Positions 1 through 64,000 of a stretch of DNA of 64,000 nt are shown one piece after another (position 1 is the stretch's first letter; each line of letters opens with the position of its first letter). The notes beneath the pieces were generated by a model. It ran no database searches. It was not told where the DNA came from and worked only from the letters and a program-made list of their open reading frames with translations. Both the position numbers and the translations under genes were made by a program. The stretch is taken from contig CAWEGF010000015.1 of the NCBI GenBank assembly GCA_963808535.1, positions 22,526 through 86,525 of the forward strand, written 5' to 3'. This stretch comes from an uncultured Verrucomicrobiae bacterium (GTDB lineage: Bacteria; Verrucomicrobiota; Verrucomicrobiia; Chthoniobacterales; JAFAMB01).

Positions 1-601
1 CTCGGATATTGTGCCCGCATGGGCGAAGTGGACGTCCGGGTAATCGGATCGCAATCCGCCGTCGATGCGGCAGGTGGCCTGATCGAAAGTGAGCTCGAAC
101 CCTACATCGTCACGACAGAGGATAAGGAATTAGAGGAGGTGGTCGTTGGACTTCTGACAGCCAGGAAAGCAACTCTGGCCATCGCCGAGTCCTGCACTGG
201 AGGCCTGTTGTCGAACCGGATTACGGATGTCCCGGGATCATCTGTCGTCTTTATTGAGGGGAACGTCACTTACTCTAATGATGCAAAGATGCGAACATTA
301 GGAGTTTCTGCCGAACTGCTTTCCACAGTGGGAGCGGTCAGCAAAGAGGTGGCCAGAGCAATGGCGGAAGGAGCGTTACAGCGAAGTGGTGCCACCTACG
401 CCCTTTCCACTACGGGCATTGCCGGACCGGACGGAGGCACCGATCAGAAACCCGTGGGCACAGTTTTTATCGGGTTAGCAAGTCGCGGATCCGAACACCT
501 TGGTCGAAAAGGAGTTCTTTCCCACGGATCGCCCCTCTTTCAAGCGGATCTGCACTCAGCACGCCTTGGAAATGCTCCGCAGGAAAATACTGGCCATTTG
601 A
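1..601 (+). CDS. cinA: CinA/PncC (NMN deamidase) family protein, C-terminal part; 5'-truncated by window edge; frameshift near 495
   Basis: AESCTGG and STTGIAGPDGGT..KPVGTVFIG motifs; shifted frame continues TLVEKEFFPTDRPSFKRICTQHALEMLRRKILAI* (TGA 599-601). Confidence 0.9.
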
Positions 602-711
602 AAAGTACGCAAAGCGTCCCCGCTTTTGCCTGGATTCTAGCTGTTCCTTCAAGAGTTTTAACTCAGAGTTTTCAACCGAGGCTCTATATATGGATCGAGG
701 GCCTGCCCCGA

Positions 712-760
712 AGCCGAAGGGGCTACAGAACCTCAGCCCAGGGTTTCAACCCTGGGAACC
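712..760. repeat. REP-like hairpin, family A (cccagggtttcaaccctggg with gaaggggctacagaa flank)
   Basis: Palindrome between convergent genes; related motif recurs at ~18.5-19.85, 32.16, 45.16, 54.45 and 62.73-62.97 kb. Confidence 0.8.
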
Positions 761-1374
761 TAATAAGCGACTTGGACGGGCGTTCCCACCTTAACATGGG
801 CGTAGATCTGCGGAGCGATTTCGGCCGGCATGCGGATGCATCCGTGGGAGGCCGGATACCCCGGCAAAATCCCGATGTGCATCCCCACCCCTTCCGAGGT
901 CAATCGCATGAAGTAAAACATCGGCGCCCCGACAAAATGACTGCCGCTCGGTGCTGAATCAATTCGCGCACTCACCCCACCCCGGACCACCCGGCCTCTC
1001 GAGTCGACAAAGTTGCCGTAGATGTTCGAACGATGGTTGGGATCTTTTTGTTGGATGGTGTAGTTGCCGGTCGGGGTGAACCCAGCCTTTTTCCCTGAAG
1101 AAATGGGAGTGTCAATGGCCAGTTGGGTTCCGGCGTAGAGGTAGGCCCTTTGTCGGGATAAAGATACCAGCACGACGGCGTTATCCGGAGTCGTTTGCGC
1201 CAAAATATTTTGATTAATTACCGGAGGCGCCTGTTTTGCGATCAATTGTTGCGGTGAAGCCATGTTCGAGTGGCGATCTTGAGCCCAACCGGAATTGGCT
1301 GCCATCCATAGGAAACCAAAAACAGCCAACCCTCCGCCCTGTAACCGTCGCGTTAAGTGGTTCATGTGCTGCAA
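760..1374 (-). CDS. L,D-transpeptidase (YkuD family), exported
   Basis: HIG..PGYPASHGCIRM catalytic motif, TPTGNY, N-terminal signal-like segment. Confidence 0.9.
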   Translation of the reverse strand: MQHMNHLTRRLQGGGLAVFGFLWMAANSGWAQDRHSNMASPQQLIAKQAPPVINQNILAQTTPDNAVVLVSLSRQRAYLYAGTQLAIDTPISSGKKAGFTPTGNYTIQQKDPNHRSNIYGNFVDSRGRVVRGGVSARIDSAPSGSHFVGAPMFYFMRLTSEGVGMHIGILPGYPASHGCIRMPAEIAPQIYAHVKVGTPVQVAY

Positions 1375-1540
1375 ATAACTCGGCTACGCATACTGAATTT
1401 GTTCCCGGCGAATCAATCAAATACGCCGACCAACGATGGAAGTCAGCCAAAATGAGTCGCCATCTGCAGTTTTAGATGACCGAAAAAGCACCGGACTAAT
1501 CGCTGGCGTTCAGGCCATTCTCTGGTAATCACTGATCAGA

Positions 1541-2449
1541 ATGGTTCACCTCATCGACGCCCTTCACCTCGGCGCACCCGACGTCCTTTGCGTCGCGCTT
1601 GTCGAGTGCGGACCAAAGGAATTGCTCCTGGTCGACAGTGGTCCGGAATCCGACTTTGATGCCGTAGTTGAAGGGATCAAAAAAATCGGATTTCGACCAA
1701 CGGACGTCAAGCATCTGCTGGCCTCTCATATTCACTTGGATCACACCGGCGGCGCCTGGCGTTGGGCCAAAGAATTTGGAACCAAGATTTACGCCCATCC
1801 AAAAGGGGTACTCCACCTAGTCGATCCATCCAGGTTGGTCGGAAGCGCGACGAGGATTTACGGAGATAAAATGCACTCCTTATGGGGAGAAGCTGGGCAA
1901 ATCCCCGAGGATCAGGTGGTCGCGGTCGAAGATAACGCCGAGCTACAATTTGGTTCCCAAAGATTTCGCGTTCTTTATACACCGGGCCACGCCCAGCATC
2001 ACAATGCCTATTGGCTGGAGTCCGAACGAACCGTATTTGCCGGAGATGTTGCGGGGGTGCTCATCCGTGGAGGGTCACCGATCCCCCCTTTTCCGCCTCC
2101 GGATATTCATTTGGAGACTTGGAAAAATTCACTCGATAAGATTCGCGCTCTCGACCCCGCTTCGCTGCACGTCACCCATTTCGGCCGAGTCGATCATCCC
2201 AATCGGAACTTAGATGTCCTGGAAAAGCGGTTATTCAGTTGGGCAGACTGGATGAAGCAGCGATTGCTGGAGGGTAGGTCGGAGGCGGAAATCATTCCAG
2301 AGTTTGAAAAATTCACGGAGCAGGAACTCCTCGCCGACGGAACTCCGAGTGAGGATTTGATCACCTACGAACAAGCGGACCCTGCCGCGATGAGCGTCGC
2401 TGGATTGACTCGCTACTGGCAAAAATATCATCCGGAACAGGTATCCTGA
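1541..2449 (+). CDS. MBL-fold metallo-hydrolase
   Basis: SHIHLDH, TPGHA, AGD and THFG metal-binding motifs. Confidence 0.92.
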   Translation: MVHLIDALHLGAPDVLCVALVECGPKELLLVDSGPESDFDAVVEGIKKIGFRPTDVKHLLASHIHLDHTGGAWRWAKEFGTKIYAHPKGVLHLVDPSRLVGSATRIYGDKMHSLWGEAGQIPEDQVVAVEDNAELQFGSQRFRVLYTPGHAQHHNAYWLESERTVFAGDVAGVLIRGGSPIPPFPPPDIHLETWKNSLDKIRALDPASLHVTHFGRVDHPNRNLDVLEKRLFSWADWMKQRLLEGRSEAEIIPEFEKFTEQELLADGTPSEDLITYEQADPAAMSVAGLTRYWQKYHPEQVS

Positions 2450-2502
2450 TTACCAATACAAACCTACTCTAGATCGGAAATCGCTCACATTCCGCCATCG
2501 AC

Positions 2503-2739
2503 CTACTCGGGAGAGCCACACGCGAAGCGGCCGTACTCGAACAACTTGATAAAGCCGAGGATCAGCAAGGCCGGTTTGAACAGTAGGAACGTGATTTTCA
2601 CCAGTATTCCCACCAATTTGCCCAGGGGTAGCAAACACAGAAAGAATCCCCCGACAAAGGCCAGGATCAGGCTCTCCTTGGGTTGCCGGCGGATCATTGC
2701 TTCCAGCTCATTCAACGATTGATTCACATTTTGGTCCAT
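2503..2739 (-). CDS. Small membrane protein (possibly ElaB/YqjD-like)
   Basis: ATG at 2739; IRRQPKESLILAFVGGF followed by hydrophobic helices. Confidence 0.5.
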   Translation of the reverse strand: MDQNVNQSLNELEAMIRRQPKESLILAFVGGFFLCLLPLGKLVGILVKITFLLFKPALLILGFIKLFEYGRFACGSPE

Positions 2740-2834
2740 ACTCACAAAAATACCCCGAAAACAGGACTCTGCGCCACTTTCTGGTTTCGTTTTTTCTGGG
2801 TTTACATCCGGCGCCGGTGAGCGATTCATTCCGG

Positions 2835-2996
2835 ATGCGAAAGCCATTCACCTGGGCTGCACGTTTCCTCCTTGCGGCACTGATTGCTTCACTCGCCTCT
2901 TGTCAGAACGGCGGAGAAGGTACCCTCCCAAAAGGGCAGGTTACGGATCCAAATGTCTCCTTCACCAATCCCGCGACCCGAAATGAAGGACAGTGA
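2835..2996 (+). CDS. Small putative lipoprotein (53 aa)
   Basis: MRKPFTWAARFLLAALIASLAS-C lipobox-like signal within ORF 2697..2996. Confidence 0.55.
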   Translation: MRKPFTWAARFLLAALIASLASCQNGGEGTLPKGQVTDPNVSFTNPATRNEGQ

Positions 2997-3109
2997 AGAG
3001 AGGAGACCGGAGTTGCAGAATTTAAACCCGCGACGCCAAATCTAATGTAAAAGCTTGCAATTCTCGACTAAGACGCAGCGTCTGCTGTCTCCTGTCTTGT
3101 CTCCTGTTC

Positions 3110-4297
3110 TCAATCTCCCAGCAGTCGATGGTATTTTCGCAGGATTTCGCGGAGCCGTTCGTGAGGTAAAGCGTAAAAGGTGTTGTTGTTGATTCCCTGC
3201 ATCGTTCTGGCAGCGACCAGCGCGTTGATGATCGCCTCTTCGGTCGCTTGTGCCGCCGCGGCCAACAACGGGTCCAGCTCATTGTTCTTCAGCGCAGACC
3301 ATTGCTCCCGAATTCCTACCTCGGCCGGCACCGCGGTTGAGAAGGCAATGAACAGATCGCCCGACGAATTCGTACTAATACCGCCGGTCCGTGCCATCCC
3401 GAGAGCTGCGCGTTTGACAACCCTTTTCAGCTGTGGCGAAAGCAGCGGCGCATCGGTGGCAATCACCACCAGGAGGGAACCCTCTTTTTCGAGCTCTTTA
3501 GGAAAAACCGGCTGAAGATCAGGAATCTCTTTTCCCACCGGAACCCCGGCCACCATGAGGTTATCTCGCCGCGCAAAATTGGCCTGCACTAACACCCCAA
3601 GGCAAAAGTTTTCCCCGCCAATGATGATCGTGCGCGAAGAAGTCCCGGTTCCTGCCTTAAACCCAAAAGCGCGCATCCCCGTGCCTCCGCCCGAGTTTCC
3701 CTCCTCCACCGGACCGCTTTTTGCATGATCCAGGGCGCTGAACACGTCCTCCTTCTTTACGTGGAAACCGTTAATGTCATTGAGTTCACCGTCCCAAGTC
3801 TCGGCTACCACCGGCAAACTGAAGTTCTCCGTGCCCGGAAATTTCTTCGTTCCCCATTCCACAACTGCATCGCGGGTCACTCCGACACTGTGAGTGTTCG
3901 TCAGCAACACCGGACCCTCCAAAAAACCTGATTCCTCCACCCATTCCGCACCAGTCATTTCTCCATTGCCGTTAAACGAATAGACCGCGGCGGGCACCCG
4001 GGTATTACTGTTCGCCTTCCCAAGCGGGAAAATGGCGGTCACCCCCGTGCGGACCGGCCCCAGCCCGACCACTAGTTTTCCTTCGCCTTCCACCAGGGTG
4101 GTTTGCCCCACCTCCACCCCGCGCACATCTGTAATGGCGTTGAGATCACTTGGCGTACCCTCAAAGGGAACGCCCAGATCACGCGCCCGCGGAACCCCGG
4201 TGGCGACGAAAGCCGCGGCTTCAAAACCAGTCCCCCAACAAAACGCCACGACCGCTGGACCCAAGGCGAAGATGATAAGAGAACGACGCTTCATCAC
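3110..4297 (-). CDS. P1/DmpA-family (peptidase S58) aminopeptidase, exported
   Basis: NAITDVRGVEVG, RTGVTAI, NGNGEMTG, GGGTGM, G|S autoproteolysis site (EGSLLVVIATDAPL), SGDLFIAFST. Confidence 0.9.
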   Translation of the reverse strand: MMKRRSLIIFALGPAVVAFCWGTGFEAAAFVATGVPRARDLGVPFEGTPSDLNAITDVRGVEVGQTTLVEGEGKLVVGLGPVRTGVTAIFPLGKANSNTRVPAAVYSFNGNGEMTGAEWVEESGFLEGPVLLTNTHSVGVTRDAVVEWGTKKFPGTENFSLPVVAETWDGELNDINGFHVKKEDVFSALDHAKSGPVEEGNSGGGTGMRAFGFKAGTGTSSRTIIIGGENFCLGVLVQANFARRDNLMVAGVPVGKEIPDLQPVFPKELEKEGSLLVVIATDAPLLSPQLKRVVKRAALGMARTGGISTNSSGDLFIAFSTAVPAEVGIREQWSALKNNELDPLLAAAAQATEEAIINALVAARTMQGINNNTFYALPHERLREILRKYHRLLGD

Positions 4298-4572
4298 CGA
4301 AAAAAAGAATATTATCGGCTACCGAACGAATTCGTAATTTTCTTGCACTGTATTCACTCGATTGCATTCGTCGCCACGGACTTCCAACTGCTGATCAGGA
4401 TCCGGCCCCACGATCGACTTTACTTGATAAATGGAATCGCTGCTCTAGTTTTGGTGAGTTACTGCGGGAGAATTCTTTTTTAAAGCGCTCCTACTCAACA
4501 GGAGCGCGATGACAAAACTGAAGCAGTGACGTCGTTCCATACGTTTTTACAAAAAGTAATAATATACCATCT

Positions 4573-5631
4573 ATGAATAACACTAAGGCCTATGCCGCAC
4601 CAAGCCCTAAGGAGGCGCTGGCGCCGTTCAGCTTCCAACGCCGGGAAGTACAACCCAAAGATGTCCAGATTGACATCCTATTCTGTGGGGTCTGCCATTC
4701 CGATATCCATCAGGCTCGCGACGAGTGGGGTGGCTCCATTTATCCAATGGTGCCAGGACACGAAATTGTCGGGCGCGTGATCAAAGCCGGCAATGGGGTG
4801 ACTAAATTTAAAGTCGGTGATCTGGTTGGAATCGGATGCTTTGTCGATTCGTGCCGGGAATGCGAGCAATGCCAGGCCGGACAGGAACAATATTGTGAAA
4901 AGGGCATGAGCCCGACCTATAACGGTTACGAACAAGATCACAAAACGCCCACTTACGGCGGGTACTCCACGCAAATCGTGGTCGACGAAAAATATGTTTT
5001 AAGAGTTTCACCCGACCTTTCTCTCGAAGGCGTCGCCCCGCTGCTGTGTGCCGGTATCACCACCTACTCGCCGTTGCGCCACTGGAACGTTGGCAAAGGG
5101 CATAAAGTCGGGGTCCTCGGTTTAGGTGGACTGGGACATATGGGAGTGAAGATCGCAGCCGCCCTCGGCGCGGAAGTCACCATGCTAAGCACTTCTGCTT
5201 CCAAAGAGGCGGATGCCAAACGTCTGGGAGCGCATCAATTCGCCCTGACGACCAATCCGGATGTCTTTAAGCAATACTCTCGGTATTTCGATTTCATCCT
5301 GGATACCGTCTCCGCCTCACACGACTACGAGAAATATCTCGACACCCTGAGAACCAACGGCACGCTGATCATGGTTGGTCTCCCGCCCGACCCGATGGCC
5401 ATACCTGCTTTCAGCTTGGTCCCGCGCCGCAGAAGTGTTGTCGGTTCAATGATCGGCGGAATCGCTGAAACCCAGGAGATGCTCGATTTCTGTGCCGAAC
5501 ACAATATCACCTCCGACGTGGAGGTTATCCCGATTCAACAGATCAACGAAGCTTACGAACGGACCATCAAAGGACAGGTCAAATACCGTTTTGTCATTGA
5601 TATCACGTCGCTGAAGGAGGCTAACGGATAA
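4573..5631 (+). CDS. Zn-dependent NADP alcohol dehydrogenase (YahK/CAD-like)
   Basis: CGVCHSD, GHE, structural Zn CxxCxxC, PLLCAGITTY, GLGGLG. Confidence 0.95.
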   Translation: MNNTKAYAAPSPKEALAPFSFQRREVQPKDVQIDILFCGVCHSDIHQARDEWGGSIYPMVPGHEIVGRVIKAGNGVTKFKVGDLVGIGCFVDSCRECEQCQAGQEQYCEKGMSPTYNGYEQDHKTPTYGGYSTQIVVDEKYVLRVSPDLSLEGVAPLLCAGITTYSPLRHWNVGKGHKVGVLGLGGLGHMGVKIAAALGAEVTMLSTSASKEADAKRLGAHQFALTTNPDVFKQYSRYFDFILDTVSASHDYEKYLDTLRTNGTLIMVGLPPDPMAIPAFSLVPRRRSVVGSMIGGIAETQEMLDFCAEHNITSDVEVIPIQQINEAYERTIKGQVKYRFVIDITSLKEANG

Positions 5632-6025
5632 CCACCACTTTCTGGATGTTTAGATCAAAGTCCACGAAGTGAGGGATTCTGCTGCTATCGCCGTCTGTTC
5701 CAGCGGCCGGAAAATTTCTCACCCCCTGGGTGAGCATCGGTTGCGGAGCAACGGCTCGCAATTCGATGTTCCGAACGGCCCGGCCGAGGTTATCGACGGC
5801 GAAATTGATCAGTAGCGGTGTGGTCCCCACATAATCGCCGTTGATGAGAATTCTGGCCCCGACCGGTTGGGAAAGGATTGCCACCGGCCGGAGGCCGCCG
5901 ATGGAAGAGGGGTCCTGAGTCTGCTTGGTATTCGCCGGGGAAGAATCAACTCCGGCGTAACAGGTCGAGGCTAAAAATAGGCCCGCGATTCCCGTGGAAA
6001 AACAATGCCGCAATACGTGGTTCAT
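5621..6025 (-). CDS. Exported PEGA-domain-like protein
   Basis: Signal peptide; SQPVGARILINGDYVGTTP is PEGA-like. Confidence 0.65.
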   Translation of the reverse strand: MNHVLRHCFSTGIAGLFLASTCYAGVDSSPANTKQTQDPSSIGGLRPVAILSQPVGARILINGDYVGTTPLLINFAVDNLGRAVRNIELRAVAPQPMLTQGVRNFPAAGTDGDSSRIPHFVDFDLNIQKVVVIR

Positions 6026-6217
6026 AAGTGGAATCCCTAGTGGTCCGCAGCCCGAAAAGGTAAACGAACCGCTAGACCAAATGACCTTGGTACCACCTTC
6101 ATTTACCGAATGGAAGCTAAATACGGCGGGTCAAGGTAGAGAATTGCATTTTGCATATTTCAGCGTCTAACGCGGTAGCAGTGTGTCCCGGAGGGACGAC
6201 TTGAGTTTCAGAAAGAA

Positions 6218-6267
6218 GTAAGGCGAGACGCCTTACCTACGTAGGCCAGCCGTCCCGACTTGCTCCG
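6218..6267. repeat. Back-to-back GTAG-type REP doublet
   Basis: gtaaggcgagacgccttacctac (reverse complement GTAG+hairpin) followed directly by gtaggccagccgtcccgacttgc; related copies at 46580, 50598 and 58386. Confidence 0.7.
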
Positions 6268-6322
6268 CTGTCATTTTAGGGACGAGGGACGGGACGAAGA
6301 ATCATCCCAAGAAGCAAAGTCT

Positions 6323-7393
6323 CTACTCGACTCGGACGGCCGCAGCTTGGGCTTTGAGACATAGTTCGGCCGCTTTAAAGGCATGTTCCTGGGTCATGGC
6401 GTTTTCCGTCCCATTCAGGCAATCGAGAATGAATTGCCCGAAGAACGGAAAGCCGACCTTTCCGTGGAGCGCAAAATGTTGTTCGCGCTCGCCATTGACC
6501 AAGAAAAGATGGTCTCCATCGCCTTCGCGACTAACATCAATGTACTTGCGCATCTCGAGATAGCCTTCGGTCCCTAAAATCAGCGTTCGCCCATCTCCCC
6601 AGGTCCGCAAACCTCCAGGGGTCAGCCAATCGACCCGGAAATAGAAGGTGGCCCCGTTGTCAGCCACCAAAGTAGCGTCTCCAAAATCTTCCAATTCTGG
6701 ATATTGCCGGTTCGCATAATTCGCCACCCTTGCCGAAGTGACATTGGCATCCGAGGCCCCGGCGAAAAAAAGGAATTGCTCGATCTGATGACTACCGATG
6801 TCGCACAAGATACCGCCATATTTCGCTTTTTCGAAAAACCAGGCTGGCCGCGATTGGGCATTCAGACGATGCGGACCGAGCCCCAAAACATTCACCACCC
6901 GGCCAATCGCGCCTTGCTGGACAAGCTCACCGGCGAAGACCGCACATTCCACGTGGAGACGTTCGCTGAAGTAAACCATATACTTGCGGCCTGTCTCAGC
7001 CGCGACTGATCTGGCCTCCGCCAGCTGGTCTAGCGTGGTAAACGGGGTTTTATCGGTGAAGTAATTTTTGCCGGCCCTCATCACTTTCGTCCCCAGCGTC
7101 CCTCTTTCAGACGGAACCGCCGCCGCGGCCACCAAGTTCACGCTCGGATCCTCAAGAATCTCGTCCAGCGACCAGGCTACTCGCGCCATCGGAAAATTTT
7201 TCCGAAACGCGTCGACTTTTTGTGGATCAGGATCAAAGACCCAGCGCAGTTCCGCGCCCGCTTCGAGTAACCCGTTGCATTGACCGTTAATGTGACCGTG
7301 ATCAAGGGCCACCGCCGCAAATAGGAACTCTCCCGGTTGGCAGACCGGTTTTGGTTTTCCTTTGGGCGCATAGTCGTAACCTGTCTGACTCAT
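6323..7393 (-). CDS. Gfo/Idh/MocA family oxidoreductase
   Basis: Variant DKTP motif; GGILCDIGSHQI. Confidence 0.9.
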   Translation of the reverse strand: MSQTGYDYAPKGKPKPVCQPGEFLFAAVALDHGHINGQCNGLLEAGAELRWVFDPDPQKVDAFRKNFPMARVAWSLDEILEDPSVNLVAAAAVPSERGTLGTKVMRAGKNYFTDKTPFTTLDQLAEARSVAAETGRKYMVYFSERLHVECAVFAGELVQQGAIGRVVNVLGLGPHRLNAQSRPAWFFEKAKYGGILCDIGSHQIEQFLFFAGASDANVTSARVANYANRQYPELEDFGDATLVADNGATFYFRVDWLTPGGLRTWGDGRTLILGTEGYLEMRKYIDVSREGDGDHLFLVNGEREQHFALHGKVGFPFFGQFILDCLNGTENAMTQEHAFKAAELCLKAQAAAVRVE

Positions 7394-7418
7394 AGTTGAA
7401 GGGGTCGAGGCGCTTAAA

Positions 7419-8570
7419 TTAACGAAAAGACTTTGCCATGTCGTCGGGGATCGCTCTGATCACCTTTGGCTGCTGACGGGTCGAAGCGGCGATCATTTTT
7501 TGCAGATGCTTTTCGAATAATGCCCCGTCGAAAGGCAATTCGACGGTCCGATTTTCCAAAGTTGAGAGGAGGAACGCATTGGCCAGTTCTAAAGAAAAAA
7601 GACCCTCCCGGGCGGGGGCAATCAAGGGCGCTCCATCCAGGATCGCGGAAACAAAGTTGGCCAGAATTCCATTATGCTGGGGGCCATGTCCTTGCACCGG
7701 GATTCGAATATCCCACGTCTCGGGTGCCGAAAAGCGTCCGGGGTCAGTACGTGAAAAATCGCTCATCGCCACCTCATTCCGAGTGAAAGCCAACGAATCA
7801 TTTTCGATGACCACTTTGCCTAGTTCAGCGGCCACTTCCAGCCGGTTGGTCCCCGGCGCCTCCCCGGTAGAAGCGCAAAATACCGCGGTCATCCCGTCTG
7901 CATATTCGAGATAAGCAGTCACGTCATCTTCGACTTCGATATCGTGATACCGGCCAAAATGACAAAACGCCCGGACTCGGGCCGGCATGCCAAAGATCCA
8001 TTGCAGCAAATCAAGATTGTGCGGACACTGGTTCAGCAAGACCCCACCACCCTCGCCCGCCCAAGTCGCTCTCCAATCGCTCGATTGATAATAGGCCTCC
8101 GTGCGAAACCAATTGGTAATCGTCCAACTAACACGCCGGATCACTCCCAGTCCGCCCGTTTGCACCAGATGCCGGAGTTTCAGAAAGAAAGGGTCCGTTC
8201 GCTGGTTAAACATGGCGGCAAAGACCTGTTCCGGACGTCGATGAGCCGCAATTAAATTTTCGGCATCCGATTTATGGGCGGAGATCGGTTTCTCCACCAG
8301 CACATGTCGCCCAGTTTCGAGGGCTCGGATGCCGATCGTCGTGTGAGCGTAGTGCGGCGTGGCGATCAAGACCGCATCCGTGTCCGACGACTGCAAAAAG
8401 TCATCCACCGAGTGAAAAGCTTGGGCGGAAGAAAACCGAGCCAGGCGTTCCGCCACCGGATCACAGACCGCCGTGAGTTTGCAACGGGGAACCTGGCCAT
8501 CGATGACGCTTTGCGCGTGGATGGACCCCATCGTCCCGATTCCGACAATTCCAAGTTTCACCGTTTGCAT
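7419..8570 (-). CDS. Gfo/Idh/MocA family oxidoreductase
   Basis: GIVGIGTMG, HVLVEKP, GGGVLLNQCPH. Confidence 0.93.
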   Translation of the reverse strand: MQTVKLGIVGIGTMGSIHAQSVIDGQVPRCKLTAVCDPVAERLARFSSAQAFHSVDDFLQSSDTDAVLIATPHYAHTTIGIRALETGRHVLVEKPISAHKSDAENLIAAHRRPEQVFAAMFNQRTDPFFLKLRHLVQTGGLGVIRRVSWTITNWFRTEAYYQSSDWRATWAGEGGGVLLNQCPHNLDLLQWIFGMPARVRAFCHFGRYHDIEVEDDVTAYLEYADGMTAVFCASTGEAPGTNRLEVAAELGKVVIENDSLAFTRNEVAMSDFSRTDPGRFSAPETWDIRIPVQGHGPQHNGILANFVSAILDGAPLIAPAREGLFSLELANAFLLSTLENRTVELPFDGALFEKHLQKMIAASTRQQPKVIRAIPDDMAKSFR

Positions 8571-8588
8571 ACCGAATATTTGCCTCTT

Positions 8589-9431
8589 CTAACCCTTCAC
8601 CCCTCCGCTGAGCGATCCTTTCAAGAAATAACGCTGAAAGCAGAGAAAAACCACCAGGACCGGCAGCATCGCCAGGGTGGCGTAAGCTAGTAACGTTCCC
8701 CATTCCACCGTGTTAGTGCCGACCAGGTTCGCCAATGATAGCTGTAAGGTGAAATTCTTTTGGTCACCGATGACAATCAATGGCCATAGATAATCGTTCC
8801 ATCGCCAGGTGAAGCTTAAAATCCCGACCGCTCCTAACGCCGGAGCAGACAACGGTAATATTATATGACGATAAATTTTCCAATCAGAGGCCCCATCGAT
8901 CCGAGCAGCTTCCAATAGCTCATCCGGGATGCCGACGATATATTGCCGCATCATGAAAGTCCCGGTGGCTGTCGCGGCCGGCGGGATAATGATTCCGATC
9001 AGGCTGTTGATCCATCCTAAAGTTTTTAAGATCAGAAACACCGGCACCATCAGCACCTGAAGCGGAACTAAAAGCACACTGATGATCAGTAAAAAGATAA
9101 ACTGCCGGCCGAGAAACCGGTATTTGGCCAGAGCAAACCCGGCCATCGAACTGGCCACCACGGTGATGATGCTGCTCGAGGTGGCGACGACCAGGGAATT
9201 CATCGCATACCTGGGTACATCCCCGGTTCCGAAGACTGCTTTGAAGTTGACCAGACTAAGCTTACGGGGATCGAAGTTGGGCGGGAAGGTGAACAAATTA
9301 CCAGGGGGTTGGAACGCCGAAAAGATCGCCCAACCGACAGGCGCCAGGAAAATCAAACAGATCGCCAGGGCACAACAATCGTAGATCACTTTGCCGAACT
9401 CGATTTGAGACTCTTTACTGATCCTCATCAA
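8589..9431 (-). CDS. Carbohydrate ABC transporter permease (MalG-like)
   Basis: EAARIDGAS EAA loop, WNDYLWPL, multiple TM segments. Confidence 0.93.
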   Translation of the reverse strand: MMRISKESQIEFGKVIYDCCALAICLIFLAPVGWAIFSAFQPPGNLFTFPPNFDPRKLSLVNFKAVFGTGDVPRYAMNSLVVATSSSIITVVASSMAGFALAKYRFLGRQFIFLLIISVLLVPLQVLMVPVFLILKTLGWINSLIGIIIPPAATATGTFMMRQYIVGIPDELLEAARIDGASDWKIYRHIILPLSAPALGAVGILSFTWRWNDYLWPLIVIGDQKNFTLQLSLANLVGTNTVEWGTLLAYATLAMLPVLVVFLCFQRYFLKGSLSGGVKG

Positions 9432-10366
9432 ATCGTCCCTTCCTGTTTAAAGAGCCGCGTTTGCAACCAGGCCACGAACAGAATTATGGGCATCAAAACG
9501 ACCGCCTGGGCCACCCCATAGCCAGGTTGTAAGCGGCCAAAGGCAGATTGATACATGTTCTGCACCACCAGGCGGGTCGCACTGCCAGGGCCACCGTCGG
9601 TCAGCAACAGAATCGTTTCAAAAGCTTGAGTGGCATGAACCATGGCCAGGATGACGATTAGCAAAATGGACGGCCGGAGCATCGGGAGAGTGATATGCCA
9701 AAAGCGTTGCCACTTGGCGGCGCCTTCAATTCTGGCCGCCTCGTAAAGTTCGGGACTGATTTGACTTAGGCCCGCTAAGACCATCAGCATATAAAAACCG
9801 ACCAGGTTCCAGACGGAAGCGATGACCACGCTGACCCGGGCATAAAAGTCGGCCGACAACCATGGAATCGTCGACAGTCCCGCCCATTTCAGGAAGCCGT
9901 CGATTACGCCCAGATCTTCATTCAAGAGCCATTTCCAGGAGGTGGCGACCACGACCGGTGAAAGAACAAACGGAATATAGAAGCCCACCCGCGCTAACAA
10001 TCGGGCCGGTCTGCTTTCGCGCAAAAACACGGCGATGGCGATGCTTCCCACGACAATAAGTGGAACCACCGTCAGCGTGTACCAGGCCGTATTCAGCACG
10101 CTCAAACCGAATTGACCATCCTGAAATAGTTGAAGATAGTTTCCCAGCCCGATAAACCGGGAGGTGCCGCGAACGACATCGACGTTCTGCAGCGACATCC
10201 AGACTCCGTAAATCATCGGGAACACGCTGAAAAGAAAGAGCAGTCCCACGGTAGGAACCAAAAACAGGTAAGGAGCGAACTGAAATTCGCTTAACCGCCT
10301 CCGTAAAAAGTGCCTCCGCCCGGAAAGTGGATTCGGCCTCGAAACAGGATGGTCAGGCGAGATCAT
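9428..10366 (-). CDS. Carbohydrate ABC transporter permease (MalF-like)
   Basis: LYEAARIEGA, FWHITLPML, TDGGPG. Confidence 0.93.
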   Translation of the reverse strand: MISPDHPVSRPNPLSGRRHFLRRRLSEFQFAPYLFLVPTVGLLFLFSVFPMIYGVWMSLQNVDVVRGTSRFIGLGNYLQLFQDGQFGLSVLNTAWYTLTVVPLIVVGSIAIAVFLRESRPARLLARVGFYIPFVLSPVVVATSWKWLLNEDLGVIDGFLKWAGLSTIPWLSADFYARVSVVIASVWNLVGFYMLMVLAGLSQISPELYEAARIEGAAKWQRFWHITLPMLRPSILLIVILAMVHATQAFETILLLTDGGPGSATRLVVQNMYQSAFGRLQPGYGVAQAVVLMPIILFVAWLQTRLFKQEGTI

Positions 10367-10374
10367 AGCCGTTT

Positions 10375-11631
10375 CTATTTGGCTCCCGGTTGGTTGTTTT
10401 TCAAAACTTGGGCGCCAAGTTTATCGATCGCCGAAATGGTGTCCTCAAACTGCCTCCGGCCCGTGGAATAAAGGATTAGTTGCTCGAGCAAATCATTCTG
10501 CAGCAGATTCAATTCGGGTCTGGCCAGATCTTCCGCCACCCATTCCGGAGTCGCCGCCAGGTCGTCCAGCATCGGTTTCAGATACTCCGTGTACTTACCG
10601 TAATTAACGGGGAGATTTTTCATCGGACTTAATAGAGAACCCCCGATGCTTTCGAGATAGCGCTTCGTCGTATCGGGCTCCGCCCACCACAACAACACCT
10701 TCGCGGCGTCTTCATGATTCGGCGATTTTCCAAACCCGATCAAAAATTCTCCACCTGGACAGGCCGCGCGGATCGCGTCCTTAGGAAAATAAGTCGTTCC
10801 GAAGGCGAACGGGGTTCCTCCTTCCACCAGCGTCTTTAATTCCCAATTGCCCGCCCACATCAGAGCGGTCACCCCAGTCTTAAAGAGCGGACCGCCATCT
10901 GTCTTTCCCGGCCAGGAAGAAGTGGGTACCAACTTGGCCTCGATCAAACTCCGGAAATAGGTCAGGGCCTCCTTGGCGGCTTCCGGGTTCGGTAAGATTT
11001 TCTTTCCATCTTCTGAGATCCAACGGCCGTTCGCCTGATAGAGGAGGTTTGACCACCGTTGCACACTGCAGTCATAGGCTACGCCAATCCGGCAGTTTGG
11101 AAGTTTGATAACTTTCTGGAGAGTATCTTTAAAATTAGACCAGTTCCAGACGTGGTCGGGATCGGCTGGAACAGTGACTCCCGCTTGTTTAAAAATTTCC
11201 TTATTGTAGAAGAGGCCGTTAATCGTTGCTTCCAGCGGAATGCCAATCACTTTGTCGCCCGCCTTGATAAAGGCCTGATAACTCGGGAGATAACGGTCTA
11301 GCAACTCGGCCCGGTTGGTGTAGTGCGCCAGATCCAAAGCCTGCTCAGCATAAGTTTGAATATAGGCCGTGGTGACTTCGAGAATATCTGGAGGTTCGCC
11401 GGCGGTCACCAGCGTGTTAATCTTTGCCGTCAACGCGCTGTACTGGACGATCGAAACGTTAAAATCAATACCGGGATGCTGGCGGCTGTAATCCTTCAAA
11501 AGCGACTGGATTAAGTCTTGCGTGCTGGCATTCGCCAACAGCAGCACGGTTAACGTCTTGGCCTCACTCCGTGCTCCCCAAAGCAGAAAATAGAGGAGAA
11601 GGCAAATGATCCGGCGGTAAGATAGTTTCAC
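10375..11631 (-). CDS. Sugar ABC transporter substrate-binding protein (CUT1)
   Basis: Signal peptide; AGEPPDI, LFYNKEIFKQAG; adjacent to permeases. Confidence 0.9.
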   Translation of the reverse strand: MKLSYRRIICLLLYFLLWGARSEAKTLTVLLLANASTQDLIQSLLKDYSRQHPGIDFNVSIVQYSALTAKINTLVTAGEPPDILEVTTAYIQTYAEQALDLAHYTNRAELLDRYLPSYQAFIKAGDKVIGIPLEATINGLFYNKEIFKQAGVTVPADPDHVWNWSNFKDTLQKVIKLPNCRIGVAYDCSVQRWSNLLYQANGRWISEDGKKILPNPEAAKEALTYFRSLIEAKLVPTSSWPGKTDGGPLFKTGVTALMWAGNWELKTLVEGGTPFAFGTTYFPKDAIRAACPGGEFLIGFGKSPNHEDAAKVLLWWAEPDTTKRYLESIGGSLLSPMKNLPVNYGKYTEYLKPMLDDLAATPEWVAEDLARPELNLLQNDLLEQLILYSTGRRQFEDTISAIDKLGAQVLKNNQPGAK

Positions 11632-11704
11632 CTTTGCTCTGGGGTGCAGTTGGGATGCTAGCCTCTTAAGACCTAAAACTCTCGCTTTCGCGATTCTTCG
11701 ATTT

Positions 11705-12466
11705 CTACGGCTCCGCCGGATCAGCGATCACGCCTTCCGGAAGGTAGGGCCGGAGCGTTCCGCACATTCCCCAACTTCGCTTCTCGTCGTCGGGCTGGAT
11801 GGGGACCTCGAACAGTTTTCCCTCGTTCAAATAGTCACTTTTCCCGAGATGCAACTGTTCCAGGAACGTTTTGGTGCGCCGCATCGTTTTCAATGGTCCA
11901 GCTTCCCAAATAGCGCGCCAACCAGATTCTTTTGAGCCGACCAGGCGTACCGCTTGGCGGTAAAAATTGTCGAGAGATTCTTTTCCCGGTTCGGCACAAA
12001 GTAAGCGGAAACCTTCGACCGCTAGATCCCGCCGCTTTCGGGCTGCCTCCGGCGGCTTGCTTAAGGACGGATTGGCCCGCTCTAAAGAGGCTACTTGCCG
12101 GTAGGACTCATCGTCTCGGAGATAAGGAGCAGGAAAGGTCAGCACCGAGTCGCCCTGTTCCGGTAAACCGGCGTTCTCCATCACGGCAAAAATTTCGAGT
12201 TGCGCGTCGGCGTTGATCAAACGGTGGATCACACCGGGGGTAAACCAGACCAGGGATCCCGCCCGCAGCGGAACTTCACGAAATCCGCTCCTGGAAAGGG
12301 TCTGCACGGATCCTCGTCCTTTGATCACCAGGTAGGCCTCGGAACACGCGAAATGCATATGAGGACTACCTCCGGCTAAGCCATCTGCCGCCACACTGTC
12401 GTAGACCTTCAGATGAGTGACCCCGATGGCACCCGGCAACGCTTCAGGTTTGGAACTCGTTTCCAT
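11705..12466 (-). CDS. Cupin-domain protein
   Basis: GSPHMHFACSEAY and FTPGVIHRLIN cupin motifs; ATG at 12466 overlaps upstream gene end. Confidence 0.8.
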   Translation of the reverse strand: METSSKPEALPGAIGVTHLKVYDSVAADGLAGGSPHMHFACSEAYLVIKGRGSVQTLSRSGFREVPLRAGSLVWFTPGVIHRLINADAQLEIFAVMENAGLPEQGDSVLTFPAPYLRDDESYRQVASLERANPSLSKPPEAARKRRDLAVEGFRLLCAEPGKESLDNFYRQAVRLVGSKESGWRAIWEAGPLKTMRRTKTFLEQLHLGKSDYLNEGKLFEVPIQPDDEKRSWGMCGTLRPYLPEGVIADPAEP

Positions 12467-13523
12467 ACAGACTCGCGTATCTCGGATGCCCTGGTCCGAT
12501 CGGGAGAGGCACCGCCACGTTTTTTTCACTGGAGTAGTAAGTGGCCGCAATAATTTCTAAGGCCGCTCGGGCATCAGCCAGCGTGACTGGCAAAACACTC
12601 CCATCTCGCAGCGCCTGATAAAAGTGATAGAACTGGCCTGCATAGCGTTCCGGAACGGGAACGAAATCAGTCAGAGCCTCTTTCATCTGCGCTTCATTTC
12701 GGGTCGCATTAAAGGAAAAATTCCACGGCTCCCGGGAATTAGCGTAGGGTTCAGTGTTGCTCTCCGCGGTCACATTTCGAAAGGTGAACCGATGCCGGGA
12801 GATTTCGGCCAAAGAACCAAGGGTCACTGAAATAGTACCGAGCGAGCCATCGGCCATTTCCATCGAAATGGCGACGCAGTCTTCCACCTCGATCTGGTTC
12901 ACCCGCGTCGTGGTGCGGCCATAGACGCTCTTGGCCGGGCCCAGAATATAGAGGACCATGTCCACGGCGTGAATCGCCTGACTGAGCAACGCTCCGCCAA
13001 GTTCGGTGGCTCGTTTTCCGCGCCACGGGTTTTGGTAGTATTCGCTATCTCGCCACCAAGCCACGTCGACGTTAAAGACGAAGGCGTCGCCGGCCAGTTT
13101 GCGGTCCACCAAGTGTTTGAGTTTCTGCAGACCGTGGCCGAAGCGATATTGAAAGATGGGCATCACCTGTCGACCGGTGTCCTGCGCCAGGCGAGCGATG
13201 GCATCCACCTCCTCCAACCCACCCACCAAGGGCTTTTCGCAGATCACATGTTTGCCCGCTCTGAGGGCGGCCTGAATTTGTTCGAAGTGCAAGCTGGGCG
13301 GAGTGCAAATATCGATCACCTCAATCTGCGGGCGGAGACAGACTTCCTCAAAGCTCTCGATTACCTCCGGCAAGCCGAATTGTTGTGCTACCGGGAGGGC
13401 CCGCTCTCGGTCGACATCGCACAGCCCTTGAACGGCAAAAAGTTCGGGCAGTTCCTGGTAACCCTTGAGATGTTCAACACCGATACCGGAACCGACCACC
13501 ACAACACGGAGAGGATTGCTCAT
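12444..13523 (-). CDS. Gfo/Idh/MocA family oxidoreductase
   Basis: VVGSGIG, GKHVICEKP, GGALLSQAIH. Confidence 0.93.
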   Translation of the reverse strand: MSNPLRVVVVGSGIGVEHLKGYQELPELFAVQGLCDVDRERALPVAQQFGLPEVIESFEEVCLRPQIEVIDICTPPSLHFEQIQAALRAGKHVICEKPLVGGLEEVDAIARLAQDTGRQVMPIFQYRFGHGLQKLKHLVDRKLAGDAFVFNVDVAWWRDSEYYQNPWRGKRATELGGALLSQAIHAVDMVLYILGPAKSVYGRTTTRVNQIEVEDCVAISMEMADGSLGTISVTLGSLAEISRHRFTFRNVTAESNTEPYANSREPWNFSFNATRNEAQMKEALTDFVPVPERYAGQFYHFYQALRDGSVLPVTLADARAALEIIAATYYSSEKNVAVPLPIGPGHPRYASLYGNEFQT

Positions 13524-13589
13524 CGCTGGGGATAAAAGGGTAAACCGCCGGACGCCAACCGAATTTCAACTTGCGCCGCTCGACTCTAA

Positions 13590-13609
13590 ATATATCATAT
13601 ATTATATAT
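13590..13609. promoter_or_regulatory. AT-rich near-palindromic operator candidate in divergent promoter
   Basis: atatatcatatattatatat matches its reverse complement at 18/20 positions; lies between starts at 13523(-) and 13633(+). Confidence 0.5.
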
Positions 13610-13632
13610 GGTCAAGGCCGTTTCCTTTTTTT

Positions 13633-14829
13633 ATGGCTCCGCGCGTTCTTAAGATCATTCTCAACGGGGTGACGGGCCGGATGGGGCGCACTCAGCATCT
13701 GGCTCGCTCGATCATGGCGATTCGCCAGCAAGGCGGGCTCCTCCTGCGCGACGGTCAGATCTTGTGGCCGGAACCGATCCTGGTCGGCCGGAACGAAAGG
13801 CGATTGCGGGCATTGGCCGAAGAGCACGATTTGACCCTCTGGACCACCAACCTCCACGAGGCTTTAGCTGATCCCACCGCGGAGATCTATTTTGACACCC
13901 AGGTAACCGCCGAGCGAGCGTCCGCCGTCAAAGCCGCGATCGCCGCCGGAAAACACGTCTATTGTGAAAAGCCGGTGGCTCACGACTTCCAGACGGCCAG
14001 GGAATTGGCCGAGCTGGCCGTCAAGTCTGGAGTGAAGAATGGCGTCGTCCAAGACAAGCTGTTCCTTCCAGGTCTGCGAAAACTGAAGGCTCTAGTGGAA
14101 AACGGGTTTTTCGGACGGATCCTGTCGGTGCGCGGTGAGTTCGGCTATTGGGTTTTCGAAGGAGATTGGCAAGCGGCCCAGCGGCCATCCTGGAATTACC
14201 GGAAGGAAGAGGGAGGGGGAATCATCGTCGATATGTTTTGTCATTGGCGCTATGTTCTGGACAATCTTTTCGCCCCGGTTCGGGCGGTCTGCGCCTTCGG
14301 GACCACTCATATTCCGCAGCGAGTGGACGAGCACGGTCACTCCTACGCGGCCACCGCGGATGATGCGGCTTACGCGATGTTCGAATTGGAGGGCGGCATT
14401 ATTGCCCAATTGAACTCTTCCTGGTGCGTGCGCGTTTACCGCGATGAATTGCTAGCTCTGCAAGTGGACGGGACCCACGGGAGTGCTGTCGCCGGACTGC
14501 ACTCCTGTCAGGTCCAACACCGGGTCAACACGCCGAAGCCAGTTTGGAATCCAGACCAGACGAATGCCCACAACTTTTTCGCGGACTGGCAAGAAGTTCC
14601 CGATAATCAACAGTTTGATAATGGGTTCAGAGTGCAATGGGAATCATTCATCCGTCATGTTGTCGAAGACGCCCCTTTCAAATTCACTCTCTTCGAAGGA
14701 GCAAAAGGACTCCAGTTGGCTGAAGCCGGTTTGGAATCGTGGCGGCAACGTCGTTGGGTCCGACTCCCTCAGCTTTCCAGTGGAGAAGTATTGCCGGTCA
14801 CTCCTTTCGCCAATGGATCGAACAATTAA
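13633..14829 (+). CDS. Gfo/Idh/MocA family oxidoreductase (DUF993-cluster type)
   Basis: NGVTGRMG, GKHVYCEKP, VQDKLFLPG, RPSWNYR; likely ATG at 13633. Confidence 0.92.
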   Translation: MAPRVLKIILNGVTGRMGRTQHLARSIMAIRQQGGLLLRDGQILWPEPILVGRNERRLRALAEEHDLTLWTTNLHEALADPTAEIYFDTQVTAERASAVKAAIAAGKHVYCEKPVAHDFQTARELAELAVKSGVKNGVVQDKLFLPGLRKLKALVENGFFGRILSVRGEFGYWVFEGDWQAAQRPSWNYRKEEGGGIIVDMFCHWRYVLDNLFAPVRAVCAFGTTHIPQRVDEHGHSYAATADDAAYAMFELEGGIIAQLNSSWCVRVYRDELLALQVDGTHGSAVAGLHSCQVQHRVNTPKPVWNPDQTNAHNFFADWQEVPDNQQFDNGFRVQWESFIRHVVEDAPFKFTLFEGAKGLQLAEAGLESWRQRRWVRLPQLSSGEVLPVTPFANGSNN

Positions 14830-15973
14830 CCTTCCACGGGCGAATGGAACTCTGGAGCCGTATGCCCTGCGTGAACCTCCAGTCTTTACCAAGCCTCTTA
14901 AGTTGGAAAGTCGCACCATCTACGCAGCGGCCCATGTGGTAGCCGATCCCTTGGCCGAAAATGGCCTTGGAGTCCCAGCGGTCCTGGATTGGGACTCCAC
15001 CCTGGCGTTCCGTCATCATCTCTGGTCATCGGGGTTGGGAGTGGCCGAGGCCATGGATACCGCCCAGCGAGGCATGGGACTCGATTGGGGGACGACTAAG
15101 GAATTGATTCGGCGCTCGGCGGCCGAGGCCAAACTGACCCGAAATCCGATTGCCTGCGGAGCTGGTACCGACCAGCTTGCCGAAGGACACCACCACCCTC
15201 TCCCGGACATCGTGCGTGCCTTTCTGGAACAATGCGAGGTCATCGAGACTGCCGAGGCCAGGGTGATCTTGATGGCCAGTAGAGCTTTGGCGGCGAGAGC
15301 GAATCATGCCGATGACTACGAGCAGGTCTACGACGAGATTCTGACGAAAGTTTCACAACCGGTCATCCTGCATTGGCTGGGCGCCATGTTTGATCCTCTC
15401 CTCGACGGATATTGGGGATCGCGAGACCTTGACCAAGCTGCTGAGGTTTGTCTAAGGATTATCGAAAAACACGCCGCCAAAATTGACGGGATCAAGGTTT
15501 CTCTCCTGGACAAAGAACGGGAAATTCGTTTTCGCGAACGACTTCCGATCGGCGTGAAGCTCTACACCGGGGACGATTTCAATTATCCCGAGTTGATCCT
15601 TGGCCAAGGCAACAGTTTCAGCCACGCTTTGCTTGGCATCTTCGACGGCATCGCCGGTGCCGCGGCGGCCGCCGTCTCCGCGCTCGATCAAGGCGACGTC
15701 GCGCTTTTTCGTCAAATCCTCGAACCGACCGTCCCGTTGGCGCGCCATATTTTTCGGACGCCTACCTATTACTATAAGACCGGCCTAACCTTTCTCGCCT
15801 ACCTGAACGGGCATCAGAACCACTTTCGCATGGTCGGTGGTCTGGAATCCGGGCGGTCCCTGATCCATCTTTGTGAACTGTTGGTGCTCGCCGACCAGGC
15901 CGCGGTTCTCCGCGACCCGGTAATTGCGGCCGGACGGATGAGAGGTTTCCTGGCCGCCAATGGACTCCATTAG
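14813..15973 (+). CDS. DUF993 / dihydrodipicolinate-synthase-like TIM-barrel protein
   Basis: YAAAHVVADP, VAEAMDTAQRGMGL, GIKVSLLD, YTGDDFNYPELI; ATG at 14813 overlaps upstream gene end. Confidence 0.85.
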   Translation: MDRTINLPRANGTLEPYALREPPVFTKPLKLESRTIYAAAHVVADPLAENGLGVPAVLDWDSTLAFRHHLWSSGLGVAEAMDTAQRGMGLDWGTTKELIRRSAAEAKLTRNPIACGAGTDQLAEGHHHPLPDIVRAFLEQCEVIETAEARVILMASRALAARANHADDYEQVYDEILTKVSQPVILHWLGAMFDPLLDGYWGSRDLDQAAEVCLRIIEKHAAKIDGIKVSLLDKEREIRFRERLPIGVKLYTGDDFNYPELILGQGNSFSHALLGIFDGIAGAAAAAVSALDQGDVALFRQILEPTVPLARHIFRTPTYYYKTGLTFLAYLNGHQNHFRMVGGLESGRSLIHLCELLVLADQAAVLRDPVIAAGRMRGFLAANGLH

Positions 15974-16076
15974 GGTCACATCTAAATATTCAACATTCGC
16001 CCTCTTCTGCAAAACAAGGTGGGCTTATTGTACTAGTGCGAATGTCGAATATGAATATTTAGATGTGACCCTAATG
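15968..16076. mobile_element. 109-bp MITE-like element with perfect 25-bp terminal inverted repeats
   Basis: cattagggtcacatctaaatattca (15968-15992) is the exact reverse complement of 16052-16076. Confidence 0.65.
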
Positions 16077-16081
16077 ACCTG

Positions 16082-16903
16082 ATGGGTAAGATGAAAACCG
16101 GAAGCCAGCTAAGCATCAATCAATACACCTTACGACAGTGGACGATTCCTCAATTGCTTGCTGGGTGCAGCGCCGAACAGATTCCGTTCGTTTCCTTGTG
16201 GCGTGATAAAGTCGCCGAGACCGGCCTCCAGGAGACCCGGAAGCTGCTGGACGATGCCGGCATTAAAGTTTCCAGTCTTTGTCGCGGAGGTTTCTTTCCC
16301 GCTCCGACCCGCGAGCAGCGAGGCAGGATTTTGGAAGAAAACTATCGAGCGGTCGATGAAGCAGCGGTGCTCGGAGCTGAAGTTCTCGTTCTGGTCTGCG
16401 GAGGGATCGTCAACCACGATCTGGACCAAAGCCGGGCCATGGTGGCGCAAGGTATCGAGAGCTTGCTACCCTATGCAAAGGAGGCCGGGGTCAAGTTGGG
16501 TCTGGAGCCGCTCCACCCGATGTTCGCGGCGGATCGCTCGGTGGTCGTTACTCTAGGCCAAGCCAATGCGATCATCAAATCGCTCAAATCCGAAAGCCTT
16601 GGCGTGGTAATCGACGTTTACCATGTCTGGTGGGATCCTGACCTCTACGCAGAAATCGAGCGCGCCTCACGTCATGTCTTCGGTTTCCACGTCAATGACT
16701 GGATTGTCCCCGTGCCGGATATCTTGAACGGTCGCGGGATGATGGGCGACGGTGTCATCGAGATTAAACGCCTCTGCCAAGCGGTGACCGCCGCCGGCTA
16801 CCGTGGCCCGATCGAGGTGGAGATCTTCAACGATGGGCTTTGGCAACTCGATGGCCACGAATTGCTGCGTTTGGTCAAAGAGCGGTTCCTCACTTATGTC
16901 TAA
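16082..16903 (+). CDS. Sugar phosphate isomerase/epimerase (AP endonuclease 2 / IolE-like)
   Basis: SLCRGGFF, LEPLHPM, DVYHVWWD, FHVND, EVEIF. Confidence 0.9.
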   Translation: MGKMKTGSQLSINQYTLRQWTIPQLLAGCSAEQIPFVSLWRDKVAETGLQETRKLLDDAGIKVSSLCRGGFFPAPTREQRGRILEENYRAVDEAAVLGAEVLVLVCGGIVNHDLDQSRAMVAQGIESLLPYAKEAGVKLGLEPLHPMFAADRSVVVTLGQANAIIKSLKSESLGVVIDVYHVWWDPDLYAEIERASRHVFGFHVNDWIVPVPDILNGRGMMGDGVIEIKRLCQAVTAAGYRGPIEVEIFNDGLWQLDGHELLRLVKERFLTYV

Positions 16904-16952
16904 AACGCTCCCTGACGCAGCGACCAAACTACCGCCGTCCAACTAGATTACT

Positions 16953-17648
16953 ATGCAACCGATCGGTTCATCGCGCAGTAAGAAAGAGTTGGTTAGCGAG
17001 ACTCTTCGCCAAGCCATTCTCAATGGAGAGCTCCTTCCGGGAACCAGACTGGTGATCGATGATCTGGCCAAGCAGCTCGGGGTAAGTCCGATTCCGGTGC
17101 GTGAAGCCTTACAACAGCTGGATGCCGATGGCTATATTGTGCTGGAACCTTATCTGGGGGCTAAAGTGGCGCCGATTGAAGCGGAATCGGTAATCGAGGT
17201 ATTCAGCTTGTTGGAAACGATGGAGGTGGTTAGCAGCCGGACGGCTTGTCAACACATGTCTGAAGCCGATTTCAGCGCTCTTGAGATGATCCTCTTAAAG
17301 ATGGACTCCTTGATCAATGAACCCGAACTCTGGTCCCAGGAAAATCGACATTTTCATAGTTTCATTTGTGAAAAATCGGGCACCCGCTTGATTGGATCTT
17401 TAATGAGCAAAGTGCTCGATCACTGGGATCGGTTACACCGTTATTTTCTGAAGGACGTGTTTGCGCGCCGTCTTCGCCAGGCTCAGCGGGAACATTGGGC
17501 GATCTTGAAATCCCTCCGGACCCGAGATCCTGCGCGGACCGAAGCCGTGGTCCGGCAACACGCCCAAGCCGCCATGGCCGCTTACCAAAGGCATTTGGCG
17601 GCACACCAGAATAGCCGGGGGAGAAAGAAGACCGAAGAAAAGAGATAA
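16953..17648 (+). CDS. GntR (FCD subfamily) transcriptional regulator
   Basis: wHTH LAKQLGVSPIPVREAL; FCD-type NRHFH and EHWAIL. Confidence 0.93.
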   Translation: MQPIGSSRSKKELVSETLRQAILNGELLPGTRLVIDDLAKQLGVSPIPVREALQQLDADGYIVLEPYLGAKVAPIEAESVIEVFSLLETMEVVSSRTACQHMSEADFSALEMILLKMDSLINEPELWSQENRHFHSFICEKSGTRLIGSLMSKVLDHWDRLHRYFLKDVFARRLRQAQREHWAILKSLRTRDPARTEAVVRQHAQAAMAAYQRHLAAHQNSRGRKKTEEKR

Positions 17649-17650
17649 AC

Positions 17651-17802
17651 TACAGATTTCACAGATGACACAGATTACAAAGAGGAGAAAAAAATGAAGC
17701 ACTTGGCCTGGATCAATCGCCGCCTTGCTTGGAAAGAAACAACGCCTGCAGGTTCCCTACCCTCTCCCCTCTTAATCTGTGGAATCTGTGAAATCTGTGG
17801 TT
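17651..17802. repeat. Inverted pair of (cacagatt)-type short tandem repeats
   Basis: tacagatttcacagatgacacagatt at left; aatctgtggaatctgtgaaatctgtgg at right. Confidence 0.65.
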
Positions 17803-17881
17803 AAAATTTCTTTTCCCGAATCTCTAAGGCTATCTCCCCTTGGCATTCGCAAGGGGTCGATGTTAGCCTGATCTCCATCGT

Positions 17882-18475
17882 ATGAAAGCAGTTACTGATT
17901 ATCCCGTTCACGATCTGATTGCCGACCGTTGGAGCCCGTATAGCTTCGCGGATCGATCGGTCAGCGACAAAGATATACGCTCGCTCTTTGAAGCAGCCCG
18001 ATGGGCGCCTTCGTCCTATAACGAGCAACCCTGGAATTATATAGTTGCGAAAAGGGAAGACGCTGCGGAATTTGCCCGCCTGCTCTCGTGTCTGGTGGAA
18101 GGGAACCAAACCTGGGCGAAAGCTTCCTCGCTATTGGTTTTGAGCATTTCCCGATTGAACTCTGCCCGCGACAATCAACCTAATCGGGCGGCTATTCATG
18201 ACATTGGCCTGGCCGCGGCCAATCTCTTGATCGAGTGTACGGCCCGTGGTCTGGTGGTCCACCAAATGATTGGCATTCTCCCAGACAAGGCGCGTGAGCT
18301 GTATTCAATTCCCGAAGGGTATGAGCCGTTGACGGTGGCTGCCATAGGTTACGCCGGCGATCCTAACAATCTGCCTGAAGCAATGCGAGCCCGAGACACC
18401 GCCCGGCGTCCCCGCAAACCATTAGCCGAGTTTGTTTTTGGCGGTAAGTGGGGCGTCACCTCGAAGATCCTCTGA
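17882..18475 (+). CDS. Nitroreductase family protein
   Basis: RWSPYSF, EAARWAPSSYNEQPW. Confidence 0.93.
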   Translation: MKAVTDYPVHDLIADRWSPYSFADRSVSDKDIRSLFEAARWAPSSYNEQPWNYIVAKREDAAEFARLLSCLVEGNQTWAKASSLLVLSISRLNSARDNQPNRAAIHDIGLAAANLLIECTARGLVVHQMIGILPDKARELYSIPEGYEPLTVAAIGYAGDPNNLPEAMRARDTARRPRKPLAEFVFGGKWGVTSKIL

Positions 18476-18597
18476 GGGGGATTCTTGCCCCGGAGGCTAA
18501 AGCCGTTAGCCCAGGGTTTAACCGGGTTTTAACCCTGGGAACTAACGAATGAAAATTCGCCCCGAAAGGGCCTGAAAGCATAGCCCAGGGTATACCC

Positions 18598-19851
18598 GCG
18601 CTAGTTTGTGCAGCGATCTGTCGCCCTGAAGGGGCTAGAAAAGCCCAGGTTTACGTTTACCCTGGGTGTGTTGTTCTATTGCGACGCGCCCTGTAGGGGA
18701 ACCAGAATCGGCCCGCTCCGTGGAGCTTTATACATTCCAGCGCCCGTTCAGGCGCACCTAATTGGGGTTGGCTTGGTAGTTTACAGACCCAAGGCTTCAG
18801 TGTCCCTAATTTTCCTCGGAGCGCAGAGCTCGAGCGCTCAGCGGTTTTGAAGATAGATATAAATCCGGTCCCTCGTGGTATCGGAACCCGCAGCGTTGCC
18901 TAAGACGATTTTCGCCGCCCCTTACAGGGCGGTTTCGCCTAAAAATATAAACCCAGGCTAAAGCCTGGGCTATGCTTTCATGGCCCTTCAGGCCGCGGAT
19001 GAACCCAGTGGTGGTTGCGCTAGTTTGTGCAGCGATCTGTCGCCCTGAAGGGGCTAGAAAGCATAGCCCAGGGTTTACCCTGGGTGTGTTGTTCTATTGC
19101 GACGCGCCCTGTAGGGGCAGCCAGAATCGGCCCGCTCCGTGGAGCTTTATACATTCCAGCGCCCGTTCAGGCGCACCTAATTGGGGTTGGCTTGGTAGTT
19201 TACAGACCCGAGGCTTCAGTGTCCCTAAATTTTCCTCGGCAGCGCAGAGCTCGAGCGCTCAGCGGTTTTGAAGATAGATATAAATCCGGTCCCTCGTGGT
19301 ATCGGAACCCGCGGCGTTGCCTAAGACGATTTTCTGTCGCCCCTACAGGGCGGTTTCGCCTAAAAATATAAACCCAGGCTAAAGCCTGGGCTATGCTTTC
19401 ATGGCCCTTCAGGCCGCGGATGAACCCAGTGGTGGTTGCGCTAGTTTGTGCAGCGATCTGTCGCCCTGAAGGGGCTAGAAAGCATAGCCCAGGGTTTACC
19501 CTGGGTTACCCTGGGTGTATTGTTCTATTGCGGCGCGCCCTGTAGGGGCAGCCAGAATCGGCCCGCTCCGTGGAGCTTTATACATTTCCAGCGCCCGTTC
19601 AGGCGCACCTAATTAGGGTTGGCTTGGTAGTTTACAGACCCGAGGCTTCAGTGTCCCTAATTTTCCTCGGAGCGCAGAGCTCGAGCGCTCAGCGGTTTTG
19701 AAGATAGATATAAATCCGGTCCCTCGTGGTATCGGAACCCGCGGCGTTGCCTAAGACGATTTTCTGTCGCCCCTACAGGGCGGTTTCGCCTAAAAATATA
19801 AACCCAGGCTAAAGCCTGGGCTATGCTTTCATGGCCCTTCAGGCCGCGGAT
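18598..19851. repeat. Three near-identical ~420-bp tandem units, each a REP-tipped inverted-repeat element (family A)
   Basis: Unit start gcgctagtttgtgcagcgatc at 18598, 19017 and 19438; each unit ends ggcccttcaggccgcggat. Confidence 0.9.
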
Positions 19852-20036
19852 CCTCCTTTGTAGAAAACACCAGATTGAAACTTTCAACCTAATGAACTAA
19901 CACCGCTGGATACGTTTAATTTTTAAATCCGTTTTTTCCGGAACTCCGTGTTCTCTGCGTCTTTGTGGTAAATAATTCCCCTCGGTGCCCTTTTAAACTA
20001 TTTTCTATGCGCCTGGCTGGCACTCCCTACCTCTCC

Positions 20037-21829
20037 CTACGAAAGGTGGTGCGCCTCTTCCAGACCATAGACTGGAGTTGGAACCCCTTCCTTCCTGGCC
20101 TTGATCTGCAAAGCTAGAAATTGCGAATAGTGCCGCGACTGGTGAAGATTACCGCCGTGAAACCAGAGCGCTGTTTGCTGGGTCGGTTTCCACATATTGC
20201 GCAATTCGCCTTCCCACGGGCCAGGGTCCTTCGCAGTGCCAGAGCCTAATCCCCAACATTTGCCGACTTTGTTCGCCACCTCTTGGGAAATGATCCTGGC
20301 GGCCCAACCGTTCATGGATCCGTATCCGGTTGCGTAGACAATCAAATCGGCCGGCAATTCGCTGCCGTCAGTCATGACCACTGAATGTTCCTTCAGGCGC
20401 TGGATCCCAATTCCGCTTTTCAGCTTGATCTTCCCTTCCGCGATTAATTGAGAAGCCCCAACATCGATGTAATATCCAGATCCTCGCCGCAGATACTTGA
20501 CAAACAATCCTGAACCGTCTTCGCCAAAATCAAGTAAGAAACCTGCCTTGGTGAGACGGTCGTAAAATTCCGCGTCTAGTTTCGTTATTTCCTGGTAAAG
20601 CGGAATATGGAAAGTGGGCAGCATCTTGTAGGGTATGGAAGCGAAAATTAAGTCAGCGACATCGGTAGTAATGCCGCCTTTAACCGCCGCTTCGGAGTAA
20701 AGACTACCTAATCCCATCTCCATTAAGATGTCCGATCGAACGACATTGGTCGATGAGCGCTGGATCATCGTCACATCTGCGCCGTGCTCCCAAAGATCAG
20801 CGCAAATGTCGTGAGCCGAGTTACCGGCCCCGACCACGATGCAGGTCTGGCCGCGAAATTCCTCGCCGCTGGTGTGCTTGCTGGAATGATGTTGCCTTCC
20901 TTTAAAAGTTTTGGCGCCCGGGATTTCGGGAATATTGGGTACTCCGGACATTCCGGTCGCCAGGACTAATTGTTTCGGACGAAGGACCACCGTCTCCCCC
21001 GCCCGGTTGACTGTCACCACCCACTCTCGGGATGCTTCGTCGTAAACGGCACCCTGGCACTCCGTCGAATGCCAAAAGTTTAGCTCCATGACCTTGGTGT
21101 ACATCTCCAGCCAGTCGCCGAGCTTATCTTTTGGACAGAAGATCGGCCAATGGTCCGGAAACGGAAGGTAGGGCATATGATCGTACCAAACGGGGTCGTG
21201 GAGACAGAGTGACTTGTAGCGTTTGCGCCAGGAATCTCCCGGTCGATCGTTTTTCTCAATGATGATCGTCGGCACTTCCAACTGTTTCAGTCTGGCCCCC
21301 AAGGCGATGCCGCCTTGTCCACCACCGATAATAAGACAATAGGGTTGTGCGGAGACGCCTAATGTCGCGGCTTCCTCGTTCCTTCGTTCCAGCCAGTTTT
21401 GCCGGTTGGAGTAGGCGCCATGTTGAACACCTTTGGGACGAACTGCCCCTTTTTTCTCCTCGAAACCCTTCAACTCAACCATGGTCGTCAAGAGCGTCAT
21501 ACATTTTCCGTCTTTCAAACGGAGATGGCCCTTACCTCGCGCGACCGTGGTCTCGAAAGAAAACCAACTGCTGATCACCCCATTGTCCAACGCGGCATCA
21601 CCCTCGATCCGCCATGGAGCCTGGCTTCGCGGCCGGGACCGTCGCTTCCAGCATCGCCTTGATCTGTTCTTTCCCTTCCGCGGTTTTGATATTCCAGGTA
21701 AAGGAAACCAGGTCGCGCCAATAACTCTCGTCGGCAAACAGCCTCGACCGCCGCGTCGAAATCCAGGCGATCAAGGGCCGCACTAAAATTGGCTAACCAT
21801 TCGGATACCTTTGGAGTGAAGTCAGTCAT
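20037..21829 (-). CDS. Flavin-containing monooxygenase (CzcO-like) with N-terminal SnoaL-like region; two frameshifts near the 5' end
   Basis: GGGQGG FAD motif, FKGRQHHSSKH FMO motif, GAGNSA, ATGY; N-terminus split over ORFs 21575..21829 and 21598..21783. Confidence 0.88.
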
Positions 21830-22009
21830 ATTACGTCTCCTTCAAAGAAATAGAGTCGGTGGATAAGGTTATTTTGCGATTGAACGGTTTAGCCGGCCCC
21901 ATCGGAGGTCACTTGCGGTAAGTCAAGCGATCGGGTAACCACGATCAGAGACAGGAGGCTAGAAGCTAGCAGGTTGAGGTGTTCGGGATGATTGTTTACT
22001 TCGAGATGG

Positions 22010-22496
22010 CTAACCCTCTTGGCCCGCCGTTGATTTAGCTGCTAAACGCTTTCCGAATGTTTCCAGGATCTCGGCCGCGGCGGCCAGACCTCGCCGGCTT
22101 TCCTGGCTGGTAAGTTTCTGCACCAGAGAGAAAAGTCCGGGCGTTTCCTTCCGTTTCGCCGACGCCTGCGCCAAACCCTCAGGAACGGAATCAATCAAAT
22201 GCTCAAGCAATTCAGGCTCAATGCTGCCCAACATCTTGGCTCAAAAGAATCACGTTGCGAACCGTCCGAATCGCTTCCGGCGTTTTGGCGGTTTCGACGA
22301 CGGTCTCGAGCACAAAATCGCTGGCACTCAGAACACCTTTTAGCGCGTCCAGGACGCCACGATCGTGCAAACCTTGAAGGATATCATAGACCGCCAAGAG
22401 CGCCTCGGCATGCTCTACCGGGGCCGCTTCCAGCCGGGAATGAAGTTCTTCACGAGGGTCACGTGGCAACGGTTGAAAGCGAATTGGAGCAGCCAT
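22010..22496 (-). CDS. DUF1641 family protein (YjgD/ForE-like FDH partner); frameshift near 22235
   Basis: LQGLHDRGVLDALKG and PGLFSLVQKL..RRGL; directly downstream of the FDH gene; GGAG RBS. Confidence 0.75.
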
Positions 22497-25400
22497 GATT
22501 TTCTCCTGGTTACTGGTTCGAGTGCTGTTTCGTTGCTTGACATCCTACGGCTTCCCGGCATCCGGTAGTCGGCTCGTTTCCATTTCCTCTCGACCTCCAC
22601 GCCACGCTGAGGAGTGGGATTCCCGAAGCGGGAATTGCCTCGTGGCAAAGGCGACTCACCCGATTCGTCCAAGAGTCGCATCTTGACGGCAGTTTCTTTG
22701 TACGCCGGCGTGTGGGTGGCTCGATCCGTATGACTCCCGGTAAGCCGGTTCACCGCATTTTCACTCGAATTCATCGGCAGATAAAGTTGATGCCCTTGCA
22801 CTCGGTCCGTCACCAAGGCGCGGAGACGAACCCGGCCATGGCGAGAGCTCAATTCCACCCAGCGCCAGTTTCGATCTTTCGTTCGGCGGCCAAGGCAGGC
22901 GAAATCTCGATCCAGGTATCGGGAGTCTTCTCCTTAATCCGTCGACCCGATAGGTCATGTTGCCTTCATGGAAGTGTTCGAGAAGTCGGCCATTGTTTAG
23001 CTGCAGGTCAAACTCGGCGTCTACCTGCTCGTAGGGCTCAATCCATCCAACTGGAAAAAATCTGGCTTTTCCGTCCGGGAAATTAAATCCCTTGGTGAAG
23101 AGGAGCGGTTCATCGGTGCCATCGGGATGGACGGGCCATTGCAGCGTCTGGTAACCCTCAAGCCTCTCGTAGGTCACCCCGGCGAACAACGGGGTCAGCG
23201 AAGCGATCTCCCGCATGATTTCCGAGGGATGCCCGTAGTTCCAGTTGGCCCCTAACCGATTGGCGATTTCTTGAATGATTTGCCAATCCGGCTCGAGCCT
23301 CTGCCAGCGGTTCGAAGACCTGGTGGAGCCGCTGAATGCGCGCTTCGGTATTGGTGAAGGTTCCTTCTTTCTCGAGGCTGGGAGCGGCCGGCAAAATGAC
23401 ATCGGCAAACCGGCAAGTGTCACTGAAGAAAATTTCCTGAACCACGAAGAACTCCAGTTTGGAGAAGGCGTCTCCCACCAGGTTGGCATTCGCATCGACC
23501 AAGCTCATCTCTTCGCCGTACAAATACATCGCCTTCAGTTTGCCTTCGAAGATCGCGTCGACCATTTCATGGTTATCGAGCCCCCTGGTCCGCGGGAAGG
23601 TGACATTCCAGCTCTTTTCAAAGCGATCGCGCACCTCCGGATCGTCCACCGACTGATACCCCGGAAAGGCGATCGGGCAACGCACCCATGTCGGAAGCAC
23701 CCTGCACATTGTTATGTCCGCGCAACGGATAAGACCTGCCCCGGGCCGCATATAGTTGCCGGTCAACAACAACAGATTTGAGATGGCCGTGGAGGTATCG
23801 GAGCCGATGTAATGCTGGGTAACTCCCATCGCCCAGCAAACGCAGACACCATCCGCCTTCGACGATCATCTGCGCGACCTTTGACGAGCGTTTCAATCGG
23901 AATCCCGGTAACCTGTTCCGCATACTCCATGCGTAAACGGTTCGAGACTCTTCTTATATTCGTCAAATCCATTCACCCAGTGCTCGATGAAATCTTTGCT
24001 GGCCAAGACCATTGTCGAGGACGTAGCGGCTGACTGCCGAAAGCCAGACCAGATCGGTACCGGGTTTAGGCCGGAAATGAAGGTCGGCTCGCCTCGGCCA
24101 TTTCATGCCTCCGCATATCGGCGACGATCAATTTTTGGCCGTGAAGTTTATGCGCCCGCTTGATCCGGGTCGCCAAGACCGGATGACTCTCCGCGGTATT
24201 CGCTCCAACGATGATCACCAAACCGGCACGCTCCAGATCTTTAATCGAACCGCTGTCTCCGCCGTGACCGACGGTTCTGAACAAACCCATGGTGGCCGGC
24301 GACTGGCAATAACGAGAACAATTGTCGACATTGTTGGTGCCAATCACCGCGCGCGCCAGTTTCTGCATCAGATATGCTTCTTCGTTAGTGCATTTCGACG
24401 AGGCAATGAATGCAAGCGCGTCCGGTCCGTGTTCCTGTTTAATCTCGGAAAGCTTGCTCGCGACCAGCCCCAGAGCCTCATCCCAAGTCGCTTCGCGAAA
24501 CTTCTCTCCCTCTCGGATCAGCGGCTTGGTCAAACGGTCCTGGCTATTGACAAAATCCCAACCGAACTTGCCTTTTACACAGGTCGAAACACCGTTGGCG
24601 GGCCCTCCGAGGGTTCAATCTTCAGAATATGGCGATCTTTCGTCCAAATATCGAAACTGCAACCCACGCCGCAATAGGTGCAAACCGTCTTGGTACGACG
24701 AATCCGCGATTTCCGCATCGCGGCTTCGACCTCTGAAACCTTCAGAATCGATCCGTAGCCAAGTTCCGGTTCAATCCCTTTGACGATATCGATCATCCCG
24801 TCAAGGCGTTGTGCGGAATGGCGGTCATAAACCCGGCTTCGCCGATCATCGATTTTTCCATCAAGGCGTTGCAGGGGCAGACCGTCACACAATGGCCGCA
24901 GGAAACGCAGCTGGATTCGCCGATCGGTTTACCGCCGTCCCACAAAACGCGCGGATGCGATCTTCCCAGCGGATCGAGAGCGTTTCGTTCACCTGCAGAT
25001 TTGGCAGGCCTCCACACACCGCCCACACAGGATACACTGGTTCGGGTCGTACCGATAGAATGGATTGGTTTTGTCGACTTCGTAAGGCTTGGTACGAAAG
25101 GGAATTTTTTGGTGCTCAACCTTCAGCAGCTGCAGTCGTATTATGAACGGTGCAATTGCCGTTGTTGTTATCGCAAACGGTACAGTACAAAAGATGGTTT
25201 CCTAAGATCCGGTCGAAGGCCTCTCGCTGAGCTGCCATTCGGCTTTCGCGGATGCGGTGAGCACCGACATCCCTGCGAGACCATCGTTCCGCAAGCCCGC
25301 GCCAGCTGGCCGTTCACTTCCACCAAGCAGGTATCGCACGTCTGGATCGGGCCTAGCTGCGGGTGATAGCAGACCTGAGGAATGTTCAGCCCAGCTCGAT

Positions 25401-25497
25401 TGATCGCGTCCACCAATCGTTCGCCCGCCTCAGACCGATGACTTGCGCCATTGATCCTTATGGTAGCCGCACGCAACTCCGCCGGTGGACTTGTCAT
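22415..25497 (-). CDS. Formate dehydrogenase alpha subunit, YjgC/ForC type; many frameshifts
   Basis: Fragments contain QTCDTC 2Fe-2[13 protein letters not shown] ferredoxin, [46 protein letters not shown]; 3' end uncertain. Confidence 0.88.
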
Positions 25498-25516
25498 TGG
25501 TAGCCTCCTTTTTCTG

Positions 25517-26683
25517 CTATCGTTTTTGACCGTTCTCCATTTTCGTCCAGACTGCTCCCCCCTTGGCACTCCGAACGGCGGTCGCGATAAACAGCATTCC
25601 TTCCACGCCGTCTTTCACCGTAGGAAAATCACAATCGGCAGGAATCGGTTGCCCGTTAATCTCGGCGTCAATCGCTCTGGCAGCCTCGAGATAAATGTTG
25701 GCAAATCCCTCTAGAAAAGCCTCCGGATGGCCAGCGGGAATCCGCGTGAACCGCTTCGCGGCGTCACTGAGATAGCCATTGCCTCGCCGGAGGATGCGTC
25801 GCGGCGCCTCCGGATACTTGACGATCAAATCGTTAGGATCTTCCTGGTGCCACTCGAGCGACGCCTTGGTCCCGTAGACCCGGATGCTCAAGCTATTTTC
25901 CTCTCCAACGGAAATCTGCGAGGCATAGAGAACGCCTTTTGCTCCTCCTTTGAAGCGGACCAGCATATTCGCATCATCTTCCAGCAGCCGACCTTTGACG
26001 AACGCCGTGAAATCGGCACATATCTCGTCGATCTCCAGGCCAGTGATATAACGAGTCAGATTTTCGGCGTGCGTTCCGATGTCTCCAACGCAACTTGACG
26101 CCCCAGCCTGCTCTGGGTTGGTTCGCCAGGCGGCTTGTTTTTGACCTTCTTCATCGATGGGGTTGATTAACCATCCTTGGGGATATTCAACCACCACCTT
26201 CAGAAGTTTGCCCAGCTCGCCGTGGCGAACCAGCTCCCGAGCTTCCTTCACCATCGGGTAGCCGGTATAATTATGGGTCAGGGCAAAGACCTTCCCGGTT
26301 TTTCGCACCACTTGCTCAAGGTCAAGGGCTTCTTCCAGATTGAAAGCGAGTGGCTTGTCACAGACGACATTGAAGCCCGCTTCAAGGAACGCCTTGGCCA
26401 CCGGCACGTGCGTCCGGTTCGGCGTCACAATGGAAACAAAGTCGATCCGTTCGCCGACCGGCAATCGAAGTTCCCGCTCCACCATCGTCTGGTAATCTGG
26501 ATAGACCCGATTCGGGTCTAGCAGCAGGTCCTCGCCGGAGAGTCTCGATTTCTCCGCATTCGAAGAGAAAGCTCCCGCCACCAGGTCTATTTTTCCGTCG
26601 AGCCGCATGGCGATCCGGTGAACCGCTCCGATGAAGGCGTCTCGTCCGCCGCCCACCATGCCAGCTTTTAATTTTCGCTTCAT
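25517..26683 (-). CDS. Gfo/Idh/MocA family oxidoreductase
   Basis: GMVGGGRDAFIGAVHR, VVCDKP, HNYTGYPM, GDIGTHA, PAGHPEAF. Confidence 0.93.
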   Translation of the reverse strand: MKRKLKAGMVGGGRDAFIGAVHRIAMRLDGKIDLVAGAFSSNAEKSRLSGEDLLLDPNRVYPDYQTMVERELRLPVGERIDFVSIVTPNRTHVPVAKAFLEAGFNVVCDKPLAFNLEEALDLEQVVRKTGKVFALTHNYTGYPMVKEARELVRHGELGKLLKVVVEYPQGWLINPIDEEGQKQAAWRTNPEQAGASSCVGDIGTHAENLTRYITGLEIDEICADFTAFVKGRLLEDDANMLVRFKGGAKGVLYASQISVGEENSLSIRVYGTKASLEWHQEDPNDLIVKYPEAPRRILRRGNGYLSDAAKRFTRIPAGHPEAFLEGFANIYLEAARAIDAEINGQPIPADCDFPTVKDGVEGMLFIATAVRSAKGGAVWTKMENGQKR

Positions 26684-27149
26684 AAAATTTACCTTCCAGA
26701 TCGGGCCAAGGTCAGGGCAAGTATAATGATCACCCCGCGAACAATTAATTGTCGGCTAAATTCAAATCCCGTCGGGATCAGACCATTTTTGCTTAAGTCA
26801 TCATCAGAACGCCAATCATGACCTCGCCACCCAGCCAAAGCTTGAACAAGCTTCTTCTTCCAAAGGGGCGTCACGATCAAAAACTCTGAATAGTTGGGGG
26901 ATTCTTCTTCGTTGCGGAGCTTACTCTCGACGATTGGCTGACCAGGAGATTTCTCTTTATTGGCCGCCGAAAGCAGAGAGCCTTCTCATTATTTCCGCGG
27001 AGATTTTTTAAAGAAACTGATTGTTTAGCAAGCCAAAACCCCGGATTCCTGGTTTCGGATTTTCAATAACTCGGTGCACTCTGGGTCCGGGTACTAAATA
27101 TTTTTCCTTCGCATCCCCTTCTCCCTCAGTGTTGTTTTCGTTTCCTCAA

Positions 27150-27196
27150 CCACTATATGTTGTATTTTCAGGGTGATTTGGTACTATATCCGGGCA
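27150..27196. promoter_or_regulatory. Tandem NrdR-box-like motifs
   Basis: ccaCtAtATgTtGtat (27150-27165) closely matches acaCwAtATaTwGtgt; weaker copy gtaCtAtATccgGgca starts 31 bp later. Confidence 0.55.
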
Positions 27197-27369
27197 TGAG
27201 CGAGGCAATTTCTACCGGAGTGTGGCCTAATCGTTGAGCGCCAGCATCTTGCAGCAGGCCGAATCTCTCTTCTCTTCGGTTCTGCTGACGCGGCAAAGAG
27301 CTTCATCTCTTTGCGCCTCCTGACCGGTGCGCCCCCCAAGTCTGAACCTCCTTTAGCGCACCTGGAGAC

Positions 27370-29173
27370 GTGCCAGCAAAACGCCGCATGCGAGTAAGGC
27401 GAAACATCACCCGCGCGGCATGGCGTCTCGCCAAGTGTTATTGGACATCGGAAGAAAAATGGTCTGCCTGGGCGCTGCTGATCGGAGTCATCGGGCTCAA
27501 CCTCGGGAATGTCTATATCAGCGTGCGGATCAATGAATGGAATCGCTCCTTCTACAACGCGCTCCAGGCTTTCGACCGGGGAGAGTTATTCCGGCAACTG
27601 GGCCTTTTCTGCATTCTGGTCTTTTTCGCGATTTCCATGTCGGTCTATGGACTGTACCTCAGTCAGATGCTGCAGATCCGCTGGCGGCGCTGGTTGACCA
27701 GCAGGTACCTGGATGCCTGGTTGGCCGAACAGGCTTACTATCAATTGGAGTTGGGCGGCCGGACCGATAACCCCGACCAGCGAATCGCCGAGGATCTCCA
27801 CCAATTCACTACCTTTGTGTTAAGTCTCTCCATTGGGTTGATCAGCTCGGTGGTCTCCTTGATTTCGTTTCTGGTGATTCTCTGGGGACTTATCTGGCCC
27901 GGCCGATATCGCCCTGGGTCAATGGGGGACCCTGCATATCCCGGCCTATCTGGTCTGGGCCGCCTTGCTCTATGCCGGCATCGGTACCTGGCTAACGATT
28001 ATCATTGGTCGTCCGCTGGTCCCCTTAAATTATGCTCGTCAGCGTTTTGAAGCCGATTTCCGCTTCAGCTTGGTGCGCTTTAGAGAAAACGCCGAGAGTG
28101 TCGCCCTCTACGGAGGCGAACCGGTCGAGCTCAAGCTTTTCAAGGAACGTTTTGGCAGCGTATTTGAGAATTTCTGTCAGATCATGAAGCGCCAAAAACG
28201 CCTGACCTGGTTCACCTTAGGCTATGCCCAAGTGGCGGTGATCTTTCCGGTGGTGATGATTTCGCCGCGTTACTTTCTCAAGCAGATCGGCCTGGGCGGC
28301 CTGATGCAAGCGGTGAATGCCTTCTCCTTTGTCCAGAACGCCCTTTCCTTTATCATCAATGCCTACGCTGATATTGCCGCCTGGCAGGCGGTGACCGAAC
28401 GGTTAGGTGGTTTCGAGGAGCGGTTGCAGGCCCTCCACCACGCCAAACGAACTGCCGGACAGATAGTGATTCGCCGTGGAGGAATGGGCGTAGCACTTAA
28501 AGAACTCGATGTTGATTTGCCCGATGGCACCCCGCTCTTGCGCGGAGTGAATTTTGCTCCGGCCCGAGGCGGAGCGGTGCTCATCGCCGGGGTGAGCGGC
28601 GCGGGCAAGAGCACCTTGCTGCGGGCCATTGCCGGCATCTGGCCTTACGGCCACGGTGAAATCAGACTAGGTAAAGGACCGATGCTCTTTGTGCCGCAGC
28701 GGCCTTATCTACCGCTAGGCACTTTAGCCAGCGCGCTGCGTTATCCGCGCAGTGAAAAACATAGCTTTCCTATTCTCCGGTTGGCGATCGCGCTGGAGGA
28801 GGTCGGCCTAGGCACCCTGGCCGCCGAACTCGAGGATGCCCAGAACTGGTCTCAGCGCCTCTCGCTGGGCGAACAGCAACGACTGGCTTTTGCCCGGATC
28901 CTGCTTTTAGAACCGGCCCTCTTATTTCTGGATGAAGCTACTTCAGCTCTGGACGAGGTTTCTGAGGCTAAACTCTACGGCCTGTTGCGCGCTGCTCCCT
29001 GGCGGCCCACCATCATCAGCGTTGGTCACCGAAGCACCCTGCGCAGTTTCCACGACCAGGTTTTGGATATCGCCGCTTTCAATCCGTCGTCGGATCGTCC
29101 CGTCTATCTGCCCAGCGTCTTCCTCAATCCGCACCTAAATTTTGTGGCGACTCCCAAGCCCCACGTTTATTGA
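27370..29173 (+). CDS. ABCD/YddA/BacA(Rv1819c)-like fused ABC permease-ATPase; frameshift near 27895
   Basis: LQIRWRRWLT, DNPDQRIAED, EADFRFSL, Walker A GVSGAGKST, LSLGEQQR, LFLDEATSALD. Confidence 0.9.
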
Positions 29174-29605
29174 GTCGCCAAAATCGAAAGCGGCTCGCAA
29201 ATCGTCCGGGATTCGCAGAGGCCGCCCGCTTAGTCGATCGATGTAGACCCAATTGGTCTCAGCCTCAACGATCGCCTTTTGGTCAGTCGTTCGCAGAACC
29301 AAATATTTGCGCACGGAACTGCGTTGTTTAAATTCGGCTACCCAGGTCTGCAAGGTGATCGATTCCCCGGCAAATGCGGGACGGAGATAGGTGATAAAGT
29401 GAGAACGCACTACCCAGACCGCACCACTCTCCAGATAACGTTCCACCGGCCAACCTTGGGCCGCCGAATGCTGGATCGCGATCTCCTGCATCCAGGCAAT
29501 ATATTTGAGGTTGCTAACGTGCCCCAATTCATCAATCGCCTCTTCGGGGACAACGAAAGTCCTGGTGAACACCTGCGGCTGATCGACCGTGAATCTTGAA
29601 ACCAC
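29135..29605 (-). CDS. Acyl-CoA thioesterase (4HBT/YbgC hotdog fold)
   Basis: IDELGHVSNLKY, VVRSHFITYLRPAF. Confidence 0.88.
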   Translation of the reverse strand: MVSRFTVDQPQVFTRTFVVPEEAIDELGHVSNLKYIAWMQEIAIQHSAAQGWPVERYLESGAVWVVRSHFITYLRPAFAGESITLQTWVAEFKQRSSVRKYLVLRTTDQKAIVEAETNWVYIDRLSGRPLRIPDDLRAAFDFGDSINVGLGSRHKI

Positions 29606-29737
29606 GATTTCATCCTACGGTCAATCGAGCACCTTCGCTACCTGGGCCGGTAATTCCGCAGGTTCGAAAATCGCTGAACCTCTGTCCCTCATACGCTTGA
29701 CTTTCGCGATCGGATCTGTTCAACGAACGAGTACCCA

Positions 29738-30151
29738 ATGAATAGAAATAACTCTTTTTTCAATTCCCCGATCGTGGCGCTGACCCTTCTCCTGCTAGCA
29801 GGCTTGGCCGGATGCGCGAGCTACGATGCCCAGAATAAAGAATCGCTGTTGATCGCCGCTGGATTTCGGAGTCGAACTCCCGCGACGGCCAATCAACAAG
29901 CCATGTTCAACCGCATGACTCCGTACAAGCTCGAACGACGGATTCGTCACGACAAAGTGTTATATGCTTACGCCGACAAAGACAAAAACACCGTCTATAT
30001 CGGCGGCGAAAACGAGTATCAACACTACAAGCAACTGGCGCTGCAGCAGTCGATTGCCCAGGATCAACTCGAAGCGGCTCAGATCAATGAAGAATCTTCC
30101 ATGTACAATGATTTTGGTCCCTACTGGGGGCCTTGGAACGTCTGGTGGTAG
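29738..30151 (+). CDS. Hypothetical lipoprotein
   Basis: LAG-C lipobox; Trp-rich C-terminus. Confidence 0.75.
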   Translation: MNRNNSFFNSPIVALTLLLLAGLAGCASYDAQNKESLLIAAGFRSRTPATANQQAMFNRMTPYKLERRIRHDKVLYAYADKDKNTVYIGGENEYQHYKQLALQQSIAQDQLEAAQINEESSMYNDFGPYWGPWNVWW

Positions 30152-30357
30152 GCTTCGTTGTTCCTGAATGACTCCAAACACTTGCGGAGCAGCCGGTGCG
30201 ACCAAGGCTGCTCCAACTTTCTTTGGGTTTTCAGTGCGATCCAATTGTGGCCGGCTCCAAGCTGATCTGCACAGCGGGTCGCCAAGATCACGGAGCTTAA
30301 ATACTCATCGTGGAGGTCGCTGCGACCCGCGTCCGAAAAAGTGTTCGGCAACCGCTT

Positions 30358-30837
30358 TCATTCGCTGCTCTCGCCGCTCTTTTTCGGAACTGTTTTCTTC
30401 ACCGATGGTCTCGGTTTTTTGGTCGGCGACTTCTCCGATCTGGCGACGCTTTTTCTGGCCCGCGGTTTAGCTTCGGCCACAGCGGCCATCTGCGGTCTTT
30501 CCACGTAAATCATGTGAAACGCCTCAGTCGTTGCCGCATTGGCGGCATCGATTAACGCGCTCAGAATACCGTCGTCTTCCGTCAGCACGCGGCACCCGGC
30601 CATAATCTCAGCGTGCTGCTGGGAAACAGCCGCCAGTAAAGAAGTCCTGGGAGGATTCACCGTGACCATTTCCGAATAGGACTGCAGGATCAACTTCTGG
30701 ACGACCGACGTCAGCACCGAGGCGTTGGCCGCCGAGAAAAGATCCTTGTAAGCTCTATGACCCAAGCCAATGATATCCTGCTGCCGGGCCTTGTAACCTT
30801 CAATGGCCAATCCGATTTTTGGGACAAGGTCCGACAT
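30358..30837 (-). CDS. Hypothetical protein with Lys/Pro-rich C-terminal tail
   Basis: 159-aa ORF; aggaa upstream of ATG; basic tail KPRARKS..KKPRPSVKKTVPKK. Confidence 0.6.
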   Translation of the reverse strand: MSDLVPKIGLAIEGYKARQQDIIGLGHRAYKDLFSAANASVLTSVVQKLILQSYSEMVTVNPPRTSLLAAVSQQHAEIMAGCRVLTEDDGILSALIDAANAATTEAFHMIYVERPQMAAVAEAKPRARKSVARSEKSPTKKPRPSVKKTVPKKSGESSE

Positions 30838-30924
30838 ATTGTGAAATTCCTACAACGATCGGCGCCGGTTGTCAGTTTCATTCGGAGCGGGCGAGGAAGA
30901 ATGGGAGACCGACTCGCGCAGACC

Positions 30925-31305
30925 ATGACGAAGATTTTTGGCTCCCCGGGCGTCGGCCGACCAGGGGAATCAGAAATTAGCCGGCGGTTCGCTCGATCAA
31001 CGAGCCTAGCGTTCTCCATTGGCATTTGGGTGGCCGCCATGGCCCTTTTTTTCGTCACCGAGACCCAAGCCCTCGAGGTAAACCGCGGCGAGAACATCGC
31101 CGATGCTGCTGAGCAATTGATAGGCGAACTCCGTGAGACCCATTATCAGCACCAAACCAACGCCATTCAGTCTGCCGGGATCTACGATATGGATTTGGTA
31201 ATCACTTTTGCGGTGGACGACCAGGATAGTCCGGTTGGTTTTCAATTCAACTCTCAAGCCCATTTTCACCAGGAACCAATTGCCATTGGGCGTCTCGTCC
31301 ATTAG
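30925..31305 (+). pseudogene. Possible internally deleted exported protein gene
   Basis: Signal-like segment, then ETHYQHQT..AGIYDMD joined abruptly to ITFAVDD..PIAIGRL*. Confidence 0.35.
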
Positions 31306-31323
31306 GCCGCTTCAGCCCCAGGT

Positions 31324-32148
31324 ATGACCGCTCCCGTTCCTCCACAGATCCAGTTGGAGAAGACTTACGATGCCGCCGCAGACCACTATGATCATCCCGC
31401 TTTATCGTTCTGGGATCGGTTCGGCAGGCGCACCGTTGAGCGGTTGTCGCTCGTATCCGGTATGGAGGTGCTGGATGTCTGTTGCGGCATGGGTGGATCC
31501 GCCTTGCCGGCCGCGCAACAGGTCGGACCAACTGGTAAAGTAGTCGCTATCGACCTGGCGCAAAACCTCCTGAATAAAGGAATCAAAAGGGCGGAAAGCT
31601 TTTTGCTGACCAATATCGATTACCGCCGCGGGGATCTGGAGACCCTTCCCTTCGCCGATCAATCCTTTGATGCGGTGATATGTGTTTTTGGAATCTTCTT
31701 CGTTCCGGATCTCTCCGGGACCATCCGAGGGCTATGGCGCCTGGTGCGCCCGGATGGACTCCTGGCGATCACCATCTGGGGAGCGAACACGTTCGAGCCC
31801 GCCGACGCGATTTTCTGGGAAGCGGTTCGCCAGGAAGATCCTGAACTGTTAAAATCTATCAAGTCCTGGAGTAAGATCGTCGAACCGGATCCACTCTGTG
31901 CGCTTCTGGTTGAGTGCGGAGTAGACGAGCCTAACGTTGCGGCAGAACCTGGATCCCACCAACTCGATAGTCCCGAGGATTGGTGGACCATCATCATGGG
32001 TTCTGGATACCGTTCAACCGTCGAGGCGCTCTCGCCGATGAACCAAGAAAAGGTCAGACTGTCGACCATTGAAGGGGTAAGGCAGAATCGCATTGAGGAA
32101 GTGCGCACCGACGTCATTTACGCGGTCGGACGGAAGCGAAAGGGGTAG
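31324..32148 (+). CDS. Class I SAM-dependent methyltransferase (UbiE-like)
   Basis: VLDVCCGMG, AIDLA, LPFADQSFDAV. Confidence 0.9.
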   Translation: MTAPVPPQIQLEKTYDAAADHYDHPALSFWDRFGRRTVERLSLVSGMEVLDVCCGMGGSALPAAQQVGPTGKVVAIDLAQNLLNKGIKRAESFLLTNIDYRRGDLETLPFADQSFDAVICVFGIFFVPDLSGTIRGLWRLVRPDGLLAITIWGANTFEPADAIFWEAVRQEDPELLKSIKSWSKIVEPDPLCALLVECGVDEPNVAAEPGSHQLDSPEDWWTIIMGSGYRSTVEALSPMNQEKVRLSTIEGVRQNRIEEVRTDVIYAVGRKRKG

Positions 32149-32149
32149 C

Positions 32150-32295
32150 GCCCCGAGCAAGGGGCTATGGAAGCCCAGCCCAGGTTTTGAGGTCCCAGGG
32201 CGGAACAGCCTGATCGTAGCCAGGCACTTCGTGCCAGGCTACGTCGCAACGTCCCTCCGGGACCGAAATACATTCTCCGCGCCGAGGCTTTGATG
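32150..32295. repeat. Family-A REP fragment followed by a truncated family-B element
   Basis: ggggctatggaagcccagcccagg, then gatcgtagccaggcacttcgtgccaggctacg..gtccctccgggaccgaaatacatt. Confidence 0.7.
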
Positions 32296-32392
32296 ACATT
32301 TAGCCGCGGCCAGTTTGCCGTTCCAGACGACGATTAATTTGGACACTTCAGCGCCAAAGGCTTAGCACTTTCGTACTTCTAAAAACATCGGC

Positions 32393-33968
32393 GTGGTTAC
32401 CTTCGAATTGATCATCAGCATGCTGCTAGTGGGCGCGCTCCTGGCCGCTCTAGCCCGCCGGCTCAAAACTCCTTATCCTGTTCTACTGGCCGGCTTCGGA
32501 GCGGTTTTGGCCTTTGCTCCGAACGTACCCGATCTGACCATCCCTCCGGAACTCGTCCTGGCCCTGTTTGTCGCTCCCGTCCTGGTCGATGCGGCCTACG
32601 ACGCTTCTCTGCGAGATCTGCGAGATAACTGGCGACCGGTCGCCAATCTGGCGCTCGTCACGGTATTCCTGACCATCGCCGGCGTGGCGATCGTCGTGCA
32701 CTGGCTGGTCCCCGATATTCCTTGGGCAGTGGCAGTGACCCTCGGCGCGATCGTCGCGCCCCCGGATGCTTCCGCCGCCACCGCAGTACTCAGCGAATTG
32801 AGGCCGCCGCATCGCGTGATGGTCATTTTGGAGGGCGAAAGTCTTTTCAATGACGCCAGCGCACTGTTGATTTACCGCGTCGCCATCGGAGTAGTCATGA
32901 CGGGCAGGCTTTACGGAGCGATTCCCGGCATGGCGTTCGCGGCGGTTGGGAGCGCCGTTTTGGGCTTGTCGCTAGGACGCCTCTATATGGTCGTTTCGGA
33001 TCGTCTACAGCACATCGCGACGACGATCCTGATGCAATTTCTTTCGGTCTTTCTAGTCTGGATCCTGGCCGAGCGCCTAGGCCTTTCCGGAATCATCACC
33101 ATAGTCTGCTACGCCATCATGGTGGCTCAAATTTCCCCGACTCAAACGCACGCCCGATTGCGCATCCCCTCGTATGCGGTCTGGGAGGTCGTCGTATTTA
33201 TCCTCAATCTCCTGGTCTTCATCCTGGTTGGCCTGCAGTTAAAACCATTGCTACAGCGGCTTAACCAGGCGGAAATAATCAACTACCTGGCTGTGGGCGC
33301 CGCCGTCTGCGCCACGACGATTTTAATCAGAATCGCCTGGGTGATGACCTATAACACACTGGTCCGATGGAAAAATAAACGTTACGGAGCGAATCTTCCT
33401 CGCCCGATGATGCTGCCGACTTTCCAAAGGTGGCTTGATCGTCTCCTGGTGCGGAATGCGTGGTATCGTAACCCTCGCCGCGGCTCTCGCCCTGCCGGAT
33501 GGCCTCAACGGAGAGCCTTCCTTTCCCTATCGCGACCTTTTGCTATTCTCCGCGTTTTGCGTGGTCCTTGGCACGTTAATTATCCAGGGGCTAACTCTAC
33601 GCCCTTTGCTTTTTGCTCTCGCGATCAAAGAAGACAAAACCGTCGATCGCGAAGCGGGCCTCGCCCGAACCGAAGCCGCCAAGGCCGCACTGCGGGCTCT
33701 CGATGAAGAACCTGCTTCGACCGCTACAGAAGCCGTCCGCCGAGAATATGAGGCGCGCCTCCAAAGAATTCAGTCCGGAGGAGTCGCCAAGGAAGGCCAG
33801 CCCGCCTCCGAACTCGGGAGCGCCCAGCATCATGCCATCCTGGCGGAGCGCCGTGCCTTGGCCGCCCTGCGGGCCCGCGGGGAAATCGGCGACGATGCCT
33901 TTCACCGTGTCGAAGAGGAACTCGATTGGGCGGAGGTCCACGTTGCTCGGCAGTCCTCCCCGAACTGA
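32393..33968 (+). CDS. CPA1 Na+/H+ antiporter (NhaP/YjcE-like); frameshift near 33425
   Basis: GAIVAPPDA, LEGESLFNDA; second part has WCGMRGIVTLAAAL, QGLTLRPL, EEELD. Confidence 0.9.
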
Positions 33969-33981
33969 ATGAGGGTATTCC

Positions 33982-34111
33982 CTCCCCCAATCGTCCTCGT
34001 CGTCGTCTCGTCCTCGTTCTCGATTTTTCGGCGGTGCGAATTGTCGACGCGACCCCACCGCACCCCAGAAGATCGAGAACGAAGGACGACGACGACGAGG
34101 ACGATTGGGAA
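33982..34111. repeat. Inverted repeat built from (gac/gtc)-rich units
   Basis: ccaatcgtcctcgtcgtcgtc..tcgttctcgat vs atcgagaacgaaggacgacgacgacgaggacgattgg; related stretch at ~58.29-58.47 kb. Confidence 0.75.
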
Positions 34112-34120
34112 GAGAATGCC

Positions 34121-35221
34121 CTACGCCGATGACCGTCCCCCACACGATTCACGGACCACCAACCGGCAATCGAGGAGGATATCGCGTCTTGGCGTTTCGG
34201 GCGAGGCGATCCGCTCTAACATTGACGCGACAGCTGCGGCCCCTATCTCGCGACAAGGCTGGTGGACAGTCGTCAATGGAACCGGCAGAAGGCTGGCGTA
34301 TTGGACATCATCGATTCCGACAATCCGCACATCGCCCGGGATCTGATGGCCCAGCTCGAGAAGGGTGTGCATGACCTGTCCAGCGGTTCGATCGTTGGCG
34401 CAAACAATGGCTTCCGGTTTAAACTTTTCCACAATTCCCCCCAGATCAGCGGACCCGGTCCCTGGCAATCGCCAAACCAAGGAGGGTTCAAGCGGCGCGT
34501 CCCCAGCAAACAAGGCCTCCCGGTAACCGGCAATTCTGGCTTCCACCGTCGAGGCGGAATTCGTATAGGCGACAAAGGCAATACGCTGACAGCCCAGTTT
34601 CAGCAAATGTTCGGTGGCGATGAATCCCGCTCGACGATGGTCGATGGCCACCAGGTCATACGGACTGCTGCTGGGATATGGCAAAAAATTGCGATCGAGC
34701 AAAACAATCGGGATGCCCGCCTCGGCCAACACCGCCACTGCTGCCTGATTGATCCGGTCATTCTGCGGGGTTCGCTCCAGGGGTGCAAAAAACACCCCAG
34801 CCACTTTTTTCGCGGCGTACTGGCGGCAGAGGTCCAAGGTTTGAGTTTCTTTCTCTTCCGAAGTGGGCGTGGTATCTCCCCAGAGCAACGCATGCTTGCG
34901 CTGCTGGGAAGATTCCGCCATCCCTTGGCAAATCGGCCCAAAAATTTCCGTCTCGCCCAAGTTTGGAATCAACAATCCAAATAAAAGGCTGGCCCCAACC
35001 GCGCCACCCTGGGTCACATAAGTACCTGATCCGGCACGCCGTTGCACCAGGCCGCGCTGCTGCAACTCATGCAGAGCCCGGATCACGGTGATCCGCGACG
35101 TAGCAAATTCGTCCAGCAAATGCGCCTCACTGGGAAGCTTCTGACCCGCCTCATAACGCCCGGACAAAATGGCCTCTTTGAGCGCCTCAAAGACCTGTTG
35201 ATACTTCGGTTTCCGGATCAT
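34121..35221 (-). CDS. GntR-wHTH/LacI-effector fusion regulator (AraR-like)
   Basis: KLPSE..SRITVIRAL..GSGTYV, then AIVCAND, IVGIDD, LTTVHQP, LVVRESC. Confidence 0.92.
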   Translation of the reverse strand: MIRKPKYQQVFEALKEAILSGRYEAGQKLPSEAHLLDEFATSRITVIRALHELQQRGLVQRRAGSGTYVTQGGAVGASLLFGLLIPNLGETEIFGPICQGMAESSQQRKHALLWGDTTPTSEEKETQTLDLCRQYAAKKVAGVFFAPLERTPQNDRINQAAVAVLAEAGIPIVLLDRNFLPYPSSSPYDLVAIDHRRAGFIATEHLLKLGCQRIAFVAYTNSASTVEARIAGYREALFAGDAPLEPSLVWRLPGTGSADLGGIVEKFKPEAIVCANDRTAGQVMHTLLELGHQIPGDVRIVGIDDVQYASLLPVPLTTVHQPCREIGAAAVASMLERIASPETPRRDILLDCRLVVRESCGGRSSA

Positions 35222-35413
35222 CCAAAGATAATATAACAGGTTTTGTCCCTGATTCCCACTAAAAATCTCCGATTGGTTGGATGGTCCAGTTTATTTCAAA
35301 GAAAAAGAAGAGTCCGGAGCCGCTCGTCCAATCTGTAACCTAATATATTTAGAAATATCTTTGCTTTTATCTTATGTTGATGCTAATCAAATATATTATA
35401 TAAGTAAATTATC

Positions 35414-36268
35414 ATGAATTTATCTGCCGATCTGTGTCCTCTGGAGGTGGTTTGTCGAACCGTGGCACCCGATGAAGCGATCGAATGGCATACCCATTTG
35501 CATCCCGAATTCTGCTTGCTTCTTGAGGGCTCACCGATCGTCGGACGGGCCGGCCGTAAACTTGTCCCGGAGACCGACACCTTGTTCCTGTTCAAGGAAG
35601 GGGAAACCCACGGGATTTGGAATTCCGCGCCTGCCAAGGCCCGCCTCTGGTTGGTAGAGTTTCAGGTCAATTCTGCTCCGCGAGAACAATTCACCGACCT
35701 TTTCGAACGCCGAACCGAAGAGCGGTTCATGAAACTCTCTGCCGGCCAGCGCCACCGATTTAACAGCGCATGTCAACGTCTGACCTTCGAGAAAAAAGAT
35801 TCTGGGTGCCTGAACGCGCTCGCCGCCTCTGCCTGGCTGACTCTGCTGCTGGTCGATGTCACGCGCTGGCTGTTGGCCAAGCGCAACTTCGATTTCGTGG
35901 ACGGGAAGGAAGAAATTGATCCCCAATGCTTCGAACTATGGCAAAAAATCCATCGCCAGGTTTTTCAACCGGCTTCGACCGGACCGATGCTGTTCGGTCT
36001 CAACCCCTGTCACGATTCCCTGCGCCACCGATTTCGAAAAATATTTGGGATCTCGCCCCAAGGGATGCTCCTGCAACTGCGGATGGAGCGGGCCAAGGAA
36101 TTATTGCGGACCAGCAATCTTTCGGTCAAAGAGATCGCCCAGGAACTTGGCTATTCGAGACAACACGATCTTACTCGGGCGTTTCACAAGTCCATCGGCA
36201 CCAGTCCAAGCGAATGGAAAATGCGCTCCAACGGATTTGAATCGCCAAGCGCGCGAAATGGGCATTAA
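35414..36268 (+). CDS. AraC family regulator with cupin sensor domain
   Basis: WHTHLHPEF; RMERAKELL..SVKEIAQELGY..FHKSIGTSPSEW. Confidence 0.9.
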   Translation: MNLSADLCPLEVVCRTVAPDEAIEWHTHLHPEFCLLLEGSPIVGRAGRKLVPETDTLFLFKEGETHGIWNSAPAKARLWLVEFQVNSAPREQFTDLFERRTEERFMKLSAGQRHRFNSACQRLTFEKKDSGCLNALAASAWLTLLLVDVTRWLLAKRNFDFVDGKEEIDPQCFELWQKIHRQVFQPASTGPMLFGLNPCHDSLRHRFRKIFGISPQGMLLQLRMERAKELLRTSNLSVKEIAQELGYSRQHDLTRAFHKSIGTSPSEWKMRSNGFESPSARNGH

Positions 36269-36546
36269 CTTTAACACACTGGAAGGTCTTCACCTTCCGA
36301 TTCCGATATATTCCGGAAATGCGAAATACTTTTCCCGACATGGTAAAGACGTTCACACCGGTAAAAGCTAAACAAGAAACCGAATGCGTATTGTTGCAGG
36401 CCAATTAACTGGGGGCCGGCGTCTCTGCTTCGGCAGAGGCGCTCCCCTCGGGGCATTGAAATAAGACGCGCGATCATCACCTTCGCCTGAAATCACTCCT
36501 TTGACCTAACTTTCCTAGTTGTCACTTATCTAATAACCCCCTGAAC

Positions 36547-37503
36547 ATGAATATCTCTACCCCAGCCCGCTTCGGGCTTAAAACAGCTTGCGGATTGCTC
36601 CTGGCTATTAGCCTGACCACTCCTCTTCTCGCGCAGAAAAAACTTAGTACCGTGTCGGTAACGGTGGGAGACCTTGGTAACCCATTTTTCGTCCAGATCG
36701 CCCACGGAGCGGAAGCGGCCGCGAAAAAAATTAATTCCGGCGTCAAATTCCAATCTGAATCCAGTAACTACGATGTTAACAATCAGACCAACCAAATGGA
36801 TAACTTTGTCGCCTCCGGGGCCAATCTTATCCTTTTGAACGCCGCGGATAGCAAAGGGATTGCGCCGGCGGTGATGCGCGCGAAGACGTCGGGAGTCACC
36901 GTGGTGGCCGTTGACGTGGGGGCGGAAGGCGGAGTGGACGCTACCGTGACCTCCAATAACAAGCAGGCTGGTCAATTGGACGGCAAATTTGTCGCCGACC
37001 GGTTGAAAGGCAAAGGTAATATCGTGATTGTCAACGGACCGCCCGTCACTGCGGTGACCGACCGGGTGGCCGGATTTCTCGAGGAGATCAAGAAGTCTCC
37101 GGGTATTAAGATCCTCTCGCAGGATCAGAACGCCGGGGGCAGCCGTGACGGCGGGCTCCGGGTGATGACCGATTTGTTAACCGCCTTTCCAAAGATCGAT
37201 GCGGTGTTCGCGATTAACGATCCGACGGCCATCGGCTGCGATCTAGCGGCCAAGCAGGCGCAAAGAAAAGACTTCTTTATCGTCGGCGTCGATGGGGCAC
37301 CCGATGTGGTGCCTTCGCTGAAAGACAAAGATAGCCTGATTGCCGCCAGTGCCGCTCAGGATCCGTATACGATGGCCGGCAAAGCAGTGGAGATTGGTAA
37401 CGACATTATGAATGGTAAGAAGCCGGCGCAGGAACTAACTCTCATCCCGGTAGACCTGATCACCAAAGACAATGTCGACCAGTACAAAGGCTGGACCAAG
37501 TAG
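36547..37503 (+). CDS. Ribose-type (CUT2) ABC substrate-binding protein
   Basis: NPFF, VVAVD, VFAIND, VGVDG, AQDP; first gene of ABC operon. Confidence 0.92.
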   Translation: MNISTPARFGLKTACGLLLAISLTTPLLAQKKLSTVSVTVGDLGNPFFVQIAHGAEAAAKKINSGVKFQSESSNYDVNNQTNQMDNFVASGANLILLNAADSKGIAPAVMRAKTSGVTVVAVDVGAEGGVDATVTSNNKQAGQLDGKFVADRLKGKGNIVIVNGPPVTAVTDRVAGFLEEIKKSPGIKILSQDQNAGGSRDGGLRVMTDLLTAFPKIDAVFAINDPTAIGCDLAAKQAQRKDFFIVGVDGAPDVVPSLKDKDSLIAASAAQDPYTMAGKAVEIGNDIMNGKKPAQELTLIPVDLITKDNVDQYKGWTK

Positions 37504-39032
37504 GAGCGATCGGCCGATCCTGGAAGTACGTCAGATCTGCAAAAGCTTTCCTGGCGTACGCGTTCTTAAGAGCGTCAATCTGAGTATTTGGCCCGGTGAA
37601 GTGCACGCCTTTATGGGCGAGAACGGCGCCGGCAAGAGTACGCTCATGAAGATCCTGGCGGGGGCCTATCGTCCGGACTCGGGTGAAATCGTGCTGGACG
37701 GTAAGACCGTCCAGTTCCGAACTCCGCAAGAGGCACGACTGGCGGGGATTGGGATCATCTACCAGGAATTGACGGTGGCGCCGAACTTGACGGTAAGCGG
37801 CAACGTCTTTCTGGGCGCCGAGCTTAAACGCCTGGGGTTCATCAAAGACACCGCTGAGATGGATCGGAAAACCCAGCAGGTGTTAGATCGGCTCGGGAGC
37901 CAGGTTTAAAGCCACTGAGCGGGCGGCACACCTAGCGGTGGCCGAGCAACAGCAGGTGGAGATCGCCCGCGCTCTATTCTATAAAAGCCGGGTCCTGGTG
38001 ATGGATGAACCAACGGCGGCTCTTTCCGATCGGGAAACTGAGCATCTGTTCGCCGTGGTCCGTCAACTTCGTTCGGAAGGAATGGCCATTATCTACATCA
38101 GCCATCGCATGGCCGAGGTTTATGAACTGGCCGACCGGCTCTCGGTTTTGCGTGACGGCGAATACGTCGGCGAACTGAAGCGGGGAGAGTTCTCCGCCGA
38201 CAAAGTCATTGAGATGATGGTCGGACGGCGACTGGAAGATTTCTACGAACACAAAAAACATTCGGCGGGCCGCCTGGTTCTGGAAGTCAAAAGCATGTCC
38301 GATGACCACGGCCGGGTAAAGAATGCCAGTTTCCAACTCCGGCAGGGCGAAGTCTTGGGATTGGCAGGATTAGTCGGAGCGGGCAGAACCGAGCTCGCCC
38401 GGTTGATCTTCGGGGCTGACAAACGCCGGTCAGGCGAGGTTTACCTGGATGGAAAAAAACTTCAGATCAACCAGCCCAAAGATGCCATCCGCGCCGGGAT
38501 TGGCTACGTCCCGGAAGATCGCAAGCTCCAGGGCGTTTTTCTCCAGATGTCTTCCGGAGAAAACATCACGATGAACATTTTAGGGCGATGTGCGACCGGC
38601 GGCGTCCTCGACTTCAAAAAGTTGACGGATCGGGCAGATGCGGAAGTGAAGGCGATGCGAGTCCGGACCGCTTCGCTGAAGCAGCGAGCCGGTGGACTTT
38701 CCGGCGGTAACCAGCAGAAGCTTCTCTTGGCTCGTTGGCTCGAAATAAACCCGCGGGTCCTGATTCTGGACGAACCCACCCGCGGAGTCGATGTCGGAGC
38801 CAAAGCCGAGATTTATGCGTTGATCCAGCAATTACTCGAGAAAGGGATGGCCGTTCTTTTCATTTCCAGTGAATTGGCGGAAATCGTGGGCGTTTGCGAC
38901 CGCGTCTTAGTCATGAGGGAGGGAGAAATCACCGGCGAAGTGGGCGGCGAGACCGGTGTCGAAATCACTCAACAGAACATTATGAAGTTTGCCACCGACG
39001 TCATCCGGAGTGCATCACCCAATGGCCACTGA
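37472..39032 (+). CDS. RbsA-like tandem sugar ABC ATPase; frameshift near 37905
   Basis: [34 protein letters not shown]. Confidence 0.92.
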
Positions 39033-40014
39033 AGCTACCATAGAGACTTCCGCCCTGGCGGCGGCTAAGCGAAAAGAATTTACCAGATCGATGATTGAGC
39101 TGGCTGGGATGCTTCCGGTCCTGATCGTCATCTGTATTCTCTTTGCCGTTCTGACCCCGAATTTTCTGACTCAGAACAACATGGTCAACGTCGTCCGTCA
39201 GGCCTCCATCAACATCGTCCTGGCCGCGGGAATGACCTTTGTGATTTTGACGGGAGGCATTGATTTAGCAGTTGGGTCGGTACTCGGTTTTACCGCCGTA
39301 ATCGCGGTCGTCGTTTCAGTCATTCCCGGTTTAAGTGGATTGGCCGTTCCGGCCGCGTTGTTAGCCGGGTTGCTAGTCGGAGTGTTGACCGGCGCGACGG
39401 TGGCCTACATCGGGCTGCCTCCGTTTATCGTCACTCTGGGAACTTACACCGCGATCCGTGGGGCCGCGTATCTAGCGGCAGGTGGAACCACGGTCATTAA
39501 TAGCAAGATCGGTTTTGCCTGGATTGGCAATGGCTACCTCGGACCGGTTCCTTGGCTAGTGGTAATCGCTCTTTTGGTCATCGCGATCAGTGCCTTCATT
39601 CTGCACCGAACGGTTTTGGGGGTGCACATCTATGCGGTCGGGGGTAACGCGCAGGCCGCACGATTGACCGGCATTCCCGTTCCTTTTGTCCTGATTTTTG
39701 CTTATGGCGTCAGTGGGCTTCTTTCCGGACTGGGCGGGGTCATGAGCGCCAGCCGACTCTACAGCGCGCAGGGCCAATTAGGTATCGGCTACGAACTGGA
39801 TGCCATCGCCGCGGTAATTCTGGGAGGCACCAGTTTCGTCGGCGGGATCGGAACTGTTTTTGGAACGTTGATTGGGGCCTTGATTATCGCCGTTCTGAAC
39901 AACGGGCTAACCTTGATGAACGTTTCCTTTTATTGGCAGTTAGTCATTAAGGGAGCGGTCATTATTCTGGCCGTAATGCTGGACAAACTGCGAACGCGCG
40001 GCCAAGCCGGATAA
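39022..40014 (+). CDS. RbsC-like sugar ABC permease
   Basis: [34 protein letters not shown]. Confidence 0.93.
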
Positions 40015-40177
40015 ACTCATCCGAGCGAAGAACGGCGTTAATAGCGACAACGGGAATGGACGTGCCAAAACCCGAACCGGTGCTAGACCGGATGGAACGG
40101 ATCTTTGCAGGTAATCGAGGGCGCTGAAAAAGGGCCGGTTTCGCGGCCAATTCCACTTCGGAATAAGGAAAACCCCC

Positions 40178-41827
40178 ATGGCCAACAAAAACTCGAAAAA
40201 AGAGTTCAACGAACTCGTGACTGCATTCTTTCAAGGAAGGATGAGTCGACGCCGCTTTATTCACCGCTCGGCGCAACTGGGATTGTCCGCCGCATTGGCG
40301 AGTCACCTCGCAACTGCCTTCGCGGCGGCCGATGAGCATCTGGTCGAATCTTCGCCGGGGACCCCCAATGAGTCCCCGGTGACCCAGGAACGCCTCGAAT
40401 ATCTCCGGTCCAAGCCTTACCAGGACAAAACGATTAACGTGATGGTGATCAGATCGGCGGTTGGCGATTGCGTGGAATATCACGCCCCCAGGTGGGAGGA
40501 GGAAACCGGGGCCCACGTCAACATTACCAAGGTTTCCATCGAGACTCTTCACCAGGAGATTTTTGCGGATCTCAAGGGGCCAGGACAGTATGACGCCTAT
40601 CAGACCGCGGCCTGGTTCTACGGGGATTTTTTCACTTCCGACCAGCCGGCGATTGTCGAAATCGCCCCCTTTCTCCAGGATCCCAAATATCCCTTCTGGG
40701 ATCCGGACCAATTCCTGCCGGCCATCAAAACTCTTTATACTTGGCAGGGGAAGCTTTACGGCGTGCTCTTCGACGCCGATGCGCAGATTCTATATTACCG
40801 GAAGGATGTTCTGGCCAACGCGGACTATCAGGAAAAGTTCAAGACTAAACTCGGCTATGATCTACCGAACCCGCCGAAAACGATGTCAGAAATGCATGAC
40901 ATCGCATCCTTTTTTACCGGTTGGGATTGGAACGGGGACGGGAAGGACGACTGGGGAATATCGCTTCACGGTAAGGTGAACGAACAAGGCTTCTTTCATT
41001 TTCTCACCTTGGCGGCGCCTTACGTCATTTCTCCGAGCAATAAGTACTTTTATTTCAATCCGGACGATATGAAACCCCTCATTAACTCCGAGGGGCATCT
41101 CCGGGCCTTGGAAGATTATGTGAAGTTCCTGGCCAACGGCCCGAAGGAACAGATTGACTGGACGTTAGCTCAGGGTTGGAACGTGTTTCTAAGCGGGCAC
41201 GCCGTCATGGAACCGACTTGGGGCGATCTCCCCACTTTGGCGCAGGACCGTGCTCGATCCAGCGTCCAGGGTCGGATCGGGGCAACCATCATTCCTGGCA
41301 CCACGGAAGCGTTCAACCCGCTCACCAACCAGTGGGAAAAAAGTTCGCTCAACACCGTCGGGAATACCAATGGCGGAAGTTGGCATGGTGTAATTTCCCG
41401 GCTCTCCAAACAGCAAGAGGCGGCCTATGATTTCCTGGCGTTCATGGCGAATAAGAAGAATGCCTTTTTCAACGTGACCAACGGGTGGACCGGCGTACAA
41501 CCGGCCATGAAATATGAATACTTCGCTCCGGTGGGAACTGGAATCGTAGCGGAATGGGAAAACCAGGGCTGGGAGAAAGACGATACCATCGCCTATTTAA
41601 ACGCTTACTATGCCAACTTGGTCTTGCCGGCACAGCAACTCTATTTGCGAATCCCCGGAGCGGCAGACTACTGGCATGAACTCGATGTCAGTATTTCCTC
41701 CGTCCTTTCCGGGGCGACCAAACCGAAAGAGGCCCTCGACCATATCTACCAAGCTTGGGAACAGATTACCGAGCGATGCGGCCGGGAGAACCAGAAAAGA
41801 CTTTATGCGGAGTCCTATGCCGGATAG
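40178..41827 (+). CDS. Tat-exported extracellular solute-binding protein (CUT1-like)
   Basis: SRRRFI twin-Arg signal; ILYYRKD, WNGDGKDDWG, LRIPG. Confidence 0.85.
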   Translation: MANKNSKKEFNELVTAFFQGRMSRRRFIHRSAQLGLSAALASHLATAFAAADEHLVESSPGTPNESPVTQERLEYLRSKPYQDKTINVMVIRSAVGDCVEYHAPRWEEETGAHVNITKVSIETLHQEIFADLKGPGQYDAYQTAAWFYGDFFTSDQPAIVEIAPFLQDPKYPFWDPDQFLPAIKTLYTWQGKLYGVLFDADAQILYYRKDVLANADYQEKFKTKLGYDLPNPPKTMSEMHDIASFFTGWDWNGDGKDDWGISLHGKVNEQGFFHFLTLAAPYVISPSNKYFYFNPDDMKPLINSEGHLRALEDYVKFLANGPKEQIDWTLAQGWNVFLSGHAVMEPTWGDLPTLAQDRARSSVQGRIGATIIPGTTEAFNPLTNQWEKSSLNTVGNTNGGSWHGVISRLSKQQEAAYDFLAFMANKKNAFFNVTNGWTGVQPAMKYEYFAPVGTGIVAEWENQGWEKDDTIAYLNAYYANLVLPAQQLYLRIPGAADYWHELDVSISSVLSGATKPKEALDHIYQAWEQITERCGRENQKRLYAESYAG

Positions 41828-42084
41828 CCGGGAGGACCTTTCATTCGCTCGCCAGTCAAGGCGCCGGCCGCGGACTTCTTCGTCACGCTCTCATTTTTCG
41901 CATTTTCTGCCTGACTAGCACTTCGGAATTGGATTTGATGGATAAAAGGGATTGAAGCTTGGTGCCAACACCCCCCGTGTGGTCAAAAACACTCCGTTGA
42001 GCAGCGCAGGCGCAGGGCAAAAAGAATGCGATCGGCACGAATGTGAACTCGATTTGACGATCATCATACCAACCAAAAGCAGCT

Positions 42085-43371
42085 ATGAACCTAAAGATCC
42101 CCACGGAAAATACGCTCGCCATTATCATGGGCGGCGGCGCCGGCAGCCGGCTGTTCCCTTTAACCAAAGAACGCGCCAAACCGGCAGTACCGCTGGGCGG
42201 CAAATACCGGCTGGTGGATATCCCGATCAGTAATTGTCTCAATAGCGGCTTTCGCCAAGTCTACGTGCTGACCCAATTCAACAGTGAGTCGTTGCACCGT
42301 CACATCACGGCCAGCTACAAATTCGACAACTTTACTAAAAGTTTTGTCGAAATTTTGGCCGCCCAGCAAACACCGGAAGGCGCTCGCTGGTACCAAGGGA
42401 CGGCGGACGCGGTCCGCCAGAATCTCCGTTACTTTCTCGAGCGGCCTTACGAGTACTACCTCATCCTGAGCGGCGATCAGCTCTACCGGATGGATTATGG
42501 CGAACTCTTGCAAGCTCACCTCAAGAGCGGGGCCGATGTTACCCTGGGCACGACACCGGTCGACCGTCAGGCCTCATCTGGATTTGGCATCATGCACAGC
42601 GACGCCAACCGCCGAATTTATCGCTTCGAAGAAAAGCCTAAAGACCCCAAGCTCCTGGAAGAATTGCGCATCCCGCCTGATCTGTTAGCCGATCTGGGCC
42701 GGCCAGCCGAAGCAGAACTCTACCAAGGGTCGATGGGTATCTACGTGTTCAATCGCCAAATCCTGATCGATTCTTTGGACAATAGTTTCGACGATTTCGG
42801 CAAACACATCATTCCAGCCTCTCTCAACAAATACAAAGTCTTCGCCTATATTTTTCAGGGGTACTGGGAGGATATCGGAACCGTCCGAGCCTTTTTCGAA
42901 GCAAACCTGGCCCTCACGGATACCGTGCCGCCCTATAATTTTTTTGATCACCTCAACCCGATCTACACCCACGCCCGTTTTCTTCCCGCCAGCAAAATTA
43001 ACGGTGCCCAGATTAACAAGGCAGTTATTGCCGAAGGTTGCATTATCACCCACGCGAATATCGACCGGGCGGTGATCGGGATTCGCAGCGTCATTGAAAA
43101 CGGGACTTCGATCCGCAACTGCATTCTGATGGGCGCGGATTTTTACCAGGACGAAGATCCCCAACCGTTGCCGGGGCGTCCACCACTCGGAATCGGATCG
43201 CGCTGTTCCATCGAGGGAGCGATCATCGACAAAAATGCTCGCATTGGTGATGACGTGGTTATCTCCCCGGCCGGAAAACCGGAGAATATGGATGGCGACA
43301 ACTACTTCATTCGCGATGGAGTTGTCCTGGTCCCGAAAGGAGCCGTCATACCTTCTGGAACCAAGATTTAA
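42085..43371 (+). CDS. glgC: Glucose-1-phosphate adenylyltransferase
   Basis: GGGAGSRLFPLTKERAKPAVP, WYQGTADAV, LSGDQLYRMDY, FEEKP, SMGIYVF. Confidence 0.97.
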   Translation: MNLKIPTENTLAIIMGGGAGSRLFPLTKERAKPAVPLGGKYRLVDIPISNCLNSGFRQVYVLTQFNSESLHRHITASYKFDNFTKSFVEILAAQQTPEGARWYQGTADAVRQNLRYFLERPYEYYLILSGDQLYRMDYGELLQAHLKSGADVTLGTTPVDRQASSGFGIMHSDANRRIYRFEEKPKDPKLLEELRIPPDLLADLGRPAEAELYQGSMGIYVFNRQILIDSLDNSFDDFGKHIIPASLNKYKVFAYIFQGYWEDIGTVRAFFEANLALTDTVPPYNFFDHLNPIYTHARFLPASKINGAQINKAVIAEGCIITHANIDRAVIGIRSVIENGTSIRNCILMGADFYQDEDPQPLPGRPPLGIGSRCSIEGAIIDKNARIGDDVVISPAGKPENMDGDNYFIRDGVVLVPKGAVIPSGTKI

Positions 43372-43466
43372 GAATGGGTGTTTTTTAAAGACTATTCCGG
43401 AATTCAGGCTTGATCGATGTACTCGGCAATTGACCTGAACTTCATTATCCCCACCCCCTATTCCCG

Positions 43467-45113
43467 ATGAGCACACATCCCAATGCAGGCAAAACCGCAC
43501 CGCAAGACCTTCTAATCGATGTCGGCCGGCTGGAAGCAGCCTTTTACGAGGAAAAGCCCGATCTGAATGACCCCAATCAGCTGGTGAGCTTCGGCACCAG
43601 CGGGCATCGCGGTACCAGTTCGAATGGGACTTTCACCGAGGCTCATATCCTGGCCATTACTCAAGCGATCTGCGAGTACCGGCGCCAACAGGGTATCACC
43701 GGCCCGTTGTTCATGGGGAAAGACACTCATGCGCTTTCCCGACCGGCGGAGCGAGTTGCCTTGGAGGTCCTGGCGGCCAACGGAATAGAAACCTTCATCC
43801 AACTCGATGATGGCTTCACGCCGACTCCGGTTATTTCGCACTCTATCCTGGGATACAACCGGGGACGTTCGGAGGGACTGGGAGATGGTATCGTCGTTAC
43901 CCCATCGCACAACCCGCCCACGGATGGCGGCTTCAAATACAATCCACCAAATGGAGGGCCGGCTGACACCGACGTCACCGACTGGATTCAAAACCGGGCC
44001 AATGAATTGTTGCGCGGAGGCAACAAAGGAGTTCAACACATCGACTTCGATGCTGCGCTCAAGGCCTCGACAACGCATACCAAGGACTACGTCACGGCTT
44101 ACGTCGAAGACCTGGCCAATGTCATCGACCTGGAGGCGATTCGCTCGGCCGGGGTGAGAATTGGTGTCGATCCCCTGGGAGGCGCCTCCGTGGCTTACTG
44201 GCAACCGGTGGTAGAACGTTACGGCATCGATATCACGGTCGTGAACCCGAAGATCGATCCGACCTTCGCTTTCATGACCCTTGATCACGATGGGAAAATC
44301 CGGATGGATTGCTCAAGTCCTTGGGCGATGGCAGGGCTTGTCCAGCTCAAGGACCGCTTCGATATTGCTTTCGGTAATGATCCGGACGCTGACCGCCACG
44401 GCATCGTTACTCCCTCATCGGGACTTTTGAATCCCAATCACTATCTGGCGGTCGCCATCCGTTACCTCCTGACGAACCGCCCAGAATGGCCGGTTTCAGC
44501 AGTGGTTGGTAAAACGCTGGTTAGCAGCTGCCTGATTGATCGCGTAGTTGCCAGCCTCGATCGCAAACTCTGGGAAGTACCCGTAGGTTTCAAATGGTTT
44601 ACCCCTGGCTTGTTCGACGGTTCCTGCTGTTTCGGCGGTGAGGAAAGTGCGGGGGCAAGTTTTCTGAAACGTGACGGATCGGTCTGGAGCACCGACAAAG
44701 ACGGACTAATCCTCGGTCTGCTGGCTGCCGAGATTACCGCTCGCACCGGAAAAGATCCCGGCGAACATTATAAAGAATTGACCGCCAAGTTCGGCACACC
44801 TTATTACACCCGGATCGACGCTCCAGCGACGCCGGAACAAAAAAATTCACTTAAGAAGCTTTCTCCTGAAGCCGTCACCGCCACCGAACTGGCTGGCGAA
44901 CCCATCACCGCGAAGTTGACCCGAGCGCCCGGCAACAATGCCGCGATTGGTGGCCTGAAAGTCGTCTCGGCCAGTGGTTGGTTTGCCGCTCGCCCGTCCG
45001 GAACGGAGAACATTTATAAGCTTTATGCGGAAAGCCTGAAAAGCGCTGAACACCTCTCCGCTATCGTCGACCAGGCCCAGCAAATCGTTCTTCGCTCCCT
45101 CGGCGGGAAGTGA
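43467..45113 (+). CDS. pgm: Phosphoglucomutase
   Basis: [37 protein letters not shown]. Confidence 0.97.
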
Positions 45114-45319
45114 GTCTGTTTTAGCGACGGGAAAACATTCGGAGGAATGAGCTGTGCCCCGAAGGGGCTACAGAACTCAGCCCGGGGTTCGAAGCGCTAA
45201 GGAACTGTCAATAATGGCTTGTTTGCGGCCTGAAGGGGCGGCAGACGCCGGATGAAGCTGCTTCAGCATTCCGGATCGTTGCGCAGAAAATGTAGAGTGT
45301 GCACAGGTGCTTTGATGCC

Positions 45320-45735
45320 CATAAGGGCTAACTAATAAAGCTCGAGCCGAGAATGTATTTGTCCCAGAGGGACAGTCATGATCGTAGCCTGGCACGAAGT
45401 GCCTGGGAAAGCGTCCACCGAGAGAACCGTCCCAGTAGGGTACGGTATGATCGGGCGCAGCTAAACCCAGAGTTATTTACTCGTACGGAGCATGGTCGTG
45501 ATGCCGCGTATTCAACATTTCTTTCTGCTTAACATCATCGCCATTCAAAATTGCCGACTCCAATCATCGAATCGGTGCGTTGCGTCTGTGCGAATCATAC
45601 CGTACCCTACGGGACGGTTCTTTTGGGTGACGCTAGTCCCAGGCACTTCGTGCCTGGCTACGATCAGCCTGTCCCTCCGGGACAAAAAGCCATTCGCCTC
45701 ATCGAAGGGCTTCGCATTAAGTTAGCGCTTATAGG
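45320..45735. mobile_element. Family-B REPIN/MITE-like element with ~130-bp imperfect inverted arms
   Basis: Arms contain gtcccagagggac, gtagcc..gcacgaagtgcctgg and ccgtccc..tagggtacggtatgat; homologous to elements at 50.25 and 54.5 kb. Confidence 0.8.
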
Positions 45736-45737
45736 CT

Positions 45738-46232
45738 TTAGCCTGGGTTTATATTTCTAACAAACCGCCCTGAAGGAAGGGGCGGCAGAATGCGACTCGA
45801 TGCCGGCGGAATCTGTGTTACCCCAAACCGTTGTAGGAGCAAGAGAAAACGAGTTCGCCGGTCACCGCCAGGGTTACCCCTTTTGCTTTTTAACACATCC
45901 GCACTTCGCGTTAGGGTTTGCGGATAGTTGAAAGGCACCGGTATTGGGTAGGTACTAACTAGCGCGGCAATTTTCCGTCTTGCCTCTCGCTGTTCCTTAT
46001 TTTCCGGCTGCTTGAGCTGCCCGAAAAAGAGCGGCGGATAGTTAAAAGGCACCGGAGCAGGCTGAACTCCGAGTAACTCTGGGAGATTCTGTTGCGCCCC
46101 ACCGCGTTTTTGAGCCCGGAACTCCAGGCAAGCAGCAATCAGATTTGGAGCTGCGGCCAGCGCCGCCAGGAAGAGGGCGAAGGAAACGCCCGTCAAGACA
46201 GTAGTGATTTGCATCTGGTTCATCTTTCTCAA
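45738..46232 (-). CDS. Hypothetical membrane-anchored protein with duplicated PVPFNYP motif
   Basis: N-terminal hydrophobic helix; PAPVPFNYPP and PIPVPFNYPQ; 3' end runs into repeat DNA. Confidence 0.45.
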   Translation of the reverse strand: MRKMNQMQITTVLTGVSFALFLAALAAAPNLIAACLEFRAQKRGGAQQNLPELLGVQPAPVPFNYPPLFFGQLKQPENKEQREARRKIAALVSTYPIPVPFNYPQTLTRSADVLKSKRGNPGGDRRTRFLLLLQRFGVTQIPPASSRILPPLPSGRFVRNINPG

Positions 46233-46665
46233 GTCTTATCCATTACCTTGAGAGCTAGACCCAGTGTTCCCAATGGAACCTTCTGTTTCTTATTCTCTCA
46301 GCATTCTGGATCACCGCCCCTATCGGGAACGCTTTCCGGAATGCCCAGAGAATTTCCAACTACTGCCAGCCAATGATAGACCATCGATATGACAGGTCTA
46401 CCCTTTTTTGCAAACATACCTGAGTGCAGATTGCCTATTCCCAGTCATAATTTCCTGCCTCGCAATGACTTAGCCTGTAATGTCAAGTTTTTAGACTAAC
46501 ATACCCCGGGCACTCAGCGTTCAGCGTTCAGCGTACGTAATGCGTCCCGCTTTACCTCTTCCGTTGCGGACGCCCCGGAGCAAGCCGGGACGGCTTGCCT
46601 ACGTACGTAATGCGTCTGGCGGGCGCGCTCCGGACAATCTGCGTTTCAACTTCCCTTCTCCCACC

Positions 46666-48867
46666 CTATTTATATTCGTGGCGTTTGAACCCGATGGTCG
46701 AGAGAGGGGGTAAGGTGAGTGAGAGGGAATGCGAGCGCCCCTGCCAGGGAATGGGATCGGCGTGCATCCCGCCCCAGTTACCAATATTGCCCCCTCCGTA
46801 AATTCCGGCGTCGGTATTCAAGATCTCTTCATACCATCCCGCACCTGGCGCTCCTATCCGGTAGGCGTGTCTGGGAACGGGCGTCGCATTCACCGCGAAT
46901 AACAACATGGATCCAGATTCCGCCTTCCGCATGAAGGTGAGGATACTGTTGTCGGCGTCGTAGATATCTATCCACTCAAAGCCGGCATAACTATCGTCGT
47001 TCTCCGAAAAGGCGGGCTCGCTTTTATAAAGAAAATTTAGATGCTGAACCAATCGTTTGAGACCCTCGTGCAACGGATACTGGAGCAGGTGCCAATCAAG
47101 GCTTTGGTTGTGATTCCATTCTTTCCAGTGACCGATATCGCATCCCATGAACAATAACTTTTTGCCTGGGTGCGCGAACATCCAGGCGAAAAACATCCGA
47201 AGATTGGCGAACTTTTGCCAAGGATCCCCCGGCATCTTGTTCAGTAACGATCCTTTCCCGTGGACTACTTCGTCATGGCTTAAGACCAGGACAAAATGTT
47301 CCTGGAAGGCGTAAACCAAAGAGAACGTGGCTTCCCCTTGATGATATCGGCGATGAATCGGTTCACGACTCATGTATTCAAGGAAATCGTGCATCCAACC
47401 CATGTTCCATTTGAAACCGAAACCGAGCCCGCCCAAATAAGTCGGACGCGAAACACCGGGCCAGGAGGTCGATTCTTCGGCAATCGTCATGATCCCCGGG
47501 AAACGCTCATAACAAACCGAATTAAAGTGTTTCATTAATTCGATGGCCTCGAGATTCTCCCGTCCGCCGTGGATATTCGGCACCCACTCGCCAGGTTTCC
47601 TTGAATAGTCGAGATAAAGCATCGAAGCGACGGCATCCACTCGCAGTCCATCGATATGATATTTGTCGAGCCAGAAAAGGCCGTTGGCGATCAGGAAATT
47701 GCGTACTTCGGCCCGTCCAAAATTGAAGATCAGGGTCCCCCAATCACGATGCTCTCCTTGGCGCGGGTCGGCATGCTCGTAGAGCTGGGTGCCGTCAAAT
47801 TGAGCTAGTCCAAAGGAGTCTTTAGGGAAATGGCCCGGAACCCAATCGAGAATGACTCCAACGCCTTCCTGGTGGCAACGATCGACGAAATGACGAAATT
47901 CGTCCGGGTTCCCGAATCGACTGGTGGGTGCGTAATAACCGGTTACCTGGTAACCCCACGAACCGTCGAAAGGATGTTCGGCGATCGGTAGTAATTCGAT
48001 ATGGGTATAGCCCATCTCTTTGACATACGGGATTAACCGATCCGCAAACTCCAGGTAACTCAAATAGCGGTTGTTCTCTTCCGGAACTCTGGCCCACGAA
48101 CCGAGATGCACCTCATAAATACTGACAGGTTGTTTTGGCCAGTATCGGGTTTTCCGCTCCTCGATCCATCCGGCATCGCTCCACTCAAAGCGATCAAGAT
48201 TGAAAACCAGGGAAGCAGTCTGCACTCCGTGTTGGCCGAAAAAAGAGAAGGGATCGCTCTTCAACACGATACTGCCGGAAGAGTTGCGGATCTCATACTT
48301 GTAGTGGGCGCCTTCACCCACCCCGGGAATGAAAATCTCCCAAATCCCAGCCTCGATACGCTTTCGCATGGGATGTGCCCGGCCATCCCAGCCATTGAAA
48401 TCACCCACCACGCTGATCCTCTGAGCGTTGGGAGCCCAGACGGCGAAACTGACTCCCGGATGTCCATTAATTTGCGTCAGGTGCGCTCCGAGTTTTTCGT
48501 AGATCTCGTAGTGGTTGCCCACGCAATAGAGGTGCATGTCGAGCTCCCCCAAAATAGGACCATAAGAGTATGGATCGCTCACCTGAAAGGTCTCTCCCGA
48601 CCAGGTCGTAACCTCCAAAAGATAGTCCAAGGACTCGGTGACACCCTCCAACTGGGCTTCAAATAGACCTTCCTCGGCGACGCGCACCGCAGGAAAACGC
48701 CGTTGAGGGTTATGACGATCAACTATCGCGAGTTCTTTCGCCTCTGGTCTCAGGCTGCGCACCACCCAGCTTTGATCGACCTGGTGCAATCCGAGGACAC
48801 CAAATGGGTCGTCATGTTCAGCATGCAAAAGTCGGTGGATATCGTGGGGGTTTAGTTTGGTGTTCAT
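46666..48867 (-). CDS. glgB: 1,4-alpha-glucan branching enzyme
   Basis: FAVWAPNA, IYEVHLGSW, SWGYQ, DWVPGHF, DGLRVDAVASM, AEEST, LSHDEVVHGK. Confidence 0.97.
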   Translation of the reverse strand: MNTKLNPHDIHRLLHAEHDDPFGVLGLHQVDQSWVVRSLRPEAKELAIVDRHNPQRRFPAVRVAEEGLFEAQLEGVTESLDYLLEVTTWSGETFQVSDPYSYGPILGELDMHLYCVGNHYEIYEKLGAHLTQINGHPGVSFAVWAPNAQRISVVGDFNGWDGRAHPMRKRIEAGIWEIFIPGVGEGAHYKYEIRNSSGSIVLKSDPFSFFGQHGVQTASLVFNLDRFEWSDAGWIEERKTRYWPKQPVSIYEVHLGSWARVPEENNRYLSYLEFADRLIPYVKEMGYTHIELLPIAEHPFDGSWGYQVTGYYAPTSRFGNPDEFRHFVDRCHQEGVGVILDWVPGHFPKDSFGLAQFDGTQLYEHADPRQGEHRDWGTLIFNFGRAEVRNFLIANGLFWLDKYHIDGLRVDAVASMLYLDYSRKPGEWVPNIHGGRENLEAIELMKHFNSVCYERFPGIMTIAEESTSWPGVSRPTYLGGLGFGFKWNMGWMHDFLEYMSREPIHRRYHQGEATFSLVYAFQEHFVLVLSHDEVVHGKGSLLNKMPGDPWQKFANLRMFFAWMFAHPGKKLLFMGCDIGHWKEWNHNQSLDWHLLQYPLHEGLKRLVQHLNFLYKSEPAFSENDDSYAGFEWIDIYDADNSILTFMRKAESGSMLLFAVNATPVPRHAYRIGAPGAGWYEEILNTDAGIYGGGNIGNWGGMHADPIPWQGRSHSLSLTLPPLSTIGFKRHEYK

Positions 48868-49239
48868 GTCGATGCCTTTAGGAGAGTTGTCGCATTTCCC
48901 AATCTAGACAATACTGATTGAGCCGCTCGCGCAAAACAATCCGTTTGTCTGACCATTTGCAGAAGTTGAGAGCGAGAGCAACCCGCCACTGGCCCCGGAA
49001 TAGACGGAGCGAGGTTTTGCTTGATCAAAGTCCATATCTCCGTGGTCTCCGGACCTGTAGCGAATATGATTCCTCCGGGTACTTCTTTTCCCTTTTCCGC
49101 GACCTTTAGTTCAAGCGCTAGCTTTTTCTCCAAGTTTAGAGAAGAGCCGATTTTATCCTTTCGCACCGTTGCGTCCAATGTGTACGATTCTCGATCGAAT
49201 GCAGGGCGAAACGCGCCTAACCTTACTACTCCCCCGAAC

Positions 49240-50199
49240 ATGAAAATCATCCCCTTTTTCCGGATTCGATGTCTAGTCACCATTGGCCTGCTTCTAACGG
49301 GTATCGCCGCCACCCACACCTTTGCCGAGACGAAAAAACTTGACTCGGTGGCCTTGACGGTTGGCGATTTAGGCAATCCCTTTTTTGTCCAGATCGCTCA
49401 TGGTGCGGAAACGAAAGCTAAGCAGATCAATGGAAAGGTTAAGTTCAGCGCTCTCTCGAGTAACTACGATGTCAACACCCAAACCAATCAAATCGACAAC
49501 TTCATTTCTTCGAACGTTAACTTGATTCTGTTAGGTGCGGCAGACAGTAAGGGTATCGCGCCGGCCGTCATGCGAGCGAAGCAGGCTGGGGTCACGGTGG
49601 TGGCGGTTGACGTAGGAGCAGACGGCGGGGTGGACGCCACCGTTACTTCCAATAACAAACAGGCCGGGACCAAAGACGGCGTCTATGTCGCCGAACGCCT
49701 AAAAGGTAAGGGGCAGATCGTGATCGTCAATGGGCCTCCGGTCACGGCAGTCACCGATCGAGTCGCCGGATTTGTGGAAGAGATTAGCAAACATCCGGAT
49801 CTCAAGATCGTGTCCCAAGATCAAAACGCCGGTGGTAGTCGCGATGGGGGACTGCGCGTGATGAGTGACCTGTTAACGGCCTTCAAGAAAATCGATGCGG
49901 TTTTCGCGATTAACGATCCGACGGCCATCGGCTGCGATTTGGCCGCCAAGCAGGCCCAGCGGAAAGATTTCTTCATCGTAGGCGTGGACGGCTCGCCGGA
50001 CATCGTGCCTTTCCTGAAAGATCCAGGAAGCCTGATCGCGGCCACGGCAGCACAAGATCCCTACTTGATGGCGGAAGAGGCCGTCAAGATTGGTGACGAA
50101 ATTATCCGAGGCAAAAAACCCAAGGAAGAGCTAACTCTCATTCCGGTCGGACTAATTACCAAAGAAAACGTCGATCGCTATGCCGGCTGGACCAAATGA
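49240..50199 (+). CDS. Orphan ribose-type ABC substrate-binding protein, paralogue of 36547..37503
   Basis: Long identical peptide blocks shared with the 36.5-kb protein; ATG at 49240. Confidence 0.92.
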   Translation: MKIIPFFRIRCLVTIGLLLTGIAATHTFAETKKLDSVALTVGDLGNPFFVQIAHGAETKAKQINGKVKFSALSSNYDVNTQTNQIDNFISSNVNLILLGAADSKGIAPAVMRAKQAGVTVVAVDVGADGGVDATVTSNNKQAGTKDGVYVAERLKGKGQIVIVNGPPVTAVTDRVAGFVEEISKHPDLKIVSQDQNAGGSRDGGLRVMSDLLTAFKKIDAVFAINDPTAIGCDLAAKQAQRKDFFIVGVDGSPDIVPFLKDPGSLIAATAAQDPYLMAEEAVKIGDEIIRGKKPKEELTLIPVGLITKENVDRYAGWTK

Positions 50200-50247
50200 G
50201 GGGCCGGCCTAACTTAGGTGTCCCACGGCCCAAGAGGCTCTCAGGCG

Positions 50248-50580
50248 AATGTATTTCGTCCCGGAGGGACAGCCTGATCGTAGCCAGGCACGAAGTGCCT
50301 GGGACAGCGCCACCCCAAAAGAGCCGTCCCGTAGGGTACGGTATGATTGTACAGGTGTACGCATCGATTCGAACATTTGAGGCAGCCTTTCTAAGGAAAC
50401 ACGACGCGCACTTCGACGAGAAATACCTGTGGAATCAGCTGCGCCCGATCATACCGTACCCTACGGGACGGCTCTTGGGATGGCGTCATCCCAGGCACTT
50501 CGTGCCTGGCTACGATCATGCTGTCCCTCCGGGACGAAATACATTTCCGCGCCGAAGCTTTGATTAGGTTAGCGCTTATG
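50248..50580 (+). mobile_element. Family-B element carrying an IS200-like TnpA C-terminal relic
   Basis: ~100-bp inverted arms; interior 50370-50435 reads RTFEAAFLRKHDAHFDEKYLWN. Confidence 0.8.
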
Positions 50581-50616
50581 CGGGTTACCCCTAGGCAGTA
50601 AAGCGAGACGCTTTAC

Positions 50617-51549
50617 CTACTTGGTGGCCTTCAGATTCACTCTGAATTCCTGGATCAATTCTGGAGGCAAGACTGGTATCGCTCCGTCATGCGAGGCGAC
50701 AATCGCGCCCAAACGGCAGGCCGTGGTCAGGACGGTTTGCTTATCGGCTCCCCGTGTTAACCCGACGATCAGGCCAGCCATAAAGGCATCCCCCGCGCCC
50801 ACGGTATCTTTAACCACCACTTGCGGAGCCACGGCGGTCACCAGGTTGCCACGATCCCAGAGCGCCGCCCCTTCGGCACCCATGGTGACGCAAATTCGAG
50901 AGGTCTTGGTGGCTTCTGAAAGAATCGCGCAAGCAGCCGCCACGGCCTCCGGATTACCGGGCGGATTGGGCGTCGCTTCGCCGGTACGAATCCAGGAAGC
51001 CATTTGGCCGACTTCGTCATGATTAAGCTTGAGGACATCGGCTCGCGCGGCAAGTTCGACAATCCTCTTTGGATCTGCGAACGGAGGACGCAAATTCACA
51101 TCGAAGAATTTCAACGGTCCTTTAACCTCCAGCAGATGATCCAATTGTTCGAGATTGTAAGGGGAGCGGCTGGCCAGTGAGCCGAAGACGAATGCGCCGG
51201 CCTGCGCCACTGACGCCAAGGCCTCGGCGGAAACTATGATCTCATCCCAAGCCACCGGTCGCACGAGGTCGTAGGTCGCATTGCCCAAGGCGTCAACGGT
51301 CGCGATGGCCGTCCCGGTCGGAAGGCCGATTCGCGCCCGGTCCACGAATTCCACGTTGACCCCTTTCTGTTCAGCCAGCCCCAGGATCTCATCCCCGAGA
51401 GCATCCTGGCCAACCGACGAAAGTAAGGAAACAGAAACTCCCAGTTGCGCGATATGACCCGCCACATTAAACGGAGCGCCACCGGCGTGTCTGCCGGAGG
51501 GCAGGCAGTCCCAGAGTATTTCGCCAAAAGTGTAGAATTCAGTATTCAT
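50617..51549 (-). CDS. PfkB family carbohydrate kinase (fructokinase-like)
   Basis: GGAPFNVA, FDVNLRP, KLNHDE, DTVGAGDAF. Confidence 0.93.
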   Translation of the reverse strand: MNTEFYTFGEILWDCLPSGRHAGGAPFNVAGHIAQLGVSVSLLSSVGQDALGDEILGLAEQKGVNVEFVDRARIGLPTGTAIATVDALGNATYDLVRPVAWDEIIVSAEALASVAQAGAFVFGSLASRSPYNLEQLDHLLEVKGPLKFFDVNLRPPFADPKRIVELAARADVLKLNHDEVGQMASWIRTGEATPNPPGNPEAVAAACAILSEATKTSRICVTMGAEGAALWDRGNLVTAVAPQVVVKDTVGAGDAFMAGLIVGLTRGADKQTVLTTACRLGAIVASHDGAIPVLPPELIQEFRVNLKATK

Positions 51550-51818
51550 GATGGAAGATGCGTTGGGATAGCGGAAACAAATCGCTTTAATTTAGGTCGA
51601 ATACGGGGGTAGAGGGCAGAAGCGTTGACCAGGGCTTGGGGAACAAACGCTTAGCTCTCTTAGTTTAGAATGGTGTTGGTAGAGAAAGAAGCTCTTTTCT
51701 TAAAATGGATGCTAGTTTTTCCGTGAGGAACCCAGCGGCAGTGGCCGGCAGTTTCCGAAACTTGTGACCGTGGGTTAAACAGTCGCTGGGACCCGATCCG
51801 CCTCCCGCGATTCAGTTG

Positions 51819-53204
51819 TCAATGCCCGCCCGAAGTCGAAACTCCGTGCAGTCCCTCGGAGCCGCTCAGTCTCGGCCACATATAGGCATAAACAGCAATG
51901 AAGGCAAAACAGAGCATCGGGACGATAAATCCACGAGAAAGATCGTACAGGTCGGCAATCTCTCCCATCACCTTCGGCAGAATCGCTCCACCCATGATGG
52001 CCATGACCAGAAAAGAGGAAGCTTTTTTCGCTCGCTGCCCGAGACCGAAAATGCCCAGGGCAAAGATGGTCGGAAACATGATGGACATAAAAAAATAAGT
52101 CAGCAAGACACAAGCCCCTGACAACCAGCCCAATTTGCAGAAGATCAGCAGGCAGAGCACCGTGTTGATGGCGCCGTAGAGCCCGAGAAGTTTGTGAGCA
52201 GCGAATTTGCGCAGGAGAGCGGTGCCAATGAACCGCCCTCCCAAGAAAAGAAGCAACCCTACGGATACCAGATTGGAAGCTCCCTTGTTACTGAAAGCCA
52301 CCGCACCAGTGGTCCGAATTTCGGTCAAGCTGTTCAGCCAATGCTTCAGGAAATCCGGGCTGTTCTGCACGGCGGCATCCAGGCTGGAAGGAATTTCGGG
52401 AACCTGAGAGGTCACGTAATTGATAAAAAAGCTAAAAATACCGGCCTGCGCGGCCACGTATAAAAATTGAGCAATCACGGCCATGACAAAGTGCGGGTGT
52501 GACCAAATGGAATGAGATACTCCCGGGGTTGAATCATCCATGTGAAAATCATCCTTCGCTTTGATGTCGGGAACATTGGCAAAATAAAAGATAACGGCCA
52601 GGATGATGACGACGACCGCCACCGCCGCATACGGAATCCAGAGATTCTCGCTGCCCGTACTGGCTCCTGAGGCATCCTTGGAATAGAAAAACAGGCCGCC
52701 GGCAATTGGACCAAAGATCAAGCCGATCCCATTACAAGACTGCGCCAGATTGATGCGGGTGGCGCCATATTCTTCCGGCCCTAAAACGGTGGTGTAGGGA
52801 TTGGCGATCGTTTCCAGGAAGGTCAACCCTGCCGCGATCACGCACACGCCGAGCAGGAAGGCCCAAAAAGATCCAATGTGGGTCGCCGGGATAAACCAGA
52901 ATCCGCCCACCGCGACTAACAACAGACCCGCAATTATACCGCCTTTGTAACCCAATTTGGTGGCTAGCCACCCGGCCGGGAGGGCCATCAGAAAATATCC
53001 TAAGTAGTGCGCAAACTGCACCCAGGCAGATTGTGAAAGACTCAGATGCAAGACTTCCTGAAAATGCTTATCCATCACGTCGATCATCCCGTTACAAAAT
53101 CCCCACAAGGCAAACAGCAAAATGAGGAGGAGAAAGGTGAAGAGAACGTTTTGGCCGTCGTCGGTGACAAACATGCCTTTTTTGGAAGTTTTGGAGGTGT
53201 TCAT
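51819..53204 (-). CDS. FucP/GluP-family MFS sugar:H+ symporter
   Basis: LFALWGF, FLETIANPY, RINLAQSCNG, SIMFPTIF, MAIMGGA. Confidence 0.92.
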   Translation of the reverse strand: MNTSKTSKKGMFVTDDGQNVLFTFLLLILLFALWGFCNGMIDVMDKHFQEVLHLSLSQSAWVQFAHYLGYFLMALPAGWLATKLGYKGGIIAGLLLVAVGGFWFIPATHIGSFWAFLLGVCVIAAGLTFLETIANPYTTVLGPEEYGATRINLAQSCNGIGLIFGPIAGGLFFYSKDASGASTGSENLWIPYAAVAVVVIILAVIFYFANVPDIKAKDDFHMDDSTPGVSHSIWSHPHFVMAVIAQFLYVAAQAGIFSFFINYVTSQVPEIPSSLDAAVQNSPDFLKHWLNSLTEIRTTGAVAFSNKGASNLVSVGLLLFLGGRFIGTALLRKFAAHKLLGLYGAINTVLCLLIFCKLGWLSGACVLLTYFFMSIMFPTIFALGIFGLGQRAKKASSFLVMAIMGGAILPKVMGEIADLYDLSRGFIVPMLCFAFIAVYAYMWPRLSGSEGLHGVSTSGGH

Positions 53205-53531
53205 TTTTGGAGGAACCTTCGATGATTAAGAGCCGATTGTTAACCTGCCCTCGGCGGCGGATCGGCAAGAGCAAACCCGCCTCTACGAGTCCATCTGATA
53301 CCCGATTGGATCAGGACTTGGGTCATGATTCTAGTTAAAACTGACTAATCTCGGTCACCCCGGGGATATTCTTTGAGTTGTCCTGGCGGACCGCTTGCTT
53401 GGTTGTTCAGCAATTCAAGCTCCACGCCTTCGCCAAACAAAACTAAGGAGGCTTTCTCCCTTGCCGACGCTTGACGTTAGTCATCTCGAACTTAAGGTTC
53501 TCGATCGTCTTTCGATCCCCGCTTTTTTCCT

Positions 53532-54177
53532 ATGCAACTAACCTATTTTTTTGACGTCTGTTCGATGTGGTGCGCTCTGGGCGACGAGGTCGTCGCAGAA
53601 TTATCCCAACGTTTTGGCGACCGCATTCAAGTCACCTGGAAAATCGCCTTGATCAACGGGGGTCAGCCAATGGATGCCGGTCCGGAACAAGAACTCTGGT
53701 ATTACGATCGCTGCGAGTTCGTCACGGGACGCCGGTTCAATCACCGATGGTTGGAAAAGAGAAATCTCTCCACCTGGATTCCCAACAGTGTGATTGCCGC
53801 TGCCTGGAGATTCGGTAAAGGCCGGCAAGTCCATCAAGCCTTGAAAACTGCCGCGCCTGGAACACGGCCTCCCGATCCTCCAACGCCCGGTCGCTTTGCA
53901 ACTCGCCAGCGAAGCTAGCGGCATCGCCAGCGAAGTATTAGCGGATACCATAGACGATCCGGCCCTCGCTGCCGATCTGCGAACCTCTTATGCAGAATTC
54001 GCGTCGTATCGGATTGATCAACGTCCCACCTTCGTCTTCCGCAGCGCGATTGGCGACCTCGCCGTTCTTTCTGGCCTTTATCGCCGGGATCCAGTATTCG
54101 CGACCGTCGAAGCGATGCTATACGACGAGGAAAAGTATACCGAACACGCTTCCAGTCATCCTCCGATTCCGATTTAG
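53532..54177 (+). CDS. DsbA/FrnE-like thioredoxin-fold protein; frameshifted at ~53.86-53.89 kb
   Basis: YFFDVCSMWC CxxxC-type N-terminal motif; C-part IDQRPTFVF. Confidence 0.75.
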
Positions 54178-54478
54178 GAAGGGGTAGTTAGATGTTCGTG
54201 ATATAAAATTTTTGCAACTGTTGCATTAGCTACCAACGCGCCAGTTCTTAGCCCGGGATTTAGCGTGCTCTATAACCAACAACATAGGACATGGTGATAG
54301 CCGCGTTTAGTTCGTTGAAGAGATCGATGCCTCCGGGTTTCGTTCTTCGCGCCGGCGGAGTCAAAGTTTAACCTACCTCAGTCCGCCGTAAGCTAGATAT
54401 ATCAGCCGCAGAATTGATCTGCCCGGTGCACCTCTGCGGCCTGAAGGGCCATGAAATCAATAGCCCAGGCTTTTAGCT

Positions 54479-54840
54479 CATAAGCGCTAACTTAATGCGA
54501 GGCGGCCCTTCGATGGGCGAATGGCTTTGTCCCGTGAGGGACGAGCTGATCGTAGCCAGGCACGAAGTGCCTCGGGAAAGCATCCCTCGAAAGAACCGTC
54601 CCGTAGGGTACGGTATGATCGGGCGCCCAGCTCGATCCCACAGGTACTTCTCGTCGAAATGTGCGCCGTGTTTCTTTAGGAAGGCTAAATACTCTATCTT
54701 GAAAGGTTTGTACCGACGCTGAATACGCCATCGCCCGTTGCCAATTTATTCTGCTTAGCAATATCCGCATTCGAGTTCCTTCCTCCAATCTTCGAATCGG
54801 TGCAGCACACCTGTCCGAATCATACCGTACCCTACAAGCG
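54479..54840 (-). mobile_element. Family-B element with two IS200-like TnpA relic segments; right arm degenerate
   Basis: Minus strand 54743-54635 reads WQ..DGVFSVG then TFQD/EYLAFLKKHGAHFDEKYLWD if small indels are allowed. Confidence 0.8.
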
Positions 54841-54914
54841 ACGCTGCTCTGAAGGGCGCTGTCCCAGATTCGAACGTCCTAACAAACCGGCCTAAACCAT
54901 CGCCCCCCTCCCAC

Positions 54915-56217
54915 CTACTTCAATGGCGCATCCTTGCTCCCCTTGAGCGCCGCTGGGAGAAAGGGGACTAGCAATAACACGATCGCCGTCGTCCCGGCGT
55001 TCAGCAAAACAAGATTGCTGAATGCCCATTTGTGATCTACCAAGTAGGAACCCACCACATCAGCACCAAAAAGGGCCACGTTCCGGAAGGCGAGGATCAG
55101 GGAATACCCGAGGCCTTCACAACCTTTAGGAGTCGCCCGAGCCGCCAGATCGACCAAAGCGACTTCCGCCAGCCCACCGAAGAGCCCAGTTTGGGATTCG
55201 ATGAACATCGCGCGGTTCCAACTGGAATAGAAAAGATAAAAGAGGGTTCCGCTCGCCGACAATGTTATAGCGATCACCAACAGGGTGCGGATCGAGAAGC
55301 GTTTAATTAATTGGCTGTAGATAATCGCCGCCAGGATGGCAAATCCGCCGTTGAAAACACCGAGATTTCCTATCGCCTGGCTTAGAGAAATGTAGTTCGT
55401 CAGTCTGCTTGTAAAAGAGTGGGGTCACCAATCCGGGTGAGAAATGATACAGGGCGATAAACAGCAGCACCGTCCAAAGCGCTTTAGACCGCAGAATAGT
55501 TTTGATCTGCAAACCCGCGTTTCGGAAAACCGTGGCGCTTTGCTGTGGAGCGACTCGCTGCTCTTTCAGGTAGATGAAGGCGATCGGGAAGATCGCCAGC
55601 GCCAAAACGGCGTTCACGCCAGTCGCCCACATGAATCCGGCGGTTGACAGCAATCCCCCGAGAGGTCCTCGAATCAAGGCGCAAAAATTGAAGACCAACA
55701 TTCGCAAAGCGCTCAAGCGACCAGTGGCGGCCATGCGCTGCCCGGCCTCGACGAGAAAAGCGCCGATCACTGTCGAGCCCATGACCATGAAAAGTTCCAC
55801 CATCATCACCCCGCAAAGTAACGGTCCGTACTGGTGCGGAAGGAAATTCATGCCGAGCCAACTCAAAGCCGTCAGCACCGAACTGCAGAGGAGATAATGT
55901 CGCCGCCGCGTCCCAAACAGTGGAAAGGCGTCCGTGAGAATACCGGCCAAAGGCTTCAAGTACCAAGCCATGCCGGCCCAAAAAAAGAACGCCGCCATCT
56001 GCTCACGAGTGACGTGCACATCGTTCTTCAGCAGGAACTGCAAAGGCAATCTGCCCAGAGCTGACGTCTGGGGCATGGTCGTCGCAAAAATGCCGACAAT
56101 GATGATCAGCGCCAACGGAAGGAGACCTCTATTCCCGACCTCTATGCGACTGCCCGTCGAGATCTCAGTTTCTGCCCATAAGGGCTTACCTGTATCTGGA
56201 GAACCAACAGAATCCAA
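54915..56217 (-). CDS. BT1 (folate/biopterin)-like MFS transporter; frameshift near 55380
   Basis: WYLKPLAGILTDAFPLFGTRRRHYL; LAARATPKGCEG in the C-part. Confidence 0.8.
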
Positions 56218-56229
56218 GAAATGGATTGT

Positions 56230-57648
56230 TCAAGGAAACCGGAGTTGACCCTGATCGGCTGTCGAATGCACTTCGCCGGACCCGGGAGGCGGAAACCCTT
56301 GCGCCGCGTCGTCGATCACCAGGATCCAGTCAAGGTCCTCTCCCTTGAAGGGTGGAGTGACCTCGATCAAGCTGGAGCGCGGGAAAAGTCCCAGATTAAC
56401 GTGACCTCCATCGCGCGGGTTGAACCACCAAAATTGGAACGATTTCCCGGAGAGCGACTGCGGGTTCAGCACGTAAGATCTCGAAGTCGCGCTGTAGATC
56501 ATCCCGTAAGCACCATCCATGCTTCTGGTGGCGTTCATGAATTTGGTTCCTGCGCCCGGAATCCCATTCGGAACGTTCGCAGGAACAATTAGTGAATCGT
56601 CGGGCATCCGAGTCAAGAAGGGGCGACTCTCCAGCAGAGCCCGGGCGTGCCGGATTTGCCAGGCCCCTGGGCTATCGATCGCTTCACGCCAATAGTTGAG
56701 CGGCTTGTTAACTCCCTCGCCGCGGGATGGGGAATGCATCTGCCAAACGCTATGATGCCCGTAGGTGTGACCAAACGCGCCGCTGAAAAGATCCCAGTAC
56801 AAAAACCGACGACAATCGATCGCGCTCGAATACCCGTATTTTGCGGCCTCAAATCCGATCGGATGGTCTTCGTAGATGGGTTCACCATCAATGACCGGTT
56901 TTACTGGAACCCGTGCGTAATCGCTGGCGATCCTCGCCCAGGTCGGTGTCCCATTGAAATGGCCGTCCTGTCGCATATTGAAGTCCAATAGCGGATCGTC
57001 ATTCGGGAAGACGGTGGCTGAAGTCGATATATGCTCGTCGCCACCGCGCGGGTGAAAGGTCATCAGGTGCCGGCCTTGGTCCCCAGCCCGCAAGCCTTCA
57101 CCCAGAGACCGCCAAATCTCGAGTTTTTCCACGTCGTCCACAACCCGATCCCCTCCGAGTATCCAAATGACGTCGGCGTCCCGATACCGCTCGCCCAAAT
57201 ATTCTCCGTAAATTCGAGCGTTCCGGCGATCGAAGATTGATGGGCCGTCGCCGTTGGTCTGCCCGACTTTATCACCCCAGGTTGGTAACATGCCGACGCG
57301 TCAATCCGAGCCGATTGGCCAGGCGGACGATCCAATCCACATGGCGAAAATAAGCCTCGTTCGGAGTTGCCGGATCTTCGTTTACCAGTGGCAAATCACC
57401 GTAAGCATTCGGTTCCCGAATCCCCTGAAATTCAGCCAACACCACGGCCTGAATGACGGTAAACCCTGCTCGACCCGTTTTTGTAAATAGTGCTCTGCCT
57501 CTTCCCGACTTGCCCGGTGGAAGATTTCCCAAGCCGTATCGCCGAACCAATAAAAAGGGGCACCGTTCGATCTGACCAGAAAGCGTCGATTTTCGCTAAC
57601 TCGGAGTTGATCCTGATTTTGAGAGAGGGGCGTTGATGATGAGTTCAC
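56230..57648 (-). CDS. DUF4038 / GH140 (apiosidase-like) glycoside hydrolase; two frameshifts near the 5' end
   Basis: [64 protein letters not shown]. Confidence 0.85.
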
Positions 57649-57654
57649 TGCGGT

Positions 57655-58071
57655 TCAGCAATCCTGCCACGTCCCGGTGCTTCCAGAAACAGCTTCGCGC
57701 AAAAACTGCGAAAAAAGGTTCCCGTCCATCTTGCCTTCGGCGAGATAGAACATGGCTTGCAACAACATTGCCTCATCGAAATCATGATCCACCACGCCGT
57801 TGATCTCCAAAAAGACGAGCGCCGTCACTAGCGCGGTCCGGCAATTTCCATCCTTGAAAGGACTCTTTTCTAAAATCGAACAGGCGTAGGCAGAAGCTTG
57901 CTGGAAAACATCCCCCTCTTGCAAATACGCCACCGTTTGCGGAGCCGTCACGCACGAATCAAGGCTTCCACCCATCCGCGATCCCCGGGTGCCTCCATGT
58001 TCTTCCAAGACGGCGTCATGTAATTCCCGAATCTGCTCCACTGAAAGATAAAGAAAGGGAGACTCGCTCAT
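57655..58071 (-). CDS. Doc/Fic-family toxin homologue with non-canonical motif
   Basis: LSVEQIRELHD..HGG; SPFKDGNCRTA vs canonical HPFxDGNKRTA; FLEING. Confidence 0.8.
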   Translation of the reverse strand: MSESPFLYLSVEQIRELHDAVLEEHGGTRGSRMGGSLDSCVTAPQTVAYLQEGDVFQQASAYACSILEKSPFKDGNCRTALVTALVFLEINGVVDHDFDEAMLLQAMFYLAEGKMDGNLFSQFLREAVSGSTGTWQDC

Positions 58072-58256
58072 TTTTCGAGCTTTCGGATGGTTTCCTTGTA
58101 CTTGGCTAAAATCCGTTTCGCCGATCGCCGGAAAAGCTTTTCGGATGCGAAGCCTGGCGAGGCCTTGATTTCCACCGGCCCGTCTTTCGAACGTCCAAAG
58201 AGTTTTCCAATCAGTGCCACCAATTCCAGAATTCTCTTAGAATCGTGATCTTTCAA
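58068..58256 (-). CDS. Putative cognate antitoxin (62 aa)
   Basis: 4-bp overlap with the doc-like gene; C-terminal ILAKYKETIRKLEK resembles the end of Doc-partner antitoxins. Confidence 0.55.
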   Translation of the reverse strand: MKDHDSKRILELVALIGKLFGRSKDGPVEIKASPGFASEKLFRRSAKRILAKYKETIRKLEK

Positions 58257-58512
58257 TCCTAAAAAGAAGTGATGGTGAGGGTGGCAGTGAGCAATCGTTC
58301 TCGTCCTTCGTCGTCGTCCTTCGTTCTCGTTTGTCCGGTTCCCACGCTGGGCGCCTCACGAAAGTCATGGAAGCCTGGAAAAGAAGTAAGGCGGGACGCC
58401 TTACCTACTAGCCGGATCGGTGGACCAGCGAGCTAACGCGTTTTCTGGGCATCGAGGACGACGACGACTTGCGACTTCCACTACCACTACCACTACCACT
58501 TCCACTTCCCCC

Positions 58513-58971
58513 TCAGGCGTCACGCCACTGCCGGTAGACGGCTGCTTGACCGTGCAGAGTGCCGGCGCGATCGAGAAGTTGCCACACCGTTACGTTCTCG
58601 ATCCAGAAACGTCTCCCGGATTTAGCGATCCGCAGTCCGCGGTACCCAGTGGCGAAACCTTGGCGCTGCACCAGTTCCAAGAGCCGCTGCCGTTCTTCGC
58701 GATTGGGCTCTTCGGCCGATAGCCGGGAGCGGAGAGAGGTCAGTTCCTCCCAAGTAAATTCAAAGCATTTCTGGGCCGCTCTATTGCCATAGATGAAGAT
58801 TGGATCAGGGTCGGTGTTATGTGCCAACACACAGAACGGCGCCTGTTCGTACAGCCAAAGCATCGGATTCCCTTCATCGTATTCGAGTGGAACCAGGGGT
58901 GCTCCGAGAAGTCGGGCATAGCTACCTGTCAGCAGCTCAAAAAAGTCAGGATCAGTCGACAAATTCATCAA
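58513..58971 (-). CDS. MEKHLA domain protein
   Basis: APFCVLAH..DPIFIYGNRAA..PNREER..YRGLRIAKSGRRFWI. Confidence 0.9.
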   Translation of the reverse strand: MMNLSTDPDFFELLTGSYARLLGAPLVPLEYDEGNPMLWLYEQAPFCVLAHNTDPDPIFIYGNRAAQKCFEFTWEELTSLRSRLSAEEPNREERQRLLELVQRQGFATGYRGLRIAKSGRRFWIENVTVWQLLDRAGTLHGQAAVYRQWRDA

Positions 58972-59159
58972 GCTTCAGGAAACCTTTTCCGTCCCCTCCA
59001 AATTGAAGCGAAGTCGCGAAGACGTCTAGTCTTCACCCAACTCCATCAAGCGCTTTTGGCCCACCTCCCGCAACTCCTGCAACTCCTGACTCCTGCTCTC
59101 CTGATTTTCCCCTTGTCACCTTCCCCCCCTCGAGCCGACTTTGATAAAAGCGACACGAC

Positions 59160-59606
59160 ATGACCAATCAAACCCTCTGTAGCGACTACGTGGAGACATC
59201 CGGGATCAACTTTTTCGCCCGCATGTTGGACAAAATCCGCCTGAACGCCCAAGGCCTCTTGCCGGATGGTTATCATTTGGGATTTTCGGATCCCACGAGT
59301 TTCGATGCCCGCTTTTGCCGGTTCTGGGAAGTGGACTACGATCAACTGGCCGCCAGGACGCTCGAGGGAGGCTCGAACGAGGAACTGCTGGCATGGTGCT
59401 TCCAGGGCAGAAAGCGTCCGAACGAGGATCAAATCCTGGTTTGGAATTCGTTCATTATTAAGCGGGGTTGGCGGGATAGCGGCGCTCCCGGCTTGGTGGT
59501 CGAAAAGAAGCTCAGCGGATTTGCCGACCGCGACGACATTCAGACTTATGTCGACTTGCATGACGCCGACGAAGGTCGAACCCCTAAATATACCTCCGGG
59601 CTCTAA
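59160..59606 (+). CDS. DUF5069-like protein
   Basis: FARMLDKIRL..GLLP..Y, EELLAW, DADEGR. Confidence 0.75.
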   Translation: MTNQTLCSDYVETSGINFFARMLDKIRLNAQGLLPDGYHLGFSDPTSFDARFCRFWEVDYDQLAARTLEGGSNEELLAWCFQGRKRPNEDQILVWNSFIIKRGWRDSGAPGLVVEKKLSGFADRDDIQTYVDLHDADEGRTPKYTSGL

Positions 59607-59624
59607 GGCAACGATTCGAGTAAG

Positions 59625-60092
59625 CTAAGCCGGCTTCGGCATTTCAAAAGCGGGCAACGGCTCCCCGGTCTCGAGCAAAGTCTTAAGACCGCTCAGGATC
59701 AAGGGCCAACCTTGCCGCCCTCCTTCGAGATATTTTGGATCGAGCGATTCATCATGATATTCGCTCACCGTGAGCCGAACAATATCGCCTAACGGTTCAA
59801 TCCGAAAGGTCACCACCGCCTCGGGCAATCGACGAAACTCCTCCATCCACTCGACATGCCAGGTCACGGAAAGAAATCGCGGCGGATCGCAGGCCAGCAC
59901 CTTTCCCTGGGTGTCGATTCGCCCATCTTCCATCACCAGCCGGAATAGACCTCCCACCCTCTGTTCCAGCTCCACCGCCCGGCCAAAAAAATATTGGCGG
60001 GTAAACGTCGAGGCAGTCAGCCCTTCCCAAACGCGCTCGCCGCTGGCGACAATGTAGGTGACCAGAACGGTGCTTGGCTCGGCTCGAATCAT
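59625..60092 (-). CDS. SRPBCC/AHSA1-like domain protein
   Basis: ERVWEGLT..FTRQYFFG, DPPRFLSVTW, GWPLILSGLKTLLETG. Confidence 0.88.
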   Translation of the reverse strand: MIRAEPSTVLVTYIVASGERVWEGLTASTFTRQYFFGRAVELEQRVGGLFRLVMEDGRIDTQGKVLACDPPRFLSVTWHVEWMEEFRRLPEAVVTFRIEPLGDIVRLTVSEYHDESLDPKYLEGGRQGWPLILSGLKTLLETGEPLPAFEMPKPA

Positions 60093-60183
60093 AGATCGTT
60101 ACTTTCCGACCCGGAAATGGTCGACGGAATTGGATGTTTAGAACGCTGATCTCTCTGTCTCGGTTTCTCCCGAGTTAGGTTGA

Positions 60184-61369
60184 TTATCTCCCCATGGCCT
60201 GCGCCTCAACTCCATGCCCGCTCAGGCTCGCCTCAAGATCGTTTAGGACGATATCCAAAGGTAGTTTGACGCTGTACCGGCAAAACATTGTTTCGGCTGT
60301 CGCCAGGCTCCCATTCTCATAATACTTATTCGCTGGAGCTCCGCCCCCGCAATACCCGTAGTATGCGCAAGAGTCTTGGCAGAGTTTTATTCCGGTCTGC
60401 AAATCCGCAAAAACTGAGCGAAATTTCGGGCTCTCTACCGCATCCACAAAGTCGTCGGTAAGAATATTGCCGAAACTGAAAGTTCCATAAGGAGACAAGT
60501 TCATCCCCAGGAGTTCAGGAGAATAGGTAGAATAGTTTCCGTCGCAGTCAACGTTCAGAATGCCAAAAGGACGCACCTGTTCGTTGAAGTGCGGAAAGTC
60601 AAAGTGGCGCAAAGATTTCCGGCTCTGAATTTTTCCCAGAGCCGCGTCGAATTCTCGAATCCTCATCCGGCCTCCATCGGATTTTTGCAGTCGAAAAATC
60701 GTCATCATAAAGGCTTCGACGCTTTCGGCCATTTGGCTGGAGGAGGTCAGCGACGACTTTGCGTTTTCGCCTTCAATCTCCTCGATGTTAAAACCGAGCT
60801 GAGAAACTTCGAGGTCGTAGAAGAAGTGATAAATATCCTCCGCGCGCCCGAGGGCCTGCTGGGTGATCACGCTAATCACGTGGAACGGGATATCATGAGT
60901 CTTCAACAGGCGGAGTCCCTCCATCGCCGCCTGGTGCGAACCGCGGCCCGATCGGGTTTTTCGGTGTGCGTCGTGAATATCGGCCGGGCCGTCGATGCTC
61001 AATCCGATCGACACCTCTTGATCTCGAAGAAACTTGCACCATCGCTCATTTATCAAGGTCCCGTTGGACTGCATACAATGGCGAACGACCGCTCCGGCGG
61101 GCGCTTTCCGCCGGATCTCGGTCAAACGCCATCTCGTAATAAGAGATCGGCACCGCCAATGGCTCTCCGGCATGCCAGATCACCGTTAGCGGACCCGGAA
61201 TCAACTCGGCCGCGAAGATTTTCTCAATCGTCGCGCCTACTATCTCTAAAGGCATCCGTTTCTTGGAAGCGCGATTCGGGAGATAGCAATAGTCACAGTT
61301 AATGTTACAAAACGGTGATGGCTGAAGAACCAGCAAGCTGATCCACGGACGGCGCGGATCATCATCCAT
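60184..61369 (-). CDS. grrM: Cyclophane-forming radical SAM/SPASM peptide maturase (GrrM/OscB type); single extra base at 61120-61121
   Basis: LQPSPFCNINCDYCYLP, WHAGEPL, QSNGTL, SIDGP, STYSPELLG, C..SCAYYGYCGGGAPANKYYENG..ETMFC; deleting one G restores a 394-aa ORF (..EMAFDEIRR..). Confidence 0.9.
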
Positions 61370-61474
61370 TATCCAACGGTCGATCCAAAAGAGGATCAGT
61401 CTGGTTCATCCAGGATTATCTGTGGCGTTAAATTGGTCCGGAGACTAGCACCGCCTAGCCAAAGAGGAAGGAGG

Positions 61475-61879
61475 CTAGAAGTTGCCCCAGTTGTGCCAAT
61501 TATGCCAGTTGTGCCAATTGTGCCAGCCACCGTTACCCCAACCACCGTTGCCCCAGCCGGGATGCCAGTTGTGCCAACCATACCCGGGATGCCAATTGTG
61601 CCAATTTCCCCACCACATTGGCTGGACGCTATCCGGCGCAGTGTTGCCTGGGCTGACTTCTGTTCCTGGACCTTGACCGAGTTGCTCCTGAATCTTTTGA
61701 ACTCGAATCTCCAGTTGTTCGGCTCCTTCCGCTTTGGCAGAAGCTGAATTGGTCGCGGCAGCATCCCCGACGGCCGCCGAGCCAAGCATCAGCCCGCTCG
61801 TCAGTGCAAAGAGAGCACCAAGCGATTTGGCGAGCGAGCGTTCATTGGGTCGCTTTGAGTTATCTGATCCTGAGGTCAT
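61475..61879 (-). CDS. grrA: GrrA/OscA-type Trp/Gly/Asn-rich RiPP precursor
   Basis: Hydrophobic N-region, LEIRVQKIQEQL leader helix, core WWGNWHN..WGNGGWGNGG(WHN)4WGNF; directly upstream of the rSAM gene. Confidence 0.88.
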   Translation of the reverse strand: MTSGSDNSKRPNERSLAKSLGALFALTSGLMLGSAAVGDAAATNSASAKAEGAEQLEIRVQKIQEQLGQGPGTEVSPGNTAPDSVQPMWWGNWHNWHPGYGWHNWHPGWGNGGWGNGGWHNWHNWHNWHNWGNF

Positions 61880-61911
61880 AAGAACACTTTCTTTTTTGGG
61901 ATGAGGTAAAA

Positions 61912-62487
61912 TTAGAGATCGTTCGCTGCGTCGCTAGTCAGCTTTTCCCAGTAGGCTTCCACTTGGGAGCCGAGTTGATTATCGCGGATAAATAAGCTCC
62001 CCTCCTCGGTCTTCGGGTTGACGGTGAAGAAAGCTTCAGCCGCTTTTCCGAGCCAGGACTTGTCCAGATCATCTTTGGCGTCAGGTCGTTCGGCTCCCTG
62101 GCCGAAAGCCACCTGCGCCACCCTCAACAAGCCGAGGGTGCTATCTCGATCCTGAGAGTTCAGCGAAATGGCAAAAAACTTGTCTTGGAAAAAGTGATAA
62201 ATGATTGATTCGAGCTTTACCGGTCCAAGTTGGAGGTTTTCGTCCTTCTTGACATACAGTTTTAAATCTCCCTGATCTTTGTCGAGAGTAAGTCCTTGGA
62301 ATTCCGAAAACGGGGTTCCAAATTTTTGACCGCGAAACCCGTTCGTCGTGTCGAGTTTCGTGGAGTGTTCAGCAGGCGGCGCCTGCTTATTCGATTCCTT
62401 CGCTGAAGAATCGTAGGTGCCCACTGCCGCAATCGACGAGGCGCAAAGCGCCAAGCGGGCATAATGCAAGAGTCGGCTTTTGGACAT
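61912..62487 (-). CDS. Exported hypothetical protein
   Basis: Likely ATG at 62487 with signal peptide; ends 32 bp before the precursor ATG. Confidence 0.75.
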   Translation of the reverse strand: MSKSRLLHYARLALCASSIAAVGTYDSSAKESNKQAPPAEHSTKLDTTNGFRGQKFGTPFSEFQGLTLDKDQGDLKLYVKKDENLQLGPVKLESIIYHFFQDKFFAISLNSQDRDSTLGLLRVAQVAFGQGAERPDAKDDLDKSWLGKAAEAFFTVNPKTEEGSLFIRDNQLGSQVEAYWEKLTSDAANDL

Positions 62488-62729
62488 AAATGTTTTAAAA
62501 AAAACGACGGCGCTGAGATAAACTTTCTCTGCTCCAAAAAGCAAGCGTAAAGAGCTCAGCGGGTTGTCGGGCATTCATCAGCCTCCTTCGCGCATGCTGA
62601 AAGCTTTAAGGGTCACTTATGTCGAGGAAAACGATAAATTCTAGGGCGACCCGCGTAGCAAAGAGGGCAGAGAACATTGGCCCAAGGTAAAACCCTGGTG
62701 TTTGGCGCTGCTCATCCTTTGACCCGAGG

Positions 62730-62976
62730 GCATGCCCCGGAGGGGCTACAGAACTCAGCCCAGGGTTAAGCCCAGGGTTTCAACCCTGGGATCCGTCAAG
62801 ATATCGCTTCGCCCTGCAGGGGCGACAGGGATGCCAGATGAATTTTCGCCTCCATTGTTGCCCAAAATAACGGTGTTAGTAGTTCTATCTGGCGCCCTTT
62901 CAGGGCGCTTCGCTTTGGGGTGGTCGGTCCCAGGGTTGAAACCCTGGGCTGAGTTCTGTAGCCCCTGCGGGGCATG
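62730..62976. mobile_element. Family-A REPIN-like inverted-repeat element
   Basis: gcatgccccggaggggctacagaactcagcccaggg at left; ccctgggctgagttctgtagcccctgcggggcatgc at right. Confidence 0.85.
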
Positions 62977-63127
62977 CCCTCCGGGCGGTAGCCGATCCTG
63001 GTTTTGCCGCTGGTTAGCTAGCTACTTTTACCGCGTCTCGACCCGGCGTTCGCACGCCAACGAAAAGCTTGTTATTTTGCCGTCAAGCTCACACTCCACC
63101 ACTCCACCACTCCACCACTCCCGCCGC

Positions 63128-64000
63128 ATGTCCTCTTCGAAAATATCTCGTCGCGATTTTGTTTTGCAGGCCGCTCTTCTGTCAGGCGGATTAGTCAGTG
63201 CTGGTCTGCGCTCAGTGCAGGCTTCAGAAGCACCGAATGAGGGCCAGTTAAGAGTTATTTTTGCAACGGATGCTCACTTGATGGTCGATAACCGGCTTCG
63301 TTCCGCAGACGGCCTTCGCACCGCCCTCTCGGCGATTGAAAGCGTGAAGCCGCGACCGGATCTAATCCTCTTCGGCGGGGACCTCACTCACGAATCCCCG
63401 GAACTCGATTTTCCAGCGGCCGAAGAGCTGATCGATCAATTTCTTGGGATTTGGAAAGATCACACCGATTTGCCAACCTTTTTTACCTTCGGAAACCATG
63501 ATCTGGTGGGCACTAAAAATGCCTCCGTTCAATCGTGATGATCCGAGGTTCGGTAAAGGATTGTACCGGATGCGCTTGGAGCTCGAACGCAATTTTTACG
63601 CCTTTCGAAAAAAAGGTTGGCGATTCATCGTGCTCGATGACGTCCTGCCAGTTCCGGACGGATCTTATGTCGGGGAATTCGTCGATGAACAACTCGCGTT
63701 TTTGCGGACCGAATTGGAGACCGATTCTCAAATGCCGACTCTGATCTGTGGCCATATTCCGTCGGTCTCTGTTCTCCCCAATCTGGGCGTTTGCGGCCAG
63801 ACCAAGACTAAGGGAGCGGAGATTGAAACTCCAGATTCTCTTTTAGCGCACAACGCCTCGGATCTGCGCCGTGTCTGGATGGAGACTAAGGCGAACGTAA
63901 AACTGGTTCTCGCCGGTCATCTGCATCATTTGGAGCAGATTCAAATTGATGGCGTTTCTTATATCACCGGAGGCGCGATTTGCGGCAACTGGTGGAAGGG
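63128..64000 (+). CDS. Tat-exported calcineurin-like metallophosphoesterase; frameshift near 63530; runs off window
   Basis: SRRDFV twin-Arg signal; TDAH, GGDL, GNHD, later GHIP and GHLH. Confidence 0.88.

Follow-up and report, generated by a model that had tools for sequence, protein, structure and literature searches.

We identified, on the minus strand of a 64,000-nt stretch of DNA from an uncultured Verrucomicrobiae bacterium (the whole stretch analysed is referred to here as the window), a genuine cassette of the known peptide-stapling system GrrA/GrrM, which is the same as OscA/OscB and whose products are triceptides (Nguyen et al. Nat Chem 2020, summarised in PMC11002830). The locus is ordinary except for a lineage-specific, secreted-looking partner protein, denoted here by orf191, and it is likely that orf191, grrA and grrM, in this order, make up a three-gene cassette of the GRRM/triceptide family. 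As judged from the sequences, chance was dismissed as an explanation of the grrA and grrM family matches, because grrA reached 40.1 bits against NCBIfam TIGR04260 over residues 28–128 (cut-off 31), and the C-terminal piece of grrM alone reached 347.8 bits against TIGR04261 over profile positions 81–362 (cut-off 310), with a further 89.7 bits from its N-terminal piece over positions 1–70. Both models are thus passed, in agreement with the first-pass annotation, in which the precursor was called GrrA-like and the maturase GrrM/OscB-like; the 134-aa precursor directly upstream of a radical SAM gene, the CNINCDYC motif and the C-terminal signature that it had described were all present in the sequence.

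Organization of the cassette

The features of the cassette were as follows.

61912..62487, minus strand: orf191, the first gene of the cassette, 191-aa secreted-looking protein (ORF list and conserved upstream position)
61475..61879, minus strand: grrA, 134-aa precursor of the GrrA/OscA1 family (TIGR04260 match)
61751..61879, minus strand: grrA residues 1–43, basic n-region, hydrophobic stretch and small residues (AAVGDAAAT) (sequence features)
61679..61720, minus strand: grrA residues 54–67 (EQLEIRVQKIQEQL), conserved leader segment (precursor alignment)
61478..61621, minus strand: grrA core, residues 87–134 (48 residues), with a conserved Pro-Met just before it (motif count)
60184..61409, minus strand: grrM, cyclophane synthase (radical SAM/SPASM) of the GrrM/OscB family, in three frames as assembled (TIGR04261)
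61368..61371, minus strand: frame break 2 in grrM, one extra base (soil contigs and N-termini of relatives)
61286..61309, minus strand: CNINCDYC, the CxxxCxxC site of the [4Fe-4S] cluster used by radical SAM enzymes (conserved in relatives)
61119..61121, minus strand: frame break 1 in grrM, one extra base (DNA alignment of relatives and soil contigs)
60280..60381, minus strand: SPASM cysteine region C265...C269...C275-GGG...C298 (alignment of 11 sequences)

The precursor gene lies 65 nt upstream of grrM. The span 59625-62487 includes two genes absent from the first-pass annotation: the 191-aa ORF, and an AHSA1/SRPBCC gene (59625..60092), which was rejected as a member of the cassette as it was present in 0/80 related loci. 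An attenuator hairpin between grrA and grrM was also rejected, the fold of 61400-61485 being no better than that of shuffles (z -0.91), and scans of the locus for promoters and terminators gave results near the shuffle expectation. No recurrent protease or transporter gene was seen directly beside the cassette in this clade. Contigs of RNA library X17 cover 60838-61526, 61651-61801 and 62122-62356, which is a weak hint of cassette expression; these contigs may stem from DNA carried in the library.

Frame breaks in grrM

As assembled, grrM has no intact ORF, and two single-base insertions spread it over three reading frames, with CNINCDYC in the ORF at 61046..61369 and YCGGGAPANKYYENGSLATAETMFC in the ORF at 60184..61173. 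Break 2 splits off the first 15 codons (MNQTDPLLDRPLDNG, start ATG at 61409), and the frame upstream of it reads MNQTDPLL..., resembling the N-termini of relatives. The need for a frame correction of the radical SAM gene had been rightly noted in the first-pass annotation, but incompletely, since there are two breaks.

The two insertions are probably assembly errors rather than decay, because neither relatives nor near-identical soil contigs have them, and because other genes of the assembly, including dnaE, are split likewise. The extra base of break 1 was missing in 8/8 relatives inspected by DNA alignment and in the soil contigs of all three runs that cover it (X1, X2 and X17; run X4, without coverage of 61014-61215, is uninformative on this break), and that of break 2 was missing in 4/4 runs; the contigs compared come from related populations, 95–99% alike (words held by any run ≤ 0.47), and thus give no proof that grrM of this strain is intact. 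A programmed frameshift was rejected, since relatives and related contigs lack the extra bases.

The cassette could instead be truly decaying in this strain, with grrM killed by two real insertions and no modified peptide made, which we consider unlikely. Two separate breaks do fall within one 1.2-kb gene, but apart from them the frames of grrM are open with no in-frame stops, its product matches relatives at 81% identity and keeps every invariant residue, and both grrA and orf191 are intact. The rpoB and rpoC genes of the same assembly are unbroken, so that its indel rate is not extreme; yet, among about 16 comparable genes in the window, 3 others change frame relative to an intact same-genus relative, the intergenic DNA on either side has two more consensus indels relative to three DNA runs (60103 and 61887), and in the host genome a second DnaE-like gene is split, as is dnaE itself, which is essential and cannot be a pseudogene. 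Decay would also be in line with the frame change near the C-terminus of GrrM in one relative (G023) and with the failure to find GrrM above the family cut-off in 10 of the 18 same-genus genomes searched, which makes the cassette dispensable. As the breaks are most likely indel errors of the assembly, the organism itself probably has an intact grrM, and no frame break of this assembly should be given a biological meaning without reads.

The GrrA precursor and its expected cross-links

Like OscA/GrrA, the precursor consists of a leader and a core of repeats that is rich in Gly, Trp and Asn and contains Trp-x-Asn motifs. Its residues 1–43 resemble a Sec signal peptide (Kyte-Doolittle mean of 1.2–1.76 across residues 16–38), and a similar N-terminal layout was also found in precursors of other phyla; the precursor thus looks Sec-exported, a point missing from the first-pass annotation. 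Arg59, in the conserved leader segment, was invariant in 18 precursors from 6 phyla, and this segment may be the element recognised by the enzyme. The core contains 13 Trp, with 10 Trp-x-Asn motifs (6 WHN and 4 WGN), and differs from that of OscA/GrrA in being His-rich (WHN).

Trp-x-Asn is the motif reported as the cross-linking target of OscB, for which links from Trp C7 to the C-beta of Asn/Asp have been described (section 16 of PMC11002830). The ring type of the window's product would be carried over, by analogy, from the cyanobacterial enzyme. A literature search for GrrM with cyclophane returned unrelated chemistry only.

It is rather improbable that the enzyme is active but forms a link other than that of OscB on the His-rich motifs, whether at another indole carbon, as a His-derived cyclophane, or through a C–N or C–O bond. 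Ring position and partner vary among triceptide and related enzymes, with C6 for XncB, C7 for OscB and links at His C2 (PMC11002830, section 16, and PMC11499958), the window's enzyme belongs to a clade far removed from that of cyanobacteria, and there are 8 His within the 48 residues of the core. However, Trp at i and Asn at i+2 were invariant across phyla in the precursors compared, and the middle residue varied (H, G, R, N or P), which fits a Trp-Asn link and not a His link.

Assignment of the enzyme and distribution of the family

In common with OscB/GrrM, the enzyme has the CxxxCxxC motif and the SPASM cysteines; C265, C269, C275 and the following GGG were invariant in the 11 aligned sequences, and C298 nearly so. 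Intact GrrM copies of relatives scored 392–451 bits against TIGR04261, the model on which IPR026357 (OscB) of InterPro is presumably built. The models of other cyclophane-forming SPASM maturases stayed below their cut-offs: AmcB (NF041718), the second-best model, at 223.6 bits (cut-off 425), YhhB at 110.7 (cut-off 445), FxsB at 83.1 (cut-off 370) and XyeB at 53.6 (cut-off 450). With AmcB, XyeB/XncB, FxsB/MscB, YhhB and ChlB, grrM has in common its superfamily and the broad kind of reaction; among triceptide enzymes of solved structure, ChlB is the nearest (9gm3, E 1e-16).

There is next to no chance that the radical SAM gene encodes an anaerobic sulfatase maturase (anSME) or another non-RiPP SPASM enzyme, with the small ORF being unrelated: although, among solved structures, an anSME is the nearest in sequence (4k36/4k37, E 2e-23), grrM scored 137.4 bits against the anSME model TIGR03942, far below its cut-off of 349, a homologous Trp-x-Asn precursor ORF adjoins the enzyme in the loci of 10/10 relatives, and the anSME-like outgroup was left outside the family clade in the tree. 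Model search and phylogeny, which had been proposed for placing the enzyme, thus both placed it with GrrM.

In the tree, grrM of the window fell among Chthoniobacterales MAGs in a starred clade of 9 rows, itself nested in the starred clade of the family (47 rows); the genome's second SPASM enzyme, like the outgroup, lay outside the family clade. The closest named relatives of the host are Chthoniobacterales/Verrucomicrobiae MAGs, and the enzyme tree agrees with the verrucomicrobial host suggested earlier. Unlike the hosts of cyanobacterial GrrA/GrrM, this one is a soil Chthoniobacterales bacterium, and cyanobacterial members of the family, only 41–44% identical to the window's grrM, lay in a different subclade.

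The best 80 related loci, from species-representative genomes and in a ranking that favours the query's own kin, included 52 from Verrucomicrobiota, 13 acidobacterial and 5 from Cyanobacteriota, and GrrM was found above the family cut-off in 10/40 related genomes (11/41 with the host genome counted). GrrA/GrrM cassettes are therefore common outside cyanobacteria, many being in verrucomicrobial and acidobacterial soil bacteria, and a verrucomicrobial host is no sign of a new system. The suggestion that a non-cyanobacterial host marks an unusual or new system was thus not borne out, and the chemistry of the family has already been characterised, as reviewed in section 16 of PMC11002830.

A lineage-specific partner, orf191

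The cassette, including orf191, is kept within the Chthoniobacterales clade. In the cyanobacterial three-gene GRRM system the third gene is GrrP (TIGR04262; periplasmic-binding-like), whereas here GrrP is absent from the locus and the unrelated 191-aa secreted-looking protein is found upstream instead; a search of the host genome for GrrP gave no match on the window's contig and 6 sub-cut-off matches on other contigs. The orf191 protein, with an N-terminal hydrophobic stretch at residues 10–25, is encoded directly upstream of the precursor in 15/80 related loci. Of the 41 genomes searched, 9 have the gene; each of these is one of the 11 with GrrM, and it was found in 0/30 of those without GrrM. 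By this distribution, orf191 is the Chthoniobacterales clade's own obligate, secreted-looking partner, present only beside GrrM in the genomes searched. Clustering of neighbouring ORFs over the 80 loci showed other companions in other clades; overlapping shadow frames confound this clustering, and no counts were taken from it.

Neither Pfam nor NCBIfam yielded a credible hit to orf191 or to four of its homologues at E values up to 10, and the ESM Atlas returned unnamed clusters only. An AF2 model of orf191 (pLDDT 82) predicted a double-wing-like alpha/beta fold, resembling the double-wing domain of E. coli YdcD (8wj5_A, the best fold match; Z 9.3, rmsd 3.2 over 110 residues, 16% identity) and the Rhs immunity protein RhsI1 (6xtd_B; Z 7.8, rmsd 4.3 over 120 residues, 9% identity), in a search in which unrelated models often reach a Z near 8. 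Unlike in fold, orf191 has no sequence similarity to either protein. Foldseek of the model against PDB found no match at E ≤ 0.001 (best E 0.023), and no PDB sequence was retrieved with a profile made from the orf191 alignment (best E 0.37). The predicted double-wing likeness is a clue to the fold but not to the function. A predicted complex of orf191 residues 40–190 with precursor residues 44–134 scored 0.01 (mark 0.32), and no verdict was drawn from it.

Proposed mechanism and implications

With the Trp-Asn link as the preferred reading, and following OscB chemistry, GrrM would bind the leader of the precursor and its CxxxCxxC [4Fe-4S] cluster would cleave SAM. The 5'-deoxyadenosyl radical, as in OscB, would take the C-beta hydrogen from Asn at i+2, and the Asn carbon radical would attack the indole C7 of Trp at i, so that each motif would become one three-residue cyclophane and lose 2 Da; the grrA core would be expected to acquire as many as 10 rings and to lose ~20 Da. 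The modified peptide would be exported by Sec via its N-terminal signal-like segment, perhaps with trimming ahead of the conserved Pro-Met-Trp, and outside the cytoplasm it would meet the secreted orf191 protein.

A broader and doubtful proposal, to which we give little credence, is that in soil Chthoniobacterales the GrrA product might be a Sec-exported His/Trp-rich chain with up to ten cyclophane rings, and not a small diffusible peptide, acting in the cell envelope with orf191, whose predicted fold resembles immunity proteins. The two might then form a toxin/immunity-like pair, or the product might be an envelope peptide that binds metal and is served by a dedicated binding partner.

For the mining of triceptides, it may be useful that precursors look exported in this clade as well as in others, and that the Chthoniobacterales clade brings its own secreted-looking partner, orf191. 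The main value of the result lies in corrected expectations on the host range of GrrA/GrrM.

Organization and family assignment of the cassette

ORF calling on the minus strand of 59625-62487 revealed ORFs for a 191-aa protein, a 134-aa precursor, a radical SAM enzyme split into two pieces and an AHSA1/SRPBCC protein.

Features of the cassette region (window positions)
61912..62487, minus: orf191, 191-aa ORF
61475..61879, minus: grrA, 134-aa precursor ORF
61046..61369, minus: grrM upstream piece, ORF overlapping the downstream piece
60184..61173, minus: grrM downstream piece, ORF overlapping the upstream piece
59625..60092, minus: AHSA1/SRPBCC gene (Pfam PF08327)

The start of orf191 was placed at the Met at 62487, as in its homologues, the longest ORF extending to 62574. 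Both motifs quoted in the first-pass annotation were found, CNINCDYC in the upstream piece of grrM and YCGGGAPANKYYENGSLATAETMFC in the downstream piece. Scanning species-representative genomes with an alignment of the enzyme gave 492 pattern matches; 273 of them were confirmed as loci, and we retained the best 80. None of these best 80 of 273 loci has an AHSA1 gene downstream of grrM.

The grrA product matched NCBIfam TIGR04260 (GrrA/OscA1 family cyclophane-containing rSAM-modified RiPP) with 40.1 bits (cut-off 31). The downstream piece of grrM matched TIGR04261 with 347.8 bits (cut-off 310) over profile positions 81-362, with a further 89.7 bits from the upstream piece over positions 1-70, and the earlier call of a GrrA-like precursor with a GrrM/OscB-like maturase is therefore correct. 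Against the models of competing families, grrM stayed under each cut-off: AmcB (223.6 vs 425 bits), anaerobic sulfatase maturase (137.4 vs 349), YhhB (110.7 vs 445), FxsB (83.1 vs 370) and XyeB (53.6 vs 450). Grouping with the sulfatase maturases, which the annotation had set against its own call, is thus not seen. We take the InterPro entry of OscB (IPR026357) to be the same family as TIGR04261.

Precursor and expected chemistry

The core of the precursor, its C-terminal 48 residues, contains 13 Trp, 11 Gly, 10 Asn and 8 His, with 10 non-overlapping Trp-x-Asn motifs (6 WHN and 4 WGN). When 18 precursors representing six phyla were compared, Trp and Asn were invariant at their positions in the last motifs, and the middle residue varied. 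By a crude pattern, 49 of the best 80 of 273 loci contained, on the same strand as the enzyme, an ORF with at least three W-x-[ND] motifs. 5′ of the core, grrA encodes a conserved Pro-Met, a variable linker and a conserved segment, EQLEIRVQKIQEQL, with the invariant Arg59. Its N-terminus, with a basic stretch, hydrophobic residues 16-38 (Kyte-Doolittle 1.2-1.76) and small residues, is arranged like a Sec signal peptide, which suggests that the precursor may be exported.

According to section 16 of PMC11002830, reporting Nguyen et al. 2020, OscB (IPR026357) was co-expressed with its own precursor, and NMR of the product revealed cyclophanes of three residues, in which residue i is joined to residue i+2 by a bond from Trp C7 to the C-beta of Asn or Asp, or from Phe C4 to the C-beta of Asn. 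Section 5 of PMC12912966 states that all characterised triceptides are cut ahead of the first motif that forms a ring, frequently at Pro, which is consistent with the conserved Pro-Met-Trp of grrA. Our literature search found no paper mentioning both "triceptide" and "Verrucomicrobi".

Frame breaks in grrM

The window was aligned at the DNA level with orthologues from ten related genomes, and the first break was inspected in eight of them, L004-L010 and L012; the alignment also included the two most distant, L011 and L013. All eight read TTTGA-CGA where the minus strand of the window reads TTTGACCGAG, which places one extra base at about 61119-61121. Logan contigs from three soil DNA runs of three studies (X1, X2 and X4) and one RNA-library run (X17) were compared with 59600-62600. 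The base at 61119 was omitted in all three covering runs (X1, X2 and X17; X4 had no cover there), and at the second break a single base, at 61368, 61369 or 61371, was omitted in 4/4 runs. 5′ of this second break, the window reads ATG(61409)-MNQTDPLLDRPLDNG-stop in another frame. Since this frame matches the N-termini of the relatives' GrrM proteins (MNQTDPLSERMLPDDPLHPW...), grrM covers 60184..61409 with two one-base insertions in this assembly.

We consider both breaks to be probable assembly errors. Contigs 95-99% alike to the window lack either extra base in the runs covering each, and the flanking intergenic DNA has two more consensus indels (60103 and 61887) relative to each of the three DNA runs. 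Insertions aside, the frames of grrM are open, with 81% identity to relatives and all invariant residues kept. Single frame changes relative to intact same-genus ORFs were also detected in three more of about 16 comparable genes in the window, and a search of the whole genome found dnaE broken at profile position 965 and also a break in a second, DnaE2-like gene.

Other frame-changed or split genes
37472-39029: sugar ABC ATPase, 92-93% identical in this comparison
27388-29086: SbmA/BacA-like ABC transporter
54900-56175: MFS transporter
G000:C25:284155-287212 and G000:C13:47988-50601 (the window's genome): split dnaE and DnaE2-like gene

These same observations make it unlikely that grrM is a recent pseudogene with real breaks, although rpoB and rpoC of this genome are unbroken, one relative (G023) shows a frame shift close to the C-terminal end of its own GrrM copy, and the highest share of locus words in any run was 0.47, so that none of the runs is established as the source population. 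The assembly of the window's genome appears prone to indels; any "pseudogene" in it thus requires read support.

In the same-family genome G023 (L012, G023:C129:90662-94651), the GrrM frame shifts directly past CGGGA, and the profile match is in two pieces (1-327 and 325-363). Elsewhere in the window, a minus-strand gene at 56230-57648 contains an interruption at about 57291-57382. A same-genus genome likewise carries the orthologue as two ORFs (L104:10063-10611 and L104:10625-11461), and neither piece matched an NCBIfam family.

Partial coverage of the enzyme, the precursor and orf191 was seen in contigs of X17, a soil metatranscriptome library, and both extra bases are missing from these contigs. 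This hints at expression of the cassette, although DNA can occur in RNA libraries.

The upstream gene orf191

No family match was found for orf191 in Pfam or NCBIfam, and all of its 74 homologue clusters were "hypothetical" or without a name. In 15 of the best 80 of 273 loci it immediately precedes the precursor gene, and all 15 belong to the Chthoniobacterales/Terrimicrobiaceae clade. Among 41 genomes (40 relatives and the window's own), 11 had a GrrM match over the family cut-off; nine of these 11 carried orf191, each copy adjoining the enzyme, and none of the 30 GrrM-negative genomes did. This co-occurrence is an association rather than a statistical test, because relatives are not independent samples.

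The N-termini of the homologues are signal-peptide-like, and orf191 is a putatively secreted partner specific to this clade. An AlphaFold2 model of orf191 from 21 sequences (pLDDT 82, pTM 0.73, residues 1-39 disordered) returned nothing from the PDB with Foldseek at E <= 0.001. With VIA-align, the best match was the double-wing domain of E. coli YdcD (8wj5_A; Z 9.3, rmsd 3.2, 110 residues), followed by the Rhs immunity protein RhsI1 (6xtd_B; Z 7.8) and a DUF4309 protein (4ygt; Z 6.9), these Z values being barely over the level that the tool gives for unrelated models. GrrP (TIGR04262), the third gene of cyanobacterial GRRM loci, is absent from the window's locus.

Other repeat-peptide and GrrM-like loci

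A second, distinct repeat-peptide locus was identified on another contig of the same genome (L003, G000:C34:61902-65921). Its plus-strand 109-aa precursor ORF (L003:264-593) carries Gly-rich W-[VI]-N repeats, and the N-terminus is twin-arginine-like. About 0.9 kb downstream lies a 388-aa SPASM radical SAM enzyme (L003:1468-2634, plus strand). This enzyme passed no NCBIfam cut-off, the best being anSME (144 bits vs 349), with GrrM at 81 vs 310; of the 40 genomes of relatives searched, 14 had homologues at 66-83 bits.

In many of the Verrucomicrobiales loci L043-L075 (e.g. L047:4008-4256 and L044:3977-4393), a short ORF lies downstream of the GrrM-like enzyme, not upstream. It begins with MAILRS.DGKFY, ends in C-W-R-N-C-W type repeats and is followed by an approximately 400-aa protein that starts ...PYGVGLAYR. 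Here a related enzyme sits in a cassette of different architecture. In six loci from Binatota, Planctomycetota and Myxococcota (L053, L055, L059, L077, L085 and L088), at about 3.9-4.8 kb, a conserved protein of about 270-285 aa, which differs from orf191, is encoded directly downstream of the enzyme.

Host and distribution

The window's genome (4.16 Mb, 41 contigs) is 83.8% complete. Among the best 80 loci, the closest to the grrM product were from MAGs titled uncultured Verrucomicrobiae or Chthoniobacterales (74-85% identity), followed by Terrimicrobiaceae (61%), and the cyanobacterial members showed 41-44%. By phylum, the best 80 of 273, a ranking biased towards the query's kin, comprised Verrucomicrobiota (52), Acidobacteriota (13), Cyanobacteriota (5), Planctomycetota, Bacteroidota and Myxococcota (2 each), Binatota and Pseudomonadota (1 each) and 2 unplaced loci.

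A quick maximum-likelihood tree of 49 rows combined the window and 2 outgroups with 46 of the 80 loci, the other 34 loci being left out as the filter found no single ORF with both CxxxCxxC and CGGG. The window's enzyme fell inside a starred nine-row Chthoniobacterales clade and the five cyanobacterial rows formed a separate starred clade elsewhere in the GrrM family. Outside the family fell the second SPASM enzyme of the genome and an enzyme resembling anSME. The verrucomicrobial host proposed at first pass was thus right, yet such a host is ordinary for the GrrM family and not, as had been supposed, the sign of an unusual non-cyanobacterial branch. The cassette, put forward earlier as a candidate new system, is a new member of the known, chemically characterised and widely distributed GrrA/GrrM kind.

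Follow-up and report, generated by a model that had tools for sequence, protein, structure and literature searches.

A dense, His-rich W-x-N array in a soil verrucomicrobial genome is probably the core of an exported or membrane-anchored GrrA/OscA1-family precursor

The window analyzed in this study—a stretch of 64,000 nucleotides of contig CAWEGF010000015.1 (assembly GCA_963808535.1), from an uncultured Verrucomicrobiae bacterium—carries a three-gene cassette on its minus strand, read in the order companion, grrA and grrM. The features of this region are as follows:

60184 to 61369, minus strand: grrM, a GrrM/OscB-type radical SAM/SPASM maturase gene directly downstream of grrA, with TIGR04261 matches on both of its pieces
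61475 to 61879, minus strand: grrA, the ORF (stop codon included) of a 134-aa GrrA/OscA1-family precursor, with a TIGR04260 match of 40.1 bits and 443 homologues
61478 to 61615, minus strand: the GrrA core, residues 89-134, with 10 W-x-N motifs (6 WHN and 4 WGN) and 2 WHP motifs
61487 to 61525, no strand assigned: the 9-bp tandem repeat encoding the WHN run (Tandem Repeats Finder: period 9, 4.3 copies, 83% matches)
61670 to 61735, minus strand: a conserved amphipathic helix, residues 49-70, LEIRVQKIQEQL, delimited from an AF2 helix at 48-68 and from conservation
61736 to 61879, minus strand: a signal-peptide-like N-terminus, residues 1-48, delimited from composition and conservation
61912 to 62487, minus strand: the companion gene, directly upstream of grrA, for a 191-aa exported-looking protein of no named family

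The core makes up the C-terminal 46 residues of the ORF in the minus-strand translation, and its stop codon occupies positions 61475-61477. Its composition is extreme—W 13, G 11, N 10, H 8, P 2, Y 1 and F 1—and the five final W-x-N motifs are contiguous, at core offsets 30, 33, 36, 39 and 42. Translation and counting reproduced the 46-residue string quoted in the initial annotation, together with its motif, Trp and His counts and the back-to-back arrangement of the last five motifs. Relative to background frequencies of 1.41% for Trp and 2.30% for His, obtained from stop-free stretches of at least 200 aa across the entire 4.16-Mb genome, the probability of finding at least 13 Trp in 46 residues is 5.5e-14, and that of finding at least 8 His is 9.5e-6. 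Moreover, a six-frame scan of the genome found five or more W-x-[ND] motifs within 46 residues in no other stop-free stretch, the core having 10 and the runners-up 4. At the DNA level, the units of the repeat read, on the minus strand, tggcacaat, tggcacaac, tggcataat, tggcacaac and tggggcaac, so the WHN units differ from each other only synonymously; the 9-bp tandem organization with synonymous variation described beforehand was thus recovered both by Tandem Repeats Finder and from the minus-strand codons. The comparison of WHN copy number among orthologues that had been proposed was also carried out, and the number does vary, with four units in 3 of 10 orthologues and three units in the remaining 7. 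The array is no assembly quirk, since contigs from two other sequencing runs cover it free of gaps: one from run X1 spans positions 61466-61627 with a single differing letter, and one from run X3 spans 61466-61886 with eight.

A repeat of this kind could in principle be a DNA-level feature, or belong to an ORF on the opposite strand, and be non-coding on the minus strand; plus-strand ORFs of 104 and 64 aa are indeed open across it. We rejected this reading, which is scarcely conceivable given that the minus-strand frame matches the curated family model TIGR04260, that leader and core are conserved together in hundreds of homologues, that variation in the core is exclusively synonymous and that the gene for the cognate enzyme comes next after the frame. 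The substitution pattern was quantified across 10 orthologues, summed over 45 pairs. The core yielded a pN of 0.031 and a pS of 0.75 (pN/pS 0.041), and the leader a pN of 0.21 and a pS of 0.56 (pN/pS 0.375). The low ratio in the core indicates that this segment is translated as protein and tightly constrained; the core is under strong purifying selection.

The family assignment rests on the NCBIfam model TIGR04260 ('GrrA/OscA1 family cyclophane-containing rSAM-modified RiPP'), which the precursor passes above the cut-off of 31 bits, with residues 28-128 aligned to profile positions 10-110 of 118. A search of the bacterium's own genome with the same model returned a single copy (39.7 bits), and the orthologue in locus L020, a close relative, scored identically to the window's gene. 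The Gly-rich C-terminal array of aromatic-x-Asn/Asp motifs that characterizes the family is present here as the ten W-x-N motifs and 11 Gly within 46 residues. The homologues in the feature list came from a word-based search (E<=0.001), and many of them are named 'rSAM-associated Gly-rich repeat protein' or 'GrrA/OscA1 family...' by their sources; a profile search across 1.84 billion cluster representatives recovered 604 sequences at the same threshold.

Upstream of the core, the precursor displays a layout that is maintained in 30 of 30 aligned relatives. Residues 1-48 comprise a basic n-region (4 K/R) followed by a hydrophobic stretch at ~19-38, with a Kyte-Doolittle maximum (window of 15) of 1.76 at residues 23-37, and small-x-small sites—A46-S47-A48 among them—lie after the hydrophobic stretch. 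With an n-region, an h-region and candidate cleavage sites, this segment looks like a signal peptide, judging from composition and conservation. At ~20 residues, the hydrophobic stretch is longer than usual for a cleaved signal, and the segment could alternatively act as a membrane anchor. The same layout includes a conserved LExRV helix; at least 90% of the 30 relatives retain R59, and L56, E57, R59 and Q61 are invariant across 9 close relatives. AF2 modeling of the precursor (mean pLDDT 51.1) placed helices at residues 18-32 and 48-68 with low confidence and no structure in the core. From these observations we infer that the helix at residues 49-70 is a candidate recognition element for the maturase. 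Contigs from two soil RNA libraries mapped onto parts of grrA and grrM, which—DNA carry-over being possible—represents a weak hint of transcription. No notable hairpin was predicted in the grrA-grrM spacer (RNA fold z = -1.12), and a promoter and terminator scan returned sites no more numerous than in shuffled sequences.

The gene directly downstream encodes the expected partner enzyme, in two pieces. A single extra base near position 61119 splits grrM into ORFs at 61046-61369 and 60184-61173, and the NCBIfam model TIGR04261 ('cyclophane-forming radical SAM/SPASM peptide maturase GrrM/OscB') matched both, with 89.7 bits over profile positions 1-70 for the first piece and 347.8 bits over positions 81-362 for the second. 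The intact orthologue of locus L020 scored 444.5 bits (cut-off 310) over positions 1-362 of 363. The maturase adjacent to grrA has the CX3CX2C and SPASM cysteines of a GRRM system, in a copy that carries the extra base. This break raises the question of whether the system of this strain is dead, in which case grrM would be a genuine frameshift pseudogene and any peptide produced would stay unmodified. The extra base (gaCCgag in the window, where 7 of 7 aligned relatives have ga-Cgag) disrupts the reading frame at a site with no long homopolymer, and a decayed remnant of the cassette does exist in another genome, at locus L032. Against this, near-identical contigs from all three sequencing runs that cover the site—X1, X3 and X15, two of them DNA and one an RNA library, and none shown to be the source sample—do not contain the extra base. 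The gene is otherwise undamaged: its two pieces retain each of the 9 Cys columns that six intact homologues share, and they have no further stop. The grrA gene, for its part, is intact and evolves under purifying selection. Furthermore, three other genes are split within ~9 kb, namely those for an apiosidase (in pieces matching profile positions 1-45 and 103-319), for a BT1/MFS transporter (positions 7-233 and 340-413) and for a metallophosphoesterase, the last being intact, at 325 aa, in the close relative carrying L020. The other split genes nearby, the lack of the base elsewhere and the soundness of the rest of grrM make an assembly indel the likely cause, so that a dead system appears very unlikely. 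We favor the assembly error over a pseudogene and consider that, on sequence grounds, the grrM/grrA system is probably functional in nature.

To place the cassette in a broader context, we examined its distribution. Among genomes of the host's own family, grrA was found in 11 of 36, and it was found in none of 24 genomes from other families of the same order; a sample of 300 further genomes from across the phylum contained no GrrM match at E<=1e-60. A search with a 9-sequence alignment retrieved 43 related loci in named records, which fall into three groups: MAGs of Verrucomicrobiae, Chthoniobacterales, Terrimicrobiaceae and Spartobacteria; Alphaproteobacteria, including Rhodospirillales, Acetobacteraceae, Rhodopila, Reyranella and Stellaceae; and single MAGs of Steroidobacteraceae and Solirubrobacterales. 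This patchy pattern suggests that the grrA cassette has spread horizontally. In 41 of the 43 loci, the precursor is followed by GrrM sequence; of the two others, one ends at a contig edge, and the second is the decayed L032 cassette, in which stops interrupt the leader and a fragment of grrM lies inverted. The genes flanking the cassette differ between loci.

The third gene of the cassette is more restricted in its occurrence. The companion ORF is open up to position 62574, and the start used by its relatives lies near the Met at 62487. The companion was found directly upstream of grrA in 9 of 12 relatives' loci, these being all nine with a close, WHN-type grrA, and in 29 of the 43 related loci, i.e., going by record titles, in 28 of 30 verrucomicrobial loci plus one titled just 'bacterium'. 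The two verrucomicrobial loci that do not show it are the L032 remnant and a locus cut at a contig end, and it occurred in none of the 12 proteobacterial or actinobacterial loci. Signal-like N-termini are found across 24 companion homologues, as befits an exported-looking protein. No Pfam or NCBIfam match was detected for it, and none in NCBIfam even at E<=10. We considered whether this protein might be GrrP (TIGR04262), and rejected this assignment: besides the lack of an NCBIfam match in the companion, the best TIGR04262 match of the genome (71.2 bits, cut-off 190) lies on another contig. The place of GrrP in the GRRM system was taken from the model name, orph_peri_GRRM, and it was treated as an accessory, non-defining component.

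The AF2 model of the companion describes an alpha/beta domain with a mean pLDDT of 82.7. Its best fold match in the PDB was 8wj5_A, a 'double-wing' domain, with a Z of 8.6 and an rmsd of 3.6 across 111 aligned residues, a borderline result in a comparison where, according to the tool's own warning, Z values <8 denote common arrangements; next came 6xtd_B, an Rhs immunity protein (Z 7.2), and 4ygt_A, a DUF4309 protein (Z 6.2). Foldseek returned no match of the model to the PDB at E<=0.001. A complex prediction with companion residues 41-191 and GrrA residues 49-134 gave scores of 0.01 and 0.02 (mark 0.32) and was uninformative either way.

The composition of the cassette bears directly on the fate of the peptide. 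Trp-rich cationic peptides are frequently membrane-active, and the product might be a small RiPP of the conventional kind, in which an unlinked protease would cut near Q86-P87-M88 to release a polycyclic peptide of ~46 residues acting as a diffusible antibiotic or signal. The residues ahead of the core are moderately conserved, with M, F or A at position 88 followed by W89-W90, and a published account describes all characterized triceptides as cleaved ahead of the first cyclophane motif (PMC12912966). Across 18 loci with 104 flanking ORFs, however, no protease, transporter or peptide exporter family recurs in either the cassette or its flanks; the precursor bears an export-signal-like N-terminus of its own, and the exported-looking companion is its only constant partner. 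We therefore regard a cleaved, diffusible small RiPP as an improbable outcome. The initial annotation had proposed that the peptide is not a typical small antibiotic, and this view agrees with the signal-like N-terminus, the exported-looking companion and the absence of a recurring protease or transporter among the 18 loci; a product located in the envelope or secreted fits these features as predicted from sequence. Overall, we consider it likely that these 46 residues form the core of a precursor of the GrrA/OscA1 family (triceptide class), which would be stapled by a GrrM/OscB-type enzyme and exported through Sec or anchored in the membrane, and would not act as a small antibiotic.

We then compared the core with those of its relatives, using two samples: sample A, with 157 distinct precursors having at least three W-x-[ND] motifs, and sample B, with 150 representatives of 50%-identity clusters. 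Both lean towards look-alikes, since they were retrieved with the present sequence or its profile. The ten W-x-N motifs of the window's peptide compare with a median of 9 and a maximum of 12 per peptide in sample A, and with a median of 8 and a maximum of 14 in sample B. Similarly, its six WHN motifs stand beside a median of 4 and a maximum of 7 in sample A; in sample B, at least one WHN or WHD motif occurs in 93 representatives and six or more in 8, while 57 of the 150 have neither WHN nor WHD. The longest back-to-back run, five motifs in the window, equals the maximum of sample A (median 3), and several representatives of sample B have longer unbroken W-x-N arrays. The description of the core as very dense therefore holds within its own genome (10 motifs against 4 in the runners-up) but not within the family, where the median is close to the window's value. 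Within its clade, the window's peptide ranks among the denser and more His-rich members, and it is no outlier of the family.

The identity of the middle residue follows the same trend. In sample A, 643 of 1396 middle positions are His, 544 Gly and 155 Arg, and in sample B, 416 of 1277 are Gly, 274 His, 264 Arg and 121 Asn. WHN is thus not peculiar to this peptide, and His is a common middle residue throughout the family, beside Gly and Arg. An alignment of 30 diverse relatives showed the motif Trp and Asn columns to be near-invariant—W90, N92, W114, N116, W119 and W125 being fully so—and the middle positions to alternate among His, Gly and Arg. Such a pattern of constraint fits a scheme in which Trp and Asn are the reacting pair and the middle residue is freer yet still selected.

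These data also speak to the suggestion that the stapled WHN run might bind Cu, Ni or Zn, with one imidazole presented per ring. The eight His within 46 residues and the purifying selection on the core would suit such an element, and two columns are near-fixed as His among the 30 diverse relatives, i.e., H120 (29/30) and H123 (26/30). Among 10 close orthologues, moreover, 6 of the 8 His positions never change. Yet H103 is Arg in 4 of these 10, and the eighth His is found only in the three sequences with a fourth WHN unit. In the diverse set, the remaining columns have His in 19 (H94), 18 (H97), 19 (H103), 13 (H106) and 21 (H126) of 30 relatives, with Gly or Arg in the rest. The expectation of conserved His in orthologues was accordingly borne out among close relatives and failed among diverse ones, in which only H120 and H123 are near-invariant. 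The free exchange of His with Arg and Gly at most positions, and the many members with no WHN or WHD, speak against an obligatory set of His ligands; swaps between His and Arg are easier to reconcile with a cationic surface or with hydrogen bonding than with strict metal ligation. Additionally, none of the 104 flanking ORFs in the 18 loci is a dedicated metal-homeostasis gene, as judged from family names. We consider metal binding by the array unlikely; the present analysis offers it no support and does not refute it either.

The chemistry expected of the array follows from its family. OscB (IPR026357) forms cyclophanes between residues i and i+2, joining Trp-C7 to Asn/Asp-Cβ and Phe-C4 to Asn-Cβ, according to a review (PMC11002830), which traces this chemistry to Nguyen et al. 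(2020, Nat Chem). Given the reported OscB chemistry and the family membership, up to ten rings are a reasonable expectation: the ten W-x-N motifs would allow up to ten cross-links with a loss of 2 Da each, i.e., -20 Da in total. The corresponding estimate in the initial annotation appears sound for a GrrA/OscA1-type precursor located beside a GrrM/OscB-type enzyme, as the chemistry is portrayed in PMC11002830.

In the sequence of events that we propose, the GrrM/OscB-type enzyme would dock onto the helix at residues 49-70 of the precursor in the cytoplasm and would forge, at up to ten W-x-N motifs, a C-C bond between the Trp indole (through C7, as in OscB products) and the Asn Cβ, giving a three-residue cyclophane. 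The two WHP motifs, having no Asn, would be expected to remain open. His would be the middle residue in six of the rings, outside the bond and pointing away from the ring. Residues 1-48 would serve as a Sec-type signal peptide or as a membrane anchor, and the stapled product of ~86 residues would reach the outside of the cytoplasm together with the exported companion, or else be held at the membrane near the envelope; it would be neither trimmed nor pumped out as a small antibiotic. The His, Arg and Gly of the middle positions, combined with the fixed indoles, might then form a polar, partly cationic aromatic strip binding an envelope or extracellular partner. Going further, this soil verrucomicrobial clade may have adopted triceptide chemistry to build part of an exported protein, not a diffusible natural product. 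Such a protein of ~86 residues would retain the leader helix and have a rigid tail of at most ten rings, each bearing His or Arg, and together with the 'double-wing'-like companion it would bind a surface, an anionic polymer or a metal in the envelope or outside the cell. In a bolder version, the overlapping H-N-W register would be cross-linked as well, resulting in a fused ladder. We put this forward as a speculative and rather unlikely extension.

The peptide belongs to a catalogued and chemically characterized family, and its motif density and His content are typical of its clade. The chemistry of the GrrA family is known, but the literature searched assigns no function to any GrrA-type product. 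Against this background, the verrucomicrobial clade offers a clean test case: a short cassette of three genes whose motifs hold just Trp and Asn constant, with an export-signal-like leader and an unnamed, exported-looking partner. Of most interest are the N-terminus as a putative signal for export, the companion with no family name and whatever part the middle residue plays. If the stapled exported protein were real, it would mean that radical-SAM 'RiPP' enzymes also decorate secreted proteins.

Among known systems, the closest is OscA/OscB, i.e., the GrrA/GrrM 'GRRM' triceptide system defined by TIGR04260 and TIGR04261, both of which are passed here (the latter by the intact orthologue and in two pieces in the window). 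The two share a leader followed by a Gly-rich C-terminal aromatic-x-Asn array, a maturase gene placed directly downstream and an expected bond from Trp-C7 to Asn-Cβ, as given in PMC11002830. The present cassette differs in its middle residue, for the most part His (in 6 of 10 motifs), and in its five motifs with no Gly spacer—a comparison of cores that draws on the family model and on that review (PMC11002830). It also differs in its host, a soil MAG lineage of the Verrucomicrobiae/Chthoniobacterales type instead of a cyanobacterium, and in its accessory gene, the periplasmic GrrP (TIGR04262) being missing and an unrelated exported protein of ~190 aa being encoded upstream instead. The enzymes XncB/XyeB, MscB/FxsB, YhhB, HaaB and AmcB belong to the same superfamily and follow the same i to i+2 logic; as described in PMC11002830, they act on Trp-C6, Tyr-C3 or His-C2, with other third residues. 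The window's enzyme matched the AmcB, YhhB, FxsB and XyeB models below their cut-offs in every case, the best being AmcB with 321.2 bits (cut-off 425). In terms of composition, the core recalls indolicidin, tritrpticin and the histatins, which are likewise dominated by Trp together with basic or imidazole side chains; these eukaryotic peptides are unstapled and unrelated to the core in sequence, and they serve as a lead only. Finally, the anaerobic sulfatase-maturating enzyme (TIGR03942) is a related SPASM protein, to whose model the intact grrM orthologue aligned with 176.9 bits (cut-off 349). This enzyme modifies a signal-peptide-bearing substrate in the cytoplasm, after which the substrate is exported. 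Its reaction is different, as it forms formylglycine on a folded enzyme substrate, and the analogy is one of workflow only—with modification in the cytoplasm preceding export, in the same order as proposed here for GrrA.

Frame changes in this assembly split three further genes of the window besides grrM, the gene for the GrrM/OscB radical SAM/SPASM maturase, all of them lying within 54918-57648 and 62732-63998:

57385-57648 and 56233-57291, strand not given: apiosidase, in two pieces through a frame change
55306-56217 and 54918-55280, strand not given: BT1/MFS transporter, in two pieces through a frame change
62732-63535 and 63444-63998, strand not given: metallophosphoesterase, in two pieces through a frame change

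The metallophosphoesterase gene is intact in a relative, and this assembly looks prone to indel errors. One database homologue of the grrA product, 137 amino acids long (P0049), has a normal leader, with its core lying in a different frame (…GTTGIRVGAGTTG…) that corresponds to the alternative minus-strand frame at 61396-61785 of the window; this entry is a frameshifted or miscalled orthologue. Separately, another Verrucomicrobiae MAG contains a cassette copy in decay (L032:4990-5360), in which stop codons interrupt the leader and the WHN/WGN core can still be read—with an inverted, 30-amino-acid scrap of the GrrM C-terminus overlying the decayed precursor copy.

We also observed a second, distinct cyclophane-type cassette in the same genome, located outside the window (L003; contig C34:61902-65921). 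Here, the precursor gene is followed by a Cys-containing ORF of approximately 300 amino acids, for which no family was found, and then by a radical SAM/SPASM gene:

L003:264-593, plus strand: precursor, 109 amino acids, with a twin-arginine-like leader and a Gly-rich core
L003:1468-2634, plus strand: radical SAM/SPASM enzyme, 388 amino acids

The core of this precursor contains five W-[VI]-N motifs within Gly-rich sequence, and the enzyme scores 80.9 bits on TIGR04261, far under the cut-off of 310.

In two alphaproteobacterial loci (L049 and L050), the distance from the end of the precursor to the start of GrrM is about 500-570 bases, a longer gap than in the other loci. Within this gap, L049 carries an extra ORF of approximately 278 amino acids (L049:5050-5883), for which no Pfam family was found, and ORFs likewise without a family stand directly behind GrrM in several proteobacterial loci. 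These family-less ORFs may represent companions of that clade's own.

Parts of grrM and grrA (window 60625-61845) are matched at 95-99% identity by contigs of two RNA libraries from soil (X15 and X16). These matches hint weakly at transcription of the cassette in soil; such contigs could also derive from DNA carry-over.

As for genomic placement, the cassette comes after the division genes ftsA-ftsZ in four loci of one verrucomicrobial clade (L028, L029, L037 and L059), with ftsQ also present in L059 and clpB following the cassette in the other three. The closest relative (L020) shares with the window the same flanking Fic, MEKHLA and BT1 genes. The Fic gene of the window is preceded by a small ORF:

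57655-58256, minus strand: Fic/DOC-family gene (product of 138 amino acids) and the preceding ORF (62 amino acids)

The end of this ORF overlaps the Fic/DOC start, and the two genes look to be arranged like a toxin-antitoxin pair.
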